Shown here piece after piece: positions 1 through 64,000 of a DNA stretch of 64,000 nucleotides. The stretch is from an uncultured archaeon (GTDB taxonomy: Archaea; Aenigmatarchaeota; Aenigmatarchaeia; CG10238-14; SCSR01). Position 1 is the stretch's first letter, and each line of letters starts with the position of its first letter. The notes below the pieces were generated by a model, which saw only the letters and a list, made by a program, of their open reading frames with translations, was not told where the DNA came from and ran no database searches. The stretch spans positions 14,925-78,924 of the forward strand of contig CAZIJH010000004.1 in the NCBI GenBank assembly GCA_964539655.1. The letters are read 5' to 3'. Made by a program: the position numbers and the translations under genes.

Positions 1-140
1 GGAAAATAATTGTTCTCGGGCCCCAACAAGGTTTCGCCGATGAACTTTGCAAGCCCCGAAAAAATGGCGCCAAAAATTATCACGGCAATCGAAATTATGA
101 TTGCGATAGTTTTTATCGGCAGGCTTGGCAGTTTTGCCAT
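1..140 (-). CDS. hypothetical membrane protein, N-terminal part (continues beyond the window start)
   Basis: ATG at 138-140 on the minus strand opens MAKLPSLPIKTIAIIISIAVIIFGAIFSGLAKFIGETLLG..., a hydrophobic signal/TM segment. Reading frame runs off the window edge. Confidence 0.3.
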   Translation of the reverse strand, partial: MAKLPSLPIKTIAIIISIAVIIFGAIFSGLAKFIGETLLGPENNYF

Positions 141-279
141 GAAAATAATTGCTTCTCGGATAGCTTAAAATGATGAGCCAAAATAATCGATTCTAAAAAT
201 TGTTGTTATCGTTATATGTCATCACTTCGGTGACAGAGAACGCTATTTAACGATTTTTACGAACTTCTTTCCGATGTAA

Positions 280-431
280 ATGGGAATACTGACGTTTGTC
301 GTAGCCGTGATTCTGATTATATGGCTGCTGGGATTTGTTGCAAATATTGTCGGCGGCCTCATCCACATATTGCTCGTCATTGTTGTAGTGATTGTCATAA
401 TCAGGCTGCTTAGAGGGGAAAAGATTTTCTG
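280..431 (+). CDS. small hydrophobic membrane protein (lmo0937-like family, 50 aa)
   Basis: ORF not in the supplied track (<60 aa): MGILTFVVAVILIIWLLGFVANIVGGLIHILLVIVVVIVIIRLLRGEKIF. Pattern xIWLLGFxxxxxGGLIHxLLVxAxxxxIxxLxxGR matches the widespread lmo0937-type small membrane proteins, by recollection. Confidence 0.5.
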
Positions 432-434
432 AAG

Positions 435-650
435 GTGTCTGACATGTCTTTCTTCCGATATTTTTCCAATAGGAATATGCTGGCGTCCAGTTCCGAGTCC
501 AAAAGATCTTCCAGAAGAGCCTACCATCCTCCGTACAGCTGCCTGGGATGTAACTTGTATTTCGAGACAGAGTACCTTCTTAATTTGCACAAGGAACTAC
601 AGCATGGCAAACCGAGGAAGAGGAAAGAAGAATTCCAATATTCCAAATAG
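435..650 (+). CDS. small C2H2-type zinc-finger protein
   Basis: YSCLGCNLYFETEYLLNLHKELQH has exact C-x2-C-x12-H-x4-H spacing, followed by a basic tail (KPRKRKEE). Preferred over the overlapping 243..590 minus-strand ORF. Confidence 0.4.
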   Translation: MSDMSFFRYFSNRNMLASSSESKRSSRRAYHPPYSCLGCNLYFETEYLLNLHKELQHGKPRKRKEEFQYSK

Positions 651-767
651 GCTTTTATCCGAACGACACCAATTAGAATTGCCTTGCTCTAAAGCCTCTG
701 TTAAGTTTGCGAAAGCTTGCAGTGAGACAGAAGAACGGAGCGAGGCTATATTATTTTTAAAAAAATT

Positions 768-1316
768 TCATTTGGCAGCAACGTAAATTTTTCTCGGCCA
801 CTCTCCTCTGTCTGCTGGATCGTAAGGCAGTCCGCCACCTATGAAATGAGTTCTAACCTCGCACTTTTCAGCCGTTTCCAAGAGTGCCTTGTCAAACGAG
901 ACTATCGGCAACTTTTCATATTTGGCATGTAGGATCAATATTCTGTCAATCCTGCTTATCGGGTATTTTTCCAATTCTCTTCTCAGATCGCGTACGCCAA
1001 AATGATAATCGTTGTCGTGGTTCTGTTCGCAAGATACGAATCTGACAGAAGGATTGTCTAGCAAATTTTCCATTTTCTTTATATTTCCTCGTCTGTTAAG
1101 CAGTATGAGCTCCTGTAAATTTTCAGAATAGATTGTTTTCATCACGTTTGATTTCAGCCATTTTACGATTTTATTTCGGCTTATGTTCCAAAGAATGATT
1201 CGAGGTTCATTCAAGCCGTACATTATGACAGAAGTGTCGACTGCGTAGCCCTTTTCCAAATTTTTTTGGAGGGTCCTTGACAGTTTCGCTTTTTTCATCT
1301 CGCTGTAAATTGCCAT
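768..1316 (-). CDS. PIN-domain protein (putative nuclease)
   Basis: N-terminal VDTSVIM (first acidic residue) and C-terminal IVSFDKALLETAEK (the hhT/S-xD motif) are typical of PIN domains. Confidence 0.45.
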   Translation of the reverse strand: MAIYSEMKKAKLSRTLQKNLEKGYAVDTSVIMYGLNEPRIILWNISRNKIVKWLKSNVMKTIYSENLQELILLNRRGNIKKMENLLDNPSVRFVSCEQNHDNDYHFGVRDLRRELEKYPISRIDRILILHAKYEKLPIVSFDKALLETAEKCEVRTHFIGGGLPYDPADRGEWPRKIYVAAK

Positions 1317-1498
1317 CGATTATAAAAATATTTTAAGAGATTTAAGCTCCTTTAACGGACGCCGAAAATGTCGAGTATGAAGGAGATGAAAGCCGGCAGT
1401 CCCGAAGATATCGGATCATGTCCGCTGTTCTCCTAGGAGAAAATATAAAATGTTTTTTCATCGTTTGCCTGATCGGTCGTTCCCAATGAAAATCCTTG

Positions 1499-1798
1499 TT
1501 AAACTGTAATGTCAGGTTTCTCTTTTTTCCTGTAAAGAAAGCCGGATTTTTGCTCGATTGCCACAATGCCGTATTCTCCCAGTTTGTCTTGGGATCTGAT
1601 TTTTTGTAAAGTTGCCCTTACAATAGCCGGGTCGGCGCCTTCTATTGATCTGATAATGTCGATGCTTTTTACAGTTTTCCCCTGTCCGGTGAGTTCCACC
1701 AGCTTGTTGAAGACTTTTGTCTGTAACTGGTATTCCTTGCTCGCCGCCGATCTTTTCGATTGCAGTGCGAATTTCCTCTCGATCGCTTCCAAATACAA
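1499..1798 (-). CDS. hypothetical protein (possible winged-helix)
   Basis: 99-aa ORF, no recognisable motifs. Confidence 0.35.
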   Translation of the reverse strand: MYLEAIERKFALQSKRSAASKEYQLQTKVFNKLVELTGQGKTVKSIDIIRSIEGADPAIVRATLQKIRSQDKLGEYGIVAIEQKSGFLYRKKEKPDITV

Positions 1799-1837
1799 AT
1801 TTACCGGACAGAGAAAATTTTCGACTTTCTCTTCTAA

Positions 1838-2086
1838 CTAATCTTTAATAAGAAAGTCAATTCCATTTTCGTCAAACTCGTGCGCAATTTCGTTTGAAAG
1901 TCTCGAGCGCTGGGCGTTTAAAATAGAGTACGCTCCTTCTAAATAATGCGGAAGACCCATGCTCCTCAACAGGGGTTCGTAATTTTTAATTTTCTTTTCG
2001 ACTTGGGCGACTGAGTTTTGCAGAGAAAAATTAATTCGTTTGGATACCTCTTCTTTTACGACCTCGTTCCTCTTGAGTTTTACCAT
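1838..2086 (-). CDS. hypothetical protein
   Basis: 82-aa ORF, codirectional with its neighbours, no motifs recognised. Confidence 0.35.
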   Translation of the reverse strand: MVKLKRNEVVKEEVSKRINFSLQNSVAQVEKKIKNYEPLLRSMGLPHYLEGAYSILNAQRSRLSNEIAHEFDENGIDFLIKD

Positions 2087-2125
2087 GCTTTTTATAAAAA
2101 CAATTAAGGATTAAAACCCGTTGCA

Positions 2126-2833
2126 TCAAACAAACTTCTCAAGACCCGTCTTTGTCTTTTCCGTATCTATCACGACGATTCCCTGGTTCACCGGAAACGA
2201 GACGTTGACAACCGGAACCGAGTCGACGCGCGCCATATTGATTCCTTTGTGCGAATGTCCGTGGACAACAAGATTTGGTTTTCTCTTGATTATGACGTTC
2301 TCGTAAAGGTTGGATCCGAGAGAAGAATAGAAGTTCGGATTCTCTCCCCCGAGCGTCTTGAAAGTCGGCGCGTAATGGATAAGCAGTATTTTGAAGTTGG
2401 TATTCATCTTTTCGAGATTTTTGTCGACCAAATCGATTCTCTCGCGGAAAATATTTCCGATGTTCGGAACATTCGCAAGCTGCCACTGCGTCGGCCTTTC
2501 GAGGCTTCCGGTCGTTCCGAATATCCCGACGGATTTTTTGTTGATTTCAAGAACGGTGCTCTGGTCGTCCAAAAATTTTATCTCGCGGAATTTTCTTCTT
2601 ACCTCTTCCCGGATTTCGTCGAATTCGCTGTTCCCGAAACACGCGACAATCGGGCAGTTTATTTTTCCGAAAAGAGCGTTGTAAATCTTTTCATAATCGT
2701 CGACGCTTCCGCGGTGCACCATGTCTCCGGCCATCAGGAATAAGTCAGGTTTAATTGAGAAATTTTCAACCGCTTGGACGAACTGGTCGTAATATTTTGG
2801 AGAATGAACATCAGAGACAGCCGCAATTATCAT
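2126..2833 (-). CDS. metallophosphoesterase (calcineurin-like phosphoesterase)
   Basis: Motifs AVSDVHS, GDMVHRG, GNSEFD and VHGHSH match the conserved metallophosphoesterase metal-binding motifs. Confidence 0.85.
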   Translation of the reverse strand: MIIAAVSDVHSPKYYDQFVQAVENFSIKPDLFLMAGDMVHRGSVDDYEKIYNALFGKINCPIVACFGNSEFDEIREEVRRKFREIKFLDDQSTVLEINKKSVGIFGTTGSLERPTQWQLANVPNIGNIFRERIDLVDKNLEKMNTNFKILLIHYAPTFKTLGGENPNFYSSLGSNLYENVIIKRKPNLVVHGHSHKGINMARVDSVPVVNVSFPVNQGIVVIDTEKTKTGLEKFV

Positions 2834-2920
2834 TCTATCTATAGTTATTTGTCACGCAGTCGTCTTAACTTTGTGATTTTGGATTATTTATCGTTTAATT
2901 AGAAAATAATTTCGGAAACA

Positions 2921-3661
2921 ATGTTCGAAGGAAAAAACGGCAAGGATCTGTTTTTTGATGAATTCAACCGCAACATATCGCATCTGATCAGCGATCTGAT
3001 AAGAGAAAGCAAATTAGATGACAGACAAGCAAACAATCTTCGAAATTGTTCAAGGTCCATAAGAAGCGCCGCTAAGGCCAATCGCAAGACAAGCAACATT
3101 TTAGCTGCGCGCGCCACGTTGGTGCTGGCTAACAGCTATATTCTAGAAGGATATCATACCTTGACCGAATACAGGCTGAAAAATAGATTCAAGCATGCGA
3201 ATCCTGAATTGGTGACTGATCTTCTTGTAGAAAAAGGAAATGAAATTCAAGTGACGGAAGTTGAGAATGGCGGCGTTGCGCCTTACATTAGTTTGCATCC
3301 CAAATGGCACATACAAGAAGAGCTGTATCATGCCGCCCGCCTTGCATCGAAAATCGCCCGTTATAGTGGATACTCGGATGTCTTCAACGTCGGATTGGTT
3401 GCCGCGAGCCCGATAAACCTGAAATTGAAGGACGTTAGGAAATGTATAACATATTTCATGTCGGATTTTTCTTCTCGAAATCAGAAAGACACCGAGGACA
3501 TAAGACGTTTGGCAAATATGCTTTATTCCGAGCCGAAAATCACGTGCAAACAGATATACAATGCCCGCCTTGACGGTATTTTTGAAATAAATTCTATGGA
3601 GCATACGGTCAGGTCGCTGAACGACGAATTGTTTTCCAATGGGGCAACGCAACCCAAATAA
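2921..3661 (+). CDS. hypothetical protein
   Basis: 246-aa ORF with no recognisable motifs. Confidence 0.5.
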   Translation: MFEGKNGKDLFFDEFNRNISHLISDLIRESKLDDRQANNLRNCSRSIRSAAKANRKTSNILAARATLVLANSYILEGYHTLTEYRLKNRFKHANPELVTDLLVEKGNEIQVTEVENGGVAPYISLHPKWHIQEELYHAARLASKIARYSGYSDVFNVGLVAASPINLKLKDVRKCITYFMSDFSSRNQKDTEDIRRLANMLYSEPKITCKQIYNARLDGIFEINSMEHTVRSLNDELFSNGATQPK

Positions 3662-3684
3662 GTTTTGCCGTCAAATTACATTTT

Positions 3685-3843
3685 ATGATTCGCAAAAATA
3701 GATTGTTTGAAGAATATCAAACTCTTTCTCAAGGTATCGCAAGGATGTCTTCTATTGTAAAGGATGCGAAGAGAGATGTTTTATTTATCGGCGAGAACGA
3801 GGAAATATTGAGAAGATTGTTGATCGGACTTATTAGGCAGTGA
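3685..3843 (+). CDS. hypothetical small protein (52 aa)
   Basis: Unlisted ORF MIRKNRLFEEYQTLSQGIARMSSIVKDAKRDVLFIGENEEILRRLLIGLIRQ. Weak call. Confidence 0.2.
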   Translation: MIRKNRLFEEYQTLSQGIARMSSIVKDAKRDVLFIGENEEILRRLLIGLIRQ

Positions 3844-4249
3844 GAGCTGAAATTTCTGATTCCTTTGATTTTTTAATCTTAACTTGCCTTAAATTTTCAA
3901 TATACACCAAAAGGGTATCACACAATTCATATGCAGCTTGTATTTCGTATAGCGGAAACTTTGTTCGGCCTCCCGAGTATGCCTTGCACATACTGAAAAC
4001 ATTTTTGTCGTTACCCACGATGTTAGGGATTTCCTCATCGTGAGCGTCAAGCCATGCACTAACGATTGGTATTCTATCGGAAAATATTGATGCGGCATAC
4101 GCAGCAGTCTCCAGCATTCTTGAATCCACATTTTTGCATTCAACTTCCTGCCAAAATGTATGATTTTTTCCTAATGTTTCGTATAACTTATGAAAATACT
4201 TGGATGTTTTTGCAATTCTTTTATTTAGCTTCTCGTCGTTGACAGACAT
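3833..4249 (-). CDS. hypothetical protein
   Basis: 138-aa ORF, no motif recognised. Confidence 0.45.
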   Translation of the reverse strand: MSVNDEKLNKRIAKTSKYFHKLYETLGKNHTFWQEVECKNVDSRMLETAAYAASIFSDRIPIVSAWLDAHDEEIPNIVGNDKNVFSMCKAYSGGRTKFPLYEIQAAYELCDTLLVYIENLRQVKIKKSKESEISALTA

Positions 4250-4291
4250 CTAAAATTATCTTAGATATTAAAGATTTAAGCACAAATTTTG

Positions 4292-4365
4292 TGGACCGGT
4301 CGGGATTTGAACCCGAGACCTCCTCGTTGCGAACGAGGCTATCTACCGGACTGATATACCGGCCC
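4292..4365 (-). tRNA. tRNA-Ala (anticodon CGC)
   Basis: Reverse complement GGGCCGGTATATCAGTCCGGTAGATAGCCTCGTTCGCAACGAGGAGGTCTCGGGTTCAAATCCCGACCGGTCCA folds as a cloverleaf with a G3:U70 pair, anticodon loop TTCGCAA and T-loop TTCAAAT. No encoded CCA. Confidence 0.85.
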
Positions 4366-4452
4366 ATTGTTTAAAATAGATAATTCATTCTTATATTCAT
4401 TCTCAATAATTGAAGGCAATCTTTATTAGCGGGATTTCACGAAAGCTGACTC

Positions 4453-4725
4453 ATGCCGATTGAGAGGTTGAAGAAAGAAGTCAGCGAATTCCAGAAGGAG
4501 CTGAAGAAACATCTCTCTGAGTTTGTTACTGCCGCGTTTTCGTTTGTCGCCGCATTTTTGTGGAGAGATGCAATACAGAGTTCGCTTGACAAGCTAACAG
4601 CGGCGATACCGGCATTTGATCCAATCCTTGCAAAGTATTATACAGCAGCTATCATCACTTTTGTCGCAGTGATCTCGATAGTGGTTATCAGCAGGCTTTT
4701 GAAAGTCGAGGAAGAAACGAAATGA
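4453..4725 (+). CDS. small membrane protein (DUF5654-like, archaeal)
   Basis: 90 aa with an FxxAAFxFVAAFLWRDAIQS core and a C-terminal TM helix. Paralogous pattern to the ORF at 16114..16416. Confidence 0.45.
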   Translation: MPIERLKKEVSEFQKELKKHLSEFVTAAFSFVAAFLWRDAIQSSLDKLTAAIPAFDPILAKYYTAAIITFVAVISIVVISRLLKVEEETK

Positions 4726-4745
4726 TTATTCTCTCAGTGTAGGTT

Positions 4746-5018
4746 TTATTTTTTTTGCTGTACTTTGCTTTCACTGATTGCATAGAGTATGTCCAACGGC
4801 GTAGGAAGCATGAGTTTTCTTCTAGCCGTCGTCATGTTATTGCAGTATTCGATTTTTGTGATGTTCCTGATGTCATAACTCAGGTCGAGATCCTTTTTGT
4901 GCTGCCAGTACATTAGGCATTTCACTGCATATTCGGCAGCATATAAAAATGCGTAACCTCCAATTTGCATCAAAGGTTCACGAAGATTTTCCAAAGATTG
5001 GCCGAGCATAAAATACAA
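4746..5018 (-). CDS. hypothetical protein
   Basis: 90-aa ORF, no motif. Confidence 0.3.
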   Translation of the reverse strand: MYFMLGQSLENLREPLMQIGGYAFLYAAEYAVKCLMYWQHKKDLDLSYDIRNITKIEYCNNMTTARRKLMLPTPLDILYAISESKVQQKK

Positions 5019-5068
5019 TTAAATGAGAAATTTATAAATTAATATAAGCAATTTGTTGTATTAGCCAA

Positions 5069-5142
5069 GGACCCGTAGCTTAGCCTGGTGGAGCATCCGA
5101 CTGATAATCGGGAGGCCGAGAGTTCAAATCTCTCCGGGTCCA
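5069..5142 (+). tRNA. tRNA-Ile (anticodon GAU)
   Basis: GGACCCGTAGCTTAGCCTGGTGGAGCATCCGACTGATAATCGGGAGGCCGAGAGTTCAAATCTCTCCGGGTCCA has acceptor GGACCCG/CGGGTCC, anticodon loop CTGATAA and T-loop TTCAAAT. Confidence 0.85.
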
Positions 5143-5186
5143 TGACTTATAACTTACGGGAGTAGAGTTCCGGTAGACTACAATAC
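5143..5186 (+). repeat. left-end block of cassette unit 1, homologous to 6348..6391
   Basis: tgacttataacttacgggagtagagttccggtagactacaatac versus taaataacttacgggagtagaatgccgatagaattagtgtatac. Both copies begin immediately after a copy of ctccgggtccat. Confidence 0.5.
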
Positions 5187-5237
5187 TAGAGTCAAAGTTC
5201 GAATGATAATTTTAAGAATATGTATTCTAATTCTTGA

Positions 5238-6206
5238 TTGATGGTGAATATTACTAGCTTTGTTGTCGGTGCGAAGTGTTTTTTCGACGCTGATAAATCA
5301 GGAACAGATTTGGTCCCAAAAATTAATTCACTTATTGCGCAAAAGATGATTGGCAGAGGATTCTCGACAGATGACAATGTTGATTTGTTTCGAGGCATAC
5401 CAACTTTTATGATGCGATTCTACGCTAATCCAACTAAGCATAATCCTCCTCTTGTGATGAGAATTAAGAAGGGTCTCGGCATCATTAATCAGGAGGAATT
5501 AGACGATAAAGTCTTCTTTGATGCATTGAGTAGACTTGTTGATGAGCATCCACATAAGATATCATTCTCGATTAAAATCGGCCAGATTTCCAACAACAGG
5601 AATGGTTACCTGATAAAGATAGAAACTGAACCAGCAATAGTTGCAAAGAAGAGGAATTTGGGAATTGAACCGCGTGTAAATGCTACTCGTTACAACGAAA
5701 TTATCGACTATAACAAGAAACTTGTTCACGAAATAATCAATGAATTGGGGGCAGGCATTCTTGAAGAGCCTAAGGTGCTCGCGCCACTTGATAAGATATT
5801 ACCGGATAATTTGTTTGAAGAAAATTTCATGACAGATTTACCCAGAGAAGTAGCTGAATGTTTAACAGAGGTCAACAAATGTTTTTCGAATGATTGCTAC
5901 ATTGCGTCCTCAATTATGATACGAAAAGCATTGGAAGTTGCCGTTACCAAAAAACTCGATCAAGCGGGTCGGGGAAAGAAATTATTCGATGATAATGGAG
6001 ACGAGATTTCGTTGAAAAGAAAACTCAATCTATTACCAGAAGTTGCTCCCAATATCAAAAAAGATTTGGAAGCAATCAAGATAGTCAAATGGTTCGGAGA
6101 TAAGAGTGCACACAGTCCGAACAATCCTATTTTTGCAAAAGACATAGAACAAAACATCGTGCCGAAGATTAGATATTTCCTGATAAATCTAGGTTTAAAG
6201 AAATAG
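5238..6206 (+). CDS. protein with a C-terminal DUF4145-like domain (defence/Abi-associated domain family)
   Basis: The C-terminal ~110 aa (CYIASSIMIRKALEVAVTKKL...IKIVKWFGDKSAHSP...IVPKIRYFL) resemble DUF4145, which occurs at the C-termini of HsdR and Abi-like proteins. The N-terminal ~200 aa are unknown. Confidence 0.55.
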   Translation: MMVNITSFVVGAKCFFDADKSGTDLVPKINSLIAQKMIGRGFSTDDNVDLFRGIPTFMMRFYANPTKHNPPLVMRIKKGLGIINQEELDDKVFFDALSRLVDEHPHKISFSIKIGQISNNRNGYLIKIETEPAIVAKKRNLGIEPRVNATRYNEIIDYNKKLVHEIINELGAGILEEPKVLAPLDKILPDNLFEENFMTDLPREVAECLTEVNKCFSNDCYIASSIMIRKALEVAVTKKLDQAGRGKKLFDDNGDEISLKRKLNLLPEVAPNIKKDLEAIKIVKWFGDKSAHSPNNPIFAKDIEQNIVPKIRYFLINLGLKK

Positions 6207-6240
6207 AGACAACGCCGACTTCATTGTAATGTGTACATAA

Positions 6241-6347
6241 TTCCGCTAGAATAGCTAACTATTTATTTTTACACACACAATATTTCAAAACAAGCCGCAG
6301 ATTATGGCAAGAGACTTTAACTTAGGGTCGGTAACGCTCCGGGTCCA
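6241..6347 (+). repeat. conserved ~107-nt right-end block of cassette unit 1, ending in a copy of the tRNA-Ile 3' terminus
   Basis: attccgctagaatagctaactatttatttttac...atatttcaaaacaagcc.cagatt...ttaact.gggtcgg.aac.ctccgggtcca is near-identical to 6877..6984. The last 11 nt equal tRNA-Ile positions 5132-5142. Confidence 0.7.
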
Positions 6348-6391
6348 TAAATAACTTACGGGAGTAGAATGCCGATAGAATTAGTGTATAC
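6348..6391 (+). repeat. left-end block of cassette unit 2, homologous to 5143..5186
   Basis: See 5143..5186. Confidence 0.5.
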
Positions 6392-6437
6392 AAAAATAGT
6401 TGATTGCTTTATTAAGAGAAGTTTTTAAAAATTTAAT

Positions 6438-6845
6438 ATGGTAGATAGACAGAATATTAAACTCAATAATTTGATGTTTCTTGCTCTTGACCATGGTATA
6501 GATTCGATAAAAGCAGGTGGTCCATTAATATCTTTTGTAATTACAGAATCTAAAGGTAAACGCAATATCAAACGATTTGTGACCAAAAGATTAGAAGATG
6601 GTCAAAAAGAAGCAACACAATTTGTTTCTACATCAAAATCTAAAATAGACAGATACGCACTTGCTTATGACGGCTATGTAACAATAGAAAATAAAAAGTA
6701 TAGTGCTATAATTGTTCGGGCAGGAGAGCACGGAGATAAAGAATCAATGTTGATATGTCAAAGATATAGCCCAAAAAAATTTCTACACAAATTTGAAGTA
6801 ATAGGTAATCCAGCAATGATTGGAAATCAAAAAAATCTTCTTTAA
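6438..6845 (+). CDS. hypothetical protein (cargo of cassette unit 2)
   Basis: 135-aa ORF with no recognisable motif, lying between the repeat blocks. Confidence 0.45.
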   Translation: MVDRQNIKLNNLMFLALDHGIDSIKAGGPLISFVITESKGKRNIKRFVTKRLEDGQKEATQFVSTSKSKIDRYALAYDGYVTIENKKYSAIIVRAGEHGDKESMLICQRYSPKKFLHKFEVIGNPAMIGNQKNLL

Positions 6846-6876
6846 ATTATTCTTTACACGAATGTGTGTGAATGAC

Positions 6877-6984
6877 ATTCCGCTAGAATAGCTAACTATT
6901 TATTTTTACGCGGCCAATATTTCAAAACAAGCCACAGATTTGTCGCGGAGAGCTTAACTTTGGGTCGGCAACACTCCGGGTCCA
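6877..6984 (+). repeat. second copy of the ~107-nt block, ending in ctccgggtcca
   Basis: Direct repeat of 6241..6347, again terminated by the 11-nt tRNA-Ile 3' end (6974-6984). Confidence 0.7.
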
Positions 6985-7011
6985 CTCAACTATTCTTTAT
7001 CTGGTGAAATT

Positions 7012-7221
7012 ATGAAGAACGACGAATGCGTAATCTATGTTTACGGCCCTAAAGGCCGCTTGTTGCAAAAATACAGTAAGATAAAAGATATCTGGACCCA
7101 GACGACTATTTCTAACGGCAAAGTCAGAACAATGACTGCCGAACAGTTGTTGTCGCATCTGTTGCCGCCACTTGCTGGAGCGAGCGGTGCAAAAATAAAA
7201 GTCGTGAAGAAAAAAATCTAA
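7012..7221 (+). CDS. hypothetical small protein
   Basis: 69-aa ORF preceded by GGTGA, directly distal to the second repeat. Confidence 0.3.
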   Translation: MKNDECVIYVYGPKGRLLQKYSKIKDIWTQTTISNGKVRTMTAEQLLSHLLPPLAGASGAKIKVVKKKI

Positions 7222-7228
7222 ATGATCT

Positions 7229-7894
7229 TCATTTGCCCGACAATGTGTAGTTCTTTTTCGGAATCATTTCTAATCTTCTATTTAAAACGTATCTGGCATT
7301 CCTTTTTGCTTTCTTGCTAGATGTGCTCGGCTGATTCATCGTCTCAGTTAAAAATCTCAAATCAATTAGATACGGCATCTTATTCGTGTCAGACTTTAAT
7401 GGCATACATAAAGTCAAAATTAGTAGCCTGCTTGAAATTGTCGGCATCGCAAAAATTTCAAAATCAGCCGCGCATTTTCCAAATTCCCTTTCCGTGTTAA
7501 TCTTTCCGTGAATGTAGACGTCATCGGCTGTTCCGAGATAGATAGCGGGTTTTGCCTCCATCATTTTGATGTTATTGTTGTCGTATATTCTGTGCTGCGG
7601 AGATTGGTTCCTGAGATAATCTATCCTCCAAGAATAGTCTGCGTCCATTTCTCTGTTGGAGAAGCAGCTGTAAACGTCTTCCGGATTTGCCGGGAATCTT
7701 ACAGACATCAATTTTTTCGAAGATTCGTCCGCATTTCTATACATCTTCATTATTCTGTGCGCAGGAGGAACCTCCCGAAAAAGTGATTCTACCATGTTTG
7801 CGGGCAATTTTATTGCATCTATGATCTTTGCGACTTTCATGCGATTCAAAATAAATCCGAATTGAAAAAATTTAAGCAACAATGTTATGGTCAT
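7229..7894 (-). CDS. hypothetical protein co-oriented with and abutting the Ku/ligase genes
   Basis: 221 aa, end-to-end with the ligase gene. No LigD polymerase or phosphoesterase motif could be recognised by eye. Confidence 0.45.
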   Translation of the reverse strand: MTITLLLKFFQFGFILNRMKVAKIIDAIKLPANMVESLFREVPPAHRIMKMYRNADESSKKLMSVRFPANPEDVYSCFSNREMDADYSWRIDYLRNQSPQHRIYDNNNIKMMEAKPAIYLGTADDVYIHGKINTEREFGKCAADFEIFAMPTISSRLLILTLCMPLKSDTNKMPYLIDLRFLTETMNQPSTSSKKAKRNARYVLNRRLEMIPKKNYTLSGK

Positions 7895-8892
7895 TTGAAT
7901 GAAACTTCTTCCAAATTTTCATCGAGCGTGCATTCTTCTGGCAGCTTGTCCGTCCTTAATCTTTTGAAGGAAGGTGCCCTGAATTTCAGATTCCTGTTCA
8001 GGTGCAAAAATTCAACTTCGGCGACCAGTTCGGGCCTAACCCATTTCGTCTTGCTCAGGATGGAAGGTATTTCTTGGATTGGCTGGTCACCGAACGGATT
8101 TTTATCCGTCTCCAAATTTCTGACCTTGTCGGATATCGCGGAGTATCCCTGCTCGTCCAGTCCTGTGCCCACCCGGCCGAGATAGTGAAACTTCCTTTTG
8201 AAAAAAATTGCGCACAGCAGGGCCCCGAAGTATTTCGCCCGCCATCCTTCTCCTCTTGTGTACCCGACTATCACGCAATCGAGCGTCCGCAGAGTCTTGA
8301 ATTTTTTCCAGTCATTGGAACGTCGTCCTGTCTGGTAGCTCGAATCGATGCGCTTCGCCATCACTCCCTCGAAATTTTTCTCCTTTGCCAGTTTGAACAA
8401 TTTTTTCCCTTCGCCGAAAACGTGGAAAGATATCAGGAATATTTTGTTCGCTACTACTGTTTCCTGGAGGATTTTTTTCCTTTCCAAAATCGGAAGATCG
8501 GTCAAGTCCTTTCCGTCCTTGTGCAGAATGTCGAAGACGACATAAGTCGCTGGATAGATTTTGGACATCAGCTCTATCCTTGTCCTGTCTCCCGTAAGCT
8601 CCCTGCTCGCAAGCAATGAGAAATCGGGCTTCCCGTTTTTGAAAACTACTATCTCTCCGTCGAGGATGACGCGCTTTGCGTTTATGTCCTTCCATATGTT
8701 TTTGAATTCCGGATACCTTCCCTCGAAATAGTTGAACCTCCTGTTCAGCAGTTTGAGCGACTTGTTCTCCGTATCGATGTAGCTGATCGTCCTCGTGCCG
8801 TCGAACTTCAGCTCGAAAATGAATTTCTCGTCGTCGAACGGCTTTGAAATAAATGCCAGCATCGGTTTTATTTCTTGCCCCCACAGCGACAT
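7891..8892 (-). CDS. ATP-dependent DNA ligase (LigD-like ligase domain)
   Basis: Motif I ELKFDGTR (KxDGxR adenylation lysine), an OB-domain region, and a length typical of stand-alone LigD ligase domains. The track ORF starts at a TTG (8904); the first ATG gives MSLWGQ at 8892. Confidence 0.8.
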   Translation of the reverse strand: MSLWGQEIKPMLAFISKPFDDEKFIFELKFDGTRTISYIDTENKSLKLLNRRFNYFEGRYPEFKNIWKDINAKRVILDGEIVVFKNGKPDFSLLASRELTGDRTRIELMSKIYPATYVVFDILHKDGKDLTDLPILERKKILQETVVANKIFLISFHVFGEGKKLFKLAKEKNFEGVMAKRIDSSYQTGRRSNDWKKFKTLRTLDCVIVGYTRGEGWRAKYFGALLCAIFFKRKFHYLGRVGTGLDEQGYSAISDKVRNLETDKNPFGDQPIQEIPSILSKTKWVRPELVAEVEFLHLNRNLKFRAPSFKRLRTDKLPEECTLDENLEEVSFK

Positions 8893-8907
8893 TATAATCA
8901 ACAAAAA

Positions 8908-9699
8908 TTATTTTTTCCTTTTCTTTTTCGCGGATTCTACGCTGATCTTCAATGCCTCCATCAGATTCTTAGTCTCTGCAACCTTCTCTTCCTTGTACGC
9001 GAAAATCCTGCCTTCTGATTTTGCCTTTATCAAATCCTTCAACGCTTTTGTGTATGCGTCATTGAATCTTGACGCATCGAAATTTTCAACCACCAAATTT
9101 TCAACCAGCATCTTCGCGAGATCGAGTTCCTCTTTTTTTGTCTGGACCAATTCCTGAAGTTCCGGCAGCTCGTTGATGTTTCTGAGCTCGTCCGCGTAAT
9201 GCAGGATGTGCATGACAAGCCCGTTCTTGTACGGCCTCAGGGAAATGATGTATTCCTTGTCCCTCATCACGACTTTTCCGATCGCCGCCTTGTTTGTCAG
9301 CCTCATGACTTCGATGAAAAGCGAGTAGGCTTTTTCGCCCTGTTTGTCAGGCACGACATAATAAGATTTCTCGAAAAATATTGGATCTATCTGAGATACG
9401 TCAACGAATTCCTGCACGTCGATCATTTTTGTGGTCTTCGGCTTGACCTTCTGTATGTCATCCCTGCTTACGGCGACTATTTTATCTCTCGTTATCCTGT
9501 ATCCTTTCTCTATTTCGTTCCATTGCACCTCGTGCCCTTCAGGGCACCATCTCTTGTAGCTCAGCTGCTCATGATGCTCCTGACATAGCATGCTGAAATT
9601 TATTCTATTGTCGTCCGCCGCGGCGTACACCCTGACGGGTATTAGAACCATTCCGAATGATATGGAGCCTGTGAAGATCGCCCTCGCCACGTACGACAT
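8908..9699 (-). CDS. ku: Ku protein (non-homologous end joining)
   Basis: AIFTGSISFGMVLIPVRVY is the hallmark Ku N-terminus, with an acidic/basic C-terminal tail. The likely start MSYVARAI is at 9699; the track ORF extends to 9783. Confidence 0.8.
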   Translation of the reverse strand: MSYVARAIFTGSISFGMVLIPVRVYAAADDNRINFSMLCQEHHEQLSYKRWCPEGHEVQWNEIEKGYRITRDKIVAVSRDDIQKVKPKTTKMIDVQEFVDVSQIDPIFFEKSYYVVPDKQGEKAYSLFIEVMRLTNKAAIGKVVMRDKEYIISLRPYKNGLVMHILHYADELRNINELPELQELVQTKKEELDLAKMLVENLVVENFDASRFNDAYTKALKDLIKAKSEGRIFAYKEEKVAETKNLMEALKISVESAKKKRKK

Positions 9700-9802
9700 C
9701 GGCACGATCTTTTTTCCCTGAGCCACCGCTATTAGAGTGATGGAATTCGGATATAAAATTTTTCTTAAAATAAGATGGGACAACGCGTCATTTGATTAAA
9801 TT

Positions 9803-10447
9803 TTATTCTCCGGACCATTCCTGCTGCCTGTCGAATAAGATGTCGTGGTATTCCCAGTACTTGCCTTGCTCGCCGGCGCACTTGCTAGCTTCCGCTGCCT
9901 GGTACGACAGCTTGTGGAAGTTCAGCGGGAAATCCCTGTAATAGATTTTCACTTTGCCTTCGTAGTCCTGCAAAATCTGTTTCAACGTCAATTCTGCTTT
10001 CGCGCAGAACGGGCACTGGTAGTCAGAAAATTCAACGATTGTGACGTTTGCATTCGCTGACCCGAGCGGCGGATTCGTTCCTGTCCCTATCTGTGGATTT
10101 GCTGACGGATTCGAGAGTTCCGAATCGATTATTGATTTGAAATTTTCCAAAGGAACCGCGCCGACAAGATTTTTTCCGTTGATGAAAAATGTCGGGGTGC
10201 CTTCCACTCCATATGATTTCCCGTCACTGATATCGCTCTGTATTTCGGAATTGTATTTGTTTGTTGTCAGGCAAGTGCTGAATTGGTCTACGTCAAGTCC
10301 GAGTTCGCTTGCATACTGCCCGAATTTTGGAGAGATGACTGCGGGCTTCTGCTGCTGAAGTAAAAAGTATCCGCTGACGATTATCGTTAACAATATTAGT
10401 AATCCGACGTAGTGCTGGATTTTCAATTTCATTTTATCAATACTCAT
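9803..10447 (-). CDS. DsbA-like thiol:disulfide oxidoreductase, membrane-anchored, apparently circularly permuted
   Basis: N-terminal TM anchor. Then come the C-terminal-type DsbA elements (ELGLDVDQF...GVEGTPTFFINGK), a Pro/Gly-rich linker, and only then the N-terminal-type element VTIVEFSDYQCPFCAKAE with its CxxC, followed by the start of the helical domain. Confidence 0.75.
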   Translation of the reverse strand: MSIDKMKLKIQHYVGLLILLTIIVSGYFLLQQQKPAVISPKFGQYASELGLDVDQFSTCLTTNKYNSEIQSDISDGKSYGVEGTPTFFINGKNLVGAVPLENFKSIIDSELSNPSANPQIGTGTNPPLGSANANVTIVEFSDYQCPFCAKAELTLKQILQDYEGKVKIYYRDFPLNFHKLSYQAAEASKCAGEQGKYWEYHDILFDRQQEWSGE

Positions 10448-10473
10448 TGACGACGTGCTTGCTTAAATCTTAT

Positions 10474-10722
10474 TCAAAAGCATTGCTGGTATCTGTCAGG
10501 ATGGTGTGACATGTGCTCCTGCCATTCCGCGTCCGTGTATCCCGCGGGAGTCTGGCATATGTCGTTCGAGTTCTCGCTCGATATGGCTTTCTGGTAATTC
10601 AGGCCGTACTTGCCGAATACAAAAGTGTATGCGACTATGGAAAAAACAACGATGGTAATTATCAGAATTGCAGTCGTCATGGATACGGTCTTTTCTGATT
10701 TTTTCTTTTTCATATTACACAA
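10474..10722 (-). CDS. small membrane/secreted protein
   Basis: 82 aa with one TM helix and a His-rich C-terminus (HMSHHPDRYQQC). Confidence 0.35.
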   Translation of the reverse strand: MCNMKKKKSEKTVSMTTAILIITIVVFSIVAYTFVFGKYGLNYQKAISSENSNDICQTPAGYTDAEWQEHMSHHPDRYQQCF

Positions 10723-11110
10723 CTCCCAACGGAACTATATTCGCGTACAGCGATATGAAGCTTGCAACCATCACGAAGATGTTGAACGCCAGCCAGAAAT
10801 TTTGGCTACCCGTGAACTTCATTTTGCACGTTTTCTTTTTCCACATGTAAAATCCGATCGCCACGCTAGCGGAGGCAAGTCCCATTATCGAGAAGAACAG
10901 GCTGTAATCCTGCAAAAAAAGCAGCGGCATCCCAGTGACCACTATCCCGAAAGTTGCCAGAAAAACAATCACCACTTCGCATGCGACATGACAGATATTA
11001 TGCAAGCCGAGTATTCCCAGTCCTCCGCTAACTCCGCCAAAGATTCCGATGCTTTTCGTTTCCTTGATTTCATTTTTGCCTCTCGGCTTTTTTATTTTTC
11101 CATGCAGCAT
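10715..11110 (-). CDS. integral membrane protein with a Cys pair (CHVAC)
   Basis: 131 aa with 3-4 predicted TM helices, in a thiol-redox/metal neighbourhood. Confidence 0.4.
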   Translation of the reverse strand: MLHGKIKKPRGKNEIKETKSIGIFGGVSGGLGILGLHNICHVACEVVIVFLATFGIVVTGMPLLFLQDYSLFFSIMGLASASVAIGFYMWKKKTCKMKFTGSQNFWLAFNIFVMVASFISLYANIVPLGVV

Positions 11111-11210
11111 ACTACCACGTCTTCCAGAGTTTTTTTCAATTTCGCAGCCCAGCTTTTATTTTTCTTTTTCTCGATTTTTTTCTTCAGATTTTCAAGCATC
11201 GACATTCAAA

Positions 11211-11609
11211 TCATTCCTCTTTAGAGTTGGGCTTGTTCAAACACCAGAACAGGCTGTACAGGTCGAACGCGCTCTTCTCAAGTTTCATCGCTTCGTTGTT
11301 GTCCTTTCCCATGTACTTCGTCGAGCTCTCCATCAGGCGCATTGTCGCAGAGAGCAAGTGCTTGCTTATGCACCAGAGCTCCCCGTTCGGAGAGCCGATC
11401 AGTTTTTTTAAAAGTTCTACGCGAAGCTTGCGCACTTCCTGCAGAACGTCGAGGTACATGTCGTTCCCCGTCTTCATAGAAGTGAACGCGAGATGCTCCT
11501 CGACTGCGATGAGATTCATAATCGCTATGCTCAGGTCTTCCTTGTAAGTAAGGTCGACCTTTGCCTCGTCCGATATTTTTTTGTTGTCTTCCTCGCTCAA
11601 GCCGTCCAC
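11211..11609 (-). CDS. hypothetical protein
   Basis: 132 aa, acidic, no motif. Confidence 0.4.
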   Translation of the reverse strand: MDGLSEEDNKKISDEAKVDLTYKEDLSIAIMNLIAVEEHLAFTSMKTGNDMYLDVLQEVRKLRVELLKKLIGSPNGELWCISKHLLSATMRLMESSTKYMGKDNNEAMKLEKSAFDLYSLFWCLNKPNSKEE

Positions 11610-12148
11610 CCCATTGCATAAAACATCCCGGCGCTTATCGAAAGCAGAGCTATGGCGAGTACGATCGCCTGGAACGGAACGTAATTTTTGTTCCCGTTAT
11701 TTTTTCTCAACATATCATGCAACGCGAACGCCGCAACTGTGACAACGCTTCCGATAGTCGCCCCGACAAACAATTTGTCAATACCGAAAAGCATGAACTT
11801 AGGGACGCTACTGCCAAGGAACCCTGCGAAATAAAATGTCGCGACAACCGATATGTACGACAAAAGGATTATTATCGGGAGCTGGAATTTGATGTAGCCG
11901 CTTCCTTTGGATTTTTTGTTCAGCCAGTTGTTGATCCAGTAGCCCGTCGATATTATCAGCCCGCCTACGAAAGTGCTGACAATAAGATCGTCGATTCCGT
12001 ACCATCTAGCCGCCAGGACGGCCGCTCCGGTCGCCGCAGTGCAAAGAGGGCAGTGCGCCATGACGAAATTGGAAAATAGAGGTATCGATAACAGAGAAGA
12101 AATTAAGAAAATTCCAAACATTGCAATTTTGTTTTTTGTTTTTTCCAT
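11597..12148 (-). CDS. integral membrane protein with a CPLC motif
   Basis: Likely start MEKTKNK at 12148; the track ORF carries a spurious N-terminal extension. Multi-TM, with a HCPLCTAATGAA motif. Confidence 0.5.
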   Translation of the reverse strand: MEKTKNKIAMFGIFLISSLLSIPLFSNFVMAHCPLCTAATGAAVLAARWYGIDDLIVSTFVGGLIISTGYWINNWLNKKSKGSGYIKFQLPIIILLSYISVVATFYFAGFLGSSVPKFMLFGIDKLFVGATIGSVVTVAAFALHDMLRKNNGNKNYVPFQAIVLAIALLSISAGMFYAMGWTA

Positions 12149-12162
12149 TTCTAGTTCACCTT

Positions 12163-12336
12163 TTAATGGCAGCAGTTCGAGTGGTCGTGATGATCGCCCG
12201 ACTTTCCCTGGAATTCTTTCACGCATTCCTCGCTGCAGAATTTCTTGCCCTCTGCTTCGATCGCTTTCATGTCCTTCGTGATCTTCATCTTGCACACAGG
12301 GCAAGTTGCATTTCCGAAACTTATTCCGAATACCAT
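12163..12336 (-). CDS. small TRASH/YHS-like metal-binding protein (57 aa)
   Basis: Unlisted ORF MVFGISFGNATCPVCKMKITKDMKAIEAEGKKFCSEECVKEFQGKSGDHHDHSNCCH. It has CPVC...FCSEEC spacing like TRASH/YHS domains and a His/Cys-rich tail. An RBS-like GGTGA lies upstream. Confidence 0.55.
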   Translation of the reverse strand: MVFGISFGNATCPVCKMKITKDMKAIEAEGKKFCSEECVKEFQGKSGDHHDHSNCCH

Positions 12337-12348
12337 TCTTGTTTCACC

Positions 12349-12783
12349 TTAGTGCATGCTGTCCATGCTCGGAGTAGCGATTGTTCTTGTTATTTTCGCG
12401 TTTCCTTCCGAGTCAAGTATGTCGAGGAACACCTTTTCCTCACCGTACATGTGAAGGCAGGGCTGTACCGCCATCCTGTGTGAGTAATGGAAATTGAGCA
12501 CGCCGAATTCCTTGGTCCTGATTCCGGCATCGCATTGGGTAACGTCGTTACCTATGCAATTTGCGTCGTATGTCGTGAATCCCTCAACGGTTCCTGGAAC
12601 GAGATTCTTTCCGTCCGTGATTTTTCCCATGAAAATGTTCAACGGATTGTCACCAGGATTTCCCTGATAGGAGCTCATTCCAGTCGGAACGTATATCTTC
12701 GTCAGCATGTAGCCAGTTACCGCTACCAGCACGACTATCACTACCAAGCTTATCGCAGTGCTGTTCTTGAGTTCGATTTTCAT
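12349..12783 (-). CDS. secreted/membrane-anchored hypothetical protein
   Basis: 144 aa with an N-terminal TM/signal segment and several Cys and His residues. Confidence 0.45.
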   Translation of the reverse strand: MKIELKNSTAISLVVIVVLVAVTGYMLTKIYVPTGMSSYQGNPGDNPLNIFMGKITDGKNLVPGTVEGFTTYDANCIGNDVTQCDAGIRTKEFGVLNFHYSHRMAVQPCLHMYGEEKVFLDILDSEGNAKITRTIATPSMDSMH

Positions 12784-12849
12784 AACAAATTGATTAAAAA
12801 AACAGCATATAAAATAATATGTGAAACTAGTTTCACCTAGTAATTCATT

Positions 12850-13338
12850 TTATTTTGTCACAATTACGTTTGACATTCCTCTTCTTCTTCTTTCAACAAG
12901 TCCTTTGGTTTCTAATTTATCAAGCAAACGGGTGACTTTCACTTTATTCATTCCACTTCTTTCTACCAACTCATTCTGAAAAATAAGTCCGTCACTGTTT
13001 CCGATAAGTTCGTAGATTTTTTTCTCGTCTCCTTCAAGATTTTTCACAACTTTTTTCCATCTCTGCTGGCTTTCGACAACAGTTCTTTCAGACTGCCTTC
13101 TGCTCAAAATCAGCAAGGCTCCAAATCCGCCGAGACCGAAATCAACTATGTATCCGAGCACAGCGGGAATCGGTATGTTCGCCCTGAAGGGGCATATGTT
13201 GTCGGGCAGATCGCAGTCCTTGTGCAGAAGGGCCTGCAAAGAAAGTATCTCGTTCACCATGAAGGAATGTATAAGGAAAATCGTAACGGCTATCCCAATG
13301 AGCATCCATCCTATAGTTTTCGAGTTAATTGATTCCAT
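12850..13338 (-). CDS. membrane-anchored winged-helix transcriptional regulator
   Basis: Two N-terminal TM helices plus a C-terminal wHTH (IYELIGNSDGLIFQNELVERSGMNKVKVTRLLDKLETKGLVERRRRG). Confidence 0.55.
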   Translation of the reverse strand: MESINSKTIGWMLIGIAVTIFLIHSFMVNEILSLQALLHKDCDLPDNICPFRANIPIPAVLGYIVDFGLGGFGALLILSRRQSERTVVESQQRWKKVVKNLEGDEKKIYELIGNSDGLIFQNELVERSGMNKVKVTRLLDKLETKGLVERRRRGMSNVIVTK

Positions 13339-13380
13339 ATTTCTACCTCGTTAACATCAGTATAAAAGCTTTTAGAAATT

Positions 13381-13863
13381 TTGTTCGCCCCGTTTTTCCA
13401 TCAAGCATTTAAAATTAATTTTCGGTTTATTTTAACAATAGCTATGCCAGTGATAACGAAAAGTCCCGAAATTCAGCTTTACAATCTTGAAGAAATAAAA
13501 TTTCCGAAAGACTTCCCGACGAACGGGAATTCGTCCATAGGAAAAATATTGGACAGCATCGGCAACAGATGGGGAGCAAATATCTTGTTGGCTTCCGATA
13601 TATACCGCAAGCCACATGTTTTGAGATTCGACGACGCGTTATACGATTTTACATCGAGATACAATACGGTACCCACGTTGCAGCAAGTACCTCAGTCAAA
13701 TTACAATTGGCTTTGGTTCAGGGGCAAAGCGACATGCTTCCTGACATTGAAAGACATGGAAGTCGCTCAGGAAAAGGCGCAGGACCCGAAAAAAAACGCC
13801 GATTTTTGCGATGTGCGAGAAATTGGACAAGTACAGAAAAGAAATCGCCGTATGGAAGATTGA
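13381..13863 (+). CDS. hypothetical protein
   Basis: 160-aa ORF. The probable start is the internal MPVITK at 13444. Confidence 0.35.
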   Translation: MFAPFFHQAFKINFRFILTIAMPVITKSPEIQLYNLEEIKFPKDFPTNGNSSIGKILDSIGNRWGANILLASDIYRKPHVLRFDDALYDFTSRYNTVPTLQQVPQSNYNWLWFRGKATCFLTLKDMEVAQEKAQDPKKNADFCDVREIGQVQKRNRRMED

Positions 13864-13944
13864 CGAGGACAGATTGGGGGTGTTGATTAGTCCGAGCGGA
13901 TTGGCAAAGCCTTTCAGGATTACAAAAAATTAATTATCCAACTT

Positions 13945-16023
13945 TTAATTTCTCAACTTTGGCTTGTATCTTCTCATCAGCAAAGAATTGCCCACAACCG
14001 ACACGGAACTGAAAGCCATGGCAGCTCCCGCGATTATCGGGCTCAGCAGGAATCCGAAGAACGGATACAAAATTCCGGCCGCAATCGGTATGCCCGCAGT
14101 GTTGTACGCGAATGCGAAGAAAAGATTCTGTTTTATTTTCCTGATGGTGTACGCGCTCAAATCGATCGCAGTCACGACATCCCTCAAATCATTTTTGATA
14201 AGTACTATTTCTCCGGTCTCCATCGCGATGTCCGTCCCGCTTCCGATTGCGATTCCGACGTCGGCTTGTGCCAACATCGGTGCGTCGTTTATTCCGTCGC
14301 CTACGGTCGCAACCTTGTGTCCCTGCTCCTGAATTTTCTTTACGGCTTCGGATTTTTCTCCGGGAAGAACGTTGGCCATCACGTCGCTCATTTCCAATCC
14401 TATCTGCTTCGCTATTGCTGCGGCCGTCCTTTCGTTGTCTCCCGTGATCATCATGACTCTTTTTTTCATTTTTTTCAGTTCCTGGATCGCCTCGCTTGAA
14501 AATTGTTTCAAGGTGTCCGCTACAGCGATTGATCCGATGAGCTTCTTGTCGTACGCGACGAGTATCGGAGTCTTCCCCTCGTTCTCAAGTTTTTGCATAC
14601 TGTTCTCTATCTCCGAAGTTTCGATTCCGATCTCTTTCATGATGGCCCTGTTTCCCACCAGTATCTGCCTGTTGTTGTAGACCGCCTCGATCCCTTTTCC
14701 GGCATGAGTCTTGAATGAATTCGCGTCGGGGATTTTTTTGTTTGTCTCGCTAACTTTCTTGACGATCGCCTCTCCGATGGGATGCTCGCTTCCCTTTTCG
14801 ACGATTGCTGCATAAAGAAGAACGTCTTTCTCCTCGTGCCTTCCCATCACAATCACGTCGGTGACTTCGGGCTCGCCTTTCGTCAGGGTTCCCGTCTTGT
14901 CGAAGACTACCGTGTCAATCTGATTCGCAGTTTCCAAAGCCTCGCCGCTCTTTATCAAAATTCCGTTGTTGGCGCCAAGCTCAGTTCCGACAAGTATTGC
15001 GGTCGGCGTGGCCACTCCGAGAGCGCACGGGCATGCGATTATCAACACCGCGATGAAAATCGTGAGCGCGAAAATAAAATTACCCGATAGGAAATACCAA
15101 ACGAGCGCGGAAATTATTGCAATCGCGACGACTGTCGGTACAAAATACGATGAAACTTTGTCGGCGAGATTCTGTATCGGGGCTTTCGACGTCTGGGCTT
15201 CGTGGACAATTTTGATTATGTTCGCGAGCACAGTGTTCTCTCCGACCTTAGTCGCGCGGAATTTCAAAAGTCCGGATTTGTTTATCGTTGATCCTATCAC
15301 CTCGTCGCCTTTCTTCTTCTCGACAGGCATGCTTTCCCCGGTTATCATGCTCTCGTCTACGGCCGAGCTTCCTTCAATTATGATTCCGTCGACAGCAATC
15401 TTCTCCCCGGCTTTCACGATTACCGTGTCGTCGACTTTCACTTCCTCGATCGGAATGACAATTTCTTTTCCGTCGCGTATCACGGTGGCTGTCTTCGCCT
15501 GCAGACCCATCAGCTTTTTTATCGATTCTGATGCTTTCCCTTTCGCGATCTCCTCCAAAAATTTTCCCGTGAGAATAAGCGTGATGATGATCACCGAGGC
15601 GTCAAAGTAAACTTCGCCCATTGGAAAAAATGACGGAAAAAACGTGATAACTGTACTGTAAAGCCATGCTGCGGTAGTTCCTATTGCAATCAAAGTGTCC
15701 ATATTCGCAGTCATCGCGCGAAGGGCGTCGTACATTCCCTTGTAAAATCTCCATCCGGCTACGAATTGTATCGGAGTTGCGAGAAGGAACAGAACGTAAT
15801 TTTCGTATGGTATGTCAACCGCGAAAGATATTGCAATAACAGGAATCGATATGAGAATTCCAACTATCACGAGAGTTTTCAATTTCTTGAATTCGTCCTC
15901 CGGCTTCTCGTAAGTTTTCAGGCACTGTTCGGAGCAGAAATAAAGCGTCTTGCCGTCTACGACTTTTTTGTAAACTGCTTTGTTCTCGTCGACATGCATT
16001 CCGCAGACAGGGTCTATTGCCAT
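13945..16023 (-). CDS. copA: copper-translocating P-type ATPase (P1B type)
   Basis: N-terminal TRASH-like CGMHV metal-binding segment, CPC in TM6 (IIACPCALGVATP), DKTGTLT, GDGINDAP, and 692 aa. Confidence 0.9.
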   Translation of the reverse strand: MAIDPVCGMHVDENKAVYKKVVDGKTLYFCSEQCLKTYEKPEDEFKKLKTLVIVGILISIPVIAISFAVDIPYENYVLFLLATPIQFVAGWRFYKGMYDALRAMTANMDTLIAIGTTAAWLYSTVITFFPSFFPMGEVYFDASVIIITLILTGKFLEEIAKGKASESIKKLMGLQAKTATVIRDGKEIVIPIEEVKVDDTVIVKAGEKIAVDGIIIEGSSAVDESMITGESMPVEKKKGDEVIGSTINKSGLLKFRATKVGENTVLANIIKIVHEAQTSKAPIQNLADKVSSYFVPTVVAIAIISALVWYFLSGNFIFALTIFIAVLIIACPCALGVATPTAILVGTELGANNGILIKSGEALETANQIDTVVFDKTGTLTKGEPEVTDVIVMGRHEEKDVLLYAAIVEKGSEHPIGEAIVKKVSETNKKIPDANSFKTHAGKGIEAVYNNRQILVGNRAIMKEIGIETSEIENSMQKLENEGKTPILVAYDKKLIGSIAVADTLKQFSSEAIQELKKMKKRVMMITGDNERTAAAIAKQIGLEMSDVMANVLPGEKSEAVKKIQEQGHKVATVGDGINDAPMLAQADVGIAIGSGTDIAMETGEIVLIKNDLRDVVTAIDLSAYTIRKIKQNLFFAFAYNTAGIPIAAGILYPFFGFLLSPIIAGAAMAFSSVSVVGNSLLMRRYKPKLRN

Positions 16024-16113
16024 AAAATATAATATTGTTATATTTCCTTAATAAATCATTAGCAAAATAAAATGGCTTAAGATTGTTGACTACAATGATT
16101 ATTACTGATTATC

Positions 16114-16416
16114 ATGATGCACCAGATCGTAAAGAAAAAAGATGACTGGCGCACGCACAGCAGGAACATGTTCATCCAGGACGAGGTCGTAAAATTTACA
16201 AGGGCTTTCAGGGACAATTTTTTCACTCTTATCATTTCTTCGTTCGGTCTGTTGGTCGCTCTTAGCTGGAACAATTTCTGGACGACATGGGTAAATTCTC
16301 TTTCTCCCGAAAGTGGCATACCTTACAAGTTTATCATTGCGATCACCATGACGGTGCTCGCGGTCATCTTCACTTATTTATTTTCAAGAATAAAGGAATC
16401 AACAAGACACAAATGA
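16114..16416 (+). CDS. small membrane protein (DUF5654-like), paralogue of 4453..4725
   Basis: FFTLIISSFGLLVALSWNNFW core and a C-terminal TM helix. Confidence 0.45.
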   Translation: MMHQIVKKKDDWRTHSRNMFIQDEVVKFTRAFRDNFFTLIISSFGLLVALSWNNFWTTWVNSLSPESGIPYKFIIAITMTVLAVIFTYLFSRIKESTRHK

Positions 16417-16459
16417 AAATTTCATCTGATATTTAAAATCATATTTTCAAAAATCGATT

Positions 16460-16774
16460 ATGAGTTTAGTGCTAGGTTCGTTGAGAGGAAAGAAATCTAG
16501 AAGCACGTATGACGTACTCATGTACGAGAAGAGAATTGTGGGCATAGCTAATTGGAAGAGCAGCCAGAGAACTATTTTGGACAATCTGAAATTGATAATG
16601 GAGGATGTGAGCGACGTAGAAGAAGCTTTGATGATTGGCAGAAATTTCGGCCATGAAATAAGGACTTTGGCTAACAAGTACTCTCAAAACGGCTACAAGA
16701 TAAGATTGGTAGATATCGACGGATATGCGAACGTTCCTATTACAAAAATTCTCGAAATGGTCACGAGAAACTAA
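16460..16774 (+). CDS. hypothetical protein
   Basis: 104-aa ORF, no motif. Confidence 0.4.
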   Translation: MSLVLGSLRGKKSRSTYDVLMYEKRIVGIANWKSSQRTILDNLKLIMEDVSDVEEALMIGRNFGHEIRTLANKYSQNGYKIRLVDIDGYANVPITKILEMVTRN

Positions 16775-16781
16775 ATGATTT

Positions 16782-16943
16782 TTAAATCAGCGTATAGATG
16801 AACGGCGCGATCCCCGTCGCGTTGGCGAACATGAGGAATATTCCGAACATCAAAATGACAATCATGAACGGTATGAGCCACCACAGTTTTCTTTTCCACA
16901 AGAATTTGAAAAGCTCGCCGACGATTCCGAAAACGGATTTCAT
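16782..16943 (-). CDS. DUF5989-family small membrane protein (53 aa)
   Basis: Unlisted ORF MKSVFGIVGELFKFLWKRKLWWLIPFMIVILMFGIFLMFANATGIAPFIYTLI. The FLxxRKKxWLxPxxxxLxxFGxLLxxxxxxAxAPFIYTLF pattern is typical of DUF5989 proteins encoded next to carbamoyltransferases. Confidence 0.6.
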   Translation of the reverse strand: MKSVFGIVGELFKFLWKRKLWWLIPFMIVILMFGIFLMFANATGIAPFIYTLI

Positions 16944-17004
16944 GTTTGACAGGATTCCCATTCAGATTACCTTCAATCAAAAGATAATTCCGTCACGCCG
17001 ATAT

Positions 17005-18720
17005 TTAAGCCTTTTTTTCTATCACGAAATGATCAAGCACGAGAATGTCCATACCGCTGTTGCTGAAAGTGTTCCACGCGTTCTGCGGAGTATTCACTAT
17101 CGGCTCTCCTTTCAGGTTGAAGCTCGTGTTCAAAATCGTGTTCACTCCTGTCTGCTCGCCGAATCTTGAAATCAATTTGTGATAAAGCGGACTCTCTTCT
17201 TTGTACACCGTCTGCAGCCTCGCGGTTCCCATATGATTCACTGCGGGAATGACTTTCTGCTTGCTTTGTTTTACAGGAGCGACGTAGAGCATGAACCTCG
17301 CAGGTATGTGCCTGTCCGGATTTTCAAACTCGAAAAATTCCTGCGTGGCTTCCGAAATAATCGACGGCGCGAACGGCCTGAAGGGCTCCCTGAATTTTAT
17401 TTTCCTGTTGACGATGTCTTTCATCTCTGCGATTCTCGGATCTGCGATGATGCTTCGGTGGCCGAGCGCACGCGGACCCCATTCGAATCTTCCATGGAAC
17501 CATCCGATTACTTTTCCATTCGTTATGTGATCGACAGTCTCGCTGACGAGCTCAGAATCGTTCGGAATGAACCTGTATTTTATGTTGTTCTGCTCGAGAA
17601 AATCCTGTATCTCTCTTTTTTCGTACTCCTGCCCGAGATAGCTGCTCTTCATCACAGCTTTTCTCGGCTTGTTCAAGATTGTGTGGTAAGCCCACAGCGC
17701 AGCTCCCAATGCTCCTCCTGAATCTCCAGCCGCAGGTTGAATGTACACATCCTCGAACGGGCCTTCGCGCAAAATTCTTCCGTTTGCAACGGAATTCAAT
17801 GCGACTCCTCCGGCAAGGCAGATATTTTTGGATCCGGTGATCTTGTGCGCCTCTTTCACGATTTTCAAAATCATTTCTTCGGTGACTCTCTGTATGCTCG
17901 CTCCGACATCAGCGTAATATTGGTCCACGTTTTCCCTCCTCTTCGGGTCCTGCGGCGAGCCGAACTCCTTCTCGAATTTTTTGCTGAACGAGTTGGTCTC
18001 GGACCTGTGGAACGAAAAATAATCCATGTTGAGCGAGAAGCTTCCGTCGTCGTTGACGTTGATCATCTTCATGACCTTGTCTATGTATTTCGGCTGGCCG
18101 TACGGCGCCATTCCCATTACTTTGTACTCGCCTTCGTTCACCTCGAATCCTAGGAAAGCTGTGAACGCGCTGTACAGAAGTCCGAGCGAATGCGGGAATT
18201 TCATCTCCTTCAAAATTTTGATCTCGTTCCCGTTCGCGTGCCCTATCGTCGCGCTTGTCCACTCCCCGACCCCGTCGATGGTGACGACGGCCGACTCTTC
18301 GAAAGGGGAAACGAAGTACGAGCTCGCGGCGTGCGAAAGATGGTGCTCGCAGAAAAGAATTTTGTCTCCGTCGATTTTCAATTTCTCCATCATCTTGCTT
18401 TTTATCCACAGCTTGTCCTTCATCCAGTTCAGCATTCCCTCTCTGAAAACTCCGCCTGATCTAGGATAATTATTCAAGACTGACAAAATTATTCTCTCGA
18501 ATTTCAAAAACGGTTTTTCGTAAAAAACAACGAAGTCAAGTTCGTCGGCCTTTATTCCAGCTTTCTGCAAACAAAAATCAATTGCATTGGTCGGAAATCC
18601 GCTGTCGTGTTTCTTTCTCGAAAATCTTTCCTCTTCCGCTGCTGCGACAACATCGCCGTCTTTGATCAGGGCCGCGGCCGCGTCATGATAATAGCAGGAA
18701 ATTCCGAGTACGCTCACCAT
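17005..18720 (-). CDS. carbamoyltransferase (NodU/CmcH family)
   Basis: Starts MVSVLGISCYYHDAAAALIKDG, with the Kae1/HypF-like fold followed by a C-terminal carbamoyltransferase domain. The track ORF includes a 64-aa spurious extension, so the start is set at 18720. Confidence 0.9.
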   Translation of the reverse strand: MVSVLGISCYYHDAAAALIKDGDVVAAAEEERFSRKKHDSGFPTNAIDFCLQKAGIKADELDFVVFYEKPFLKFERIILSVLNNYPRSGGVFREGMLNWMKDKLWIKSKMMEKLKIDGDKILFCEHHLSHAASSYFVSPFEESAVVTIDGVGEWTSATIGHANGNEIKILKEMKFPHSLGLLYSAFTAFLGFEVNEGEYKVMGMAPYGQPKYIDKVMKMINVNDDGSFSLNMDYFSFHRSETNSFSKKFEKEFGSPQDPKRRENVDQYYADVGASIQRVTEEMILKIVKEAHKITGSKNICLAGGVALNSVANGRILREGPFEDVYIQPAAGDSGGALGAALWAYHTILNKPRKAVMKSSYLGQEYEKREIQDFLEQNNIKYRFIPNDSELVSETVDHITNGKVIGWFHGRFEWGPRALGHRSIIADPRIAEMKDIVNRKIKFREPFRPFAPSIISEATQEFFEFENPDRHIPARFMLYVAPVKQSKQKVIPAVNHMGTARLQTVYKEESPLYHKLISRFGEQTGVNTILNTSFNLKGEPIVNTPQNAWNTFSNSGMDILVLDHFVIEKKA

Positions 18721-18953
18721 TGCTCTTTCGCCTCTTCGAGTGTGTTGAAATATTTTTTCCTGTCGACCCAACGAGCGGGCTTTTTCTTGACTGCAAGGTA
18801 ATCCTTGAAAAGCGTCACGACAATCCCAGGAATCGCGAAAACTGTGAAATACATTAGGCCGAGAATAATTCTTCCCTGGAAATTTCCGATCCTTTCCGCG
18901 ACAGACTTCCATTTCTGCCAGAGGGTTTTTTTCTTTGCTTCTTGGCTGGACAT
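18714..18953 (-). CDS. SxtJ-family membrane protein
   Basis: 79 aa with one or two TM helices (GRIILGLMYFTVFAIPGIVVTLF). Overlaps the carbamoyltransferase start by 7 nt. This is the conserved SxtJ / carbamoyltransferase / DUF5989 arrangement. Confidence 0.55.
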   Translation of the reverse strand: MSSQEAKKKTLWQKWKSVAERIGNFQGRIILGLMYFTVFAIPGIVVTLFKDYLAVKKKPARWVDRKKYFNTLEEAKEQW

Positions 18954-19019
18954 ACTCTTACCTTGAATTATTGAACTGAAAGTTTATAAGTTGTGGCTAA
19001 AACTTGCGCTGAAGTTTAG

Positions 19020-19601
19020 TTAATTTATTTTTTTGTAAATATTAAGAATTCTATCAACGCTCACTACTAGACTTTTCAAATCTTTGTCGCCAGAATAAAC
19101 TTCAAAAAAGTTTTCATCTCTTGATATATTTATTGCAAGTTTATCTCGATACGAGTTTATTTGAGCAAAATTTTCAAACAATTGATAATCATAACCCGAT
19201 TTAGTATATTCTTCTATCAATGACCTTGAGACAATTGGATTAATTGTTCCTTTTGGTTTGACTTTTGTAACAAATTCTCCTGCCCACGATATTTTTGGCC
19301 GGATTTCTGCATCTTTGTACATAATAGTTTTTGCTACCAGTTCCTTACTAGATTCCGAATTTTCGAAGAATTTTTCAAGCTCAAAATACAAACTGATGGC
19401 TGCTGGATCTTTTCGTATAAATTCAAAATTTTCATTTTCAATTTTTCGTTCTCTTTCTTCGTCTTGCATTTTACCTGCCCATAACACGCCAGCAACTCCT
19501 GTGACACCGGATAAAATAATTGCAGATTTACCTATGGTACCCAGTCCACCTCTGACAAATTTTCTTCTGCCCATCTTTTGGTTCCAAAATTCGGATGACA
19601 T
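19020..19601 (-). CDS. secreted hypothetical protein with a twin-arginine signal
   Basis: N-terminal RRKFVRGGLG followed by a hydrophobic stretch (Tat motif). Confidence 0.5.
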   Translation of the reverse strand: MSSEFWNQKMGRRKFVRGGLGTIGKSAIILSGVTGVAGVLWAGKMQDEERERKIENENFEFIRKDPAAISLYFELEKFFENSESSKELVAKTIMYKDAEIRPKISWAGEFVTKVKPKGTINPIVSRSLIEEYTKSGYDYQLFENFAQINSYRDKLAINISRDENFFEVYSGDKDLKSLVVSVDRILNIYKKIN

Positions 19602-19682
19602 AATTTAAATTGAAATTTTTTAAGGATTTAAACGTTATACTCTAAGAAAAGTGAATTTAAGTTTCAAATTCGTTATCGAATT

Positions 19683-19985
19683 ATGATCACTCACATTGTC
19701 ATGCTCAAATTGAATCCTGGTGTTCCTTCTGACGAGATAGACACAATGTACGAGCGGGTTCTGGAAGCAAAACTGAATATTCCAGAAGTAAAGAGTATGG
19801 ACCTTGTGAAAAATATGGCGATTCCTAGGAGAAGCTTGGACTTCGATAACGGATTTGTCATGACATTTGACAACGAATCTGCATTGAATACTTATTACGG
19901 ACATCCTGCTCATAAAGTTCTTTCACAATATCTCCGTGGGATAGCCGAGCTCTATGTTCTAGATTACGAAATAGAAACAATATAA
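19683..19985 (+). CDS. Dabb-family stress-responsive alpha/beta-barrel protein
   Basis: ITHIVMLKLNPG at the N-terminus and YGHPAHKV near the C-terminus are typical of the Dabb domain. Confidence 0.7.
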   Translation: MITHIVMLKLNPGVPSDEIDTMYERVLEAKLNIPEVKSMDLVKNMAIPRRSLDFDNGFVMTFDNESALNTYYGHPAHKVLSQYLRGIAELYVLDYEIETI

Positions 19986-20061
19986 ATATTGTCCCGCAAT
20001 ACAAACTCTAGTTTAGCTTAATCAAGGATATATTTATAGTAGGTCTTAACAATATTTTAGT

Positions 20062-21009
20062 ATGAGAATTATTTTGAAAAAAGGTAAGCAAAAAGAACTG
20101 ATTGATTTAACCAAATCAAAATTATCTTTATCATGGTCAGAATTGGGAAGGCTCCTTGGAATTAAACCCAATTATTTGAGTGGTGATTTGCGATTTGAAA
20201 ATGTCACAATCAGCGATCAATTATATAAAAATTTGTCAAGAATGAGCGATGTTAATTTTGATAATTTCATTGAAAAAAAAGTTCCTAACAATTGGGGGCG
20301 AATAAAAGGAGGGAAGTTATCTACTCATAGACAGCGTCCTCGAAAGTTACTCATTAAACAACATTCTAGTAATCTTGCAGAAGCTATTGGTATAATTTTA
20401 GGTGATGGTAGTTTGTATAACAATAAAAAACATGGAATCAACCAATTAGTTGTAACTGGCCATATCAAAAATGATCAAATATATTTGTCTAAATTTGTGA
20501 AGCCGCTTTTTGAAAATTTGTTTAATTTAAAATTTAGTATTAAAAAAGATAACAAAAAACATGTAATAAGAATTTACAGCCAAAAGAAAGATGTTTTATA
20601 TACTTTAGAAAAACTTGGCATACCGATTGGAAATAAAATAAAGAATGATGTTGGAATACCGAATTGGATATTTTCGTCAAAAGATTTCGTTAAATCATGC
20701 ATACGTGGTATTGTCGACACTGACGGTTCTGTATTCCCAATAACTGGAAGAAACTATACATATGTAGAAATTACATCCGCTTGCAAAAATTTAAGAAAAT
20801 CTATAGACCAAAGCATGAAAATAATTGGATTAAAAACATCCAAATGGACCAAAAATGGAACTCCAAAAATTTATATAGCAAACAAACGAGATATTTCTCG
20901 CTATTACAATGAAGTGGGATTTAATAACCCATATCATAAAAATAGATTTAAGCTCCTATCGTCTAGTCCGGTCAAACAAAGCCGAAAGGACGCCGGGCTT
21001 TCGATCTAA
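20062..21009 (+). CDS. LAGLIDADG homing endonuclease, free-standing, with an N-terminal HTH-like domain
   Basis: Two LAGLIDADG motifs (AIGIILGDGSLY, IRGIVDTDGSVF) spaced ~110 aa apart. The ORF has no stop before 21009, so its last ~19 codons overlap the 5' part of the downstream tRNA. Confidence 0.7.
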   Translation: MRIILKKGKQKELIDLTKSKLSLSWSELGRLLGIKPNYLSGDLRFENVTISDQLYKNLSRMSDVNFDNFIEKKVPNNWGRIKGGKLSTHRQRPRKLLIKQHSSNLAEAIGIILGDGSLYNNKKHGINQLVVTGHIKNDQIYLSKFVKPLFENLFNLKFSIKKDNKKHVIRIYSQKKDVLYTLEKLGIPIGNKIKNDVGIPNWIFSSKDFVKSCIRGIVDTDGSVFPITGRNYTYVEITSACKNLRKSIDQSMKIIGLKTSKWTKNGTPKIYIANKRDISRYYNEVGFNNPYHKNRFKLLSSSPVKQSRKDAGLSI

Positions 21010-21079
21010 AAGCGAAAGCTTCGAAAAAAAAGATGAGAGAAGAAATCCGGCAACCCGGGTTCAAATCCCGGTGGGAGCA
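20952..21079 (+). tRNA. tRNA-Glu (anticodon UUC) with a ~41-nt anticodon-loop intron and extra nucleotides in the D-arm region
   Basis: Acceptor GCTCCTA/TGGGAGC+A, D-loop AGTCCGGTCAA, anticodon stem-loop CCGGG-CTTTCGA, then an insertion 21004-21044, then TCCGG, variable CAAC, and T-arm CCGGG-TTCAAAT-CCCGG. A T-run follows. About 12 extra nt between the D-loop and the anticodon stem are unexplained (possibly a second non-canonical intron). Confidence 0.55.
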
Positions 21080-21110
21080 TTTTTTATTCTTTTGCTAATA
21101 ATAGGATGTT

Positions 21111-21788
21111 ATGATAAAAGTTGTAATTAATGCGGACGACTTTGGATACAGCAGAATTTTCAATGCCAAAATTTTGGATTTGTTACAGAGAGGTGCAATT
21201 AAATCCGCGACTATATTAGTAAACAGGATTGATGACAAACAGCAGGATGTTTCGCAACTCATTTCCGTTCACAAAAATTTGGATGTCGGCATTGGAATCG
21301 AGTACGAATTGACAAGAAAAGAATCTGCAACTGAAGATATAGATGCTCAATATAAGAAATTTATTTCAGTTTTCGGTTTTTCTCCGTCGCATTTCAGCAT
21401 GCACTTGCCAAAAGTTTTGAGAGACAGGCATGACAGCTCTGAAATAATAAAAAGTCTGGCGTATAAAATTCAGAAATTTGCGCAAATTCAAAACATACCG
21501 ATGGATAACGACGGACCTTATGGAATTGAAGATTGGGGAAAAGTTCGCACAACAACTGTGCCCATTTTCATGGGAACTTACCATAATTTTAAAGAAATAC
21601 AAAATTACTTTGAAAAAATGAAAAACGGGAAAAGTTATGAAATTATTTTTCATCCAGGCGAGTACGATCCTGTAAATACATCCAGCCTTAATGCCGAACG
21701 GAAAAATGATTATGACAATATTTTGAGATTGCAGGAATGGCTTAAACCGCGCAAAGATATACAAATTATAAGTTTTCTGAATTTGTAA
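21111..21788 (+). CDS. ChbG/YdjC-family carbohydrate deacetylase
   Basis: The N-terminal INADDFG hallmark plus HPGEYD. Confidence 0.75.
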   Translation: MIKVVINADDFGYSRIFNAKILDLLQRGAIKSATILVNRIDDKQQDVSQLISVHKNLDVGIGIEYELTRKESATEDIDAQYKKFISVFGFSPSHFSMHLPKVLRDRHDSSEIIKSLAYKIQKFAQIQNIPMDNDGPYGIEDWGKVRTTTVPIFMGTYHNFKEIQNYFEKMKNGKSYEIIFHPGEYDPVNTSSLNAERKNDYDNILRLQEWLKPRKDIQIISFLNL

Positions 21789-21791
21789 CTT

Positions 21792-22376
21792 TTGAACAAT
21801 CAATTAATACTTAACGTACAATTTTTCTTTATGGAAAATATACACGAGAAAATTGCAGAGGGCGTAAAAGAGATAGCAATCCATTGTCAAAATGAATTAA
21901 AAGTTCCAATCGGGATTGACGGCGCTGTAATCTCTTACCTTGTCGATTTGTATTCCGTTAAAAAATTCGGACGTAATTATCTAGACAGCCTGCCGAACAC
22001 TGTATGCATAAGCTCGAAGCGAGAAGAATCGGATACAGAAAAATTTGTATCAATCTTGAAAAGTAGCCAAGGACGTACGGTTTGCGCAATAGACATGAGG
22101 ACCCAGTCAGGTAAAACTGGCAAGATGCTGAGAGAGCTCGCAAAAGGAATCGTGCCGAAATCTAAATTGAAGTACATTGTTCTTTTTGATCCAAATTCAC
22201 ATGCAGACTTGGGGGTATATTGGGAACCGCTTACAGATGACAGGCGTATTCAATGGCTTGACGAAGATACTTATAAAACGCTTTTTGTAAATACTGAAAC
22301 GGGATGGCAATATAATTTATCTTCCGAACTGATTGACAGTCTCGATGACGTGAAAGAAATCAAGAAGTATCTGTAG
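21792..22376 (+). CDS. hypothetical protein (weak PRTase-like segment)
   Basis: VCAIDMRTQSGKTG loosely resembles a phosphoribosyltransferase PRPP loop. Otherwise unknown. Confidence 0.45.
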   Translation: MNNQLILNVQFFFMENIHEKIAEGVKEIAIHCQNELKVPIGIDGAVISYLVDLYSVKKFGRNYLDSLPNTVCISSKREESDTEKFVSILKSSQGRTVCAIDMRTQSGKTGKMLRELAKGIVPKSKLKYIVLFDPNSHADLGVYWEPLTDDRRIQWLDEDTYKTLFVNTETGWQYNLSSELIDSLDDVKEIKKYL

Positions 22377-22422
22377 CAATCTTATATTCAAAGCATTTTA
22401 ACTTTAAAATGAAATTTCATTC

Positions 22423-22845
22423 GTGTCCAAAGTTGAATCGGCAATCGGAAATAGGACCGTTGTTGAGCCTGCCATAATCGAGGAATCTGTTTTCAAGGAC
22501 GAGCTGGGAACATACAGGATTTACAAAAATCACGAGGGTCTTTACAACGTCGATTTGGTGCTGAAAAACAGGCTTTATGACATTATTGGGTTGTCCGAAA
22601 AATTACATACGGCCCTGCGGAAATACAAGGTTATTCTTTTGGGCGCGCCGGATGCGGACCAGTACATCATGGTCTGCACAAAAAGAAACGGAAAGGAGCA
22701 CACCGTCAAAGCCCAGCTTACATCCAAAGTAAATTCCGAGAACCAGATTCTGCAGATTATGAGATACGATCCTAGGAGCGGGAAGGACACTTATCTCTCG
22801 GACATAGTTTTCCGGATTCTGTTTGACGAGCGGACCAAGAATTGA
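22423..22845 (+). CDS. hypothetical protein
   Basis: 140-aa ORF, codirectional with neighbours. Confidence 0.4.
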   Translation: MSKVESAIGNRTVVEPAIIEESVFKDELGTYRIYKNHEGLYNVDLVLKNRLYDIIGLSEKLHTALRKYKVILLGAPDADQYIMVCTKRNGKEHTVKAQLTSKVNSENQILQIMRYDPRSGKDTYLSDIVFRILFDERTKN

Positions 22846-22896
22846 ACATCCGATCAAAACAAGTTACTTTTATACTTTGATGATAATTTTATAATT

Positions 22897-23586
22897 ATGG
22901 AATCCGCAAGAGAGATTGATTCTTTTCGCAAAGATCGCGACCTCTTGATGGAAAATTCTTTTCTTCAGTTGACAGGTTCCAAAGAAATAAAATATGTCGA
23001 GATTGTTGGTGTTACGGGTAAGGTTGCTGGTTGGGGTAATAGAAAAAATGACACTTCAAGCGTAATTGATGACGAATGCAGGCTTGTCAAGGAATGGTCT
23101 GGCCGACAAAGGGATTCGAGAAATTTGCAAACGGATCCAGAAGGGCACGTATTGAGTATGAAGTTTACCACAAACGGGTATTTTTATTGCAACAAAGGAG
23201 GACCGACGATCACAACAAAGATAGACGCGACCCGCGAAGATTCCGATGTTCCGCAATATTTTTCAAGGGCTGTAGAGGAATTGAAAGTTCTTCATGATTG
23301 CATCGAAAAAGAAAGCGAGTGGCTTTGGAAGTATTTGGAACTTCTTACCCTTAGCGGCAAGTCGTTTGTCAAAAACAGAACCGAGCTCGAATACGACGGA
23401 AGAAAGTACGTGTTTACGGCCGACCCCAAAAGGGAAAATCTCGTGAGGCTGATAAGAAATTTTGGTGACAATAGAGCGTACGAATCGACTTCCATACAGG
23501 CGGACTTCTCGATACAAGACGTAAGCGAGCCGATTAATTTGTTATTAAAACATCAGCAGGAATATTTCGAGAAAGTGAAAGTGTAG
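22897..23586 (+). CDS. hypothetical protein
   Basis: 229-aa ORF, no motif. Confidence 0.45.
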   Translation: MESAREIDSFRKDRDLLMENSFLQLTGSKEIKYVEIVGVTGKVAGWGNRKNDTSSVIDDECRLVKEWSGRQRDSRNLQTDPEGHVLSMKFTTNGYFYCNKGGPTITTKIDATREDSDVPQYFSRAVEELKVLHDCIEKESEWLWKYLELLTLSGKSFVKNRTELEYDGRKYVFTADPKRENLVRLIRNFGDNRAYESTSIQADFSIQDVSEPINLLLKHQQEYFEKVKV

Positions 23587-23590
23587 AATG

Positions 23591-24439
23591 TTATAATTTC
23601 AATCCTTTCTTCCTGAACCAGTTCAAAATCAATGTGTTCTCGTCCGCGCTAGTCCAGAACGGCGAAGAATATTTTTCTATGTACCTCGCCAAATCTTCGA
23701 AATCACTAGGTTTGATCTTGTCGTCTACTTGCAAATACGCATCGTAAAGCTCCTTTGAACTGTAACTTGACCCGAGCAAGGACATTCCCAGTTCCTGCGT
23801 CAGAAAATAAAGTTTCACCTCGTCGTCGGTCAGGGTGCCGTTTTTTCTGTAGTTACGGCATATCTGTATCTCCAGGCTGATCGGAAATTTTTCCGTGGGA
23901 TAAACTGATTCGACTTGTTTGCCGAGCTTCTGAAATTCGATTTCTGGAAAATGGGCGATCCCTAAAATCCCCAACATCCTGCCGTCCTCCCCGTATTTCT
24001 TTTCCATTTCCAGGATATCGGCGGCGATCTTTTCGTCGCGCCTGCGGTCCGCTTCGAGATACTGAAGTTCTATTTTCTTTGTGATTGAAAATGCTTCCTC
24101 GGTATGGTTTTTGACGTACAGTTTAAACGACTTCAGCAAATCTTGTACGATGTCCATTTTCGGAGAATGCACAAATGGGGAATTTTCAACTTCTACCGGC
24201 TTCCCGCTATTTCTCAGATATCTGAAAAATTCCTTTTGTATCGGGACAAATATGTTTGAAAGTTTCACATTTGATTTCCCTTTGGAGGAGATGTCGTTGT
24301 ACAATTTTACCGTGCGATCCCTTACGAGGGTCCCGCTTTCCTCCATGAAAATAACGTTCGACCATTCGAAAAGCTCTCTGAATCTGTCTGTTCTCAGATA
24401 GATACTCTCGTGCGGAGATTTGAAAAATTTGACCTGCAT
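23591..24439 (-). CDS. hypothetical protein
   Basis: The track ORF starts at 24496. The first plausible ATG (MQVKFF) is at 24439. Confidence 0.45.
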   Translation of the reverse strand: MQVKFFKSPHESIYLRTDRFRELFEWSNVIFMEESGTLVRDRTVKLYNDISSKGKSNVKLSNIFVPIQKEFFRYLRNSGKPVEVENSPFVHSPKMDIVQDLLKSFKLYVKNHTEEAFSITKKIELQYLEADRRRDEKIAADILEMEKKYGEDGRMLGILGIAHFPEIEFQKLGKQVESVYPTEKFPISLEIQICRNYRKNGTLTDDEVKLYFLTQELGMSLLGSSYSSKELYDAYLQVDDKIKPSDFEDLARYIEKYSSPFWTSADENTLILNWFRKKGLKL

Positions 24440-24495
24440 GCAGTATAGAAGAACAATAAATCTTAAATATTTCACGAGCGAACTGATTATCAGCA

Positions 24496-24789
24496 ATGTT
24501 TGAAAAACTGGGACGCATCACGGCTGCCTTGCCCGCTGGGAAACAATTGCATACTGCGAGAACGTATCTTGATTACGCTTCGATTCTTACATTCGTTCTG
24601 AATTCTGCGGATGTCGTGTATAATCTAGCAACAAAATATCATTTGGACGAGACATATGTTAGACATCTGAAGACAGGCAATCCTGTGATTGACAATGGGT
24701 TATCCGTACTTGGGGCATACGGGGCTGCCAGATTGCTCTATATGTACATTACGAGAGACTTTTGCAAAACGAATGCGGAAAAGAAATAA
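24496..24789 (+). CDS. hypothetical protein
   Basis: 97-aa ORF. Confidence 0.35.
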   Translation: MFEKLGRITAALPAGKQLHTARTYLDYASILTFVLNSADVVYNLATKYHLDETYVRHLKTGNPVIDNGLSVLGAYGAARLLYMYITRDFCKTNAEKK

Positions 24790-25091
24790 ATTCAGAATCC
24801 TCTCGAGATGGTATGAAATGCCGATCGTGCAGGAATATTTCAAAAATCAGAAAAAATTGGCAAAGAAGACAATTAAAAAAATTTGATCGGATAGAAAAGA
24901 AAATTGAGTCGACTTAATTTCTTTATCTGTATCTGTCCTGTTTTTTGAATTTCTTCTTGGTTGTCCTTCGGTTCCTGATCTTTTGTTTTTCGCTCTTCAT
25001 AATTAGTATTTGTTTTCCGGATATAAAATGTTCAAATTGACCAAAATATGTTGCGGCTACGAATTTTTCCATATAAATCAAGGATCAATAA

Positions 25092-25586
25092 CTACAGATT
25101 GATGTTGAGATTTTTTTCGTCTTCGCCTTCGTGAGGTTCTTCTTCCTCGCCTTCTTGCTCTTCGTTCTCTTCTAAACTTTCTTTCGACTGCTCCTCCTCT
25201 TCCGATTTCTTCTGCTGGTCGGCCTGCTCTTTTGTTTCCTGTATCGTTCCCGGCTCGTGTTCGGGAGACGAGTATATCGTGTACAATTTCAGATCCTCGC
25301 TGCCAGTGTTTCTCACGTTGTGTTTCGTGCCGCATCCGACAAGGACAAGATGGCCGGGCCTGACGTCCTCCCTTTCGTCGTCGACTATTGCTTCTCCTTC
25401 GCCTTGCACAACTACGATCGCCTGGTCAGTATCATCGTGAACTTCTTCTCCTATCTCTCCCTGCGGAGGAATGCTCATCACCGTTACCTGAAGATCGTCG
25501 GCAGTGATCACCTCCTTCCTGTATGAGCTGTTCTGCTTCGCCAGCTCGAAAATGTTCTGGTTGAATCTCATCATTTTTCCATACAC
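25092..25586 (-). CDS. cupin-domain protein with a highly acidic C-terminal tail
   Basis: Cupin-type core (GEIGEEVHDD...AIVVVQGEGEA...PGHLVLV.CGTKHNV) and a Glu-rich tail. Confidence 0.65.
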   Translation of the reverse strand: MYGKMMRFNQNIFELAKQNSSYRKEVITADDLQVTVMSIPPQGEIGEEVHDDTDQAIVVVQGEGEAIVDDEREDVRPGHLVLVGCGTKHNVRNTGSEDLKLYTIYSSPEHEPGTIQETKEQADQQKKSEEEEQSKESLEENEEQEGEEEEPHEGEDEKNLNINL

Positions 25587-25593
25587 CTTTTGG

Positions 25594-25764
25594 CTAGGGT
25601 TTTATCGCGCCCTTGATCTGCTCCTCCATTTCAGGCGTCATCTTTTTCATGTTGTGGACCTTGCTTGCGTGTTCCTCTATCTTGCGCATGAGCTTGTCCT
25701 CGTTGTCGGCGTCTGTCTGGAACGAGCAGTCCATTCCTATGTCCTCGCATTTGAACGATGGCAT
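25594..25764 (-). CDS. DUF1059-family small protein
   Basis: MPSFKCEDIGMDCSFQTDADNEDKLMRKIEEHASKVH matches the DUF1059 pattern (xFxCxDIGMxCxF...). The start is taken at the internal Met (25764). Confidence 0.6.
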   Translation of the reverse strand: MPSFKCEDIGMDCSFQTDADNEDKLMRKIEEHASKVHNMKKMTPEMEEQIKGAIKP

Positions 25765-25865
25765 TCGAATCACCATGATGGTATGGACCGATTTCTATAT
25801 AAATTTTGAGTATTTTTTTGATAGCCATCATTCTGGAATCAGTTTCAAAAGGAAATTAAAAATTT

Positions 25866-26771
25866 TTAAATTGATTTCATTGAAAACGAATACGAGTGAG
25901 ATTTCACCAATGCGCTATATGTTCTTCGCTTTTTGGAGCCGCTTATTTCGAGTTGCGACATCACCAATCCGACTTGCATCAGTTGATCCAAATAAACATT
26001 AGGTGTGTATCCGACCTCCCTTGTCAAATCTCCCAGCGTCATCGACCCGCCGGATTTCAGATGCTCGTATAACTCCTTTGCTTTCGGACTCCTGGACAGG
26101 AGCAGTCTGCCGTTCCTCATTTCACGATAATAATCCTTTTTCTCTTTGTCAAACTGCCTGTATTTGGGTGTTACCAGATATTTGACATCGTCCCCAACCG
26201 GTGTCGAACTTATCCATCCCATACCGGTAAGATCATTTATGTGTCCGGTGGGATCTATTCCCAGAAGATTTCCCAATTCGTTTAACGTGCTTACTCTTCC
26301 GTCAGATATCGCATAGAACACCCTGTCAAGGTCGGTGAGGTCATGGAGATTTTCAAAACTTCCAAAAATGTCGTCGAATGTGAATTTCTTGCGCGGGATA
26401 TTTTCAGCTCCGACTCTCTTCCTGTCAGCCGGTTCTAGCACCAGTTCGAAATCGAATTTGTGCAATTTCTGCGCGTTCTCTTCCTCGTATCCTGAATTGA
26501 GAATTCTCTGCTCGAATTCTCCGTCCGTAAGGACAGTCAGCCCATACACACCTTTTTCCGTGTAAGTCTCCAAAAATTTGGAATAGGGATAAAAGCGGTC
26601 CCCGTCCACCTTCACCATCTTTTGTTTTTGCAACCCGGAAAAATGGGAGACATTTTCCGGACTTGTGACGAGTACGTATTTCTTGCCGATTTTTTTGACT
26701 TGTCCTGCGACCTCTGCCGAAAATCTTATGACGGCGACGTTCTTTACGATTGATGACTGGGATTCCATCAT
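25866..26771 (-). CDS. hypothetical protein with a C-terminal winged-helix-like region
   Basis: 301 aa; the C-terminus SMTLGDLTREVGYTPNVYLDQLMQVGLV is HTH-like. Confidence 0.45.
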   Translation of the reverse strand: MMESQSSIVKNVAVIRFSAEVAGQVKKIGKKYVLVTSPENVSHFSGLQKQKMVKVDGDRFYPYSKFLETYTEKGVYGLTVLTDGEFEQRILNSGYEEENAQKLHKFDFELVLEPADRKRVGAENIPRKKFTFDDIFGSFENLHDLTDLDRVFYAISDGRVSTLNELGNLLGIDPTGHINDLTGMGWISSTPVGDDVKYLVTPKYRQFDKEKKDYYREMRNGRLLLSRSPKAKELYEHLKSGGSMTLGDLTREVGYTPNVYLDQLMQVGLVMSQLEISGSKKRRTYSALVKSHSYSFSMKSI

Positions 26772-26854
26772 ATGTGATAATTTCAGCGCTCAGCTTTAAT
26801 AATGGATGATGCCATGAAAAATTGATTATATTCTCGAAAAATTATATTCAATTT

Positions 26855-27559
26855 ATGGCAAGCTCCAATTTCTTGCTGGAAGTCAGCAATTTGAGCGTTA
26901 AACTGAAAGACGAGGTCATTTTAGACAAAATCAGCTTCAAGGCGAGAAAGGGATCGACGACCGCGATAGTCGGCCCGAACGGCGCAGGCAAGACAACTCT
27001 TTTCAAGGCTCTTTTGAATCTTGTTCCGTACAGCGGAAAAATAAAATGGCACAAGAAAATAAAGATCGGGTACGTTCCGCAAAATCTTTCGGTCAGCGAC
27101 ATGCCAATTTCTGTGAAAGAATTTTTGCTGCTTAAAAACTGTTCTACCGATGACATGGAAGAATGCCTTAGCCGTGTGGGGCTGGAAGGCGAAGAAATAA
27201 TTGACAAAAGATTGGACTCGTTGTCCGGAGGAGAGCTGCAGAAAGTTTTGATTGCATGGGCCATCTCGGACAAACCTGACCTGCTTCTTTTTGACGAGCC
27301 CACTACCGGAGTCGATGTGGGAAGCGAGGAACTGATTTACGAGATGCTGGCGAAGCTCGAGAAAGAAACTAAGATGACAATGTTACTGATAACGCACAAC
27401 GTTCATTCGATAAAATATTATTCGGATTACGTGCTCGCGCTCGACAAGTCAGTTTTGTTTTTCGGAGAATCGAAGAAGATAACCGAGCCGCATCTGATAA
27501 AGGCAGTTTACGGGAGCCATTCCTTGTTCGACGAGCACAGCCACGAGGACGATCGGTAA
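26855..27559 (+). CDS. metal (Zn/Mn-type) ABC transporter ATP-binding protein
   Basis: Walker A GPNGAGKTT, signature LSGGELQK, Walker B LLLFDEPTTGVD. Similar to ZnuC/MntB. Confidence 0.85.
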   Translation: MASSNFLLEVSNLSVKLKDEVILDKISFKARKGSTTAIVGPNGAGKTTLFKALLNLVPYSGKIKWHKKIKIGYVPQNLSVSDMPISVKEFLLLKNCSTDDMEECLSRVGLEGEEIIDKRLDSLSGGELQKVLIAWAISDKPDLLLFDEPTTGVDVGSEELIYEMLAKLEKETKMTMLLITHNVHSIKYYSDYVLALDKSVLFFGESKKITEPHLIKAVYGSHSLFDEHSHEDDR

Positions 27560-28342
27560 ATGATAGACAACCTTACGATTAGCCTTCTGGCGGGAGCTTT
27601 CTTCGGTCTTGCCGCAGGATATCTCGGCTCACTGATGGTCCTCAAGAAAATGGCGCTCGTCGGTGACGCACTTTCCCATGTAGCGCTGCCGGGACTCGCG
27701 CTTGGAATAATTTTCAACTTCAATCCGTTCGTGGGCGCGTTCGTTTTCCTGCTCGCCGCCGCTCTCGCAACCGGGTACCTCCAGAATCTGACAAAACTAT
27801 CGTTCGATACGATAATTGGAATATTTTTTACTTTCTCGCTTTCGATTGGTATTCTTATAATGCCGGAAGCCGAGCTTCTCGAGTCGCTATTCGGAGACAT
27901 TGCTGGCATTAACTTGCTCGACGCGGCAATCGCAGTTTCATTTTCAATTGTTGCAATAATTCTGACAAAAATTTTCTACAAGAAAATTGTGCTCGGCACG
28001 ATTTCGGAGGACCTTGCGGCTTCGACTGGAATAAACACGAAAAGGGCTAACATAACGTATCTGTTGCTCGTCTCGCTTCTCGTCGCGATCGGAATAAAAT
28101 TCATCGGCGCGCTGCTCGTCGGAGCTCTTGTCATAATTCCTGCCGCCGCCGCGAAGATAGTGAGCTCGAGCCAGAAAATGTACGCCGTCTTGAGTTCTCT
28201 ATTCGGAGCTGCTAGCATAATCCTTGGAATTTTGTCGTCCAGCTATCTTAATCTGCCGGCTGGACCGCTCGCTATAGCCGCGGGAATCGGAATTTTCGTC
28301 ATTTCCGTAATCGTTGGAAGCATGCCGAAAAGCAAGGATTAA
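27560..28342 (+). CDS. metal ABC transporter permease (ABC-3 family)
   Basis: 260 aa with 7-8 TM helices and ABC-3 (ZnuB/MntC-like) architecture. The start is adjacent to the ATPase stop. Confidence 0.8.
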   Translation: MIDNLTISLLAGAFFGLAAGYLGSLMVLKKMALVGDALSHVALPGLALGIIFNFNPFVGAFVFLLAAALATGYLQNLTKLSFDTIIGIFFTFSLSIGILIMPEAELLESLFGDIAGINLLDAAIAVSFSIVAIILTKIFYKKIVLGTISEDLAASTGINTKRANITYLLLVSLLVAIGIKFIGALLVGALVIIPAAAAKIVSSSQKMYAVLSSLFGAASIILGILSSSYLNLPAGPLAIAAGIGIFVISVIVGSMPKSKD

Positions 28343-28375
28343 TAATCCAATTGGAAATTAGTTTAAGGACCAAGT

Positions 28376-29242
28376 ATGGAAAGGAAATTTTTCACTGACA
28401 TTTTTTCAGAAACGGAATCAAACGTGATAACGTTCGGCGTTCCGATAGGAAGGAAATCCAGGCAGTCTTTGTCTTCTATCCGCAACGTGAGCTGGTTCAT
28501 CGAACCTTTCGACATCGACAAGAAAAAAAATCTTATGGAAAATGTCAAAATTTTCGACAAAGGGGATATTGAAATTAAAAATTACGGCGAGATGGAAAAA
28601 GTTTCGGAAGCCGTGCGCGACATTGCGGGCAAAAATAAAATCCCGTTTGCGATCGGAGGCGGTCATCTCTTATCGTACTATACTGCAAAAGAGATGCCGA
28701 AAGATGCAAAGATCATTGTGTTCGACTGTCACGCGGACATGAAAGACGACTACATGGACGAAAAAATGGTTGATTTGGATTTCATTTCGGATGGCGCCGA
28801 GCTCAGTCCGAAGATGAACGACTCGGTTTGGTGCAGGCGGTTGAGCGAGAAAATCAATCCGGAAAATATTTTCCTGATCGGGCTGAGAACTTTTGACGAG
28901 GACGATTTGAAATACATGGAGGAGAAGAAAATTCATTTCGTGACTGCGTCCGACCTGAAGAAAAACATAAACGAAGTGAGGACCGCTCTCTGGAAATTCA
29001 CGGAAAATTCGAACGTTCACATCTCGCTTGACATGGATGTTTTTGATCCGTCGATCGCTCCTGCTGTCGATCATCCTGAACCGGGAGGGCTCACGTTCAG
29101 GGAATTCCAGAATCTTTTGCAGGACGTCAACGGAAAGATTGTCGGCATAGACTTATGCTGCCTGAAGCCGATTCCCGAAAACGAGGTTACCGAATTCTTG
29201 GCCGTACGTTCGGTTTTGGAAATCATGGGATTGGTCAAGTAA
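28376..29242 (+). CDS. arginase-family ureohydrolase (agmatinase-like)
   Basis: GGGHLLSY, DCHADMKDD and SLDMDVFDPSIAPAVDHPEPGGLT are arginase-family Mn-binding motifs. Confidence 0.75.
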   Translation: MERKFFTDIFSETESNVITFGVPIGRKSRQSLSSIRNVSWFIEPFDIDKKKNLMENVKIFDKGDIEIKNYGEMEKVSEAVRDIAGKNKIPFAIGGGHLLSYYTAKEMPKDAKIIVFDCHADMKDDYMDEKMVDLDFISDGAELSPKMNDSVWCRRLSEKINPENIFLIGLRTFDEDDLKYMEEKKIHFVTASDLKKNINEVRTALWKFTENSNVHISLDMDVFDPSIAPAVDHPEPGGLTFREFQNLLQDVNGKIVGIDLCCLKPIPENEVTEFLAVRSVLEIMGLVK

Positions 29243-29310
29243 TTGAGTATTCAGGAATGAAGTATCTTCTGCCAGACAAAAATTAGTAATAAATTTGGTC
29301 ATAAAATTAA

Positions 29311-29318
29311 GCGGGGGT
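29311..29318 (+). repeat. 8-nt copy (gcgggggt) of the 5' end of the downstream tRNA-Leu
   Basis: Identical to 30041-30048. Together they flank the ~720-bp LAGLIDADG gene segment. Confidence 0.4.
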
Positions 29319-29356
29319 ATAACAATTTAAATAATAAAAAAATAATAATAAACAAT

Positions 29357-30037
29357 ATGAATTTTCAAAAAACTGCAGAACTTGCAGAATTTGTGGCTGA
29401 CATTACCGGTGATGGTCATTTGCAATTTAATGAACATCGAGGAAATATTCAATTTACTTCAAAAAATCTATTTTCAATTAAAAATTTTAGAAAACTTTGT
29501 AAAAATTTGTTTGATACCGATACAAAATTAATGAAAATAAAGAAAGACGGCAAATCATTTACGCTTCGATATAGAACATATTTTTCTTCTTTTGCAATTG
29601 CTAGTGAATTAGTAAAATTAGGAGTTCCATTTGGGAACAAAACGAACAAAATTTTTAGTATACCCAATTGGATTTTGAAAGGAAATTCAGAACTCAAGAA
29701 AGCATATTTACGCGCATTCTATACTTGTGAAGGATCAGTTTATTGTACTAAAAATAAAGATAAACTGAGATGGAGGATAGAATTAGAACAATATAAAAAT
29801 GAAAAATTAAAACATAGAGGGAAAATTTTTATGAACCAGATAAAACATTTACTTGGAGATTTTGATGTTATAACATCACCAGTCAGATTTGGAAAGAAAC
29901 AGAAAAGAAAAGACGGATCATCTTCAATTGCATTGAAAATTGATATCGAAAAGTCATCATTTGAAAAATTTGCTAATAACATAGGGTTTAACGATAAGTT
30001 TAAGACTCAAAAATTACTAACTGCAATTGCAGAATAA
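29357..30037 (+). CDS. LAGLIDADG homing endonuclease, free-standing (paralogue of 20062..21009)
   Basis: Motifs VADITGDGHLQ and AFYTCEGSVY. The stop is 3 nt before tRNA-Leu. Confidence 0.7.
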   Translation: MNFQKTAELAEFVADITGDGHLQFNEHRGNIQFTSKNLFSIKNFRKLCKNLFDTDTKLMKIKKDGKSFTLRYRTYFSSFAIASELVKLGVPFGNKTNKIFSIPNWILKGNSELKKAYLRAFYTCEGSVYCTKNKDKLRWRIELEQYKNEKLKHRGKIFMNQIKHLLGDFDVITSPVRFGKKQKRKDGSSSIALKIDIEKSSFEKFANNIGFNDKFKTQKLLTAIAE

Positions 30038-30040
30038 TAT

Positions 30041-30126
30041 GCGGGGGTCAGATAGCCCGGTCAATTCTGCTGGCTTGAGGTGCCAGTCCTTTAGTAGGTA
30101 CGCGAGTTCGAATCTCGCCCCCCGCA
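30041..30126 (+). tRNA. tRNA-Leu (anticodon GAG), long variable arm
   Basis: GCGGGGG...CTGGC-TTGAGGT-GCCAG, a 14-nt variable arm, T-arm GCGAG-TTCGAAT-CTCGC, and acceptor CCCCCGC+A. Confidence 0.8.
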
Positions 30127-30144
30127 CTCTTATTTTCCGAAAAT

Positions 30145-30870
30145 CTAATGTTGCAAAACCTGCTCCCATGGGACATAGTTGAAATTCAGTTTCACAAACG
30201 AGCTTGATTTCTCGTCGAACATGTAGTGTATCAGCGAGCAGTTTTTGATGTATGTGTGATCGTTGTTAAACATTTCGACTGGAATATTTTCTATTTGTTT
30301 TACAAAAAGTTCGATTGGTTTGAGATGACTTACAAACAATAAATTTTTCCCTGCATATTTCGGAAATATTTCATTTGTGAAATTGAGAATTCTGATGCCA
30401 ACTTCTTCTGGGCTTTCGCTTTTTTCCCCAGGAGGTTTGTGCTTGTATCTGCCGATCTCTTTCTTTTTTGCCAAATGTTCTGGATACCTTTTTTCTATTC
30501 CCTTGTCGGTGAGTCTCTGCCATTCCCCGAATTCCCTTTCGCGCAATCTTTTGTCGAAAGATGTTTCTGGCATTGCGCATCCCAATTCGTACAATTGGCC
30601 AAGTATTATCTGCATCGTGTCGCGCGTCCTGCGATAAGGCGAACAAAAAATCGCATCAATTGGCGGGAATTTTTCTGCAATGTATCTGCCGGTAATTTGG
30701 GCCTGAGATTTTCCAATATCCGTCAAGCCAACCATTTCGTCTTCCTTGGCTATCTCAATTTCTTCCAGTCCAAGCTCTCTTGCCCTCATCCTTGCCTGGT
30801 TACCTTCCGAAAAGGCATGCCTTACTAGCAAAAGATTTTTCGGGCACGTGTTAGAATCTGACATATACAA
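30145..30870 (-). CDS. histidine phosphatase family protein (phosphoglycerate-mutase-like)
   Basis: LVRHAFSEGN (RHG catalytic motif) and RRTRDT. Confidence 0.7.
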   Translation of the reverse strand: MYMSDSNTCPKNLLLVRHAFSEGNQARMRARELGLEEIEIAKEDEMVGLTDIGKSQAQITGRYIAEKFPPIDAIFCSPYRRTRDTMQIILGQLYELGCAMPETSFDKRLREREFGEWQRLTDKGIEKRYPEHLAKKKEIGRYKHKPPGEKSESPEEVGIRILNFTNEIFPKYAGKNLLFVSHLKPIELFVKQIENIPVEMFNNDHTYIKNCSLIHYMFDEKSSSFVKLNFNYVPWEQVLQH

Positions 30871-30927
30871 TTAAGGATAGGATGAAAAAATTTAACTGGT
30901 TTATGGTTGCTCGAAATTTGAGCCGGT

Positions 30928-31485
30928 CTAGATTGATACGAAATTTATTTCGCATCTTGACATCTTCGAATAGAAATCAAGCTCGGGCTTCCTCTGCTTC
31001 CATGTCTGGAAAATGTTGTCAAGTCCTAGCCATATTGTGAACCATCCAGCTGGCTCGAGTAAAATGAAAAGGAGCCGCGAGACAAATCCCCATAATTCTG
31101 ACAGGCTGTCTACGAAAGTTGCACCTAGGCTGACCATAATTCCTATGGCAACAAAAATTATTCCGTTTTTCCTGATGTCCGAAATTTCTTTGTTCACCGC
31201 TTCGAAATGTTTCTTGAAATGAGCATGCAGTCTTTTCTTGATTGTGTTCTCCTGTTCGGCACTTCGCTTGCTTGCTGGTATCAGTAGTCTGAGTTCTATA
31301 TTGTCTGGATCCTTGTCCTTAGCCGCCTTCTTCGCTTCGAGAAGAAAATCATCGGAAAGCGATCTCACGGAATACGGCCTCGGGTCGAAGTCGGAAAATA
31401 TGTCGTCGTAATTGTCGAGCCAAAGGCTGATTTCTGATATTTGTAAAAGTTTTTGTTTTCCTGAAGAGGTTTGCTTTTCAGCCAT
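30928..31485 (-). CDS. hypothetical membrane protein
   Basis: 185 aa with C-terminal TM helices. Confidence 0.4.
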   Translation of the reverse strand: MAEKQTSSGKQKLLQISEISLWLDNYDDIFSDFDPRPYSVRSLSDDFLLEAKKAAKDKDPDNIELRLLIPASKRSAEQENTIKKRLHAHFKKHFEAVNKEISDIRKNGIIFVAIGIMVSLGATFVDSLSELWGFVSRLLFILLEPAGWFTIWLGLDNIFQTWKQRKPELDFYSKMSRCEINFVSI

Positions 31486-31519
31486 GAAAATTATTCGTGA
31501 AAATATGTCTTATAAGTTG

Positions 31520-32359
31520 TCATTTAAGAACTAACCCGATCACGTTCGAAATTTCTTTGACTTCCGAAACCTGTAATCCGGCTACATCTACATCCTGCCC
31601 CACCGGAACCAGAAAATTGGTCGCACCGTAGATGCGCGCAGCCTCGGCCTTTCCCTGAACACTGCCTACTTTTCCTATGCTTCCGTCATTTTCTATCGTC
31701 CCCGTCATCAAAACTTTTGTGTTCATCGTCTTGTTCTGCAGCGCGCCGATAAGAGTTATCGTTATCGCGGCTCCCGCTGAGGGCCCGTCGATCGCTACAA
31801 TCTCGTTGAGATCGTTTTTGAAAGTAACCTCGGTGTCCTTAGTCCCCAAATTGAATCCCGTGAAATCCTGCGCAACTGTCGCTGCCGTCCTTATTGATTG
31901 CTGCGCTCCCTCCAACATGTCAACGTTCCTTATGTTCGCTGAAATGGCTCCCGTGCCTTTTCTGATTTTTACTTCGAGCGGGATCACAACTCCCGTCCCG
32001 TCGGATTTCACGCCGACCGCATAATAACTTTTGATTATTGGAGTCAGCTCGGAGATTTCGCTTTCCGCAAGACCAAGCCTGTCGCTCAGGTCGACAATTA
32101 TCGTCTCCTTGCTCTTTACCGTGTTTCTTAGTCCGGAATTTTCGGACTGTATCGTGTCTATCTGGCCTTCCTTGACCTTGATGTCCAGATTCTTTTCGGC
32201 GATCACGGAATCAAGCGAATCGATTTTTTGATTTTTCGAATCGATCGTCAGGTACGAATAGATAGACAACGATATTACAGCTATCAGCAAAACATACACG
32301 AATTTTCCAGAACTTTTTTCCTGACCACCGTAATTTCTTGTAGCCGGCCTTGCTCCCAT
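31520..32359 (-). CDS. membrane-anchored Lon-type (S16) protease domain protein
   Basis: N-terminal TM, coiled-coil, and the C-terminal Lon proteolytic motif DGPSAGAAITITLIGAL. Confidence 0.7.
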   Translation of the reverse strand: MGARPATRNYGGQEKSSGKFVYVLLIAVISLSIYSYLTIDSKNQKIDSLDSVIAEKNLDIKVKEGQIDTIQSENSGLRNTVKSKETIIVDLSDRLGLAESEISELTPIIKSYYAVGVKSDGTGVVIPLEVKIRKGTGAISANIRNVDMLEGAQQSIRTAATVAQDFTGFNLGTKDTEVTFKNDLNEIVAIDGPSAGAAITITLIGALQNKTMNTKVLMTGTIENDGSIGKVGSVQGKAEAARIYGATNFLVPVGQDVDVAGLQVSEVKEISNVIGLVLK

Positions 32360-32461
32360 TCATTGATATTGTGTTTACAATAAAATAAAAATCAGCCTGT
32401 GCAAATTTGTCACGACGAATGTGGCATAGATTTTTAAGTCATGCGAGCGATAAGGTAGATT

Positions 32462-32716
32462 ATGGAAAAGAAGCTAATCGGGAAAATATCGGACTATCTC
32501 TCAAAAATCGGAGTCGCAATAGTGGAGCTTTCTGACACGCTTTCGGTCGGTGACAGCATCTCGATAGAAGGCACGGCTACGAACGTTCAGCAGACGGTTA
32601 ATAGCATTCAGATCGAACACGAGTCGGTCGATAGCGCAGAGAAGGGGTCTTCGGTCGGACTCAAAGTCGACAATGTTGTGAAACGCGGCGACAACGTCTA
32701 CAAAATTTCCGAGTAA
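32462..32716 (+). CDS. small beta-barrel protein (EF-Tu/IF2 domain-II-like), function unknown
   Basis: 84 aa with a GDSISIEG...GSSVGLKVDNVVKRGDNVY pattern. Confidence 0.4.
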   Translation: MEKKLIGKISDYLSKIGVAIVELSDTLSVGDSISIEGTATNVQQTVNSIQIEHESVDSAEKGSSVGLKVDNVVKRGDNVYKISE

Positions 32717-32742
32717 AATATTTAAAATCCGTAACAGCATAT

Positions 32743-33078
32743 TTGGATATGGCTGAAATTCCTTACAGTGATTTCGAAAGGTTGGAATTGAGAGTTGGAC
32801 AAATAATTTCTGCGGAAGATTTAGTGGATTCTGAAAAACTTGTCAGGCTTCAGGTGGATTTTGGTGACGAGAAGAGACAGGCTATTGCTGGAATTAAAAA
32901 GCATTTCACTCCGGAAAATCTTGTCGGGAAAAAATTTGTTTTTGTGACGAACCTGGAGAAAAGGAAAATAATGGGCGAGGAATCGCAGTGCATGGTGCTC
33001 GCCGCGACTGACGACGAAGGCAAGATGGCCTTGCTCGAGCCTTCCGAAGATGTTAAGATCGGAGCGAGGATAAGATAG
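32743..33078 (+). CDS. tRNA-binding domain protein (Trbp111/CsaA/MetRS C-terminal-like)
   Basis: LELRVGQIISAE...LVRLQVDFGDE...VTNLEKRKIMGEESQCMVLAA is typical of the OB-fold tRNA-binding domain. Confidence 0.7.
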   Translation: MDMAEIPYSDFERLELRVGQIISAEDLVDSEKLVRLQVDFGDEKRQAIAGIKKHFTPENLVGKKFVFVTNLEKRKIMGEESQCMVLAATDDEGKMALLEPSEDVKIGARIR

Positions 33079-33158
33079 GGAATAAAATTGTTTCGAAAAT
33101 GATAAAACCTTCCTGAAAACCAAGCATAAATAATATTTCGCACATAGGTAACTGTGCT

Positions 33159-33632
33159 GTGAAAAACAAGATTAAAAATTTTCTCGGTAATTTGAAAAAT
33201 CCTCACGTCCAGCTCGTGGCGATACCTCTGGGGCTCGAGACGTACAACAAACTTTTCGACAGGGTCTTTTTCGAGAAGCTCGACAGCGTCGCATTGACCG
33301 CGCATTTTTCGATTTCGTACGGCGCGGCAAAACTTATCCACGACTATCTGAAAAAATCGGACCGCCTGAAAAAATACGGCCTGATAAGGAGATGCGTGGA
33401 AAATCCGTATTCGAGGCTTGCGATAACTTCCGCGATAGTCATAGGCGGAGGGCTGTCGAAAGAACTGATGTACGACGAAATATTCACGACGAACGATGTC
33501 GCGGCGGACTTGCTCGGGTTCGGATTTTTCCTCAAGAACGAGATTAAGGACGCGTACAACCACAGGAACACCGAACATTTTATGCTGAAAGCCGACCGTC
33601 TGAAACTGCCGAGTTACCCCAAATCAGTCTGA
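33159..33632 (+). CDS. hypothetical protein
   Basis: 157-aa ORF. Confidence 0.4.
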   Translation: MKNKIKNFLGNLKNPHVQLVAIPLGLETYNKLFDRVFFEKLDSVALTAHFSISYGAAKLIHDYLKKSDRLKKYGLIRRCVENPYSRLAITSAIVIGGGLSKELMYDEIFTTNDVAADLLGFGFFLKNEIKDAYNHRNTEHFMLKADRLKLPSYPKSV

Positions 33633-33708
33633 GATCTGAATTCGGAATTCTAGCATGTCACCCAATAGATTTAACTGATTAACAGAGAAATTTTAAAAGA
33701 ACCGTATC

Positions 33709-33782
<74 letters not shown>

Positions 33783-33838
33783 TTTCCGTCACTCCAGTGA
33801 CAGGGAAAATTCTTCTTGGTTACCGGCAATGAATCCGA

Positions 33839-36800
33839 GTGGAGACAGCTAAAATATGCCTGGCTCTTCTTTTTATTTTCGTGATTTTGCCGAAACCTGG
33901 CCTGGGTGCGAATCCTGTTCCTTCGCCGATGGATAGTCTGTTCGGAAAAAATCTTTACAAGGCGATCATCCATGTCAACGCGGCCGACAAGGGCGAGATC
34001 AGCGCGTACTATCACAAGAATTTCGCCGGGTACGGCGACAACGGTTTCGACGCAGTCTTTTTCACTCTAGACGACAACCTGATGAATATAACAAGCGAGG
34101 AGCCGTACAACGGCGGATTCGAATCATTCACTTCATGGTCGTCAAAGGAGTCCACCGTTCCCGGCGAATATGTCGGAGAGAAAAGTTCGGCAAAATATCT
34201 GAGAGGCGGCAATTCTTTGCACGCGTCCGCGAAAGTTTCCGGCGAGAATTTCGGATACGCAGGCGCGTACCAGGACATGCTCTGGCAGGTTTCGGCCGTC
34301 GCGGCGGACTTGAATTTCAACTTCTCGATCTACCCTGTCGCGATGGATAACAAGACCGAATTTCCTGATTCGCTGTTTGCCGTAGAGTTCGGTTTCAATT
34401 ACTACAATTCGAGGAACTACACGCCGAAGATGGTGCTGCTTTTCCAGGAAAATTCTTCCGAGACATTTTCGGACGGGTCGCCATTCTCAAACGACTTCGA
34501 CACGGTCTACCACGTGATGAATCCGCAGGACCAATTGAAATTCAACTTGTGGAACACCTTCAGCCTGAACCTCACTGATTTGATTGTAAATTATTACGGA
34601 AGCGAAAAGGCTCTCAACCTGAAGATCAACAACATCGGGATATACGCGTACAGCCGCAACGGCGCCGATTCCGAATTTTATGCCGACGTCGTGAAGCTTT
34701 CCGGCAACAACGCAGTCCAAGAGACTTTTTCAACGCTGACGGGCTCGATAAAAAATTACGACAGCCAGGAGCTGAGGATGGTTCCGGGAGAGAGACTGGA
34801 AATGCAGAACGTCATGCTGTATCTCAACAAACAAGATTATTTCCAGAAGGCGGGATACGGAGTCGACAACACAAGGAAAACAATCAAAATGGCGCATGAC
34901 GACGGAGGCTATCTTTTTGTTTCAAAGCCTGACAGCAGCGCAGAATACAGGACAAACATGTTCGAAAACCTTTGGCCGGTCGACGGGATGGCCGTGTACT
35001 TTTCAAGAAACATGGGACGCGAAGGCTTCGCAACCGACATCTGGGATTATTATCTTACGAACGGAATTTTTGCGCAGGGGATTGCCGAAGCCCATCCGAT
35101 GTACGTCAGCGACGCGGAATCGTACGCGAAATGGCTGCCCGCGCAGTACGTGTATGCAGATGACAATTCTCCGGAGAGCATAGTCGAGGCTCTGGCGCAG
35201 GGAAGGAGCTTCGTGGAGCGCAACAGGGCGAAGGTTCCAATGATGATTTTTTTCTCCGCAGAAAACAGCCAAGTTCCTGCGGGAAAATTCCCCGTCTACG
35301 TCGACTCGAGCAGGGACGAAGCCGTCCTCGATATAGAGCTGACAAATATTCCGCCCGAGGCGAAAATTCTTAGGCTGATAAGAAACGGTACTTTTTTGTC
35401 AGACGAGCCCATATCCGGAACTTCTTTCAGCAAAACATACACGCCGTCGCTGCCGGACAAATCTAATTATTTCAGGATCGAGATTTTGAATTCGTCGAGC
35501 GTCATGGCGTTCAGCAATCCGATAGTGTACATAAAGAAAAACATTGATCCGGATATCTGGATGGCTCTCGCCCCCTCTCTCCAGCAGGGATCCGCGAGTT
35601 CGTCGATAGAATCCATAAGTTATTCCGGAAAAAATCTCAGCTTCGTTGTGAAATCCAAGCGGGACGTTTCAGTCACCACGAAAATATTTTCCGAAAAGCC
35701 TCCGTCAGAGGTGATGAATGCGGAGAGCTGGGACTACGATCCTGCCGCGAAAATAGTTAGAGTCGAGACTGCTGGAAAAAATTCCGACAAAACAATTGTT
35801 TCTTTTGACAGTAAGCACAATCGTGCGCCGACATGGAAGGACAATTCGACTTCTCCGCTGAATCCTACGTTCTATTTTGCAAATGCGGAATACAACTTCC
35901 GTATATCGTGGGAAGACGATGACGGAATCGGCGAAGTCGTTTTTGAACTGAACGGGGCTAATTTTACCGTTGAAGGGAACGGAGATTATTCCTTTGCCGC
36001 GAAAGATTTGGCTGCTGGGAATTATGAGTACAGATGGTATGCAAGAGACGCAATGGGGATGTGGAATTACACTCCGATCCAGAATTACGAGATTAAAAAA
36101 TCTCCGATAAATTTGGTCACGCTGTTCCTGAACGGCTTGGCAAATTCCGATGCGACAACGTACGAATCGGAAATAAACGCGACGGCAATTTCACAGTCTG
36201 GCAAACCTTTCCTGTGGCGCGACGGGAAAAATGTGGGAAATCCCGAAATTGAAAATCTTCCTGCCGGAAAATATTTGTACAAGGCAAATGCAAGTGGAAA
36301 TGAAAATTACAGTTCTAACCACGATGGGGTTTCTTTCTACTTTACGATTGACAAAGATTTCACGGACACCGATCCGCCGAAACTGAACTCTCATTCGATC
36401 GAAGCCTTTATGGAAGGCGGAAAAGTTTTTGTGAATGTCACTGCTTTTTGGTCGGACAATTTGGAGATAAGCGAAAATTTGATCGAGGAAAATTTTACGG
36501 GAATTGTCCGAAATACTACGATGGAAAACCAATTTGTCCAACCAGTAGACCAAGGCGAATTTCTGTTCAGACTGCTGGCGAACGACACGTCCAACAATTT
36601 TAATGCGACCGATTTCACCGCAGCGGTAGTCGACATCCAGGCCGGAAAAGTTTTCGTCAATTTCAGCGGGTTCGGAGGGGACATAACTTACGAATTCGTT
36701 ACGAAAAATCAGACGGAGCCTGAAAATAAAAATACGACTTCCTATTTCCAAATTTTGTCCGACGGAAAAATCCTAAATGCGACGGTGATTATCGAAAGTT

Positions 36801-37585
36801 ATTCGCAGGAGGATATTCCCCAGAACAGCGAAACGCTGCGGTTGAACAAATTTATAGGAGTGCTGATTTTGAACGAGGTTTCGGACGGATGGTCCATAGT
36901 GAAAATCTATTACGATGATTCGGAAGTTTCGTTGTCCGGAATTGACGAGAGATCATTGAGGATATGGGAATTGTATCCTGAAAAAAAATCCTGGTACAAG
37001 TTCGATTCTCCCGACGGCAATGTTGACACGAATAACAATATCGTCTGGGCGAACGTCTCGAATTCTGGAATTTACGGCGTGTTTGGTTCGGTGCATCAGG
37101 AAGAACCTGTCCAAGGTTCTCAGCCGAGTTCGTCTGGCGGAAGCGGTGGAGGAGTCGGCGGGGGCGGAAGTGGAGGAAATGTCGCGGGAAAAATTGAAAA
37201 GGAATCGCCACCAGATGAAGAAACAACTGACGAAAATATAAAGAATGACAAAAAAGACGAAAATGAAAATATTCGGGAATCAAAATCAGAAGAAGCCACT
37301 GACCACGACAACAAACCTTCTGAAAAATCGGAAAAGAATGTCCAATCAATAGCTCCGACGGGATTTTTTTTCTTTGTTCAGCCAAACTTGGGGATAATTT
37401 TCAGTGGAGCAGCACTGGCAACGGCTGCATTCATAGTTTACGGTAAAAATTTCCTGCCGAAATCAAATGGTGAAATTTTAGATCTTGCAAAGGAAAGATG
37501 GCGAAAAATTTGCAAAAAGTTGAAGTCGTTTGTCAGCAAAGGAAGGGCTCAGAAAACAATAGATTTATATATCACTAAGGAGTAG
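33839..37585 (+). CDS. large secreted surface (S-layer-like) glycoprotein candidate with a C-terminal TM anchor
   Basis: GTG start with a signal peptide, many N-x-S/T sequons, and a Gly/Ser-rich linker (SSSGGSGGGVGGGGSGGN). An acidic/Lys-rich spacer, a single TM helix preceded by PTGFFFF, and a ~50-aa basic cytoplasmic tail complete the protein. Confidence 0.65.
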   Translation: METAKICLALLFIFVILPKPGLGANPVPSPMDSLFGKNLYKAIIHVNAADKGEISAYYHKNFAGYGDNGFDAVFFTLDDNLMNITSEEPYNGGFESFTSWSSKESTVPGEYVGEKSSAKYLRGGNSLHASAKVSGENFGYAGAYQDMLWQVSAVAADLNFNFSIYPVAMDNKTEFPDSLFAVEFGFNYYNSRNYTPKMVLLFQENSSETFSDGSPFSNDFDTVYHVMNPQDQLKFNLWNTFSLNLTDLIVNYYGSEKALNLKINNIGIYAYSRNGADSEFYADVVKLSGNNAVQETFSTLTGSIKNYDSQELRMVPGERLEMQNVMLYLNKQDYFQKAGYGVDNTRKTIKMAHDDGGYLFVSKPDSSAEYRTNMFENLWPVDGMAVYFSRNMGREGFATDIWDYYLTNGIFAQGIAEAHPMYVSDAESYAKWLPAQYVYADDNSPESIVEALAQGRSFVERNRAKVPMMIFFSAENSQVPAGKFPVYVDSSRDEAVLDIELTNIPPEAKILRLIRNGTFLSDEPISGTSFSKTYTPSLPDKSNYFRIEILNSSSVMAFSNPIVYIKKNIDPDIWMALAPSLQQGSASSSIESISYSGKNLSFVVKSKRDVSVTTKIFSEKPPSEVMNAESWDYDPAAKIVRVETAGKNSDKTIVSFDSKHNRAPTWKDNSTSPLNPTFYFANAEYNFRISWEDDDGIGEVVFELNGANFTVEGNGDYSFAAKDLAAGNYEYRWYARDAMGMWNYTPIQNYEIKKSPINLVTLFLNGLANSDATTYESEINATAISQSGKPFLWRDGKNVGNPEIENLPAGKYLYKANASGNENYSSNHDGVSFYFTIDKDFTDTDPPKLNSHSIEAFMEGGKVFVNVTAFWSDNLEISENLIEENFTGIVRNTTMENQFVQPVDQGEFLFRLLANDTSNNFNATDFTAAVVDIQAGKVFVNFSGFGGDITYEFVTKNQTEPENKNTTSYFQILSDGKILNATVIIESYSQEDIPQNSETLRLNKFIGVLILNEVSDGWSIVKIYYDDSEVSLSGIDERSLRIWELYPEKKSWYKFDSPDGNVDTNNNIVWANVSNSGIYGVFGSVHQEEPVQGSQPSSSGGSGGGVGGGGSGGNVAGKIEKESPPDEETTDENIKNDKKDENENIRESKSEEATDHDNKPSEKSEKNVQSIAPTGFFFFVQPNLGIIFSGAALATAAFIVYGKNFLPKSNGEILDLAKERWRKICKKLKSFVSKGRAQKTIDLYITKE

Positions 37586-37594
37586 TATAAATAC

Positions 37595-38062
37595 ATGCTA
37601 AAGCCTGGATTAAAATGTAATCTGGCGTTTACGGAATCAATTCTTTCGGAAGACGAAGCTGTCGAATTATTGAAAGACAAAAGAAAGTCAGACGAGAATT
37701 TTCTTGACATAAGATTTTTCCAAAGGATATCAGACCCTGGCACGATAATCTACAGGGATCCTGCAAGGCTTGTGTTATACAGCAATGAAATGGGTAACAT
37801 GGATGAACCGCTTTATCCTGTATTTATACGAAGCAACTATCCGGCTGTCTATCCTGACATTCCTTTCACGCCGCGAATGATCAACGCTGAAATAAACAAT
37901 AGGTCTGTGCAAAGTAGGATTGAAGATCCTTCTGTCTGGATCGAAGAATACGAGAAAGAAGCAAAATTCTTTAAAATACAACTCTACTCAAGATATGAGA
38001 ACACTGCAGTCGGAAGAGGTTTGCTCAAAATCCAAAAACAGATCCATCCTATTCTCGCCTAA
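37595..38062 (+). CDS. hypothetical protein
   Basis: 155-aa ORF. Confidence 0.4.
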   Translation: MLKPGLKCNLAFTESILSEDEAVELLKDKRKSDENFLDIRFFQRISDPGTIIYRDPARLVLYSNEMGNMDEPLYPVFIRSNYPAVYPDIPFTPRMINAEINNRSVQSRIEDPSVWIEEYEKEAKFFKIQLYSRYENTAVGRGLLKIQKQIHPILA

Positions 38063-38069
38063 ATTATTT

Positions 38070-40406
38070 TTATTTTTTCTTCAAAACATCCTGCAAAATT
38101 TTCCTTTCCGCTTCGGCGACCTTGCTTCTGACTTTTTCGATCGCGTCAATGTTAACCGAAATGCTGTTGATTCCCTGTCCGACCAAAAATTCCACCAGAT
38201 CGAGATTGTTGCTTGGACCTTCGCCGCATATCGAAATTTCTACATTTTTTTTCTTGCAAGTTTTTATCACATAGGCGAACATCTTCTTCATCGCCGGATG
38301 CATCTCGTCGTACCTCTCGATCAATTTTGGATTGTTCCTGTCGAGCCCGAGCGTGAGCATCGTGAGATCATTTGATCCGAAGCTCGCAAATTTTATTCCG
38401 GCGTTGCACAAATCGTCAATGATATTGACTGCCGCGGGAGTCTCGATCATTACTCCAAGTTTCACTGTTTCGGGAAGCCCGACCTCGCTCGCGATTTCTT
38501 TTGCTTTCAAAAATTCGCCGACTGTAATCACAAACGGAATCATGACGTGAACATTCGTAAGTCCGTTATCATGCAATCTTTTTATCGCTTCGAACTCCGC
38601 CTTCAAAATCCCGGGCTCGTCCAATCCTCTTCGGATTCCGTGCCATCCCAGCATCGGGTTGTCTTCTTTCGGCTCGTCCTGGCCTCCGTCCAAATTTCTG
38701 AACTCGTCGCTTCTCGCATCGAGCGTACGGACCCAGACCGGTTTGGGATTGAATGCTTCTGCGATCGGGCTTATCCCGTCCATCAAAATTTTTATGTAAT
38801 CTTCCGAGCGGTCTTCGCGAATCAATTTCGCTGGATGAATTCCGGCCTTCGCTACGATGTGCTCGATTCTCATCAATCCAACTCCGTCAGCCTTTCCCAA
38901 AATTTCGTTTAATTTTTCTGCAAAGACAAGGTTGACTTTTACGTTGGTCACAGTTTGCGAAACTGCTGGATTTAATTTTTCTCGTGACGGCTCCGAAAAT
39001 TGTTCTGGTAATAACTGTTCCGATTTTTCTTCTCCGGTTTCGGCGGGTTGTTCCATGGAAATTTCTCCGGAATATATCATGCCATGATACGCATCGACTG
39101 TCACTATATCGCCGTCTTTGAAAATCTGCGTAGCTTTTTCTGTACCGACTATCGCGGGGATTCCCATCTCTCTGGATACTATAGCGGCGTGACTCGTTGC
39201 TCCCCCTAGATCCGTTATGATTGCTCCAGCCTTTTGCATCGTCGGAACCAAATCTGGAGAAGTCATCGTCGTTACAAGAATGTCTCCTTTCTCGACTTTT
39301 TCAATATCAACAAGTCCGCGAACAATTCTTATTTTTCCAGTTGCGATTCCCGGAGAAGCTCCGAGCCCTTTCAAAATCGGTTCGGATTCGGTTTTGAATT
39401 CCTCGACTTTTTTCGCTTTCGTTGTTATCGCGCGGGTTTGCACGATTTGCATCCTTGCCTTTTCAATCGCGAATTCCACGTCCTGCGGATTTTCGTAGTG
39501 TGCCTCGAGAAGCACTCCATACTCTGCGAGCCTGATAATTTCCTGGTCGGTCAAAACTTGCGATTCGATCTTGTCGCGCGGGACATTCAATTCTATTGTG
39601 TCGTCGGTCGCGTAATCGCGGATTTTCATCCTCGTCTTTTTCCCGATTTTCTTGCTGAGTATTTTTTCGTCGCGAGAAACGACGTACATGTCGGGCTCTA
39701 CGGATCCCGAGACAAGCATCTCGCCGAGACCCCACGTCGCCTCGATCACGATATTGTCTTCGCCCGTCGTCGGGTTCACTGTAAACATCACGCCGGATTT
39801 GTCCGAACTCACCATTCGCTGAACAATTACGGATATGCTCGAACGGTTTACCCCGTTTTTCTTCCTGTAAAAAATCGCGCGCGGCTCGTAGAGAGAGGCC
39901 CAGCAATTTTTAACTGCGTCAATCAAATTTTTTATTCCCTTGACATTCAGAAAACTTGCCTGCTGTCCAGCAAACGACGCGCTTGGAAGATCTTCGGCCG
40001 TCGCGGAACTCCTCACTGCAACAAGCGCCATGTCCCTCCCGGCGGAAATCAGCGACATTATTTTCTCGCTGGGCATCCTTTCGGAATAGGAAAGATTTCT
40101 GTAAACCTCAGTTATCTGATTTTTTATCGCGGCAGGCATGTCCTGAACAATTATCAATCTTTTTATTTTCTCGGAAGCCGCGATCAGGCTTTTTGTATCG
40201 TCGACATTCGTATTGTCGATTATCTGGTTGATCGCATTTCCGTTGTTGTTCAGTCCCATGAAATAGTCGAAAGCTTTCGTAGTCACTGCGAAGCCGAACG
40301 GCACTGGAAGTCCGAGTCCTATCATCTCACCGAGATTTGCTCCCTTGCCTCCGACGGTCGGGCCGTCGTCTTTTCCGACCTTGTCGAGCCAAACAACGTA
40401 ATCCAT
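38070..40406 (-). CDS. ppsA: phosphoenolpyruvate synthase (pyruvate, water dikinase)
   Basis: N-terminal ATP-grasp, the phosphohistidine motif GGATSHAAIVSREMGIPAIVG, and a C-terminal PEP-utilising domain. 778 aa. Confidence 0.9.
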   Translation of the reverse strand: MDYVVWLDKVGKDDGPTVGGKGANLGEMIGLGLPVPFGFAVTTKAFDYFMGLNNNGNAINQIIDNTNVDDTKSLIAASEKIKRLIIVQDMPAAIKNQITEVYRNLSYSERMPSEKIMSLISAGRDMALVAVRSSATAEDLPSASFAGQQASFLNVKGIKNLIDAVKNCWASLYEPRAIFYRKKNGVNRSSISVIVQRMVSSDKSGVMFTVNPTTGEDNIVIEATWGLGEMLVSGSVEPDMYVVSRDEKILSKKIGKKTRMKIRDYATDDTIELNVPRDKIESQVLTDQEIIRLAEYGVLLEAHYENPQDVEFAIEKARMQIVQTRAITTKAKKVEEFKTESEPILKGLGASPGIATGKIRIVRGLVDIEKVEKGDILVTTMTSPDLVPTMQKAGAIITDLGGATSHAAIVSREMGIPAIVGTEKATQIFKDGDIVTVDAYHGMIYSGEISMEQPAETGEEKSEQLLPEQFSEPSREKLNPAVSQTVTNVKVNLVFAEKLNEILGKADGVGLMRIEHIVAKAGIHPAKLIREDRSEDYIKILMDGISPIAEAFNPKPVWVRTLDARSDEFRNLDGGQDEPKEDNPMLGWHGIRRGLDEPGILKAEFEAIKRLHDNGLTNVHVMIPFVITVGEFLKAKEIASEVGLPETVKLGVMIETPAAVNIIDDLCNAGIKFASFGSNDLTMLTLGLDRNNPKLIERYDEMHPAMKKMFAYVIKTCKKKNVEISICGEGPSNNLDLVEFLVGQGINSISVNIDAIEKVRSKVAEAERKILQDVLKKK

Positions 40407-40470
40407 GAAAATATTTTGATTTGTTTTAAAATATAGACGCAGTTTTATTTAGCCGACAACAAATAATCTT

Positions 40471-41172
40471 ATGGCCATTAGCGAAAGGATGGATGCTCTT
40501 AATAAAAAATTGTACGTAATCACAAATAACTTGCAGGAATCCGGCAAGGAGATTTCCGCAAAAATCGAGCAAGGATTCGAAAATCATGGAAATCTGGCGA
40601 ACAAAGATAGAAAAGAGATGGACAAGTTCATTTCGAATTATCTGGATCTTTTCAGGCTTTATCAGAGGCAAATAATGGACGAGACGTACGATCTCCGCAA
40701 ATACGTAAAGGAGAGCGACAGAGAGAGGTTCACAGTCAAGGGACAGCTGATCGAGGACGAGCTTAAGGAGCTGTACAGAATCTCGAAATCCATGAAATCC
40801 GCCGAAAAAAACAAAGAAAGCATGCTGAAATATACCAGCGAAATGGTGAAAACAATGAGAATCATTGCGGAAGAATACAACGCATTCAGAGAATTCTTGC
40901 CCGAAAAACACAAAGAAAAAATGATGCACTCAGAAAGAGAAAAATACAGCAAGTACTTGGACATGAAAAATTTCTTCTCGATAGCGTTGGGAACAATTCT
41001 CATCGGATCGTTGCCTCTTTTCTCGTACCTGTCGAAGACAAATTCTTCTTCCGTGACAGGTTACGTTTCGCTGGGCACTCTCAATCCGACTTACATGATT
41101 GTTGCAACCGTGATAGGAGCTATGATTCTTGCGGCGTTCGCATTCCTGATTTTCAGGAAGAAAAGGAAATAA
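40471..41172 (+). CDS. hypothetical coiled-coil membrane protein
   Basis: Charged N-terminus, two C-terminal TM helices. Confidence 0.4.
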   Translation: MAISERMDALNKKLYVITNNLQESGKEISAKIEQGFENHGNLANKDRKEMDKFISNYLDLFRLYQRQIMDETYDLRKYVKESDRERFTVKGQLIEDELKELYRISKSMKSAEKNKESMLKYTSEMVKTMRIIAEEYNAFREFLPEKHKEKMMHSEREKYSKYLDMKNFFSIALGTILIGSLPLFSYLSKTNSSSVTGYVSLGTLNPTYMIVATVIGAMILAAFAFLIFRKKRK

Positions 41173-41177
41173 TTTTT

Positions 41178-41696
41178 TTATTCTTCAATTACCACCCTGA
41201 GCGGGGTGGAAATCTTCAATCCGAATTTCTTGACGGCGAGCTTCGCTATCTGAAGATTCGTTTTTGAAACTTTCATCTGGATGAGCCTTTCGCCGGAATG
41301 CAGCTGCACCGCAGTGCCGACCGGCTTTCCGAAAGCGTGGGCCATTCCCTGAGAATAACGGTCGGCTCCCGCTCCTGTCGCGATAGGCTTCTCGCGGAGG
41401 ACGTGATGCGGATATTTCAAAATTTTCATGAAATAGTTTGTCGGTCCGGCCTTCGTGTCCAAGAACTTGTTCGCGACTATTCTTGCTGCCTCGAGCGCGT
41501 TGTCGCGTATCTGAACAGACTTCACAGCAACTGCGAAAACATTGGTGTCATAAGTTCCTGTCCTGTTTCCCATTTCGAACTGGTGGGTCTTAGGGAAGGG
41601 AACACCGACTACGTAAGATTTCTTAGGAACCCTCTGGCTCTGCCTCGTGTAAGGCCTTTCCAGATTCCTGATTGTTCGTCCTGGTCTCAGCGGCAT
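41178..41696 (-). CDS. rpl10e: 50S ribosomal protein L10e (uL16)
   Basis: MPLRPGRTIRNLERPYTR is the canonical archaeal L10e N-terminus. Confidence 0.9.
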   Translation of the reverse strand: MPLRPGRTIRNLERPYTRQSQRVPKKSYVVGVPFPKTHQFEMGNRTGTYDTNVFAVAVKSVQIRDNALEAARIVANKFLDTKAGPTNYFMKILKYPHHVLREKPIATGAGADRYSQGMAHAFGKPVGTAVQLHSGERLIQMKVSKTNLQIAKLAVKKFGLKISTPLRVVIEE

Positions 41697-41793
41697 CGAA
41701 TCACTTTACTTATTGTTGTAAGATTCGATTTAAATCTTTTTAAAACTTGCCCGGATTCAAATATTTATCCGAAAAGGCCGAAAAATTCCATAT

Positions 41794-42297
41794 ATGGCAA
41801 GGCCCAGCTGGGACGAATATTTCATGCAGCTCGCAAGAGCCGTTGCCGAGCGCGCGACGTGCGACCGCGGAAAAAGCGGATGCATAATTGTGAAAAACAA
41901 GAGGGTTCTCTGCACAGGATACGTCGGATCCACGCCGGGGATGCCGCACTGCGACGAGGCGGGACATCTGTTGAGGAAGGTCACTTACGAAAACGGGGAA
42001 ACAAAGGAACACTGCATGAGGACGATCCATGCGGAGCAGAACGCGATATTGCAGGCCGCGAAATTCGGGATATCGATAGATGGCGCCACAATATATTGCA
42101 AGATGACTCCGTGCAGGAACTGCGCGATGGCGATAAGCAATGCGGGCATACAGAGGGTCGTCGCCGAGAAGGATTACCAGGCGGGCCAGGATTCAAAAGA
42201 AATTTTCAAGGTCGCGAACATAGAGCTCGCAATTCTAAATCCGGAAGTGGAAGCTTACGCGAACGTAAATCCTGTAAACGCGGCAATCAATCCTTAA
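41794..42297 (+). CDS. dCMP deaminase (cytidine/deoxycytidylate deaminase family)
   Basis: HAEQNAIL (zinc His/Glu) and TPCRNCAMAI (PCxxC). Confidence 0.85.
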   Translation: MARPSWDEYFMQLARAVAERATCDRGKSGCIIVKNKRVLCTGYVGSTPGMPHCDEAGHLLRKVTYENGETKEHCMRTIHAEQNAILQAAKFGISIDGATIYCKMTPCRNCAMAISNAGIQRVVAEKDYQAGQDSKEIFKVANIELAILNPEVEAYANVNPVNAAINP

Positions 42298-42353
42298 ATA
42301 CCACGTAGAATCAATATTTTAATTATTCAATTCAAAAACTCGGAGGTGAAAAG

Positions 42354-42518
42354 ATGGCATTAGTAGTCAAGTCTGCTGTTCGCGGTGCGTTGAAAGGAAT
42401 GCGAGCAAGCGGCGATTTCTTCAAGGCTCTTGACAAGCATGTTGCCGAGGAATTATCCAGAGCAATAGCGAGAGCGAAGGGAAACGGAAGAAAGACGCTC
42501 AGACCGGAAGACTTGTAA
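42354..42518 (+). CDS. DUF1931-family small protein (54 aa)
   Basis: Unlisted ORF MALVVKSAVRGALKGMRASGDFFKALDKHVAEELSRAIARAKGNGRKTLRPEDL, preceded by GGAGGTGA. Pattern typical of archaeal DUF1931 histone-fold-like proteins. Confidence 0.5.
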   Translation: MALVVKSAVRGALKGMRASGDFFKALDKHVAEELSRAIARAKGNGRKTLRPEDL

Positions 42519-42565
42519 TTAACAAACTAGTGCCGAGCCAAAATCTCGGCCTAATTTTTTCTTAC

Positions 42566-43267
42566 TTACCCGATAATTTTTATCGAGCTTCTCACAAAAT
42601 CTTCAAAATTACTTTTGGAAAATTTCTTAATCTTGTTCCACATTGTTTTGTGCTGAGGATATATTTTGAATTTGTATCTGAAGCCCGGCAATTTTAGTTT
42701 TAGCATAGGATAATTCACCGCTATTTCTGAAAGATCCCAGACAGTTCCCTTTGATTTTTCCTTCTCGTTTTTATTGTATTTTATTTTCATCCTGTCCAGC
42801 GATTCCCAAAAATGCAGATGAACAAGCTCATGTATGACGACCTCCAACGCATCAGCATGAGTGATTGAAGGAAATACTGACACAAGATTGCCAACTTTGG
42901 CATCGTAACATCCTCCACAAATGAATGTCGAACTCAAATGGCATTTGTATGCGCGATATTTGAAATCGAATCCTGTGATATCTTTCACTTGGTTGAAAAA
43001 TTTCGCACCAATCTTATTCCATTTTCTTTCCAAAATCTTGCCGTCTTTTTTGGTTTTTTGTAGTATCTTGCGCTTGTTCTGTTTGAAATATTTTATCAAT
43101 TGTTTGTCGCTTTTGCCCATTGCTTCTGGATAGTATCTTCTAAGGAAAAAATCATTAAACATCTTTTCTCCGAAAACTTCTCTGACTCTTGGAAAGAACT
43201 TTTTAATAAAATAAATGTCCTTGTCGAAATCTGTCACAAAAATTAATTTTTGGTTATCTTTTTTCAT
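42566..43267 (-). CDS. hypothetical protein with an HExxH motif (putative zinc metallopeptidase)
   Basis: VIHELVHLHFWE. Confidence 0.45.
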   Translation of the reverse strand: MKKDNQKLIFVTDFDKDIYFIKKFFPRVREVFGEKMFNDFFLRRYYPEAMGKSDKQLIKYFKQNKRKILQKTKKDGKILERKWNKIGAKFFNQVKDITGFDFKYRAYKCHLSSTFICGGCYDAKVGNLVSVFPSITHADALEVVIHELVHLHFWESLDRMKIKYNKNEKEKSKGTVWDLSEIAVNYPMLKLKLPGFRYKFKIYPQHKTMWNKIKKFSKSNFEDFVRSSIKIIG

Positions 43268-43321
43268 TGCTACCTTTCTATAAATTACTACCTTTTATAT
43301 TTTAAAGTCGAATTTCTCTTA

Positions 43322-43888
43322 ATGAAAGTCGTCGGTCTCACCGGGACGATCGGTTCCGGAAAGGAAGTCGTCAAGGAATTTCTGGAAAAGAATTTCAACA
43401 CGGCGACTGTCACGCTTTCAAGCTTGCTTAAAGAAGAGTCTTTGATAAAAAAAGGAATTAAGATAACAAGAGATATCAGGCAGAATCTGGGCAACGAATT
43501 GAGAAAACAATACGGTCCGGAAATTTTGGTGAAGATCGCGATAGGATTCATGCCGAGGAACAAGGACTTACTGGTTATTGACGGGCTGAGGAATCCCGCC
43601 GAATCGGATTTCCTCAAGAAAAATTTCGGAGAAAATTACAAGTTGGTGGGAGTTGACGCGCCGAAAGAAGTCAGGTTCGACAGGACTTTGAAAAGAGGAA
43701 AGGAGTCTGATCCGAAAACTTTCGAAGAATTTTTGCAGGTAGACGAGAGGGACCAGGGAAAAGGCGAGCCGTCGTACGGTCAGCAGGTTGGAGAATGCAT
43801 GCAGATGGCCGATTTCGTTGTCGACAACAGCGGGACGATGGAAGAGCTGAAAAGAAAATTGCAGGAACTTCTGAAAGTTCTCGAGTGA
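43322..43888 (+). CDS. P-loop nucleotide kinase (dNMP/dephospho-CoA-kinase-like)
   Basis: Walker A GLTGTIGSGKE. Sits in a dCMP-deaminase/thymidylate-kinase neighbourhood. Confidence 0.55.
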   Translation: MKVVGLTGTIGSGKEVVKEFLEKNFNTATVTLSSLLKEESLIKKGIKITRDIRQNLGNELRKQYGPEILVKIAIGFMPRNKDLLVIDGLRNPAESDFLKKNFGENYKLVGVDAPKEVRFDRTLKRGKESDPKTFEEFLQVDERDQGKGEPSYGQQVGECMQMADFVVDNSGTMEELKRKLQELLKVLE

Positions 43889-43934
43889 AAAATACTTTTT
43901 TATAGTTTGCATCTCATCTAATAATTAGATTTTA

Positions 43935-44546
43935 ATGAAAGGCTCGCTGATTGTCATCGAGGGAATCGACGGCGCGGGCGGGGAGACCCAGACAAGGCTC
44001 CTGAAGGATTATCTCAATTCGAGAGGAAAAAATGTTCTGCCTTTGTCGTATCCCGAATATTCCGGAGGAATCGGCAGTCTCATCAACGATTTTCTGCATA
44101 AGAAATACGATTTTGACGCCGACGTGCAGTTCGCATTGTACGCGGCGGACATGGTGAAGGACAGGAAAAAGATTTCCGATTTCATTTCGGACGGAGGCGT
44201 GATAGTCGCGAACCGCTACCTGACTTCGACCTTGACGTACCAGACGATCAAGGGATTCGAGCTCGAGAAAGGTTTGAAGTTCGCGGAACTTTTCGGCCTG
44301 CCTGTTCCGAATCTTGTGATTTTTGTGGACATCGATGCCGAAACTTCCATGCGAAGAAAAATGGGCGAGAAAAATAGTCTCGACAGGCACGAGGCCGACA
44401 AGCAGCTGCTGGAAAATGTGAGAGGACGCTACCTTGAATTGGCGAGCAAAAATGTTTTTGCAAAAGAATGGAAAGTCATTGACGGCACGAAGCCGATAGA
44501 CGAAGTCGCAAAAGAAATCCAGCAGATAGTTTTGAAGTTACTCTGA
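43935..44546 (+). CDS. tmk: thymidylate kinase
   Basis: IEGIDGAGGETQ P-loop, DRY-like NRYLTS, and a lid region. 203 aa. Confidence 0.85.
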   Translation: MKGSLIVIEGIDGAGGETQTRLLKDYLNSRGKNVLPLSYPEYSGGIGSLINDFLHKKYDFDADVQFALYAADMVKDRKKISDFISDGGVIVANRYLTSTLTYQTIKGFELEKGLKFAELFGLPVPNLVIFVDIDAETSMRRKMGEKNSLDRHEADKQLLENVRGRYLELASKNVFAKEWKVIDGTKPIDEVAKEIQQIVLKLL

Positions 44547-44894
44547 TTTCTTAGTGTTTTCTCGAAGTTTTTCCTGGAGAAGTTCTACGCATGGCTCGTC
44601 CTCGATTTTGTTGTCAGGGACTCTGAAGACTGAGAGGCTCGAGGATCCGTAATATGCCGAAGCAGCATTATACAGGCTGCGTTTACTGCTCTGCCCGCAA
44701 AGAATTCCTTTCTGATAAGCTACATATGTTCCCCTGTATCTTTCAAGTGTGCCTGTAAGAAGATCGTTGATGAAGCACGCTGCGTTGCCTTCTGTAGAAT
44801 TTGCACGATCGTCATGAGCCGCCAGCTCACCGTGACTGTAAAGAAATTCGCTGAGACTGATTATATTTAATTTATCTTTTTCTTCAACTGACAT
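44538..44894 (-). CDS. hypothetical protein
   Basis: 118-aa ORF. Confidence 0.35.
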   Translation of the reverse strand: MSVEEKDKLNIISLSEFLYSHGELAAHDDRANSTEGNAACFINDLLTGTLERYRGTYVAYQKGILCGQSSKRSLYNAASAYYGSSSLSVFRVPDNKIEDEPCVELLQEKLRENTKKSE

Positions 44895-44934
44895 GAACTA
44901 GAATTAATACGCTAAACATTTAACTTTAAAGAAA

Positions 44935-46134
44935 TTACATTCCCAGGAATCTGTGCGCAAAAGAATTCTCGTGCTTCTTTTCCTTTTCCTCGTTCACTTT
45001 TACTATTTTCGCTATGCGCCTGATCTCTTCAGAAATTTTCTTCGCGGATTCCTCGTTGTTTCCCACACCGACACAATTTCCAACTCCGACAACAACAATA
45101 TTGTTTCCCTTGGTGTTCGCTATGTTTTTCTCGACCATCTTTATCACATTTGGCACGGCGTCAAGCACTTCCGTCCTCATAGGCATTATCGCTTCCTCCT
45201 GGCCCATCTTTATTGCGACCGCGTCAAGGGGAATTCCTTTCTCTGCCGAAAGATTGTCAATGTAGGCGCTGTCTATCCCGATTCCTCCAATCGCAACTCC
45301 TATTCCTTCTGCTATGGATCCGGTCTTCTCGCCCTCAAGTTTCCCAGCTGCATCGACCGTTATAATTTTAGAAATTTTCTGTTTCTTAGAAATGTTCTCA
45401 ATTACCTTTCCGATTCTTCCAAGCCTTCCACCCGGGCCTTTTGCGCGGACAATGTAAACAGTTTTTCCCTTGATTTTTTTCTTCGCGACAATCGTGTCGT
45501 CTTCGACTTCTTTCACTGGGCTCTTGCCGATCAAATACGAAGCGACTAGCGGTCCTACGGAATCACCGACCGGCCAGCCGTTTGCGAACGCCTCGGTTCC
45601 TTTGAGAAGGGCCTTCGAGAATTTTTCAATCATTGGAAGCTGCATTTGGAGCATCATTGCTATCTGCAGGTTCTTGGTTTTCTTTACAGTCTCGACGAAA
45701 TGCCTGACTATCTTCGCGATCTGGTTCAGCGTCATCGCGCCAGACAGGCTCATTACCAAATTCGCCTTTTCTTCTTTCGGCATCTTAGGCGCGACCTGGT
45801 CCGCAAAATAATTCATCTTCTTGTCGTGCATGACAACCACGTTTTCAATTTTCTTCATTATTCCGAACGGGTCCGTCGTCACTGGTCCGATCAAAAAGAA
45901 TTCCAGAAAATTCGAGACCGCTTCCCTTATTTCCCTGGTAGGATTCTTGCTGATTTTTCTCAGGACGATGTTTTTTCCGCTGTGCCTGAAATTCTCGAGC
46001 ATGATCGCGGACCTTTCCAATACCAAGACCATCTGCGCGACCATCAGTCTTGGATAGAAAAATATGAAAAGCGAGAAAGATACGATTACCCAAATCATGT
46101 TAATGACGAAATCGTCTGAAATGCCGAATACCAA
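44935..46134 (-). CDS. DUF1512-family archaeal membrane protein
   Basis: N-terminal TM, with overall length and pattern recalled for DUF1512. Confidence 0.5.
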   Translation of the reverse strand: MVFGISDDFVINMIWVIVSFSLFIFFYPRLMVAQMVLVLERSAIMLENFRHSGKNIVLRKISKNPTREIREAVSNFLEFFLIGPVTTDPFGIMKKIENVVVMHDKKMNYFADQVAPKMPKEEKANLVMSLSGAMTLNQIAKIVRHFVETVKKTKNLQIAMMLQMQLPMIEKFSKALLKGTEAFANGWPVGDSVGPLVASYLIGKSPVKEVEDDTIVAKKKIKGKTVYIVRAKGPGGRLGRIGKVIENISKKQKISKIITVDAAGKLEGEKTGSIAEGIGVAIGGIGIDSAYIDNLSAEKGIPLDAVAIKMGQEEAIMPMRTEVLDAVPNVIKMVEKNIANTKGNNIVVVGVGNCVGVGNNEESAKKISEEIRRIAKIVKVNEEKEKKHENSFAHRFLGM

Positions 46135-46215
46135 ATTGTCACCTTTTTAAGAATGTATACCTAAATAATATATTAACTTACTTATAAAGCACTGCTTAAA
46201 AAAAGATGGAATTTT

Positions 46216-46911
46216 ATGTCGAAATGGAAAATTATAGTATCCGCGGTCGTAATAGTCGCAATATTCGCTCTCGTTTTCGTTTCGCCCGCGGGAAACATCA
46301 TAACAGACATGTCGAACATACAGCTCCCCAGCACGGAAAAAATATTTTCGGGGCTGTCGACTTTGATCAACCCCCTGCCTTCGGGAGCCTACTTCACATT
46401 CATCGCGAATTCCGACGAGCACGCGCTTGACGGGAGAAGCTTCGGGATAGAGAATGGCACTGTTGTTTTCTCGGGAACTTTCGTGACCGACATCTTTGTC
46501 GGGAATACGGCATACGACGTGAGCATGGACGAGGCGACTGTCTCCGTGCAGAATTTCAACGGGAATGTTAATTTCGATCCGTACGGGACTGCGATCGTTT
46601 CGGGAAAGGCGACCGGCGTTTCTGTTAACGACGGCGTTTCTGTGAGGCCTTCCGGCAAAGAGATGTCCGTGAAGTTCGAGATAAATCCGTCCGAATATTT
46701 CGTCGGCCCGATTGTCGAGAACAGCATGAAGATTTCGAACGTGGCGGGGGAGATAGAGCGCACCGGAGATACGAATTCCGTGCAGAATTTCGAGGGCCAG
46801 GACATCGAGATAATACCGTTCATCGGGAACATAAAACTTTCTGACGGCGAGATCGTTTTCAGCGGAGCGGCAAAGTTGGTGAAGGGCAGCAACTTCGTCT
46901 GGACCGGCTAA
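46216..46911 (+). CDS. secreted hypothetical protein
   Basis: Signal peptide and a beta-rich repetitive composition. Confidence 0.45.
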   Translation: MSKWKIIVSAVVIVAIFALVFVSPAGNIITDMSNIQLPSTEKIFSGLSTLINPLPSGAYFTFIANSDEHALDGRSFGIENGTVVFSGTFVTDIFVGNTAYDVSMDEATVSVQNFNGNVNFDPYGTAIVSGKATGVSVNDGVSVRPSGKEMSVKFEINPSEYFVGPIVENSMKISNVAGEIERTGDTNSVQNFEGQDIEIIPFIGNIKLSDGEIVFSGAAKLVKGSNFVWTG

Positions 46912-46986
46912 TTCTCAAATTTTCTAAAAGCTTTTAAGCTAGAAATTTGAACAAGAAAGAAGCAAAAATCAAACAAAAGGAGTTAG

Positions 46987-47490
46987 GTGATTATGCAAAA
47001 ATTGGAGAAACAAGAGAAGGCTGAAAGAGCGGACGTCGTAGAAGACGTTCCGAAGCAGCTTAAAGAGACAAAGGTCGCGATTTTCGTCGACGGTCCGAAC
47101 ATGCTCAGGAAGGAGTTCATGGTGGACCTTCGCGAGCTCAGGAGAAAGGCTGAGAAGTACGGCCGTGTGGTTATTGCACGTGCGTTCGTAAACCAGTTCG
47201 CTCCGGAGAAGCTCATCGAGGCTATAATCAACGAGGGATTCCAGTCCATAATGGTTCTCGCTGTCCAGGAGGACGACGCGAACGACGTTGACGTTTCGAT
47301 GGCATGCGCCGCGTGCGAAGCGGCGATCTCGACCGACATAGAGTACATCGTGCTCGCGACAAGGGACGCTGATTTCCTGCCCGTGATACAGCTTGCGAAA
47401 GCGCACGGCAAGAAGGTCGTCATCATGGCGGCAGAGCCGGGATTCTCTAGCAGCTTGAGAAACGCAGCCGACTACGTCGAAGAATTGTAG
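46987..47490 (+). CDS. NYN-domain (LabA-like) protein
   Basis: VAIFVDGPN, an acidic DVD motif, and VLATRDADF. Confidence 0.7.
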   Translation: MIMQKLEKQEKAERADVVEDVPKQLKETKVAIFVDGPNMLRKEFMVDLRELRRKAEKYGRVVIARAFVNQFAPEKLIEAIINEGFQSIMVLAVQEDDANDVDVSMACAACEAAISTDIEYIVLATRDADFLPVIQLAKAHGKKVVIMAAEPGFSSSLRNAADYVEEL

Positions 47491-47525
47491 GAAAAATTTG
47501 AAATTTTTTTATTTCATTTTATTTC

Positions 47526-47750
47526 TTATCGGGACTTGATTACCCAAAATCCTGCCCTATTTTTGACGCCGTGATATTCCATTGCGTCAATTAATTTTGC
47601 TAGTTCGACAGTCCTGTGCTTCGGAACATTTTTCTCGGGATCGACCAATTGGACGAGTGCGTGCTCACTGGTTTGCATGCTTTCTATTACTGAAACATGC
47701 CCCCAATTGCCTTCTCCGTACAACCTTCCGTAATTAAAACAGGCGAGCAC
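47526..47750 (-). pseudogene. possible C-terminal remnant of a papain/NlpC-like cysteine peptidase
   Basis: 74 aa with GNWGHVSVI (catalytic-His-like). No intact N-terminal part upstream. Confidence 0.25.
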
Positions 47751-47890
47751 GTCGTTGTTGTTTTTGATGTTGAAAGATATTCATTTAAAGTTAGAATTAC
47801 GAAAATTACATAAGTTTCATGTTAATCCACGGCGCAAATAGTGAGTAGACATGTAATTATGGTGATTTTATCAAAGAGAGAAATATACTT

Positions 47891-48331
47891 GTGCTTTACG
47901 GTTTTCATCCAAATGAAGATTATTCATGTGAAGTGGCGCTTGAGTTATTCAAGCTGAATCTTGATGATGTGATCGTTAGTAGGTCTCCACCTCCACCACG
48001 AGATTTTAGAGAAATTATGAAGAAGCATGATGCAAGCTGGTCATTCGATCTTCATTCTGAACGCAACCCCACTTTACCAGAGGAGTCAGTTTTACGCTCT
48101 TCAAACCTAGGATATATAACATGGGGATGGAATCGCGATTATTATGGAATCTTTAGAGAATTCTTCAGCAAATACTATGAGGGTAACGAGGTCCTAGATT
48201 ATGGGCCTCGCGATCATAGGAAAGGAGCGGCGGGCTCATTAGGTTTGGCCCTTCTATGGTATCGCCCTCTAAATCAGAGTGTTAATCTCCTCAAGGGGCT
48301 TTCTCAATACCTCAAGACTTGTTCTGCGTAA
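47891..48331 (+). CDS. hypothetical protein (AstE/AspA-like zinc-site fragment?)
   Basis: YGFHPNEDYS resembles the H-x-x-E zinc motif of succinylglutamate desuccinylase/aspartoacylase. Too short for the full enzyme. Confidence 0.3.
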   Translation: MLYGFHPNEDYSCEVALELFKLNLDDVIVSRSPPPPRDFREIMKKHDASWSFDLHSERNPTLPEESVLRSSNLGYITWGWNRDYYGIFREFFSKYYEGNEVLDYGPRDHRKGAAGSLGLALLWYRPLNQSVNLLKGLSQYLKTCSA

Positions 48332-48398
48332 ATTATTTTCGGTGCATCGAAAGTTTAAATCCATATGCCACCAAATATTGTTAGCAAGTTGGTTTTTA

Positions 48399-48728
48399 AT
48401 GGGATTGTTAGACGGCTTATTTGGAAAGAAAAACGATAACGAAGAGCCTACAGAGTTGCAGGCCGAGGAAGAGACGACCGAGAAAGTGAGCGTCCGCGTC
48501 GAGAACCTTGGCGGGCTGAACGACGTGGAAAGGATGATGAAATTTTTGCGCGACGGCAACATTCTTTTCCTGAAGACGCGCGAGCTGCAGAGGAGGGATA
48601 TAGGGCAGTTCCAGACGGCGGTCCAGAAATTGAAGCGCGTCTGCGGACAGTACGGATGGGACATAGCCGGAACGGAAGAAGGGTACCTTGTCGTCACTCC
48701 CAGGTTCGCACAGATTCTCAGAGAGTAA
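48399..48728 (+). CDS. sepF: SepF-like cell division protein (DUF552)
   Basis: MGLLDGLFGKK start, an acidic linker, and a conserved C-terminal domain (ILFLKTRELQRRDIGQF...YLVVTP). Confidence 0.6.
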   Translation: MGLLDGLFGKKNDNEEPTELQAEEETTEKVSVRVENLGGLNDVERMMKFLRDGNILFLKTRELQRRDIGQFQTAVQKLKRVCGQYGWDIAGTEEGYLVVTPRFAQILRE

Positions 48729-49389
48729 GCAGCTTCTCGAAATTTTTCCGGAATTCCACGAGATTTTTAAAAACCTTGACTGCCCCGTTTCTTTCCAATG
48801 CTGATTGGGGATATTCTCCAGTCGCGACTCCCACGCCGTTCATTCTTGCGCGCCTCGCGGAAATTATTTCGTAGATCGAATCGCCGATGTACAGACACTG
48901 CTTTGCGTTAACCTTCAAAATTTTCGCAGCCTTTATCAGGGGATCTGGATGAGGCTTGTGAAGTCTCGTGTCTTCGGACGAAATCACGAGATCGAAAAAT
49001 TTTCCGATTCCTGTCTTTCTGAAACCCAGATCGATATTTTTTCTTGATCCGGAAGAAACGAGCGCGATTTTCAATTTCTTTTTTGCAAGGAAACTTAAAA
49101 ATTCCTTCGCGCCTTTCATCAATTTTATTCCATTCTTTTCCACGATCGATTTGTAGACCACGTCCCTTTCTGTCGTGAATTTTTTCAGTTCCCTGGCAGT
49201 TATTTTAGGATAGATTTCTTTCATAATCTCGTTAGCAGACTTCCCGAACTCGTGATAGATTTTTCTTATTTGATTATGGTTCAATTTCATGCCGGATTTT
49301 TCCGCAGCGATCACAAAAGAATCCACGTGGTCATTGTAAGAATCTATCAGCACCTGATCGAAATCGAAAATAACCGCGCGGACTTCCAT
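48718..49389 (-). CDS. HAD-superfamily hydrolase (phosphatase)
   Basis: Motif I VIFDFDQVLIDS, plus a C-terminal GDS motif. Confidence 0.8.
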   Translation of the reverse strand: MEVRAVIFDFDQVLIDSYNDHVDSFVIAAEKSGMKLNHNQIRKIYHEFGKSANEIMKEIYPKITARELKKFTTERDVVYKSIVEKNGIKLMKGAKEFLSFLAKKKLKIALVSSGSRKNIDLGFRKTGIGKFFDLVISSEDTRLHKPHPDPLIKAAKILKVNAKQCLYIGDSIYEIISARRARMNGVGVATGEYPQSALERNGAVKVFKNLVEFRKNFEKLLTL

Positions 49390-49441
49390 TAGAATTATTT
49401 GTCAGGCTGGATTATAAAATCGGCCGAAAAAGTTTAATTCG

Positions 49442-50962
49442 TTGAATTACGCTTTTAATTACAAGGTGATTTGTTTCACGGCAGCGAAGAAGAAAAAATT
49501 CTACATAACGACCGCAATCGCGTACACTAATGGCCCGCCACACATGGGTCACGCCTACCAGTTCATCGTGTCTGATGTAATCGCACGCTGGCATCGTCTT
49601 AAAGGAGAGGATGTATTTTTCTTGACGGGTACGGATGAATACGGTACCAAGCTGCAGAAGACGGCAGAAAAAATGGGGATATCTCCTCAGCAGCTCACTG
49701 ATCAGAATACTGAAAAATTCAGGGAGATTGACAAACTGCTCGACATTTCGTTCGACAATTTTATCAGGACGACGGACAAAAAGGTCCATTGGCCGACTGC
49801 ACAGAAGATTTGGGCCACGCTCGTGAAAAGCGGGGACATCTACAAAAAGAAATACAGGGGGCTGTATTGTTCCGGCTGCGAGGGATTCAAGACGGAAAAG
49901 GAATTGGTAAACGGACTGTGTCCTGAACACCAGAAGGCTCCCGAGATTTTCGAGGAGGAAAATTATTTTTTCAAGCTCACGAAATACACGAAAAGGATTG
50001 CTGAATTGATCGAGAACAAAGATATTCTTTTGCTGCCGGAATCCAGAAAACATGAGGCGCTGAACATTTTGAAAAATATAGACGACATTAGCTTCTCTCG
50101 TTCCGTATCCGCACTCGAATGGGGAATCCCAGTTCCCGGCGACGATTCGCAAGTGATCTACGTATGGTGCGACGCGCTGACAAATTATCTTTCCGGAATA
50201 GGTTTCACTTCAAACCCGAAGAATTTTAAAAAATATTGGCCGGCTGATTTGCACATACTTGGGAAAGACAATCTGAAATTCCACACAATATTTTGGCCTG
50301 CGATGCTGCTTTCCGCTAAATTGAAATTGCCTAAAAAAATATTCGTGCACGGATTCGTGACATCGGGAGGGCTGAAGATGAGCAAAAGCATAGGCAACGT
50401 GATAGACCCGTTGAAGATGCTGAAAAAATACGGCACGGAACCTCTGCGGTATTTTCTGGCGAGAGAAATAATTTTCGGGGAAGACGGAGACTTTTCAGAA
50501 CAGTCGTTAATCAACAGAGTGAATGGCGAGCTTGCTTCGGATTTGGGAAATCTCGTCTATCGTGCTTTGTCTCTTGCGGAAAAATACAAGGGACCGGTTG
50601 CGGGCAAAAAGGAATTAGAAAGAAGATTGGACATTTCGAAAATCGAAAAATCTTTCGACGAATTAAAAATCAACGAAGGATTGGAAGAGATCTGGAATTT
50701 CATCCGAGCGACAAACAAGTACATCAACGAAAACGAGCCTTGGAAGCTGGAAGGAAAAGAATTGGGAAACGTGATCTACAATCTTCTCGAATCCCTGAGA
50801 ATAATTTCGATTTTGGTTTCTCCCTTCCTGCCAGACACCAGCAGAAAAATTAACGAACAGATTGGCGTGAAATCTGGAAAACTGAAAGATTGTAAATTCA
50901 AAAAATTCTTGGGCAAGGTAAAGAAAGGTGAAATACTTTTTAAGAAAATAGAGGATTCCTAA
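49442..50962 (+). CDS. metG: methionyl-tRNA synthetase (catalytic core, no C-terminal tRNA-binding domain)
   Basis: HMGHAY, a CSGC zinc knuckle, and KMSKS. Confidence 0.9.
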   Translation: MNYAFNYKVICFTAAKKKKFYITTAIAYTNGPPHMGHAYQFIVSDVIARWHRLKGEDVFFLTGTDEYGTKLQKTAEKMGISPQQLTDQNTEKFREIDKLLDISFDNFIRTTDKKVHWPTAQKIWATLVKSGDIYKKKYRGLYCSGCEGFKTEKELVNGLCPEHQKAPEIFEEENYFFKLTKYTKRIAELIENKDILLLPESRKHEALNILKNIDDISFSRSVSALEWGIPVPGDDSQVIYVWCDALTNYLSGIGFTSNPKNFKKYWPADLHILGKDNLKFHTIFWPAMLLSAKLKLPKKIFVHGFVTSGGLKMSKSIGNVIDPLKMLKKYGTEPLRYFLAREIIFGEDGDFSEQSLINRVNGELASDLGNLVYRALSLAEKYKGPVAGKKELERRLDISKIEKSFDELKINEGLEEIWNFIRATNKYINENEPWKLEGKELGNVIYNLLESLRIISILVSPFLPDTSRKINEQIGVKSGKLKDCKFKKFLGKVKKGEILFKKIEDS

Positions 50963-51005
50963 ATCTGCCAATTTGGCATGTTTCTAAATTAAATTTATAC
51001 TTATT

Positions 51006-51392
51006 ATGTCATGTAATGTCATGCCAAAAATTGGAAGAGCGTACGGATTCTTCAATTGCAATGCCGAGAAAGAAAAAGTTGAAAATGAGTTTTCTACAGT
51101 TCGTGAATTGGTTCGAACACCGCGCGAAATGGAACTTTATTTTAGTGAAGACATGGACAGTTTGAAAAATGAAAATGACATTGATTTGACACCAATTATT
51201 GAAAAGGCTAAGGAAGCCGGGATGAGATACGTATTGAAGGCAGAATATCCTCGGGCCACCAACAGAAAAACTGCAGACAATCTGGCGGCAATTTTAAATC
51301 AATTATACAATACACCTTTGTACAGTGAGGGGGAAAATTTTAATGGAGAGATTGTCTATAAAAAAGGGTGTGCTTACGTCTTTAGAGATTAA
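51006..51392 (+). CDS. hypothetical protein
   Basis: 128-aa ORF. Confidence 0.4.
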   Translation: MSCNVMPKIGRAYGFFNCNAEKEKVENEFSTVRELVRTPREMELYFSEDMDSLKNENDIDLTPIIEKAKEAGMRYVLKAEYPRATNRKTADNLAAILNQLYNTPLYSEGENFNGEIVYKKGCAYVFRD

Positions 51393-51464
51393 GGAAGATG
51401 TTCTTTTCAAAGAAAAATAGAATGAATAAAGGTTTAAACGTAGAAACCGAATTTTAATCAAAGG

Positions 51465-51941
51465 TTGTTCGGTTTGAAGCTTGTCAAACACTACATGAAA
51501 AAAAGAGTCGTTAAATTTTCTCCGAATGATTCCGTATTCGAAGTCGCCAAAGTTTTTTCGAAAAATAACATATCTGGCGCGCCAGTTGTGAAGAATGACA
51601 AAGTTGTTGGCGTAATCACCGAGGGAGATTTGCTTAATTTTCTGAAAATAAAGCTTCCAGAAGTCAACGGCCTCGCGGAGGAGCCTCATGTTCTTACATT
51701 GATGATTGCGAACTTCGTCAAGGAAGGATTGGAATTTATCAACGAGGCGAAAAAGATTTCGAAGACCAAGGTGGACAACTTCATGTCGAAGGAAATAATT
51801 TCGATCGGTCCCGAAGCGAACATACTCGAGGCCGCTCAGATAATGGCGACTTGCAAGGTGAACGGGCTTCCAGTGATTTCCAATGACAAGCTTGTCGGAA
51901 TAATTTCACGGGCCGATTTGATCAAGGCGCTTCTGGAATAA
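51465..51941 (+). CDS. CBS-pair domain protein
   Basis: Two CBS motifs. Confidence 0.7.
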   Translation: MFGLKLVKHYMKKRVVKFSPNDSVFEVAKVFSKNNISGAPVVKNDKVVGVITEGDLLNFLKIKLPEVNGLAEEPHVLTLMIANFVKEGLEFINEAKKISKTKVDNFMSKEIISIGPEANILEAAQIMATCKVNGLPVISNDKLVGIISRADLIKALLE

Positions 51942-51945
51942 ACAT

Positions 51946-52869
51946 TCAGCTCTTATAAAATACTTTTGAGAATTTTCTGGACAAATCTGTTTTGTCGGAG
52001 CCAACTACAACAGGTATTTCAAAAAACTTTATTTCAGCGTCCTTTATTTCGGATGCTTTTGCAACGCAGTAAGCATCTGCTCCTGTGCCGCGTGCGATGA
52101 CGTAAAGTGGCATATAGTCCTCCATTCTTGTAATGTTCTGGCCGGTTCTGACAATGACGATTTTCCCGTTCTTTCTTCCTACTATGTCCCTTCTTTCCAA
52201 ACTGTATGTCTCGCTGCCGTTTCCTTTCAAAGTCATCGGGCCCCATTCGACGTCGTACCCCGCGCTTTCCAGCACCGGAGAAACGTCGACATCCAATTTA
52301 ATTAACATCTTTTTTGCGTCTTCCGACAAGACATATGTTTTGATTTCTTTCGATTTGGCTTCTCTGAACAGAAATCCGCTTCCGCAACTGGTGCATGTGT
52401 ATTTTACATTATCCGGCTTAGCTTCGGAAAATTCGTCTCCCTTGTTGCATTTCAAGGATGTCCCAAAAGTTTTGTATTCTTTTTCGACTTCTTTGTCGCA
52501 ATGTGGGCAGATAGGATTTTTATTCTCTCCAAATTTTTCAGATTTGAAATTGTGAGAACCATTTTTGTGAGAATAAATCCCCATCTTTCTGATGTCGGAA
52601 TTTATTATACCCTGTTTTAGACATTCTGGACATACTGTCTGATTCAGAAGGAAAATATTTTCACAAGACGGGCAACAAGTATACTTGTCAATCTTTCCAA
52701 CAGCCAACAAATTCCTACTTTCCAGATTTTTTACCAAACCGGGAATTTCATTTGCAGTTTTCTTGGTTAAAATTTCTAATTCGCGACTATTCAAATCTGG
52801 AGTGATTTCTTTACCAAACAATGCATCCAACAAAATTTCATCTTGCTTGCTGAGAGTTTCCCTGTTCAT
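51946..52869 (-). CDS. zinc-ribbon-rich hypothetical protein
   Basis: Several CxxC pairs (CPSCE...CPEC, CPHCD, CTSCG). Confidence 0.45.
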   Translation of the reverse strand: MNRETLSKQDEILLDALFGKEITPDLNSRELEILTKKTANEIPGLVKNLESRNLLAVGKIDKYTCCPSCENIFLLNQTVCPECLKQGIINSDIRKMGIYSHKNGSHNFKSEKFGENKNPICPHCDKEVEKEYKTFGTSLKCNKGDEFSEAKPDNVKYTCTSCGSGFLFREAKSKEIKTYVLSEDAKKMLIKLDVDVSPVLESAGYDVEWGPMTLKGNGSETYSLERRDIVGRKNGKIVIVRTGQNITRMEDYMPLYVIARGTGADAYCVAKASEIKDAEIKFFEIPVVVGSDKTDLSRKFSKVFYKS

Positions 52870-52927
52870 CTGTAACAGAGACTTGTTAAAGCTTATAAGC
52901 TTAACTATATTTCAATTCAAAAATTTG

Positions 52928-53023
52928 CGCCCAGGATGGGATTTGAACCCACAAGAGCTTGCGCTCGCAGCGTTTCAGTAAATTTTTCCAGCGCTGTGCC
53001 ATACCGGGTTAGGCGACCTGGGC
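52928..53023 (-). tRNA. tRNA-Ser (anticodon GGA) with a ~12-nt anticodon-loop intron
   Basis: Reverse complement GCCCAGG...CAGCG-CTGGAA-[AAATTTACTGAA]-A-CGCTG, a long variable arm CGAGCGCAAGCTCTT, T-arm GTGGG-TTCAAAT-CCCAT, and acceptor CCTGGGC+G. Confidence 0.6.
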
Positions 53024-53071
53024 ATCAGATAATAGATTAACATTTAAAGTTAAAACCAATTTTATTGTTCC

Positions 53072-53824
53072 ATGGATAAGTACGCTATTTTCGGACCTTT
53101 TGATTTACAGGAGGCGAGAGCATTATCGACATCCGATCCAATGGAATGCACACCATTCGCATGGAATGACAAGACTCATTTGGAGAGCGTGGGCCAAAGT
53201 TGCTTGAATTATGGAGGGATGAAATATCAGAAAGGGCACAGCAGGCATAGCAGCCACCATTTCGGAGGCAAATTCTCAACGATAATTTACAATGATGTCC
53301 GTATGGTTCTGTGCCAATTGGACGACACTTCTGGAATTTATGCGTGCGAAGTTCCGATCGATTCAATCTTTTTGAGGGGATTTGACGAACTGCTTGCGCA
53401 GAAGAAGAATCCGGAAAGCGGACTCAACAATGCCTTGGACAAAAGACGTTTGGAATTGCGGAAAAGGGTCGAGGCAGAACCCAATAAGTCACATCCTTGG
53501 ATTTTGAAAATAAAAGAATCAGGTGTGATGGAACGGAGCAATCAAAAATTATTGGACGCCGTAAAAGCGAAACGAGAACCGGAATATTTCACAGAATCGG
53601 AATTAAAATCGCTCATCGAAAAATTTTACGATGTAGGCATTTTCGGCAGGTACACACACATGGGAATGGCGTTACGACATCTGGGAATATCCACGGCTCA
53701 TCTCGTAAAAGACGCAAAAGAAGAACAATTATTCGGAGCTAAACAGATGTCTGATACGTATTACCAATTTTGTGCCAAATATTTGGAAGAAAATACAGAA
53801 GAAAAGTTATTTGAAGAAATATGA
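53072..53824 (+). CDS. hypothetical protein
   Basis: 250-aa ORF. Confidence 0.45.
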   Translation: MDKYAIFGPFDLQEARALSTSDPMECTPFAWNDKTHLESVGQSCLNYGGMKYQKGHSRHSSHHFGGKFSTIIYNDVRMVLCQLDDTSGIYACEVPIDSIFLRGFDELLAQKKNPESGLNNALDKRRLELRKRVEAEPNKSHPWILKIKESGVMERSNQKLLDAVKAKREPEYFTESELKSLIEKFYDVGIFGRYTHMGMALRHLGISTAHLVKDAKEEQLFGAKQMSDTYYQFCAKYLEENTEEKLFEEI

Positions 53825-53942
53825 TAAAAAATTCTTCTTAAACGTCTATAAATTTGATTCGAAATTTAGACCAATGTTCCACTAAATTTATCCATACCCA
53901 TTGCAATGAAGTATTCTGGAAAAATTATTTTCTTGGCTCGCA

Positions 53943-55091
53943 TTGGAGGTTGAAATGAAAGTCTCTGAGCTGATGATAAAGAACGTTGTAACAGCCGATT
54001 GTGACGAACATATTTCTAAAGTACTTCCAAAATTTGAGAATTACGGAATTCACCAGATGCCGGTCACTTGTCACGGAGAATATGAGGGGATGATTGTTTT
54101 GAAGGATCTTCTGTCTGCAGCGTACGATCCCGTAAAAACAAAGATTGGCAATTTCAAGATAAGCACGGATGTCCTCGGTCCGGACGACGAAATCGATGAC
54201 GCTGTTGTGAGAATTGTTAATTCCGGCCACAGGGCGCTGCCTGTACTCTCCGACGGCTATCTTGTCGGGATTTTGAGCCTGACAGATTTGGTAAAAAACG
54301 TCAAGTACAGGGAGGAAGAGATGGTAGATCACTTCATAAAGAATGTCATAAAGGTAAAGAATGTCAGCAACCTCGGAGAGGCGCTCTGCCTTATGGACGA
54401 AAACAATGTTTCCAGGCTGCCGGTTGTCAACAGTGAAGAAGAAATTGTTGGATGTTTCGACGCACTGAGCATGGTAAAATTCCTGAAAGTGCCGCACGAG
54501 TCGATAAGGTTTTCAAAACTGACAGCGATCGAGAAGGAGTCTCTCAGAGGATTCGAGGTTAAGAATTATATGAGGCCCACCGCGACGATGGACGTAAAGG
54601 AATTTTCTGCGTCGAAAATAATTGAAAGGCTCCAGCAGCACGAGGAAGTCATTTTGACCGAGAACAAATCGCCCGTCGGAATCGTCATTCCGAAAGATCT
54701 GCTGAAGCACGCGATTGTGGAGGATTTGCCAAAAATCCGGATTTCGCAGTACACAAAAATGGATCCCGTCTTTTACCAAAGATTTGTGAACCTAGTAGAA
54801 AAATTTGCCAAAAGGTTTTCAAGGCTGAACGAAATAAAAGAAGTTTCCATTCATGTCAATTCCCATCAAACCAACGGCAAAGGATTGCGATATTATTTAA
54901 AAGGAAAGGTTATAACGACGAGCAAATCTTTCCCTGCCAAGGCGGAATCCTGGAATCTGATAGACACCGCGCACGACCTGCTCGGCAATTTGGAAAAGCA
55001 ACTGATGAAACGACGGCTACCGAAATTTTCCGGATTGAAAATTAAGAACAGACAAAAAGAAACGCAGTTCGCTGCAGAAGAAGAAGTTTAA
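53943..55091 (+). CDS. CBS-domain protein with a C-terminal RaiA/HPF-like (ribosome hibernation factor) domain
   Basis: Four CBS motifs followed by KEVSIHVNSHQ...AKAESWNLIDTAHDLLGNLEKQLMKRR. This resembles the HPF/YfiA C-terminal signature. Confidence 0.55.
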   Translation: MEVEMKVSELMIKNVVTADCDEHISKVLPKFENYGIHQMPVTCHGEYEGMIVLKDLLSAAYDPVKTKIGNFKISTDVLGPDDEIDDAVVRIVNSGHRALPVLSDGYLVGILSLTDLVKNVKYREEEMVDHFIKNVIKVKNVSNLGEALCLMDENNVSRLPVVNSEEEIVGCFDALSMVKFLKVPHESIRFSKLTAIEKESLRGFEVKNYMRPTATMDVKEFSASKIIERLQQHEEVILTENKSPVGIVIPKDLLKHAIVEDLPKIRISQYTKMDPVFYQRFVNLVEKFAKRFSRLNEIKEVSIHVNSHQTNGKGLRYYLKGKVITTSKSFPAKAESWNLIDTAHDLLGNLEKQLMKRRLPKFSGLKIKNRQKETQFAAEEEV

Positions 55092-55174
55092 ATTTACTAT
55101 TAAATTGAAGTTTTCAAAATTGATTAAGAAAATTAGTAGCTAAGTATTTCCATAGTCCATCCAAAATAATATTA

Positions 55175-57850
55175 ATGACTGGCCAAAAATGGCACGCGAA
55201 AAATATAGAAGAAATATTTAAAATTCTCAAGACGTCAAAAGACGGTTTGAAAAAAACAGATGTCAAATCCGGACTAAGACAATTCGGTTCGAATGATATA
55301 AAAGAGGCAAGGAAAATAAATACACCCCTGATATTTCTCCGTCAGTTAAAAAGTTATTTCATACTTATTCTTGTGTTGGCTGCGACAGTTTCGTTTCTGA
55401 TTGGAAAAACAGCAGAATCTTTCTTGATTTTTATTCTGGTTGTCGCCACTTGTGTGATGGGATTCGTTCAAGAATATAGGGCAGAAAAAGCGATGCGTGC
55501 ATTGAAAAAACTCTTTGTCCCAAAATCAAAGGTGATAAGAAATGGTGTCGTAAGAGAAATATCATCACGTAAGTTGGTCCCTGGTGACATAATTTTATTG
55601 CAGGCTGGTGACAGAGTTCCTGCAGATGCGCGACTGATCGAACTTGCAAATCTTCGAGTTGACGAATCTACGCTCACTGGAGAATCAACACCGGTCACAA
55701 AACATGAAATGTCAATTGCCGAAGATACTGAATTGGCGGAAAAGAAAAACATGGTTTTCATGGGAACTGCCATCATTTACGGCAGAGCAAAAGCTGTAGT
55801 TGTGGAAACGGGTGTGCGGACCGAACTAGGTAAGATTGCTACACTAATCAAAGAGAAGGAAATCGAAACCCCCCTTCAGGTCAAGCTGACACAGTTCACA
55901 AAATGGTTTGGAATGCTTGTTCTTCTCATTTCAATCTCGCTATTCATCCTGGGAATTTTGAGAGGTGAGGAGATTTTCGGAATGTTCTTACTCGTGACAG
56001 CATTGTCTGTGGCGGCGGTGCCCGAAGTTCTGCCTACCCTCATTACAGTAACTTTGTCTTTTGGAGTCCATACTATGGCGAAAAGTCACGCAATTGTAAG
56101 GAAGATGTCTGCTGTGGAGACTCTTGGAGCTGTGACTGTGATATGCACTGACAAGACTGGGACATTAACTTCTAATGAAATGACAGTCAGAAAAATATAC
56201 GCTGGCGGCGAAACAATCGAAGTTGGTGGAATTGGTTTCGAGCCAATTGGCGAATTCATGAAAAAAGGAAAAATAATAGATACGGAAAAAATTCGTGATT
56301 TGAACATGTTGTTTAAAATTTCTGCACTATGCAACGATACAAAACTGATTAAAAATGGAAGTTGGAATGTTATCGGAGATCCAACTGAAGGTGCATTGAC
56401 GGTTCTGGCTGCAAAAGCAAATTTTTTGCAGAGTGAATTATTTAAGAGTTCGCCGAGGATAGCGGAACTTCCATTCTCGTCAGAAAGGAAAAGGATGACA
56501 ACTATCCATTCGTCTAAAAACGGAGTTTTTTCATGTACAAAAGGCGCTCCGGAAGAAGTTATTAAAATATGCAGATATCTTACAAAAGATTCCAAAATCA
56601 AGAAATTGAGTGAGAAGGATAAAAAAATCGTAATTGAACAGTCAAAAATAATGGCGAAAGAAGGGCTTAGAGTTTTGGCTTTGGCGTACAAAAAATTACC
56701 GAATAAAGATTTCAGATCAAAGTCGGTCGAGAGAAATCTGGTATTTGTTGGGTTGGTTGGAATGTACGACCCGCCGAGAGCAGAAGTCGCCGAGGCTATA
56801 CGTACTTGCAGGCAGGCTGGAATAAAAGTAGTTATGGTCACTGGGGACCACTTGCTGACCGCGACTTCTGTTGCAAAAGAAGTTGGCTTGCTTTTGGATG
56901 ACGGAAAAATTTTGACAGGGGAAGAGTTGAGCAAATTAAAAGATGGCGAGTTTGGAAAAATAGTCGAGGACGTTTTGGTGTATGCGAGGGTGACCCCCGA
57001 GCATAAATTGAGAATAGTAAAAATGCTGAAGAAGAAGGGACATGTTGTAGCTGTCACTGGTGATGGGGTCAACGACGCACCTGCCTTGAAATTTTCTGAC
57101 ATAGGAGTAGCCATGGGAATGAAGGGCGCCGATGTTGCGAAGGAGGCTTCAAATGTTGTTTTGACTGACGATAACTTTGCGACCATAGTGAAGGCGATTG
57201 AGGAAGGCAGGCACATTTACGACAATCTGAGAAAATTCATGAGATACCTGCTGGCAATAAATTTGAGCGAAATATTTTTTGTATCAATAACAACCCTAGC
57301 CAGATTACCATTGCCTTTGCTGCCTCTTCAGATACTCTGGCTAAACTTGGTCACTGACGGTCCTCCAGCTTTGGCACTGAGCACAGATAAAAAAAATAAA
57401 GAACTCATGAACAGGAAACCTAGAAATCCTCGACACGGTATTTTGCATGGAATGAAATTGTTTCTCGTGACAGCAGGTATCTTAGCTTTGGTTACCGAAC
57501 TGAGTATTTTCATTTATTACTTGTTTATCGGCAGTAGCATAGAGAAAGCCAGAACCATGGCATTCACCGTCGCTGTCATGTTCCAGTTAATTTTTGTTTT
57601 CAACTGCAGATCTGAAAACAAGTCAATATCAACATCTGCCATAATTTCGAACAAGTATCTTCTACTTAGCGTTGGAATCTCGATTGCGATGCAACTCATT
57701 GTAATTTACACACCATTCTTGCAACCCGTTTTTGGAACTACTGAATTGGGATTGTCGGAATGGATGATTGTGCTAGGTCTTGCGAGTTCTGGACTACTGT
57801 TGTCTCCGAAATATCTGATTAGAACGGAAGAAAAGATTACTTCGGACTGA
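55175..57850 (+). CDS. cation (Ca2+-type, P2A) P-type ATPase
   Basis: DKTGTLT, TGDHLLTA, GDGVNDAPAL, and 10-TM architecture. 891 aa. Confidence 0.9.
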   Translation: MTGQKWHAKNIEEIFKILKTSKDGLKKTDVKSGLRQFGSNDIKEARKINTPLIFLRQLKSYFILILVLAATVSFLIGKTAESFLIFILVVATCVMGFVQEYRAEKAMRALKKLFVPKSKVIRNGVVREISSRKLVPGDIILLQAGDRVPADARLIELANLRVDESTLTGESTPVTKHEMSIAEDTELAEKKNMVFMGTAIIYGRAKAVVVETGVRTELGKIATLIKEKEIETPLQVKLTQFTKWFGMLVLLISISLFILGILRGEEIFGMFLLVTALSVAAVPEVLPTLITVTLSFGVHTMAKSHAIVRKMSAVETLGAVTVICTDKTGTLTSNEMTVRKIYAGGETIEVGGIGFEPIGEFMKKGKIIDTEKIRDLNMLFKISALCNDTKLIKNGSWNVIGDPTEGALTVLAAKANFLQSELFKSSPRIAELPFSSERKRMTTIHSSKNGVFSCTKGAPEEVIKICRYLTKDSKIKKLSEKDKKIVIEQSKIMAKEGLRVLALAYKKLPNKDFRSKSVERNLVFVGLVGMYDPPRAEVAEAIRTCRQAGIKVVMVTGDHLLTATSVAKEVGLLLDDGKILTGEELSKLKDGEFGKIVEDVLVYARVTPEHKLRIVKMLKKKGHVVAVTGDGVNDAPALKFSDIGVAMGMKGADVAKEASNVVLTDDNFATIVKAIEEGRHIYDNLRKFMRYLLAINLSEIFFVSITTLARLPLPLLPLQILWLNLVTDGPPALALSTDKKNKELMNRKPRNPRHGILHGMKLFLVTAGILALVTELSIFIYYLFIGSSIEKARTMAFTVAVMFQLIFVFNCRSENKSISTSAIISNKYLLLSVGISIAMQLIVIYTPFLQPVFGTTELGLSEWMIVLGLASSGLLLSPKYLIRTEEKITSD

Positions 57851-57899
57851 TCTTATTTTATTTATAAGCAAATCTCCAAATTAATTAAGGTGATTTTTG

Positions 57900-58070
57900 A
57901 TGGGATTGTTCGCAGGAAAGAAGAAAGCTTTTGGTGGCTACAGTGTCAGTTTCAAAAAAGTGGCTGATTTGCCGATATCGAAAATTTTTGGAACAGGCGA
58001 TTTGGCACCAAGCGAAATGACAAAGAAACTTTGGCAGTTCGTGAAATCAAACAAGCTTTCCAGCAAATAA
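57900..58070 (+). CDS. small SWIB/MDM2-like domain protein (56 aa)
   Basis: Unlisted ORF MGLFAGKKKAFGGYSVSFKKVADLPISKIFGTGDLAPSEMTKKLWQFVKSNKLSSK. KKLWQFVKSNKL resembles the SWIB motif. An AAGGTGA RBS lies upstream. Confidence 0.35.
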   Translation: MGLFAGKKKAFGGYSVSFKKVADLPISKIFGTGDLAPSEMTKKLWQFVKSNKLSSK

Positions 58071-58094
58071 AATTAAATTCGAAAAATTTTTCAT

Positions 58095-58373
58095 TTAGAT
58101 CGGCAGGCCGAAAGCCGCCGAAAGTTTTTCTATTTTTCTGAATTCCTGCACGAACTCGCGTCCTTTTTTCGTGATCTTGTAATAAACTTTGTCTCCCCTC
58201 AGTTCCTGCTCGAGAAAACCTTTCTGCATCAGCGTGTTAAGATGATCCTTCAGAAGTTTGTGCGACAGGTTCGCCTTGTACATTATGTGCGTCGGCTTAA
58301 CGGAGGTATTTTCGCGCTGGACGACTCTGAGGACGTCGACAAGGACAGTGATCTTCGACCGTCTCTCGCTCAT
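58095..58373 (-). CDS. winged-helix DNA-binding protein
   Basis: 92 aa; KITVLVDVLRVVQ...KANLSHKLLKDHLNTLMQKGFL is wHTH-like. Confidence 0.5.
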   Translation of the reverse strand: MSERRSKITVLVDVLRVVQRENTSVKPTHIMYKANLSHKLLKDHLNTLMQKGFLEQELRGDKVYYKITKKGREFVQEFRKIEKLSAAFGLPI

Positions 58374-59065
58374 TTTCTGTTCACCTGCGCAACCATCAAC
58401 AGCAGAGAGGAAAACCCAAACAGCAACGAAAAGTGCGCAAGCGCGAAGAACGATGGATCGAAAGGAATCAGAAACATTAGCACGTGATAAAATTCTATCG
58501 CTGCGAACCCGGAGAAGACCAGCAGACTGTCATTTGTTTTTGTCCTGAAATAATTAAGGAAGGTCTTGATAGCTATGTACGTAAGCAGGACTATCGATGC
58601 AGAATGGAAAATTTGGAAATAGGAATTCATGAAGGGATACAAGACCGAATCTGCTTCCTGCAGTTGGAAAAACAGTTCGATTCCCATCGGTGCGCCAGCG
58701 GCAAAAATCTTCATCCTGTTGGTTTTGAAATAGCTGAGCGCGAGCAAAGAGTATCCGATGAGCGTCGCCAAATAATAACCGTAATTGCCGAACCTGATCC
58801 AAAAATATGTCGGATCGACCGGATTGAATTGGCACTGCGGCTTGCACGATTCGAAATTAATGTAGCTGTACAGGTTTCCGACAGTAAGCGCCAAAAGTCC
58901 GAACGATATGAAGACGAACGCAGCGTGGAAAAGTATGTGCTGTTTTTTTGACGTGATCGAGAAAAGTTTGAACGAGTAGTAGGAAAGAAGGATCGCCGCG
59001 AATGTCGCGACAAGATACATAGCTGACCCGAATTCGTAAAACCAGATTGGGACAACTATTGCCAT
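58370..59065 (-). CDS. integral membrane protein
   Basis: 231 aa with ~7 TM helices, translationally coupled to the wHTH gene. Confidence 0.5.
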   Translation of the reverse strand: MAIVVPIWFYEFGSAMYLVATFAAILLSYYSFKLFSITSKKQHILFHAAFVFISFGLLALTVGNLYSYINFESCKPQCQFNPVDPTYFWIRFGNYGYYLATLIGYSLLALSYFKTNRMKIFAAGAPMGIELFFQLQEADSVLYPFMNSYFQIFHSASIVLLTYIAIKTFLNYFRTKTNDSLLVFSGFAAIEFYHVLMFLIPFDPSFFALAHFSLLFGFSSLLLMVAQVNRK

Positions 59066-59374
59066 TTTTTCAACGATCCTTTGTTTGAATTTGCCCGCTA
59101 AAGCCTTAATTTAATATGGAACATTGTTCTATATCAAATTTTCACAATGGAGGTATACTCCCGAAACGATGTATTTTTGTGGCTGATTGAATTAACCATC
59201 CTGCCCAGTCTGCCACACTTATAGTATAGTCAAACCGTCGCGTGTTTGCCTTGAAGAAGGAGAGGGAGGTGATGCAACAAACATCCGCACCCCGCAAATG
59301 AGCTTCGCTCCTTCTTTCACCAATTTTCAAAATTCAATAAGACATTAATCCTTTACCATACAGTTTTATTTTAA

Positions 59375-60466
59375 ATGTCCGAACCTTACGACCCAAAAAA
59401 GCCGTTTAATGAGCAAATTAAACAAATCATAAAATCGACTCATCCTGACGACAGCATCATTCAAGTTAAGCAAATCGGCAAACGTTTCAAAGTAATTATG
59501 GATCCGAAATTTATGGGACTGTTCCAGCGTCTAAGCGGAACAGACGGGATTGGAACAAAGGCCAAGTTACATTCGGACATGCGAACTTTCAGCAACGGTG
59601 CTCAAGATGCAGTTGCAATGGTGTTTGACGATTTGATAGAATACGGATTCGAGCCAGTCGAACTTCAAGATCACATTTTGATGCAGACAGAAGATAACGA
59701 AGCTATATTCGAGTTAACAAATTCACTAAAAGATTTGTGCATAAAAAATGCGTGGACTGCTCCATGGAAAACAACATATCCGGTAATAATCACGGGCGGA
59801 GAGACTGCAATAATCAACACTCTTCAAGGATTTGAAATGGGAATCACAGCAACTGGCTATGCGTTACCTGAAAATATTTTGGTACCTCATGCTGATCTCG
59901 GACACGAATTGATTGGGATTGCCAGTAACGGAGTACATTCAAACGGGTATTCATTTTTGAGGAAGCAAGTTTTGAACGATTATAAATTGGAAGACGAAGC
60001 ACCGTGGGATCCACGTACAACCGTAGGAGAAGAACTAACGAAGCCTACCCATATTTACTTGAATACTCTCCGCAGGATTCTGCAAAAGCATAGGGAAGAC
60101 ATTAGTGGACTTGTCCATATCACCGGCGGTGGATTTACAAAATTAAAAGAATTGGCACCGGGAAATAAGAATGTCAAAATTATTGTACACGATTATGATC
60201 ACAATGATAACAAAAATTTCAGACGTCCTTTGAGATTGTTCAAATGGTTGCAACAAAAATATAATATATCAGACGAAAGCATGTACGAAAGATTTAATAA
60301 CGGAGTCGGGTATGTTGTCGCCGTACCGATGAGCGCGAGATACGATGTTTTGTCAGATATCAGGAAAGATTTTGATGCTGATGCCATCGGTCAAATTTGG
60401 CCTGGATCAGGTAGTATAAGCATAAGGTCAGTTTATACCGGTAAAGAAGTTTTGTATCCGATTTAA
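59375..60466 (+). CDS. purM: AIR synthase-related protein (PurM family)
   Basis: GTDGIGTK, ITGGETA, and the PurM-type SNGVHSNGYS. Confidence 0.75.
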   Translation: MSEPYDPKKPFNEQIKQIIKSTHPDDSIIQVKQIGKRFKVIMDPKFMGLFQRLSGTDGIGTKAKLHSDMRTFSNGAQDAVAMVFDDLIEYGFEPVELQDHILMQTEDNEAIFELTNSLKDLCIKNAWTAPWKTTYPVIITGGETAIINTLQGFEMGITATGYALPENILVPHADLGHELIGIASNGVHSNGYSFLRKQVLNDYKLEDEAPWDPRTTVGEELTKPTHIYLNTLRRILQKHREDISGLVHITGGGFTKLKELAPGNKNVKIIVHDYDHNDNKNFRRPLRLFKWLQQKYNISDESMYERFNNGVGYVVAVPMSARYDVLSDIRKDFDADAIGQIWPGSGSISIRSVYTGKEVLYPI

Positions 60467-60481
60467 TTTTTTTGTAAATTT

Positions 60482-61231
60482 TTAGTCTTCGCTCACTCTC
60501 GGCGCGAGAACGAACTGCAAGCTCGCCTTGTCTCCGGCCTTGAACGAAAGTTTCATCGGATAGTCTTGTCCAAATTGCAACGAAACAGATTCAGCAATCT
60601 TCGCGGCCTTGATCATTTTCTTCAGGTATTCGAGAGGGTATCTCGATTTTATTTCTCCGTTTGACTGCAGACTCAATAAGGATCCGTTTCCGGTTTCCAA
60701 TTCTAATTCCGCCCTGCTCACGTCGCCTTCCGCGCGCATCGTGAACTTTGTAGGAGAAGTTTGGAACATTACAGAATCGGCGACAATCTCCGCGTCGTCA
60801 AGACCCGATTGAATTACGTCGGGTTTCAATTCAGACTTGACCGCGAACTCTAACTGGTCGACAGGAGGAACTTCTTCCTGGCTGATGTCCAGAATAGGAA
60901 CGACGAATTTTCTTTTGCTCTGTCCGGAAATCTCGACCTGCATCTTGTTGTCCTGCAGATTCAATGTGAGTTTGTCTTTCCCGGTCGCGCGCTTCAGAAC
61001 CGATAAAAAATTTCCAATATTCAGGCCGATTGACTTGTCTTCGTCAATCTCGTAAGTTTCGAACGCGCTCGAAAAAATCCTGAAATCGACTACCGCCACC
61101 ATCGCGCGGTCCGCGGCGACAAGAGATATTCCTTCTTTTGAAACCTTGAAAAGTCCCTCGTCAATGAGCTCTGCTATCGAGGAAATAGAATCCGTCAATA
61201 ATGCGGGATTTGCGAGAGTTGCCTTGAACAT
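60482..61231 (-). CDS. pcn: DNA polymerase sliding clamp (PCNA)
   Basis: 249 aa. The N-terminus MFKATLANPALLTDSISSIAELIDEGLFKVSKEGISLVAADRAMVAVV is typical of archaeal PCNA. Confidence 0.85.
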   Translation of the reverse strand: MFKATLANPALLTDSISSIAELIDEGLFKVSKEGISLVAADRAMVAVVDFRIFSSAFETYEIDEDKSIGLNIGNFLSVLKRATGKDKLTLNLQDNKMQVEISGQSKRKFVVPILDISQEEVPPVDQLEFAVKSELKPDVIQSGLDDAEIVADSVMFQTSPTKFTMRAEGDVSRAELELETGNGSLLSLQSNGEIKSRYPLEYLKKMIKAAKIAESVSLQFGQDYPMKLSFKAGDKASLQFVLAPRVSED

Positions 61232-61525
61232 TTACACACCGATTCTGTTGTATAACTCTTTTATCTTTCTATAAAGATTTAAATCAAAATTGTCCAAGTT
61301 CTGGATCGCGTCCGCCTTCAGCCTTCCTTCGATCACGGTGCAGAACGCCCTCACGAGCTTGTCCGACTCTACATTTTCCTCTGAAAATACTTCCACCTTG
61401 CCGGATTCGTCGCCGATCACGAAGGAATTTTCTTCCGACTGGATTACTGTTCCGATTATCGAGACTTTTCTGTCGTCCTTGTTTACTTCGGAAATTTTTT
61501 TCGGGGTGTAATGAGTTGGCTGCAC
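61232..61525 (-). CDS. small OB-fold-like protein (possible ssDNA-binding)
   Basis: 97 aa; VSIIGTVIQSEENSFVIGDESGKVEV resembles an OB-fold nucleic-acid-binding core. Abuts PCNA. Confidence 0.4.
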   Translation of the reverse strand: MQPTHYTPKKISEVNKDDRKVSIIGTVIQSEENSFVIGDESGKVEVFSEENVESDKLVRAFCTVIEGRLKADAIQNLDNFDLNLYRKIKELYNRIGV

Positions 61526-61599
61526 GATAAAATTAATCGGCTCTAAAAAATAAATAGCTTGAGAGCTGTTTAAATTATTTCACGGTATTATTAGTTTCG

Positions 61600-62148
61600 A
61601 TGGAAAAGGCGTACAAAATACTCACTGTTAAACCAAACCACAGTCTGGATTACGGCAAAGGCCATGCTGGGATAGATTACGATTCGAAAGAATATCTGCA
61701 ATTGGAATGGGGAGACTGCGTCGAGCTCACAAACATTCTTAGAGGCAGGAGGCGCACGTTCGCGAAGGCTCGTTCTCTTATGCCAGCCGACGAGGGGCTT
61801 GATTTTGTAAGAATCGATTTTCTTACGCTCACAAACCTGGACGCAGTCATCAACCAGAAAATAGAATTAAGGAATGCGTCATCAAAGGTAAAGGATGCGG
61901 AAGTGTTGAGCGTAAGGCCGCTATGCAGGGTGCCTTCTCTCGCTCACGACATAATTTCGGAAAGGCTCAACGGACAATACGTGACGACCGACAATTTGAT
62001 AGAAATTACAAAGGCGGTGGTGTATCCGGAGACCACGATGTCGCCATCATATGGTTCCCCGCAGATATACAAATTCAAAGTCGATTCATTCGAGCCACAT
62101 GCCGAAGTCGTGAAAGTCAGTCTTGAAACGAGAATAAGAATAGTTTGA
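61600..62148 (+). CDS. stand-alone CDC48/VAT N-terminal-domain-like protein
   Basis: Double-psi-barrel-like pattern (YGKGHAGIDYDSKEYLQLEWGDCVEL...RGRRRTFAKA). Confidence 0.45.
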   Translation: MEKAYKILTVKPNHSLDYGKGHAGIDYDSKEYLQLEWGDCVELTNILRGRRRTFAKARSLMPADEGLDFVRIDFLTLTNLDAVINQKIELRNASSKVKDAEVLSVRPLCRVPSLAHDIISERLNGQYVTTDNLIEITKAVVYPETTMSPSYGSPQIYKFKVDSFEPHAEVVKVSLETRIRIV

Positions 62149-62155
62149 AAAAATT

Positions 62156-62497
62156 TTAACCGTAGCTTCTCCATCTGTGCCCGCATCTCTTGCACTTGTA
62201 GAATATCGTCGGGGGCTCGTCCGCGGACCTCGTCTGCTGCATCCACCAGTTCGCCTCTCCGAATTCGCATTCCGGACACATTATCTTCGTCGACGGAAGC
62301 TCGGACGCGATTTCCTCTTTGGCCATAACAACGATCCCCTTTTTCAGCTGCTGCGAAGTTTCGGAAATAGTCATCTTCTCGCCCTTCAGCCTGTATTTCC
62401 TGCCGCATTTCCTGCAGACAAGCATCGTGACCTTGGTTCCCTTCTTCGGCTTCTGCACCACGAGCAGGTTACCGCACTTCTCACAGAATCTAATCAT
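62156..62497 (-). CDS. tfs: transcription factor S (TFS / RNA polymerase subunit M)
   Basis: N-terminal zinc ribbon CEKCGN...CRKCG, and the C-terminal TFIIS-type ribbon CPECEFGEANWWMQQTRSADEPPTIFYKCKRCGHRWR. Confidence 0.85.
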   Translation of the reverse strand: MIRFCEKCGNLLVVQKPKKGTKVTMLVCRKCGRKYRLKGEKMTISETSQQLKKGIVVMAKEEIASELPSTKIMCPECEFGEANWWMQQTRSADEPPTIFYKCKRCGHRWRSYG

Positions 62498-62591
62498 TGT
62501 CGCATTTACCTCGGAATTTTTTATTTTGCTAAAGTTCTTTAGGCTCAGGCGTCGGTCGGGTTGTTAATTTCAATATATTTGATTCGAAAGC

Positions 62592-63179
62592 TCAAATACC
62601 GAAAGTCTCGGTCAATAGCACCTTTAAATAACCTATTTTGGGGATTATAAAGATAACTTTTCCCTGTATCTGCGATTTTTTCACTTCCTTCTCGTACGGA
62701 TTCTGTCCGGGATTGTGGTCTCCTTTAGTCTGGTACGTTCCGTCGGAATTTATTTCGATTATCCTGTGTATTATCGGCGCCGGCTGCGAGGGAACGTTGT
62801 AAACTATCACGTCGCCCACGTTATATTCGTCGGATCCGAAAATTATCGGCATGTCGCCTTTCTTGAAACCGTCGCTGAAAGGGAAATTTCTGAATTCGGA
62901 TTTTGTTATACCGAAGCTGTCGTAATAGAACCTGCACATCTCCCACCAGTTGTCGAAATTTTCCCTGTAGTCGAAAACTTTTTTCCCGCACGGCTGTCCG
63001 CCATCGTTCTCTCCATGATCCATCGAGCCGCTGACAACAACTACAACGGGAAAGCTTGTGCCCAGCGCGACAGACAGAATCCAGTGCAACAAAAACGCGA
63101 AAAATATTCCCAGCAGTCCGTACGTTACATACCCCATCGCGCCGGTGGTAAGTTTTTCCCAGATGTCCCTCATTCCCAT
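62592..63179 (-). CDS. signal peptidase I (archaeal/ER type, S26B)
   Basis: VVVSGSMDHG (catalytic Ser box) and TKGDHN. Confidence 0.7.
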   Translation of the reverse strand: MGMRDIWEKLTTGAMGYVTYGLLGIFFAFLLHWILSVALGTSFPVVVVVSGSMDHGENDGGQPCGKKVFDYRENFDNWWEMCRFYYDSFGITKSEFRNFPFSDGFKKGDMPIIFGSDEYNVGDVIVYNVPSQPAPIIHRIIEINSDGTYQTKGDHNPGQNPYEKEVKKSQIQGKVIFIIPKIGYLKVLLTETFGI

Positions 63180-63183
63180 TTGC

Positions 63184-63765
63184 TCACGCCCTTCCGCTGC
63201 TCTCTCCCTTGACTATCGCGGTTCCGATCAGGTGCGCGACACGAAGTACTTCGGGAATCTGGCTGTGCGTTGTCGAGAGCCTTATCGCATCTTCCGCGTC
63301 GCTGTCGGGAATTCCGAGCGACTGGTAAAAAATATTTATTCCGCTTCTCAACGAGCATTTTTTGATCTGTCCGGCATTTTCTATCATTCTCCATCTTTTC
63401 TCCCAGTCTTCGAAATTTTTCTCCAGCGCGGCCTTCACTTTTTTCAAATCCGGATGAATCCTGTTTATGACAATCACGGGCAGATTTGTTTCTTCGTTCA
63501 ATTTGATTGCATCAACAATGTTGAATCCTCCCATCGTTATTCCGTCCAGCATTATCATTTTTAACTGTTGTTTGTGCCTGCTCGAATTTATAGATTTTAT
63601 TAATTTTTCAGTCGCGTCGTTTCCGTCAACCTCCACGTCGGTCCTCAGCACTCCGTCGAGCCACTTGCCTCCGCGGAAAATCACGCCGATAACCGGGACC
63701 TTTCCTTTCCTGGAATCGAACGAGCCGTCGTCGAAACCGAGAATTCTTATTTCAGATTTGAACAT
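63184..63765 (-). CDS. DUF99 (UPF0215) family protein
   Basis: IRILGFDDGSF N-terminus, typical of archaeal DUF99. Confidence 0.55.
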   Translation of the reverse strand: MFKSEIRILGFDDGSFDSRKGKVPVIGVIFRGGKWLDGVLRTDVEVDGNDATEKLIKSINSSRHKQQLKMIMLDGITMGGFNIVDAIKLNEETNLPVIVINRIHPDLKKVKAALEKNFEDWEKRWRMIENAGQIKKCSLRSGINIFYQSLGIPDSDAEDAIRLSTTHSQIPEVLRVAHLIGTAIVKGESSGRA

Positions 63766-63818
63766 TCAAAGAGAGTTTGAATTTACTGTATTTAAAATTT
63801 TATAATTAGATTATTATC

Positions 63819-64000
63819 ATGCAAAGAGAGACTGTTGCAGTTTTGGATTGCGGCGCTCAATATGCTCATCTAATCGTGCAAGGAGTCAGAAGCTTGGGTG
63901 TTTATTCTAAAATATACGCACCAGATGTTTCGAAACATACACTGGAAAATGTGAACGCGATAATAATTTCTGGAAGCAAATACAGCGTGTACGATCCCGA
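63819..64000 (+). CDS. guaA: GMP synthase, glutamine amidotransferase subunit (5' partial, truncated by the window end)
   Basis: MQRETVAVLDCGAQYAHLIVQGVRSLGVYSKIYAP is a class-I GATase N-terminus. Confidence 0.65.
   Translation, partial: MQRETVAVLDCGAQYAHLIVQGVRSLGVYSKIYAPDVSKHTLENVNAIIISGSKYSVYDP

Follow-up and report, generated by a model that had tools for sequence, protein, structure and literature searches.

DsbA is a textbook disulfide catalyst and a classic subject of circular permutation in the laboratory. The 64-kb stretch of archaeal DNA that was analysed here (64,000 nucleotides in total, hereafter the window) contains an open reading frame whose product looks like a DsbA with its two halves exchanged, and this raises the question whether we are dealing with a circular permutation that arose in nature or with a damaged or wrongly assembled gene. 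A first-pass annotation had proposed the former. We found no published account of a natural permuted DsbA. Our analysis indicates, with a probability that we estimate at about 90%, that the gene is a real, conserved and naturally circularly permuted member of the DsbA/Thioredoxin_4 family. The protein does not represent a novel type of enzyme.

Chain order and predicted structure

The circularly permuted DsbA-family ORF occupies positions 9803..10447 on the minus strand and comprises 214 aa plus stop codon, with an ATG start, although most relatives begin at the position of Met6 (MKIK...) and the true start may, therefore, be 10432 and not 10447. All parts of the protein described here are consequently encoded on the minus strand. 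The N-terminal anchor (aa 1-31; 10355..10447) consists of a Lys-rich end followed by a single hydrophobic helix at aa ~13-30, which spans aa 4-31 in the AF2 model. The part that corresponds to the native DsbA C-terminus (aa 40-113; 10109..10330) contains the last three helices of the helical insert (40-48, 53-61 with Cys59, and 66-78), followed by two strands (86-89 and 92-95) together with the invariant Thr84-Pro85 of the GTPTF motif (the predicted cis-Pro loop opposite the active site), and the last helix (100-112). It is followed by the junction of the old termini (aa 114-134; 10046..10108), made up of a spacer (~113-122) and a conserved segment ahead of strand beta1, and by the part that corresponds to the native N-terminus (aa 135-214; 9806..10045). 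The latter holds strand 135-141, the CPFC motif (Cys145-Pro-Phe-Cys148) at the N-terminus of helix 146-161, i.e., where the first thioredoxin helix begins, strand 166-172 and two insert helices (181-192 with Cys190, and 197-211), after which the stop codon is reached. Both native parts were delimited by Pfam, the alignment with 4pwp, the family alignment and the model. Overall, the chain is predicted to run from the anchor through insert helices 3-5 into the C-terminal strand-strand-helix unit with its Thr-Pro loop, and from there over the spacer into the CPFC segment and insert helices 1-2. In this permuted order the thioredoxin domain becomes one continuous stretch.

The exchange of the two halves is evident from profile and pairwise comparisons. 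Thioredoxin_4 (PF13462; 118.9 bits vs. a cut-off of 23.2) and DSBA (PF01323; 86.9 vs. 25.6) each yielded two partial matches, with positions 3-94 of 165 of Thioredoxin_4 matched by aa 123-212 (E 3e-34) and positions 123-190 of 191 of DSBA matched by aa 40-107 (E 2e-24). Against the Corynebacterium DsbA 4pwp, residues 127-213 of the query correspond to chain residues 71-159 and residues 42-113 to 168-240; both stretches are significant on their own and they occur in opposite sequence in the two proteins, so that the chain order is reversed. When the sequence is un-permuted by placing aa 37-113 after aa 114-214, it aligns unbroken to 4pwp 72-239 (E 6.6e-22). Since collinearity fails until this is done, we file the protein as a topological variant of DsbA and not as a standard member. 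The Pfam matches and the 4pwp alignment thus bear out the order given in the first-pass annotation, i.e., anchor, late helical insert, C-terminal-type segment, linker, N-terminal-type segment and early helical domain.

The AF2 model (pLDDT 86.9, pTM 0.78) shows the order of secondary-structure elements expected for a permuted DsbA, with four strands, flanking helices and five insert helices, i.e., a thioredoxin fold with an all-helical insert. All leading matches in the fold searches are DsbA-family proteins, and the engineered permutant 1UN2 ranks first in two independent searches, among them as the best PDB match of Foldseek with 189 aligned columns. A DsbA-like model and fold-search results of this kind agree with the permutation. 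The break opens the loop from helix 2 to helix 3 of the insert, at a site that maps to residues ~100-105 of E. coli DsbA, so the suggestion that the new termini lie inside the helical domain holds as well.

Conservation of the permuted order

The first-pass annotation had raised two doubts, namely that the gene could be a singleton among relatives of conventional order and that a tandem duplicate could have been misassembled. The identical protein occurs on three contigs. Two of them are Logan assemblies that stem from different sequencing runs, and NCBI is recorded as a further source, with a contig of 92 kb. Among the 120 best homologues, at least 32 have the permuted order. It is present in approximately 30 clusters of likely DPANN archaea (52-64% identity), in a second clade of at least 111 permuted clusters from Microgenomates/Daviesbacteria bacteria, and in one gene of the Saccharibacteria (L004). 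The taxonomic placement was taken from the closest named homologues of MetRS. Homologues from JGI, ENA, Logan and NCBI assemblies with 44-64% identity all have the same order and the same N-terminal anchor, and the C-terminal ends are conserved among the permuted homologues (...EWSAG, ...NQxxIF). The gene is, hence, no singleton, and the permutation is conserved. In the window itself, tblastn revealed no further DsbA-like segment or remnant of a second copy; a weak match at 45887-46018 (E 0.013) lies inside a DUF1512 gene and was treated as chance.

The species genomes of GTDB were scanned with two peptide patterns, both of which are common to ordinary DsbA. The matches listed were mostly proteins from Myxococcota and Chloroflexota with a canonical or a tandem arrangement; the Saccharibacteria gene was the only new permutant among them, and the window's own clade was not recovered among these matches. 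The protein pairs available to us were either identical or at most 64% identical.

An assembly artefact, in which DsbA genes in tandem were collapsed or wrongly joined so that a chimeric ORF combines the last part of one copy with the first part of the following one, could be envisaged because real tandem DsbA-DsbA genes exist and such repeats may mislead assemblers, but it is effectively refuted by the recovery of the identical protein from different runs, by the order, anchor and C-terminal ends kept in homologues from four sources, and by the flanks of the gene, which contain no DsbA-like DNA and in which the next gene begins 20-77 bases past the stop codon.

The alignment of 22 permuted sequences also bears on the functional state of the protein. 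C145, C148, T84, P85 and F140-S141-D142 are among its invariant residues, and besides the active-site cysteines and the Thr-Pro loop some 30 positions do not vary at all. Both active-site cysteines are invariant, in 22 out of 22 permuted and in 116 out of 116 core sequences, and a hydrophobic N-terminal segment was found in every permuted member of the family. The order and all catalytic residues are conserved in two large clades. A tandem two-domain DsbA that had lost both of its ends would leave just this arrangement (second half, linker, first half), and the gene could accordingly be seen as the decaying, non-functional remnant of such a protein. Such a remnant would, however, not persist for long, whereas here the order is kept down to 44% identity, the catalytic and many other residues are invariant, every member retains its membrane anchor, synteny is stable in two lineages, and the AF2 model represents a complete and confident DsbA fold. 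We thus consider decay very improbable and retain the interpretation of an intact permuted protein.

Junction of the old termini and predicted closure of the fold

The old N- and C-termini are covalently joined, with the chain passing from helix 100-112 over residues 113-134 into strand 135-141. A flexible linker of 24 aa had been proposed for this junction. It does join the old termini, but the proposed length was too large: residues ~121-134 (GTGTNPPLGSANAN) correspond to the conserved stretch found ahead of strand beta1 in ordinary members of the family. In this segment G123 and G129 are invariant and P126 is nearly so, the Pfam match begins at 123, and the model is confident (pLDDT block of 94). 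This leaves a true spacer of about 8-10 residues (113-122).

An alternative is that the chain does not fold alone but acts as a domain-swapped dimer, in which the C-terminal half of one chain is completed by the N-terminal half of its partner. This seems improbable, as the monomer model closes as one DsbA-like body with pLDDT values of 92/78/94 for the blocks in the region 101-130, the natural junction exceeds the 5-residue linker of the engineered permutant, and the latter crystallised with the wild-type global fold according to the title of entry 1UN2. A putative structural disulfide between Cys59 and Cys190 would hold the separated halves of the helical domain to each other. Equivalents of both cysteines are present in 105 of the 116 relatives and both are absent in five, and only four full-length sequences lack one member of the pair. 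Four clade-1 members are without the equivalent of Cys59, and the putative disulfide thus appears to be dispensable.

Predicted function and gene neighborhood

The permuted DsbA most likely acts as a thiol:disulfide oxidoreductase outside the cytoplasm. Apart from the hydrophobic helix behind the Lys-rich N-terminus, neither the sequence nor the model contains a second hydrophobic segment; the N-terminus reads as a signal anchor, and the protein would have an N-in/C-out topology with the catalytic domain outside the cell. There, Cys145 and Cys148 would exchange disulfides with secreted or membrane proteins. Neither DsbB nor VKOR was detected among the approximately 20 ORFs of the 64-kb window that were scanned with Pfam.

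A connection with copper stress is possible in view of the neighboring genes. Directly upstream of the permuted gene lie six small co-directional genes (10474..12783, minus strand) coding for proteins of 144, 57, 183, 129, 131, and 79 aa. The 57 aa protein is TRASH/YHS-like and metal-binding, those of 183 and 131 aa are membrane proteins with HCPLC and CHVAC motifs, respectively, and the 79 aa protein combines a TM segment with a Cys/His tail. The six genes and the permuted DsbA make up an array of seven genes, which is conserved in locus L092. Further upstream, and likewise co-directional, a membrane-anchored MarR/DUF7343 winged-helix regulator is encoded (12850..13338, minus strand), orthologues of which adjoin the permuted DsbA in L085, L090, and L091. 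It is followed by a gene (13945..16023, minus strand) for a P1B-type ATPase that translocates copper and begins with a YHS domain. This ATPase passes the cut-off of the copper-ATPase family TIGR01511 (631 bits vs. 397); its orthologues directly precede the permuted DsbA in L091 and L095 and are situated close to it in L085. Four out of seven loci contain the regulator, and the TRASH array is present in L092 as well as in the window. The archaeal protein, judged by these neighbors, may serve disulfide maintenance or the handling of cysteine and copper, coupled to copper export.

Alternatively, the protein could be the general oxidative-folding DsbA of the cell, with its copper-efflux neighbors being coincidental. 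Some observations are in line with this: no copper genes were found near the gene in the archaeal locus L083, the closest canonical relatives are generic membrane-anchored archaeal DsbA-family proteins, and the bacterial clade has a different and stable neighborhood (Pth, the permuted gene, DUF3105, and ZIP), which lacks copper genes, so that the copper link is lineage-specific at best. Against it stands the proximity, within a few kb, of a copper ATPase, a MarR/DUF7343 regulator or a TRASH array in six out of seven archaeal loci, in two of which the gene starts only 18-26 bases past an ATPase gene on the same strand. Moreover, canonical DsbA paralogues are encoded close by in L083 and L090, and the permuted copy is, therefore, not the sole DsbA there. 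We regard a general folding role as plausible, but on balance somewhat doubtful.

Evolutionary origin

In a neighbor-joining tree of 160 columns, for which the canonical sequences were chosen by their similarity to one query, the archaeal, Microgenomates/Daviesbacteria and Saccharibacteria groups do not form one clade, and the same loop has, therefore, probably been broken more than once. Monophyly is unsupported in this tree, yet polyphyly is not thereby proven. An intermediate of the kind expected for a permutation seems to survive in the tandem DsbA-DsbA protein P0391, which has a TM anchor and two DsbA domains with a mutual identity of 74.6%; the middle of this protein is collinear with both permuted proteins (48-51% identity; E 6e-56 and 5e-64). 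Arrays of several DsbA units occur frequently: the best 150 matches in a profile search with the permuted alignment were all multi-DsbA arrays of 427-1196 aa. The tandem proteins found reach at most ~51% identity to either permuted clade. The permutation may, thus, have arisen after a membrane-anchored DsbA was duplicated in tandem: copy 1 would have lost its first half without a shift of the reading frame, copy 2 would have been truncated in its second half, and this course of events would probably have been taken more than once. The fact that canonical, tandem and permuted forms are all extant in related uncultured lineages fits such a route. The canonical 307-aa DsbA that adjoins the permuted gene in L083 and L090 was considered as its recent parent. 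It is only 38-49% identical, less than the up to 63% of unlinked canonical relatives, and was for that reason rejected.

A more far-reaching scenario is that two or more natural permutations of DsbA took place, one of them in DPANN archaea and one or two in the CPR bacteria (Microgenomates, Saccharibacteria), always at the loop tolerated in the laboratory, and that the change was adaptive and not neutral. With the tether on the helical cap and no longer on the thioredoxin core, the active site would be reoriented near the membrane. This would serve copper export in the archaeal clade, where the enzyme would mend wrong disulfides induced by copper or handle cysteine/Cu(I) sites in the small membrane proteins with Cys motifs from the same operon. 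Taken as a whole, we consider this scenario speculative and rather unlikely.

Comparison with known systems and implications

The nearest known counterpart in topology is the engineered cpDsbA_Q100T99 (1UN2), which stems from random circular permutation (Hennecke, Sebbel & Glockshuber 1999, J Mol Biol 286:1197; as cited in PMC3281007 and PMC13552848). In both cases the old termini are joined and the new termini are placed in the loop of the helical domain that holds E. coli residues 99/100. However, cpDsbA_Q100T99 is artificial, soluble and periplasmic, has a synthetic linker of 5 residues, and is only 15-17% identical to the natural protein. The natural proteins, in contrast, are of the Thioredoxin_4/BdbD-like branch, have their helical domain attached to a membrane anchor at the N-terminus, retain the native pre-beta1 segment in their junction, and possess an extra conserved Cys pair. 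The engineered variant is reportedly catalytically active.

Canonical proteins used for comparison were BdbD of B. subtilis (3eu3), DsbA/TsdA of C. diphtheriae (4pwp, 7unn), and P0032, P0055, and P0059 from DPANN archaea. Canonical membrane-anchored DsbA/BdbD proteins share the motifs FSDYQCPFC, YRDFPL, KYWEYHD, and GTPTFFING with the permuted protein, are up to 63% identical to it over the un-permuted core, and follow the same logic of an N-terminal anchor; close archaeal relatives also contain the same extra Cys pair. They differ in that their anchor is attached at strand beta1, whereas in the permuted protein it is attached at the helical insert and the halves are swapped. The tandem proteins P0391, P0014, and P0022 and the multi-domain arrays are collinear with the permuted protein in their middle, but have two complete domains. 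ScsC-type proteins (4gxz, 4xvw, 7rgv, 6nen), which are among both the sequence and the fold matches, likewise have a DsbA-like Thioredoxin_4 domain, with the Thr-cisPro loop that is predicted for the permuted protein, and their genetic association with copper tolerance may parallel the linkage to a copper ATPase in most archaeal loci, although not in L083 or the bacterial clade. Their order is, however, canonical and their identity to the permuted protein amounts to only 20-23%. ScsC proteins oligomerise via an N-terminal helix and partner with ScsB/ScsD, whereas the N-terminus of the permuted protein is a membrane anchor and its neighbors are a CopA-type ATPase, MarR/DUF7343, TRASH/YHS and small membrane proteins.

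The existence of a widespread natural family with the topology of cpDsbA_Q100T99 implies that a site found permissive by experiment has also been used by evolution, probably repeatedly. For annotation it means that the topology of several hundred database proteins labeled as "thioredoxin domain-containing" or "DsbA family" is non-standard; it appears as two partial domain matches and is under-scored by sequential structure aligners. The tether on the helical cap and the archaeal copper-efflux cluster, finally, provide testable ideas on how cysteines in the cell envelope may be managed in archaea and bacteria with small genomes.

Reversed Order of the DsbA Halves in the Window Protein

The open reading frame at 9803–10447 on the minus strand encodes a protein of 214 aa, along which two partial Pfam matches stand in reversed order: aa 123–212 correspond to positions 3–94 of Thioredoxin_4 (E 3e-34), and aa 40–107 to positions 123–190 of the 191-position DSBA model (E 2e-24). 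The same picture emerged from a search of solved structures, where residues 127–213 aligned with residues 71–159 of 4pwp, the DsbA of Corynebacterium diphtheriae, and residues 42–113 with its residues 168–240. Once the protein was un-permuted by cutting it after residue 113 and moving residues 37–113 behind residues 114–214, it matched 4pwp in a single stretch (chain 72–239, E 6.6e-22). The swapped order of the DsbA halves, proposed in the first-pass annotation as a circular permutation, is thus confirmed far beyond chance. In every catalytic respect tested the protein is a DsbA-family enzyme, and the collinear order is the sole tested family feature that it lacks.

The order cis-Pro motif followed by CxxC was found in 32 of the 120 best homologues, which fall mainly into two clades. 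Clade 1, the archaeal group that includes the window protein (P0001–P0016, P0018, P0021, P0023, and P0121–P0126; full-length members of 210–256 aa), shows 52–64% identity to the window protein over ca. 97% of its length, a common N-terminal hydrophobic anchor and a C-terminal end of the type Q-x-E-W-S/A-x. Clade 2 (P0082, P0086, P0091, and others; 231–249 aa, 44–47% identity, ending in NQxxIF) has named members from Candidatus Daviesbacteria, Microgenomates, and Patescibacteria, annotated merely as “thioredoxin domain-containing protein” or “DSBA oxidoreductase family protein.” A search with P0091 added 111 clusters (90% clustering) with the permuted order; one match was a tandem protein and not permuted. 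A third version is a single gene (L004, 7875–8639) of an uncultured Saccharibacteria genome, ending in SEQQK. The window gene is, therefore, not a singleton, and C145, C148, T84, P85, and some 30 further positions are invariant in the alignment of both clades. The window protein itself occurs on three contigs, two of them assembled by Logan from separate runs; the collection also lists a 92-kb contig of an NCBI source. Because the order is conserved and the same protein stands on three contigs, a decaying remnant and a misassembly across duplicated copies are both excluded for practical purposes. Neither a second copy nor a leftover DsbA fragment was detected beside the gene when the whole window was searched with the protein and each half (tblastn). 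We place the probability of a genuine, conserved circular permutation at roughly 95%.

The related loci contain genes typical of archaea (those for the ribosomal proteins L37e and S8e, LSM, and PCNA), one clade-1 protein bears the name “MAG TPA [archaeon],” and the closest named relatives of the methionyl-tRNA synthetase in the window are from Candidatus Aenigmatarchaeota (67% identity, with many more at 56–60%). A DPANN archaeon in the vicinity of Aenigmatarchaeota is the most likely source of the window. The loci of clade 2 carry a bacterial-type peptidyl-tRNA hydrolase.

Predicted Structure, Break Point, and Junction

An AlphaFold2 model built with 22 permuted homologues as input is confident (mean pLDDT 86.9, pTM 0.78); in its globular part (aa 40–214) most ten-residue blocks score at least 90 and the lowest two 78. 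A long N-terminal anchor helix (4–31) is followed by helices at 40–48, 53–61, and 66–78, strands at 86–89 and 92–95, a helix at 100–112, the junction (113–134), a strand at 135–141, a helix at 146–161 with CPFC at its start, a strand at 166–172, and helices at 181–192 and 197–211. The thioredoxin domain is thereby one continuous segment (aa ~84–172), and the helical insert is split between both ends. Among 350,542 PDB chains the top Foldseek match of the model, with 189 aligned columns, was 1UN2, the engineered permutant of E. coli DsbA, whose title reads [quoted passage not shown]; natural DsbA proteins ranked below it, mostly with 80–125 aligned columns. Since both fold-search programs used are sequential aligners, this ranking indicates that chain order is shared by the window protein and the engineered permutant.

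In a profile of the un-permuted family the natural C-terminus lies opposite approximately F93–I102 of E. coli DsbA, and the helix that comes next to the anchor opposite approximately S106–K118. The E. coli sequence used here was checked at residues 99 and 100 only, which are T and Q. By this alignment, the natural break falls in the same loop in which the engineered permutant was cut, at T99/Q100, in agreement with the proposal that the new termini lie inside the helical domain.

The 24-residue flexible linker of the first-pass annotation stands only in part. Residues ~121–134 share homology with the stretch ahead of strand beta1 in conventional members of the family, the permuted ...IKTGSNPxxGSAxAPVTIVEF corresponding to canonical ...VSADDDPVLGDPNAPVTIIEF; G123 and G129 are invariant in the permuted alignment, the Pfam match begins at 123 and the model is confident across this segment. 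The true spacer is, therefore, limited to residues ~113–122. A pre-beta1 segment of this kind would be left behind if two full copies had been fused.

Cys59 and Cys190 form a second, nearly invariant cysteine pair: both are present in 105 of 116 permuted, canonical, and tandem cores and neither in five, and among full-length sequences just four lack one of the two. We infer a putative structural disulfide inherited from the canonical ancestor, which in the permuted chain would hold together the two parts of the helical domain, one N-terminal and one C-terminal. Whereas canonical relatives have a long spacer leading into strand beta1, the tether of the permuted proteins enters at the helical cap, in clade 1 via only ~9 residues (the anchor ends at ~30 and the first helix starts at 40) and in clade 2 via ~30 Pro/Ala-rich residues. 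The permutation may be neutral.

Evolutionary Origin

In P0391, a tandem protein of 428 aa, a membrane anchor is combined with two DsbA domains, each complete and sharing 74.6% identity with the other. Its middle, residues ~162–352, aligns collinearly with P0091 (51% identity, E 5e-64) and with the window protein (48%, E 6e-56), which fits a route of duplication followed by truncation: after a tandem duplication, the first half of copy 1 would have been lost without disturbing the reading frame from the anchor, and a stop would have been gained behind the first half of copy 2. Further tandem and multi-DsbA proteins are common. Among them P0127–P0276 reach up to ~1200 aa with 3–10 matches to DsbA halves, i.e., arrays of tandem DsbA domains.

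For a neighbor-joining tree, all permuted proteins were un-permuted and combined with domains of canonical and tandem proteins (116 sequences, 160 columns). In this tree, obtained by a simple method and with a canonical set picked by similarity to one query, clade 1 and clade 2 received bootstrap supports of 92 and 100%, clades 1 and 2 together 3%, and all permuted proteins together 0%. The best identity of the permuted groups to canonical proteins is 59–63%, versus 44–56% to other permuted groups, and their break points lie a few residues apart, all within one loop. These comparisons lead us to favor, with some reserve, more than one origin, i.e., two or three independent permutations.

Genomic Neighborhoods and Putative Function

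In the window, the permuted DsbA is the last gene of a co-directional minus-strand string headed by a MarR/DUF7343 regulator (12,850–13,338). Between them (within 10,474–12,783) lie, in order, genes for a 144-aa protein, a 57-aa TRASH/YHS-like protein with a His-rich tail, a 183-aa membrane protein with HCPLC, a 129-aa protein, a 131-aa membrane protein with CHVAC, and a 79-aa anchored peptide that contains Cys and His. A weak TRASH/YHS match was the only one that these six small genes gave in Pfam and NCBIfam. They precede the permuted DsbA in identical order in L092, from a second archaeal genome (4585–6955; 36–84% identity), and may represent an undescribed copper- or thiol-handling module. 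Just beyond the string, on the same strand, a copper P-type ATPase with a YHS domain (13,945–16,023) scores 631 bits against a TIGR01511 copper-ATPase cut-off of 397. Its orthologs in L091 (76% identity) and L095 (75%) end 26 and 18 bases, respectively, ahead of the permuted DsbA on the same strand. In L085 the permuted gene and a MarR–249 aa–YHS–ATPase unit are oriented divergently, and in L090 MarR and a 205-aa membrane protein lie ahead of the gene; no copper genes were found near it in L083. In several loci the MarR/DUF7343 regulator adjoins the copper ATPase. This regulator, also seen in L091 (3462–3953), L085 (6264–6770), and L090 (5736–6106), has hydrophobic segments and a conserved cysteine pair (CDLPDNICPF) in its N-terminal half, and by its sequence looks like a membrane-bound sensor-regulator.

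In L083 (8659–10,798), L090 (7713–10,996), and L085 (7718–9805) the gene behind the permuted DsbA encodes a class-V, cysteine-desulfurase-like aminotransferase, and next in line are a canonical 307-aa DsbA in L083 and L090 and a small thioredoxin-like protein in L085; in L090 a 335-aa VSR_TRX/GILT-like protein comes after the canonical DsbA. The permuted copy is, therefore, not the sole DsbA in L083 and L090.

The neighborhood of clade 2 differs from this archaeal one and is very stable (L088, 200–4220; L097, 3649–7680; L098, 3468–7696; all Daviesbacteria/Microgenomates): inositol phosphatase, Pth, permuted DsbA, DUF3105, ZIP transporter, and NUDIX. The DUF3105 gene abuts the permuted DsbA or starts within ~50 bases, and its product may be a partner or substrate.

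The genes next downstream of the permuted DsbA in the window encode Ku and an ATP-dependent DNA ligase, the two core end-joining proteins (7891–9783, minus strand), in what is apparently a small-genome DPANN archaeon; Ku begins 20–77 bases past the permuted DsbA stop, depending on the start used. Elsewhere, a 1248-aa open reading frame (33,839–37,585, plus strand) has no Pfam match at E ≤ 1e-5, and a 96-nt tRNA match (52,928–53,023, minus strand; 41.9 bits, Rfam) that ARAGORN did not call is probably an intron-containing archaeal tRNA. LAGLIDADG homing-endonuclease domains recur on the archaeal contigs, as free-standing open reading frames and as an intein within SMC (window 20,062–21,009, plus strand; L085, 1–533; L091, 8347–9030; L090, 914–5062).

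The permuted DsbA is probably an anchored, active extracytoplasmic thiol:disulfide oxidoreductase. Disulfide repair is needed under copper stress, and ScsC, a copper-linked branch of the same superfamily, is among the sequence and fold matches. A putative recruitment of the archaeal clade to a copper-export module fits both, and we give it an even chance.

Natural Counterpart of an Engineered Permutant

A full-text search that covered few of the subscription journals brought up no natural circularly permuted DsbA; the permuted DsbA proteins in the texts found were engineered ones only, for which Hennecke et al. (1999) is the usual citation. The permuted proteins themselves are already in public databases under generic names. 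The mechanism is not new; the family offers a good evolutionary case and, in nature, a clean parallel to a classic experiment in protein engineering.

Follow-up and report, generated by a model that had tools for sequence, protein, structure and literature searches.

The mORFs of fungal mitochondria, described in Allomyces atp6 and in Glomus atp6, atp9, cox2 and nad3, carry a LAGLIDADG or GIY-YIG ORF together with a replacement terminus for the gene that they enter; the native terminus is displaced and decays, and the imported and native pieces differ from one another (PMC3630166). In collaborative homing, the free-standing endonuclease F-CphI is encoded beside an intron-containing psbA gene in cyanophage S-PM2, where the intron prevents self-cleavage and F-CphI gives the intron its mobility (PMC6083498). 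Phage T4 SegB is a free-standing homing endonuclease in a tRNA cluster whose site includes a conserved tRNA motif, and which drives the inheritance of itself and of adjacent tRNA genes (PMC2330249). The tRNA-Thr(GGU) locus of Caldiarchaeum has an upstream 5' fragment, an element gene on the same strand beside the rebuilt tRNA and an intron gained at 24/25 which, in the authors' proposal, was brought in by the element and protects against renewed invasion (PMC3293823). Where the non-canonical introns and the split or fragmented tRNA genes of archaea come from is an old question, for which mobile elements have been suspected on the basis of few cases. Here we analyse a locus at which a free-standing LAGLIDADG gene runs into a tRNA-Glu gene; a literature search covering DPANN, Woesearchaeota and free-standing enzymes found no description of such a cassette arrangement, although its coverage was incomplete and absence is unproven.

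A LAGLIDADG ORF and the tRNA-Glu gene that it enters

The window, by which we mean the whole 64-kb stretch of DNA that was analysed, contains an ORF on the plus strand at 20062..21009 that runs from ATG to TAA and encodes 315 amino acids. The first-pass annotation, made from the letters alone, had described an endonuclease ORF open to 21009 with its last 58 nt within a tRNA, and we reproduced both the frame and the coordinates. The predicted protein consists of an XRE-like HTH domain (amino acids 1–80), a linker (81–100), a two-domain LAGLIDADG core (100–296) and a tRNA-encoded tail (297–315). In Pfam searches, amino acids 209–286 matched LAGLIDADG_3 above the cut-off (E=1.9e-9) and amino acids 109–182 gave a weak match to LAGLIDADG_2. 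Both LAGLIDADG motifs are present, as ..ILGDGS (D115) and ..VDTDGS (D221); in an alignment of 34 family sequences D115 is invariant and D221 nearly so, being kept in at least 90%. AlphaFold2 modelled the protein with a mean pLDDT of 92.3 (~51 in the tail), and the model, together with Foldseek, revealed a tandem alpha-beta-beta-alpha-beta-beta-alpha fold. The top Foldseek matches were I-Tsp061I, PI-PfuI, the Tli VMA intein endonuclease and I-DmoI, with E values of 5e-10 to 2e-7 for archaeal intron and intein endonucleases (4.9e-10 for I-Tsp061I) and a target-normalised TM of ~0.72 for I-DmoI; WhiA and LAGLIDADG maturases were also among the structural neighbours. The N-terminal ~80 amino acids form a confident separate domain in the predicted structure. 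As the N-terminal 95 amino acids had no Pfam match even at E values up to 10, a fold search was needed to identify the HTH: all structural neighbours of this domain were XRE/Cro-type HTH domains, with weak E values (0.015–0.2) and an rmsd of ~2 Å over ~58 residues. By its motifs and modelled fold, the product belongs to the class of monomeric two-domain LAGLIDADG homing endonucleases, and the added XRE-type HTH domain would fit an extended DNA site.

The ORF has a GC content of 29–31%, against a median ORF GC of 44.7%. Together with a second ORF at 29357..30037 it makes up the two lowest-GC genes of the window, and the lowest-GC 900-nt intervals of the 64 kb coincide with these two ORFs. The first-pass annotation had paired them as paralogues and had assigned an extra N-terminal HTH-like domain to the first. 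BLASTP bore out a distant paralogy, with 32% identity over 132 amino acids (E=7e-14), and the extra domain is the ~80-amino-acid XRE-like fold, which the paralogue lacks.

The tRNA is a predicted tRNA-Glu(UUC) gene at 20952..21079 (+), whose first nucleotide lies 890 nt downstream of the ORF start at 20062, with two introns, one of 12 nt in the D-loop and one of 41 nt in the anticodon loop. Exon 1 (20952..20975, +, 24 nt), read as the replacement 5' part that the cassette brought, would supply the acceptor 5' strand, the D-stem 5' strand and the D-loop (nt 1–21). It is followed by a mini-intron (20976..20987, +, 12 nt) at position ~21/22, the boundaries of which are ambiguous by 1–2 nt because of flanking A residues, and by exon 2 (20988..21003, +, 16 nt), with the D-stem 3' strand, the anticodon stem 5' strand and the anticodon UUC. 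Intron 2 (21004..21044, +, 41 nt) sits at the canonical 37/38 position and holds the TAA of the ORF at 21007..21009; exon 3 (21045..21079, +) contributes the anticodon stem 3' strand, variable loop, T-arm, acceptor 3' strand and discriminator A, and a T-run at 21080..21085 follows directly. The last 58 nt of the ORF take in exons 1 and 2 (24 and 16 nt), the 12-nt intron between them and the first 6 nt of intron 2.

ARAGORN did not call the intact tRNA-Glu sequence, with or without an intron search, and 20952..21079 had no Rfam match at gathering or E-value thresholds. Deletion of the 12-nt D-loop insert led ARAGORN to call tRNA-Glu(UUC) with a 41-nt anticodon-loop intron, i(41,41), and deletion of both inserts gave a clean 75-nt cloverleaf. 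The 128-nt unspliced precursor folds into a cloverleaf from which both inserts are extruded. The finders thus miss this gene because of its second, D-loop intron and not because the tRNA is absent. The earlier identification of an intron-containing tRNA-Glu at 20952 was therefore right as to the tRNA and has to be amended as to the introns, of which there are two rather than one. The 12-nt insert is homologous to an insert in the related locus L008, and its 4-bp helix covaries, reading CGGU/GCCG in the window and CGGU/ACCG in L008. By eye, the bulge-helix-bulge motif of the 41-nt intron looks relaxed, with three of the four central pairs.

Architecture and optional presence of the cassette in relatives

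At least 596 candidate stretches were confirmed as relatives of this locus in species-representative genomes, and a set of these, labelled L plus a number, was compared in detail. The survey of endonuclease/tRNA adjacency that the first-pass annotation had proposed found the overlap to be family-wide: among 80 related DPANN loci, 79 have an identified tRNA, and at 69 of these the ORF stops inside a tRNA-Glu or tRNA-Gln gene, 15 nt into the tRNA at 34 loci and 10 nt in at 21. At four further loci the ORF stops exactly at tRNA nt 1. The usual stop codon is the tRNA's own UAG, which yields tails such as 'APVV*' and 'SPVV*'. All but two of the 70 linked tRNAs resolved by the cloverleaf parser are Glu(UUC/CUC) or Gln(UUG/CUG), and the protein clades match the tRNA isoacceptors over large phylogenetic distances. 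The ORF-into-tRNA arrangement is far beyond chance. The possibility that the ORF is a decayed pseudogene fails: 78 of 81 family ORFs encode at least 190 amino acids, truncation is limited to about four, and the catalytic acidic residue of each motif is conserved among the 34 aligned sequences.

ORFs of this family read into the rebuilt tRNA because they have no stop codon of their own. In the window, the tRNA-Glu has U8-C9-G10 where relatives have an in-frame U8-A9-G10 stop, and because these nucleotides are UCG the frame continues for 58 nt, to the UAA in the anticodon-loop intron. The resulting 19-codon tail is not conserved among relatives and is modelled as disordered; from this comparison, it is an incidental product of read-through.

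Most loci share a layout in which an old tRNA promoter and a decaying tRNA copy (nt 1 to ~25) precede a TATA box, the ORF and a complete tRNA. When tRNA nt 1–22 were aligned to positions −85 to −25 from the ORF start and scored against 616 control windows, the upstream copy exceeded the 99th percentile of the controls at 32 of 77 loci. The copies range from exact to decayed. Locus L002 has an intact one that matches the tRNA 5' part at 24 of 24 positions, and most of the others are degenerate, especially in the acceptor strand. No intron interrupts the remnants at nt 21/22; they break off at ~nt 22–28, and 71% of the 17 complete remnants have TATA-like octamers, representing the old tRNA promoter, 26–40 nt before remnant nt 1. 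We built a profile of the upstream region from 32 related loci and ran it with nhmmer over the whole 64-kb window. Its first match was the true tRNA-Glu 5' end. The second, weak at E=0.25 and aligned end to end up to the ATG, contained TAGTTTAGCttAATCAAGGA at 20009..20028 (+), which corresponds to ~tRNA nt 13–24 without an intron at 21/22 and includes 'TCAAGGA', a match to spliced tRNA nt 21–27; by the direct alignment test alone, the window's remnant scored at noise level. These data weakly suggest that 20009..20028 is a degenerate remnant of the original tRNA-Glu 5' part.

A TATA box with the core TTTATA (20033..20038, +) starts 29 nt before the ATG. Among 81 loci, a TATA-like octamer lies exactly at −29 in 48% and between −32 and −27 in ~72%, compared with a background of no more than ~5% per position. 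The first-pass annotation had suggested that the association reflects either the targeting of tRNA genes or a use made of tRNA promoters or processing. Targeting is the option favoured by our results; as the cassette has its own TATA box, borrowing of the tRNA promoter is not required. The rebuilt tRNA-Glu may in turn have a promoter inside the ORF, for which TTTAATAA (20920..20927, +) is a candidate. It lies at −32 to −25 from tRNA nt 1, within the codons of the conserved GFNN motif and in an AT-rich region, and has the same geometry as the TATA upstream of remnant tRNA copies in relatives. Across the family, TATA-like octamers inside the ORFs are enriched at −70 to −52 and at −40 to −26 from the tRNA, a signal that cannot be told apart from the need to encode the conserved motifs 'YLKEIGF' and 'KHLKR'.

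Empty and filled forms of a site can be compared in relatives. In L040, which is empty, the promoter is followed by an intact tRNA-Glu(CUC), whereas in L050, which is filled, the same promoter and tRNA nt 1–25 are followed by an insertion of ~955 nt and then by the rest of the tRNA, including a 95-nt intron homologous to that of L040. Over the 25 nt that were compared by eye, the remnant in L050 does not differ from the L040 allele. The rebuilt 5' part of L050 does, at four positions, and the 3' acceptor strand has changed in step with it. Likewise, tRNA-Gln/tRNA-Glu tandems are separated by gaps of 3, 9 or 40 nt, and by ~1 kb when a cassette is present, and the sole ORF in the ~1-kb insert encodes a LAGLIDADG protein in every locus examined. 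Judged from these alleles and tandems, the optional presence of the cassette at a conserved tRNA site is demonstrated in relatives. For the window locus, a search through the downstream YdjC/ChbG-like gene found no empty-site allele: the nearest relatives of this gene are only 50–58% identical and sit within a 2-oxoacid dehydrogenase operon with no tRNA nearby, which leaves no usable comparator. Five long tRNA-Gln/tRNA-Glu gaps (L035, L039, L054, L062 and L067) were considered as sites of second cassettes and were rejected; they hold other genes, and neither tblastn nor the family HMM found a family member or remnant in them. A search of IMG/VR for a viral carrier gave only distant relatives, at 25–33% identity, and no sign of a virus-borne cassette.

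The second ORF of the window follows the same plan at a tRNA-Leu gene. A remnant, GCGGGGGT (29311..29318, +), is identical to tRNA-Leu(GAG) nt 1–8 and is followed by a TATA box, TTTAAATA (29326..29333, +), 31 nt before the ATG of the ORF (29357..30037, +). This ORF has the lowest GC content in the window (27.9%) and encodes 226 amino acids with a LAGLIDADG_3 match in Pfam (1.2e-7) and no HTH; residues D19 and E125 are invariant in its family alignment (A2). A tRNA-Leu(GAG) without an intron (30041..30127, +) starts 3 nt after the ORF stop. The sequence 'GCGGGGGTA..' and then a TATA box are found upstream of the ORF in related metagenome loci, L085–L090 and L108. The closest relatives in the tRNA-Leu family have a ~23-nt bulge-helix-bulge insert at tRNA nt 8/9, and remnants in this family end at ~nt 8–9. 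The tRNA-Leu paralogues are an independent replicate of the cassette layout with the site at nt 8/9. Other relatives are linked to tRNA-Thr, tRNA-Cys and tRNA-Asp.

Junction introns and the origin of the arrangement

In the same loci, D-loop introns were found in 27 of 66 cassette-linked tRNA-Glu/Gln genes and in none of 15 cassette-free ones (Fisher p=0.0016, calculated without regard to shared ancestry and with a small cassette-free sample). The intron site at 21/22 lies within ~4 nt of the remnant end, and this coincidence recurs at nt 8/9 in the tRNA-Leu family. Longer introns with bulge-helix-bulge geometry occupy the site of the window's D-loop intron in 28 relatives, and a perfect 4-bp central helix is present in 15 of 29 introns as against 13% in controls. 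The remaining 39 of the 66 linked tRNAs are without a D-loop intron, so intron-based immunity cannot be general.

What we observed is an architecture that the family has conserved, relatives that are polymorphic for the insertion and an association with introns. The best reading, which we consider likely, is a free-standing homing-endonuclease cassette that has tRNA genes as its target and gives them back a 5' end. DNA cleavage, its exact target, homing and immunity through the intron are inferred, as follows. A mobile cassette of ~1 kb would have inserted into the D-arm region (~nt 21–26) of the tRNA-Glu(UUC) gene, bringing with it its own TATA promoter (for a nearly leaderless mRNA), the LAGLIDADG ORF and a replacement tRNA 5' part fused to the 3' end of the ORF. 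An intact tRNA gene would thereby be rebuilt downstream of the ORF, with the family ORF normally stopping at a UAG of the tRNA (nt 13–15 or nt 8–10), and the original 5' part and the old tRNA promoter would stay upstream as a functionless, decaying remnant. Acting around the D-arm, the enzyme would cut copies of this tRNA gene that have no cassette, and these would acquire it through repair from a cassette-bearing copy; the tRNA itself would provide both homology arms, the left one being the remnant and the right one the tRNA body. Once rebuilt, the tRNA would escape cutting because its site is broken up by a short bulge-helix-bulge intron or, at other loci, by a changed D-stem. Intact ORFs and clades that track isoacceptors fit an active selfish element, and equally a gene that has long been kept and may be useful.

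A domesticated LAGLIDADG host protein that acts on the neighbouring tRNA, as a WhiA-like DNA-binding regulator or as an RNA chaperone or maturase, would make use of the overlap in another way, with co-transcription coupling the protein level to tRNA-Glu/Gln. This possibility draws on how widespread the family is (at least 596 relatives), on its mostly intact ORFs and isoacceptor-tracking clades, on the HTH domain, on the WhiA and maturase folds among the structural neighbours and on the association with unusual introns. We nevertheless find it improbable. WhiA and pure maturases commonly lack the catalytic acidic residues, which are conserved here in both motifs; the gene is present or absent at orthologous tRNA loci, is accompanied by duplicated tRNA 5' remnants that range from exact to decayed and deviates strongly in GC; and cassette-free tRNA-Glu/Gln genes in the same genomes manage without the protein. 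It is established that the splicing endonuclease cuts bulge-helix-bulge introns, which do not require a maturase. A recombinase-type integration scar, in which the tRNA repeat would be attL/attR of the pNOB8/SSV type and the LAGLIDADG gene leftover cargo, is very unlikely: tRNA-end repeats, a same-strand gene beside a reconstituted tRNA and a junction intron do match the tRNA-Thr(GGU) recombinase element (PMC3293823), but the ~1-kb insert has a single LAGLIDADG ORF per locus examined, no integrase domain was found, and the same minimal unit recurs in ~80 Glu/Gln loci and in the tRNA-Leu relatives.

Hardly credible, in our view, is a giant bulge-helix-bulge intron of ~1 kb, of which the upstream fragment would be the true exon 1, with the promoter, the ORF and the second 5' copy all intronic. 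In its favour, either 5' copy offers a GGYC with which the helix of the 3' splice site could pair, a few loci such as L002 keep an intact upstream copy, and the closest structures are archaeal intron-encoded enzymes, for which I-DmoI provides an rRNA-intron precedent. The upstream copy is, however, degenerate in most loci, the acceptor strand above all, and the window's copy has decayed much too far to serve as an exon; moreover, the linked tRNAs that have no D-loop intron have no 3' splice site. At positions that distinguish the two copies, it is the downstream one that fits the pairing of the D-stem and the 3' acceptor strand (L050 and L098), and on this ground the giant intron was rejected. 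The chance that an ordinary gene without a stop before the tRNA simply reads into it is negligible. The unconserved, disordered tail of the window's ORF would suit such a coincidence, but the comparative data already contradict it: 69 of 79 relatives end inside the matching tRNA type in two preferred frames, and the window contains a second family that behaves likewise at tRNA-Leu. With the isoacceptor clades, the remnants and the L040/L050 pair, these results uphold the first-pass annotation's view that the endonuclease and the tRNA are specifically related.

Implications and comparison with known systems

A widespread family of selfish cassettes may explain odd tRNA introns and tRNA gene fragments. 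More tentatively, and as a possibility rather than an expectation, we propose that such cassettes are a general, active engine of archaeal tRNA gene disruption, in which the endonuclease, a bulge-helix-bulge intron at the cut site and the replacement 5' part travel together, seed introns and leave orphan fragments. If so, non-canonical introns would be seeded at 21/22 in Glu/Gln and at 8/9 in Leu, orphan 5' tRNA fragments with live promoters would be raw material for split and permuted tRNA genes, and the cassettes would provide the first mechanistic and testable account of how protein-spliced tRNA introns are gained and spread. The family occurs in hundreds of DPANN species; the agent, its insertion site, the displaced fragment and the site-matched intron can be read within one kilobase, and empty and filled alleles are available for comparison. 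Standard tRNA finders miss the tRNA-Glu of the window and, in the second family, most of the tRNA-Leu genes; with so many such tRNAs escaping detection the tRNA sets of DPANN genomes are probably under-annotated. The cassette enzymes also constitute a pool of natural meganucleases with predicted tRNA-gene specificities.

The closest folds to the window's enzyme, I-Tsp061I, I-DmoI and PI-PfuI, are likewise monomeric two-domain enzymes, but the cassette ORF lies outside any intron or intein and has its own promoter and start and an N-terminal HTH. The introns of the window's tRNA-Glu are only 12 and 41 nt long, the ORF lies upstream of them and the upstream fragment provides no usable exon, unlike the situation of an intron-encoded endonuclease. 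The Caldiarchaeum element differs in encoding a recombinase and in its presumed movement by att-site recombination, whereas the ~1-kb inserts encode a LAGLIDADG endonuclease only and no tyrosine or serine recombinase. SegB resembles the cassette enzyme as a free-standing endonuclease associated with tRNA genes; it is, however, a GIY-YIG phage enzyme that recognises the T-psi-C region, and the abstract describes neither a duplicated tRNA part nor an ORF/tRNA overlap (PMC2330249). The parallel with F-CphI is that introns in the D-loop or at nt 8/9 are restricted to tRNAs linked to a cassette and sit approximately where the remnant ends. In contrast to the psbA intron, these introns are protein-spliced bulge-helix-bulge introns and not group I introns, the enzyme family is different, many cassette-linked tRNAs have no such intron and its protective role here is putative.

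With the mORFs the cassettes share an endonuclease ORF that comes with a copy of the end of the invaded gene, a rebuilt host gene and a native piece that decays. The duplicated gene end is clear in relatives, weak at the window's tRNA-Glu and an exact 8-nt copy at its second cassette, and the imported terminus differs from the native one, as seen in L050 compared with L040 and in a GC content of 28–31% compared with 44.7%. Unlike the mORFs, the cassettes are found in archaea and not in organelles, their host gene is a tRNA, and it is the 5' rather than the 3' end that is replaced; the cassette ORF overlaps an RNA gene without an in-frame coding fusion, and an intron that can be spliced out often stands at the junction.

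An endonuclease gene that ends inside tRNA-Glu

ARAGORN and Rfam called no tRNA at 20952..21079 as the sequence stands. When a 12-nt insert in the D-loop (20976..20987) was taken out, ARAGORN identified a tRNA-Glu(UUC) with a 41-nt intron in the anticodon loop, and removal of both inserts left a standard 75-nt cloverleaf. The computed fold of the 128-nt unspliced sequence was likewise a cloverleaf from which both inserts were extruded. The first-pass annotation had an endonuclease ORF overlapping an intron-containing tRNA-Glu by 58 nt; that length is correct, whereas the number of introns had to be revised, as the tRNA carries two inserts (12 nt and 41 nt). The overlap comprises exon 1, intron 1, exon 2 and the first 6 nt of intron 2, in which the TAA of the ORF lies. 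The ORF belongs to a frame class whose other members stop at tRNA nt 8-10; because the window tRNA has U8-C9-G10, the usual stop is absent and translation runs on to the intron. This overlap is the largest in our set of family loci, and its size looks incidental.

The ORF (20062..21009, + strand) encodes 315 amino acids. Pfam matched LAGLIDADG_3 at residues 209-286 (E=1.9e-9) and, more weakly, LAGLIDADG_2 at residues 109-182, and the product is therefore a monomeric two-domain enzyme. The AlphaFold2 model (mean pLDDT 92.3) had as its top structural matches the archaeal intron- and intein-encoded homing endonucleases I-Tsp061I, PI-PfuI, the Tli VMA intein endonuclease and I-DmoI, and a sequence search of the PDB had the same outcome. 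The acidic residue closing each LAGLIDADG motif is conserved over 34 family members, with D115 invariant and D221 almost invariant. A separate, confidently modelled domain spans residues 1-80; Pfam did not recognize it, and its structural neighbours are all helix-turn-helix DNA-binding domains of the XRE/Cro/lambda-repressor type, with weak E-values (0.015-0.2). The tRNA-encoded residues 297-315 are disordered in the model. The two LAGLIDADG ORFs are the lowest-GC genes of the window (27.9% and 29-31%, versus a median of 44.7%) and fall on the 900-nt windows in which the GC of the 64 kb is lowest.

We looked for endonuclease ORFs upstream of the other window tRNAs (Ala-CGC, Ile-GAU and Thr-GGU) and found none. 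A tRNA-Ser(GGA) at 52927-53023 (- strand) has a short 12-14-nt anticodon-loop intron, again without such an ORF in front of it. Downstream of tRNA-Glu, a YdjC/ChbG-like gene (21111-21788) stands alone; its nearest relatives (50% identity) belong to a 2-oxoacid dehydrogenase operon, with E2 and E3 on either side.

Duplicated tRNA 5' parts and introns across the family

Homologues of about 300 amino acids are numerous in DPANN archaea (Woese-, Pace-, Nano-, Aenigm-, Iain- and Micrarchaeota), and a pattern scan of one genome per GTDB species yielded at least 596 candidate stretches confirmed as relatives. In the protein alignment, the C-terminal ends are mostly 'APVV', 'SPVV', 'APIV' or 'SSSPVK', which are the translated tRNA 5' ends GCUCCGGUGGUGUAG (Glu) and AGCCCCGUGGUGUAG (Gln). 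With a cloverleaf parser that allows introns in the D-loop and the anticodon loop, the abutting tRNA was resolved in 70 of 80 fetched loci, all except two being tRNA-Glu(UUC/CUC) or tRNA-Gln(UUG/CUG). Among the 79 loci with an identified tRNA start, the ORF stop lies inside the tRNA in 69: 15 nt in at 34 loci (UAG at nt 13-15) and 10 nt in at 21 (UAG at nt 8-10). It falls exactly at nt 1 in 4, and about 4 have truncated ORFs. In a neighbour-joining tree of 81 proteins, clades match the isoacceptor (GlnCUG, GlnUUG, GluCUC, GluUUC and two Asp-like). The ORFs of loci L036, L056, L070 and L075 seem truncated (49-222 amino acids, with start codons as called) beside intact tRNAs and are candidate decaying cassettes.

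The 95 nt preceding each ATG contain a tRNA-like fragment, for example AGCCCCATAGTNNAGTGGTCAA, at about -60..-37 and, after it, a TATA box. When tRNA nt 1-22 were aligned to -85..-25, 32 of 77 loci scored above the 99th percentile of 616 control windows and 42 above the 95th; in locus L002 the upstream copy is exact over 24 nt. A TATA-like octamer starts at exactly -29 in 48% of loci and within -32..-27 in approximately 72%; the cassette thus carries a promoter of its own, and its mRNA is nearly leaderless. For 71% of 17 complete remnants, another such octamer, the original tRNA promoter, precedes nt 1 of the remnant by 26-40 nt. At positions that distinguish the two copies, pairing in the D-stem and with the 3' acceptor strand fits the downstream one, which is thus the functional copy, the upstream one being a relic. 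A profile of these upstream regions ranked the true tRNA 5' end first in the window (E=0.0026); its second match (20009..20064), the relic of this locus, was weak (E=0.25), with an alignment reaching the ATG. The window ORF has TTTATA starting at -29.

A short intron between D-loop and D-stem (about nt 21/22) was found in 27 of 66 cassette-linked tRNA-Glu/Gln genes, being absent from more than half, and in 0 of 15 cassette-free ones that this parser read in the same loci (Fisher p=0.0016, ignoring shared ancestry; all statistics of the family survey ignore the phylogenetic non-independence of loci). These introns follow the bulge-helix-bulge rule [GGYC]AA|...[GRCU]AN|, with a perfect 4-bp central helix in 15 of 29 versus 13% of shifted controls. 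As read from the sequences, the 12-nt mini-intron of the window and its L008 homologue share a covarying 4-bp helix (CGGU/GCCG versus CGGU/ACCG). No intron interrupts nt 21/22 in the relics of L002, L011, L050, L009 and L021 or in 'TCAAGGA' of the window, and these relics stop at about nt 22-28, where the introns of the rebuilt tRNAs sit. The ORF is therefore accompanied by the tRNA 5' part and often by the intron.

The D-stems of intron-less cassette-linked tRNA-Gln genes (L019-L080) look unusually variable, with compensatory changes (GUAU/AUAC, GAAU/GUUC, CUUC/GGAA, GCAC/GUGU, GGAC/GUCU and AGAU/AUCU), and the D-stem next to the ORF is often unlike that of the relic. This could reflect escape from cleavage or merely lineage diversity.

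Empty and filled loci, and the paralogue at tRNA-Leu

Related loci are polymorphic for the insertion. In L040, a tRNA-Gln is followed by a 40-nt spacer with a promoter and then an intact tRNA-Glu(CUC) without a cassette. L050 has the homologous promoter and tRNA nt 1-25, then an insertion of about 955 nt (TATA box, ORF and new 5' part), and then the rest of the tRNA, including a homologous 95-nt canonical intron. Compared by eye, the L050 relic equals the L040 allele across 25 nt. Four positions differ in the rebuilt 5' part, with which the 3' acceptor strand agrees, so the downstream tRNA seems to be donor-type. In further tRNA-Gln/tRNA-Glu tandems the gap is 3 or 9 nt without a cassette and about 1 kb with one. 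We found no empty allele of the window's own locus among relatives reached through the YdjC/ChbG-like gene. Loci L006 and L007 have identical ORF tails and tRNA 5' sequences and upstream flanks that diverge fully from about 12-17 nt before the ATG; either the left border was rearranged or the unit moved to a new context.

Upstream of the paralogue (29357..30037), GCGGGGGT (29311..29318) is identical to nt 1-8 of the downstream tRNA-Leu(GAG) and is followed by TTTAAATA at -31 from the ATG. We sampled 15 homologues and 34 metagenome loci of this family; those examined have 'GCGGGGGTA..' and a TATA box upstream, an ORF ending in 'AIAG*', and then a tRNA-Leu with a hairpin insert of about 23 nt at nt 8/9, where the relic ends, which obeys the bulge-helix-bulge rule. 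More distant relatives adjoin tRNA-Cys. Metagenome loci L085-L101 and L108 have inserts of about 20-23 nt at this site, and ARAGORN, even with intron search, did not call most of their tRNA-Leu genes. Together with the uncalled tRNA-Glu of the window, this suggests that DPANN tRNA sets are under-annotated. In L090 (about 1400-1500) the relic GCGGGGGTA occurs twice in tandem upstream of one ORF, as if from two successive insertion events. The annotated N-terminal extensions ('..KINKCGGIVTIMDEW..') of Leu-type proteins P0153, P0154, P0157 and P0158, and of L098, translate the tRNA relic and promoter region, so their called start codons are probably too far upstream.

A third, distant family member (L050:1027-2061, - strand; HMM E=4e-35) overlaps tRNA-Thr(GGU) (976..1047) by 20 nt at its 3' end, and at several other loci a tRNA-Thr(GGU) lies 0.7-2.2 kb upstream of the tRNA-Gln cassette, on the other strand. 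Distant members of both families (L102, L103, L109; L027, L044; L112-L115) adjoin tRNA-Cys(GCA), Asp-like (GUC) or uncalled tRNA-like sequences starting GGGGAAAGCTCAGCTTGGATAGAGC. The tRNA-linked design may extend to many isoacceptors.

A possible homing mechanism and known systems

We propose that the endonuclease would cut copies of its tRNA gene that lack the cassette, close to the D-arm or, in the Leu type, close to nt 8/9. In repair from a cassette-bearing copy, the relic and the tRNA body would then serve as left and right homology arms, and such tRNA-derived arms would free the cassette from dependence on genomic context. The rebuilt tRNA might escape cutting through its intron or D-stem changes. 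LAGLIDADG enzymes make cuts staggered by about 4 nt; the distance from the intron site (21/22) to the relic end (about 25/26) is also about 4 nt, which is suggestive only. The rebuilt tRNA could be transcribed by read-through from the cassette promoter or the old tRNA promoter, or from TATA-like octamers embedded in the last ORF codons, for which the window has a candidate, TTTAATAA at -32..-25. The high share of intact ORFs in the family leaves room for a retained host function of the endonuclease gene.

We found no description of LAGLIDADG cassettes of this tRNA-rebuilding design in the literature searched, coverage of which was incomplete. The closest logic is that of mobile endonuclease ORFs in fungal mitochondria, which supply atp6, atp9, cox2 or nad3 with a new C-terminus that displaces the original (PMC3630166). 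The link with introns is reminiscent of F-CphI and the psbA intron, a case of collaborative homing (PMC6083498). T4 SegB is a free-standing homing endonuclease able to recognise a tRNA motif (PMC2330249). The case described for the archaeon Caldiarchaeum combines a fragment from the 5' end of tRNA-Thr, a gene of the element and a reconstituted tRNA that has gained an intron at 24/25 (PMC3293823), but that element encodes a recombinase, whereas the cassettes described here encode a LAGLIDADG endonuclease.

Follow-up and report, generated by a model that had tools for sequence, protein, structure and literature searches.

A 722-bp segment abutting the 5′ end of a tRNA-Leu(GAG) gene, in the 64,000-nt stretch of archaeal DNA analysed here (hereafter ‘the window’), is read as a minimal homing-endonuclease cassette, site-specific for the boundary between tRNA nt 8 and nt 9 and supplying a replacement 5′ exon. 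We favour this reading without regarding it as established, at a probability of roughly 0.6; the features on which it rests are listed in Table 1. A first-pass annotation, made from the sequence alone, had described a LAGLIDADG endonuclease gene ending 3 nt before the tRNA gene and starting 38 nt downstream of an 8-nt duplication of the tRNA 5′ end. Its coordinates, both spacings and the duplication all held, as did the bracketed segment, which it put at ~720 bp.

Table 1. Features of the two LAGLIDADG-tRNA loci in the window (positions are those of the window).
Feature	Position	Strand	Basis
Copy 1, orphan duplicate of tRNA-Leu nt 1–8 (GCGGGGGT)	29311..29318	+	Left edge of unit conserved between loci
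AT-rich cassette leader with TATA-like box	29319..29356	+	Sequence reading, leader alignment
Free-standing LAGLIDADG endonuclease gene, 226 aa plus stop, 28% GC	29357..30037	+	
Inserted segment between both 8-mers, 722 bp	29319..30040	+	Absent from syntenic loci, GC trough
Same insertion counted from copy 1, 730 bp	29311..30040	+	
Copy 2, nt 1–8 of functional tRNA-Leu (GCGGGGGT)	30041..30048	+	
tRNA-Leu(GAG), contiguous	30041..30127	+	ARAGORN; 30041..30126 by Rfam, 45.9 bits
Second, distantly related LAGLIDADG gene, 315 aa	20062..21009	+	Pfam
Hidden tRNA-Glu(UUC), two inserts	20952..21079	+	Acceptor/T-arm scan

The GC profile of the inserted segment falls to 25–30%, against 42–47% in the flanks and about 45% in the host, and the LAGLIDADG gene is the sole substantial ORF between the two 8-mers. 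Its stop codon is followed by three nucleotides (tat) and then by the tRNA, in which GCGGGGGT runs directly into CAGATAGCC with no insert between nt 8 and nt 9; its D-stem has A10/U25, position 10 being G or C in relatives. Within the 38 nt separating copy 1 from the ATG lies a TATA-like box, TTTAAATA (29326–29333, ~28 nt before the ATG), which recurs at the same place in eight loci of the leader alignment. These boxes were identified by eye, and the leader is a putative archaeal promoter, inferred by sequence reading, that would give a leaderless or short-leader mRNA. The gene can be called free-standing because its ORF is flanked by an orphan 8-mer on one side and an uninterrupted tRNA on the other, with no group I match and no Hint domain. 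A group I intron or other known RNA was ruled out, as Rfam at its gathering threshold returned only tRNAs in the window, and the 38 nt upstream and 3 nt downstream of the ORF leave no room for a ribozyme; searches of the protein with Pfam and NCBIfam did not find a Hint domain.

The protein carries the catalytic motifs of a LAGLIDADG enzyme and, in a predicted model, its fold. It matched Pfam LAGLIDADG_3 (E 1.2e-7, 32.3 bits against a cut-off of 22.5), and the requirement of two LAGLIDADG motifs, each with a terminal acid, was met by VADITGDGH (D19) and YTCEGSV (E125), of which TGDGH (D19) and EG (E125) were invariant across 15 homologs. The top NCBIfam match was the endonuclease part of an RtcB intein (NF038162, E 1e-20); a weak WhiA_N match was seen in Pfam. 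The AF2 model (pLDDT 93.5, pTM 0.91) showed two alpha-beta-beta-alpha-beta-beta-alpha halves with the expected order of elements, satisfying the criterion of a pseudo-dimeric fold, and its top Foldseek matches were the TliVMA intein, PI-PfuI, I-Tsp061I, I-DmoI and I-SceI. All 23 of the PDB matches at E ≤ 1e-3 were of LAGLIDADG fold (homing endonucleases, the bI3 maturase and WhiA). The dN/dS ratio was 0.09–0.28 with dS above 1, showing that the gene is under purifying selection. Site-specific double-strand cleavage of the cognate empty site by this protein is inferred.

Judged from the window alone the repeat is not significant: GCGGGGGT occurs only twice in the 64 kb (29311–29318 and 30041–30048), and two or more copies were present in 17/100 shuffles of the window. 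It is the comparison of related loci that makes it solid. In 10/10 tRNA-Leu loci of the family the tRNA's own nt 1–8 recur upstream of the ORF, 28–69 nt from its mapped start; the match is exact in nine, with one mismatch in the tenth (L038), and per-locus shuffling gave P ≤ 0.0015 in the exact-match loci tested (L010, with too little upstream DNA, was left out). Similarity between loci in the leader alignment starts exactly at G1 of copy 1, whose position and sequence are kept in those other tRNA-Leu loci for which sufficient upstream DNA exists. In the window the repeat stops at 8 nt, copy 1 being followed by A and the tRNA 8-mer by C. Chance recurrence of the 8-mer, which would have counted against the first-pass annotation, was thus not borne out by the per-locus shuffles or the leader alignment.

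The repeat also covaries with the tRNA: locus L057 has GCAGGGGT at both places, and the two sequences in L063 are GCCCCGAT and GCCCCGGT. Since copy 1 varies with the tRNA in these loci, the possibility that it is a fixed motif borne by the cassette is ruled out. In the tRNA-Cys subfamily the upstream 8-mer decays. A longer imperfect repeat of 19–42 nt upstream of both 8-mers was sought in eight loci by global alignment and shuffles, and rejected (P 0.32–0.95). With synonymous sites saturated, a neutral 8-nt scar would be expected to survive at 0.4^8, about 7e-4 per pair, and the intact copy 1 of nine tRNA-Leu loci therefore implies either selection or repeated re-creation by new invasions, neither of which has been shown.

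Relative to syntenic empty loci the 722-bp segment is an insertion. In Aenigmatarchaeota MAG loci L017, L024/L026, L025 and L032, the arginase-family gene of the window locus is followed within 5–19 nt by tRNA-Leu(GAG) and the segment is absent (the cassette-free gene of L017/L025 type begins GCGGGGGTCCGATAGCC...). The window and L013 are filled and these syntenic relatives empty, meeting the test of presence and absence at one genomic site; in L013, copy 1 lies 16 nt past the arginase-family stop codon, corresponding to the tRNA start in empty loci. The comparison is between different species rather than within one population, and no polymorphism with identical flanks is available. Distribution is patchy, with 17/18 tRNA-Leu loci from genome representatives lacking any LAGLIDADG gene. 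The closest locus by arginase identity (L027, 62%) has no endonuclease gene, whereas the more distant L013 (42%) has one at the same site, its endonuclease sharing 59% identity with that of the window.

Beyond the syntenic loci, the endonuclease gene abuts a tRNA gene (Leu, Cys or Arg) in 28–29 of 31 family loci (24 found by script, four more after in-silico intron removal and one by eye), always on the same strand and always 5′ of the tRNA. Subfamilies track tRNA identity (Leu-GAG, Leu-CAG, Leu-CAA, Cys-GCA, Arg-UCU); L053 and L056 have no downstream tRNA. Both checks proposed in the first-pass annotation, for orthologous loci free of the segment and for association of the family with tRNAs, have thus come out in its favour. 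A search of viral contigs with the family profile found no relative.

Linkage extends to an intron. In 21 of the 31 family loci, including all nine tRNA-Leu loci other than the window, where it is absent, a bulge-helix-bulge-type intron of 12–23 nt sits exactly after tRNA nt 8. In these relatives tRNA nt 3–6 pair with the 4 nt preceding the last 2 nt of the intron, placing the junctions in 3-nt bulges, and the criterion of a 4-bp helix between two 3-nt bulges is met; the outer helix is weak or absent, making the motif one of relaxed type. The predicted helix was paired in 82/84 cells over the 21 loci, compared with 36–66 in slid registers (intron boundaries having been set by eye prior to counting), with compensatory exchanges between G-C, A-T, C-G and T-A at the four positions, and single-sequence folds broadly agreed with this model. 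In-silico removal of the intron restored a canonical tRNA, as a genuine intron should: ARAGORN detected 1/21 of these tRNAs before removal and 20/21 after, starting at the predicted nt 1. Among tRNA-Leu genes the intron was present in 9/11 of those linked to a LAGLIDADG gene and 0/17 of those unlinked (Fisher P 8e-6), although the loci come from different collections and are phylogenetically non-independent. By comparison with relatives the window copy is in a derived state, the intron having been lost, with the order of events inferred. In the window the tRNA is intact, as the first-pass annotation proposed, while most relatives carry the mini-intron at the nt 8/9 boundary.

The recurrence and covariation of the repeat, and the linkage to the intron, are shown across family loci; cleavage, target site, mobility, immunity, transcription and order of events are inferred, so that the proposal of a mobile endonuclease cassette targeting the tRNA gene is supported rather than demonstrated. 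In our reading, the ancestral empty locus would have consisted of a promoter followed by tRNA-Leu, and the cassette would sit after tRNA nt 8, leaving the native first 8 nt behind as orphan copy 1 and bringing its own TATA-like promoter, the LAGLIDADG gene and fresh nt 1–8 (copy 2). Copy 2 would join the remaining tRNA, so that an essential gene stays functional; in most relatives the 12–23-nt intron would lie between this fresh 5′ exon and nt 9, to be removed by the archaeal splicing endonuclease, and in the window it would have been lost cleanly. Cleavage by the enzyme near nt 8/9 of tRNA genes without a cassette would be followed by double-strand-break repair templated on a filled allele, which would copy the cassette in, with the tRNA body as right homology arm and the upstream flank plus nt 1–8 as left arm. 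Re-cutting of the regenerated gene may be blocked by the mini-intron or, in the window, perhaps by the A10/U25 change. The intron is not required for immunity, since seven family loci, the window included, have tRNAs without it. A single transcript would probably carry the endonuclease mRNA and the tRNA-Leu, RNase P then releasing the latter. Because overhangs left by LAGLIDADG enzymes are 4 nt long, and no duplication arises in classical homing, the 8-nt repeat is accounted for only on a further assumption: either the cassette brings a replacement exon with it, or end-joining produced one of the junctions.

One alternative is that the endonuclease gene is intron-encoded. On this view the native tRNA promoter would drive copy 1, which would be the real 5′ exon, and a single large bulge-helix-bulge intron at nt 8/9 would run from nt 29319 as far as the 3′ splice site; copy 2 with the mini-intron would serve as an alternative local 5′ splice site, and the endonuclease would be translated from the excised intron RNA, perhaps in circular form, in the manner of archaeal rRNA introns with I-DmoI-type genes. 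In its favour, copy 1 stands where a native tRNA would begin and stops precisely at the intron site; it could pair with the 3′ part of the intron in the same 4-bp helix and is better conserved than a neutral scar should be, and in L001 the similarity of the two copies extends a few nt into the intron. Against it, the window lacks any 3′ splice motif and copy 2 is contiguous with nt 9, for which reason the window gene is free-standing by any definition; in tRNA-Cys loci, use of the upstream copy (GCGGTGGT) would bring mismatches both at acceptor position 5 and within the helix; no helix beside copy 1 is available for the inner stem; and clean loss of the mini-intron alone, as in the window, is to be expected if copy 2 is the exon in use. 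We consider this explanation unlikely. Much the same may be said of a domesticated, immobile LAGLIDADG protein binding DNA or RNA and inherited vertically with its tRNA, perhaps a regulator akin to WhiA, or one that assists the odd intron as a maturase would, with the 8-mers as binding sites or operators. Strong purifying selection over long divergence, the weak WhiA_N match, the presence of WhiA and the bI3 maturase among the fold matches, and the tracking of tRNA identity by subfamilies would all fit. WhiA and maturases, however, often lose the catalytic acids, and here both are invariant; the distribution is patchy, the closest relative lacking the gene; the gene has 28% GC in a host of about 45%; between the window and L013 the endonuclease is more conserved than its arginase-family neighbour (42%); and an operator would not be expected to change with the tRNA or to decay in the Cys subfamily, as the upstream 8-mer does.

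Two further explanations carry still less weight. That a stray endonuclease gene lies beside a tRNA by chance, and that the 8-nt repeat is coincidental, draws support only from the window shuffles (17/100), and is refuted by the same arrangement in all ten tRNA-Leu family loci, at a fixed distance, covarying with the tRNA and significant in each exact-match locus tested (P ≤ 0.0015). Archaeal integrative elements insert at tRNA genes, with a direct repeat of part of the tRNA as their trace, and the segment might on that pattern be the remnant of an integrase- or transposase-borne element, with the 8-mers as att sites or a target-site duplication; the Caldiarchaeum tRNA-Thr locus comprises a 5′ fragment, a recombinase element and a tRNA with an extra intron (PMC3293823), and in L012 a tyrosine-integrase gene immediately follows tRNA-Leu on the 3′ side. 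Yet no integrase or transposase lies between the repeats in any of more than ten loci, the 722 bp holding only the LAGLIDADG gene; there are no terminal inverted repeats at 29311–29330 and 30020–30048; 8 nt is far below the att cores of known tRNA-integrating elements (44 bp in SSV1, as cited in PMC3293823); and the family has no match in viral contigs. This origin is very improbable.

Several known systems resemble the proposed homing cassette in part. Collaborative homing, reportedly described for cyanophage psbA and T4-type phages, likewise involves an endonuclease gene beside rather than inside the interrupted gene, and a short ORF-less intron at a fixed site of a neighbouring conserved gene, co-inherited with the endonuclease gene. 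The present case differs in its archaeal host, in having a tRNA gene as target, in its intron, which is of the protein-spliced bulge-helix-bulge type rather than a group I ribozyme, and in the upstream duplicate of the 5′ exon; cleavage at the intron insertion site has not been shown. I-DmoI and I-Tsp061I, encoded by rRNA bulge-helix-bulge introns, share the monomeric two-domain fold (Foldseek E 2e-9 to 4e-9), an archaeal host, a stable-RNA gene and bulge-helix-bulge splicing, but the window gene lies outside any intron, is partnered with tRNA rather than rRNA, and encodes a protein closer in sequence to intein endonuclease domains. Those domains (RtcB, RFC, VMA; PI-PfuI) give the best sequence and fold matches (NF038162, 7qsu, 1dq3), from which the window gene differs in being a stand-alone ORF of 226 aa, with its own start and stop and no Hint or splicing domain. 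Disruption of tRNA genes by integrating elements, whether SSV/pNOB8-type integration or the Caldiarchaeum tRNA-Thr locus (Sugahara et al. 2012, PMC3293823), also combines a 5′ tRNA fragment, a mobile element and a reconstituted, intron-gaining tRNA restored by an element-borne copy; the present unit has no integrase or recombinase, spans ~0.7 kb with a single LAGLIDADG gene, and has an 8-nt repeat ending exactly at the intron site. Thermoproteales tRNA intron transposition (Fujishima et al. 2010, as cited in PMC10714607) similarly places short non-canonical bulge-helix-bulge introns at the same position of different tRNAs (here nt 8/9 of Leu, Cys and Arg); no protein agent was identified there, whereas here a nuclease gene is physically linked. 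LAGLIDADG genes beside archaeal tRNA genes, or linked to tRNA bulge-helix-bulge introns, were not described in the literature searched, which excluded most subscription journals.

The origin of introns at odd positions, orphan fragments and splits in archaeal tRNA genes is a long-standing question, for which published models invoke integrating plasmids or viruses, or an unexplained ‘intron transposition’ (PMC3293823; PMC10714607). In the present family a nuclease gene shows both physical and statistical association with one intron position in three tRNA identities, and the displaced 5′ exon can still be seen. A bolder reading, which we hold to be somewhat less likely than not, is that tRNA genes in DPANN archaea are disrupted quite generally by LAGLIDADG cassettes: each would cut an intact tRNA gene at a fixed position, leave an orphan 5′ fragment, and insert at the cut its own sequence along with a substitute 5′ exon and a mini-intron that protects the site. 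The window would offer two instances, in subfamilies at nt 8/9 (Leu/Cys/Arg) and in the D-loop (Glu-type tRNAs), which that reading calls unrelated. Were it true, it would explain at the level of DNA how non-canonical tRNA introns arise and spread, where orphan tRNA fragments come from and, possibly, how split tRNAs began to form. Should a 15–20-bp stretch of tRNA gene prove to be the target, the family would also enlarge the set of natural meganucleases by new specificities.

The second of these loci bears out the observation, also made in the first-pass annotation, that another free-standing LAGLIDADG gene abuts a tRNA within 10 kb; the partner proves to be a disrupted tRNA-Glu(UUC). The second gene matched the first family's profile (E 8e-17), is a member of a sizeable DPANN family (at least 150 proteins), and overlaps the tRNA gene with its last 58 nt; three homolog loci likewise end inside a tRNA 5′ end. 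The tRNA-Glu has an insert of ~12–15 nt in the D-loop and a 41-nt intron in the anticodon loop, and was missed by ARAGORN and Rfam, ARAGORN calling tRNA-Glu(ttc) once the D-region segment was removed in silico; Rfam at E ≤ 1 around the second ORF gave only chance-level matches. Because both programs missed this tRNA, and ARAGORN missed 20/21 of the linked intron-bearing tRNAs, DPANN tRNA complements are likely under-counted wherever such cassettes occur. An upstream copy of the tRNA-Glu 5′ end before the window's second ORF was not significant (P 0.48). Locus L072 of this second family follows the logic of the first: there, a 23-nt copy of the 5′ part of the tRNA precedes the ORF and stops at the start of the D-loop insert.

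The tRNA-Leu(GAG) gene in the window begins with the octamer GCGGGGGT, whose sole other copy in 64 kb lies 38 nt before the ATG of a LAGLIDADG endonuclease gene. The 722 bp bracketed by the two copies have a GC content of 25–30%, versus 42–47% in the flanks on either side. The first-pass annotation's positions for the ORF, the tRNA gene and both octamers all held, and its interpretation of the segment as a mobile cassette was supported and extended by related loci, with enzyme activity remaining unproven. Taken on its own the window repeat is weak evidence, since at least two copies of the octamer occurred in 17/100 dinucleotide shuffles of the window.

Positions of features in the window and in three comparison loci (L-numbers) from related archaea or metagenomes
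Feature	Sequence	Position	Strand	Remark
tRNA-Ile	window	5069..5142		
GC-poor stretch	window	5238..6845		directly 3′ of tRNA-Ile
Second LAGLIDADG ORF	window	20062..21009	+	315 aa
tRNA-Glu(UUC)	window	20952..21079		D-loop insert and 41-nt anticodon-loop intron
Arginase-family gene	window	end at 29242		upstream neighbour of cassette
Upstream octamer	window	29311–29318		
Bracketed segment	window	29319..30040		
LAGLIDADG endonuclease ORF	window	29357..30037	+	226 aa
tRNA-Leu octamer (nt 1–8)	window	30041–30048	+	
tRNA-Leu(GAG)	window	30041..30127	+	starts after 3-nt gap from endonuclease ORF
Histidine-phosphatase gene	window	30145..30870	opposite	downstream neighbour of tRNA-Leu
tRNA with ~22-nt insert	window	52928..53023	−	insert in or near anticodon loop
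507-aa ORF	L027	309..1829		unknown function
Tyrosine-integrase gene	L012	1628..2797		Phage_integrase
Distant LAGLIDADG gene	L030	5136..5690		apparently frameshifted

The endonuclease exceeds the cut-off of Pfam LAGLIDADG_3, and by sequence it comes closest, in NCBIfam and the PDB, to the endonuclease portions of archaeal inteins (RtcB intein, E 1e-20; Tli VMA intein, E 1e-5). A confident AlphaFold model built from 15 homologs (pLDDT 93.5) predicts two alpha-beta-beta-alpha-beta-beta-alpha halves, with TliVMA intein, PI-PfuI, I-Tsp061I, I-DmoI and I-SceI as structural neighbours in the PDB. Neither of the acidic motif residues, D19 (TGDGH) and E125 (EG), varies across the family, and dN/dS of 0.09–0.28, with dS >1 against each relative, indicates purifying selection. 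The window endonuclease lacks a Hint domain and there is no space for a ribozyme; the gene is therefore free-standing.

A search of 5.8 billion proteins yielded just 15 homologs, and a metagenome scan extended the family to 31 distinct evaluable loci. Standard tools detected almost no adjoining tRNAs, because the linked tRNA is usually interrupted, immediately after nt 8, by a 12–23-nt insert, often accompanied by further introns; the tRNAs were instead recognised by direct reading of the DNA. An acceptor/T-arm scan located the tRNA in 24 loci, and ARAGORN found 1/21 before, versus 20/21 after, in-silico deletion of the predicted insert, the start always coinciding with the predicted nt 1. The tRNAs so recovered include Leu-GAG (6), Leu-CAG (2), Leu-CAA, Cys-GCA (4) and Arg-UCU. 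Counting L060, assigned by eye, 29/31 family loci are tRNA-linked (Leu, Cys, Arg), with the endonuclease gene invariably co-oriented and 5′ of the tRNA; this favours the first-pass annotation, which had named a lack of tRNA association in relatives as a refutation. Protein subfamilies track tRNA identity. The two unlinked loci, L053 (= L054) and L056, both lack a downstream tRNA. In the former a GCGGAGAA motif and then a TATA-like box precede the ORF, and in the latter the gene lies just past the 3′ end of another tRNA; both are possibly rearranged or scattered copies. In L012, an integrase gene directly adjoins the 3′ side of the tRNA-Leu linked to the endonuclease, and it is thus conceivable that different mobile elements hit both tRNA ends.

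Each of the ten family members at a tRNA-Leu gene has a second copy of that tRNA's nt 1–8, placed 28–69 nt before the mapped ORF start (exact in nine, one mismatch in L038; shuffle P ≤0.0015 per locus in the exact-match loci tested); in L010 the upstream octamer is cut short by the end of the contig. The repeat changes with the tRNA, reading GCAGGGGT both upstream and in the tRNA at L057, and in the Arg-type locus L063 GCCCCGAT stands against GCCCCGGT. The Cys subfamily has a decayed GCGGTGGT, GCGTGCGT or GCGGTGAT at this position. When eight leaders were aligned, the loci resembled one another precisely from G1 of the upstream octamer onwards, sequence further upstream being unrelated. A repeat longer than 8 nt was tested and rejected. 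Since the upstream octamer is intact despite saturated synonymous divergence, it is either selected or re-made from the recipient's exon at each invasion; the data do not separate the two. L039 has two tandem GCGGGGGTA copies (~1446 and ~1473) upstream of the ORF, besides the tRNA's own. The tRNA-Cys of L040 (~2203) has the Leu-like 5′ exon GCGGGGGT (G5 opposite U68) in place of the GCGGAGGT of other Cys loci, which may be a trace of cassette-mediated exon transfer between tRNA species.

Covariation supports the nt 8/9 insert of relatives as an intron of bulge-helix-bulge type, its boundaries having been fixed by eye before pairs were counted. Across 21 loci, tRNA nt 3–6 pair with the 4 nt preceding the last two intron nt in 82/84 cells (72 Watson-Crick), compared with 36–66 in control registers with either side slid 1–3 nt. 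Several different acceptor sequences were covered, with G-C, A-T, C-G and T-A exchanges at the four positions. With this pairing, one 3-nt bulge consists of tRNA nt 7–8 and the intron's first nt, the other of the intron's final two nt and tRNA nt 9. The inner hairpin also covaries (ACAGT/ACTGT, GCAG/CTGC, ACAT/ATGT, GTAG/CTAC), single-sequence folds broadly agree, and the spliced product is the contiguous tRNA-Leu of other genomes, GCGGGGGT-C-GGATAGCC. The intron was present in 9/11 LAGLIDADG-linked tRNA-Leu genes versus 0/17 unlinked (Fisher P 8e-6), the samples being different collections and phylogenetically non-independent. Most relatives keep the mini-intron exactly at the boundary; the window represents a derived state from which it has been cleanly lost. 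The window tRNA has A10/U25, all others having G or C at position 10.

Loci without the segment, the comparison proposed in the first-pass annotation, were sought by scanning one genome per species with a tRNA-Leu 5′ pattern allowing 0–30 nt after nt 8. The tRNA was contiguous in 18/18 loci, mostly from Candidatus Aenigmatarchaeota MAGs, and no LAGLIDADG gene was present at 17 of them. The exception, L030 from a Woesearchaeota MAG, has a distant LAGLIDADG gene whose 3′ end falls 17 nt short of the tRNA-Leu(GAG) gene, itself contiguous; no octamer copy is present upstream. In the empty syntenic loci L017, L024/L026, L025 and L032, 5–19 nt separate tRNA-Leu(GAG) from a preceding ortholog of the window arginase-family gene; in filled L013 the upstream octamer lies 16 nt past the arginase stop, the tRNA start position of empty loci. 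L027, nearest by arginase identity (62%), lacks the endonuclease gene, and L013 (42%) has it; between L013 and the window the endonuclease (59%) is more similar than the arginase gene. In L027 an ORF of host-like GC occupies the endonuclease gene's place, between the arginase gene and tRNA-Leu.

These data support the segment as an insertion that detached the native tRNA nt 1–8 and resupplied them downstream of the endonuclease gene, activity being unproven. By inference, the enzyme would cleave, near nt 8/9, tRNA genes that have no cassette, repair templated by a filled allele would copy the cassette into the cut gene, and the 8/9 intron would shield the regenerated gene from re-cutting. The leader alignment places a TATA-like box 24–30 nt before the endonuclease ATG; it would drive a transcript from which RNase P would free the tRNA. 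In the window (30000..30040) and at the 3′ ends of homologous ORFs, the codons for an invariant C-terminal K..KLL (AAAAATTACTAA) lie 20–33 nt upstream of tRNA nt 1 and could, purely by inference, double as a TATA-like tRNA promoter inside the ORF.

Were the gene intron-encoded, the upstream octamer would be a real exon used with alternative 5′ splice sites; this remains possible for relatives but fails for the window, where a 3′ splice motif is absent. Domestication as a binding protein is unlikely given the invariant catalytic acids, patchy distribution, low GC and behaviour of the octamer. A chance repeat, which the first-pass annotation had said would refute its reading, is as good as ruled out by recurrence in 10/10 tRNA-Leu loci and the leader alignment. 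An integrase- or transposase-borne origin is most improbable, there being no such gene between the repeats and no terminal repeats.

In the literature searched, no LAGLIDADG gene had been described next to an archaeal tRNA gene or in association with a tRNA bulge-helix-bulge intron; the known archaeal LAGLIDADG genes cited in PMC3293823 and PMC6125680 are located in rRNA introns or inteins, and tRNA intron ‘transposition’ has been described without an agent (PMC10714607). The Caldiarchaeum tRNA-Thr locus comes closest as a precedent, comprising in order a 5′ fragment, a 1.8-kb recombinase element and a tRNA bearing an additional intron (PMC3293823). What is new is the combination of a free-standing homing endonuclease, its activity unproven, with a protein-spliced tRNA intron and a 5′-exon duplication.

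The first-pass annotation's second tRNA-abutting LAGLIDADG copy also held: its last 58 nt double as the 5′ end of a tRNA-Glu(UUC) gene undetected by both ARAGORN and Rfam. This ORF is a distant relative of the first family (profile E 8e-17) and belongs to a far larger DPANN family. It has no significant upstream copy of the tRNA 5′ end. In three homolog loci (L068, L069, L072) the ORF likewise ends within the tRNA 5′ end, and in L072 a 23-nt duplicate of the 5′ portion of the tRNA (21/23 nt, P <0.001) lies upstream, ending at the D-loop insert start; the same logic therefore seemingly operates at a second intron position. Elsewhere in the window, the minus-strand tRNA with an insert (Rfam 41.9 bits, missed by ARAGORN) has no adjoining LAGLIDADG gene. 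The stretch 3′ of tRNA-Ile (GC 34–38%; two ORFs, 322 and 135 aa) is possibly another tRNA-gene insertion.
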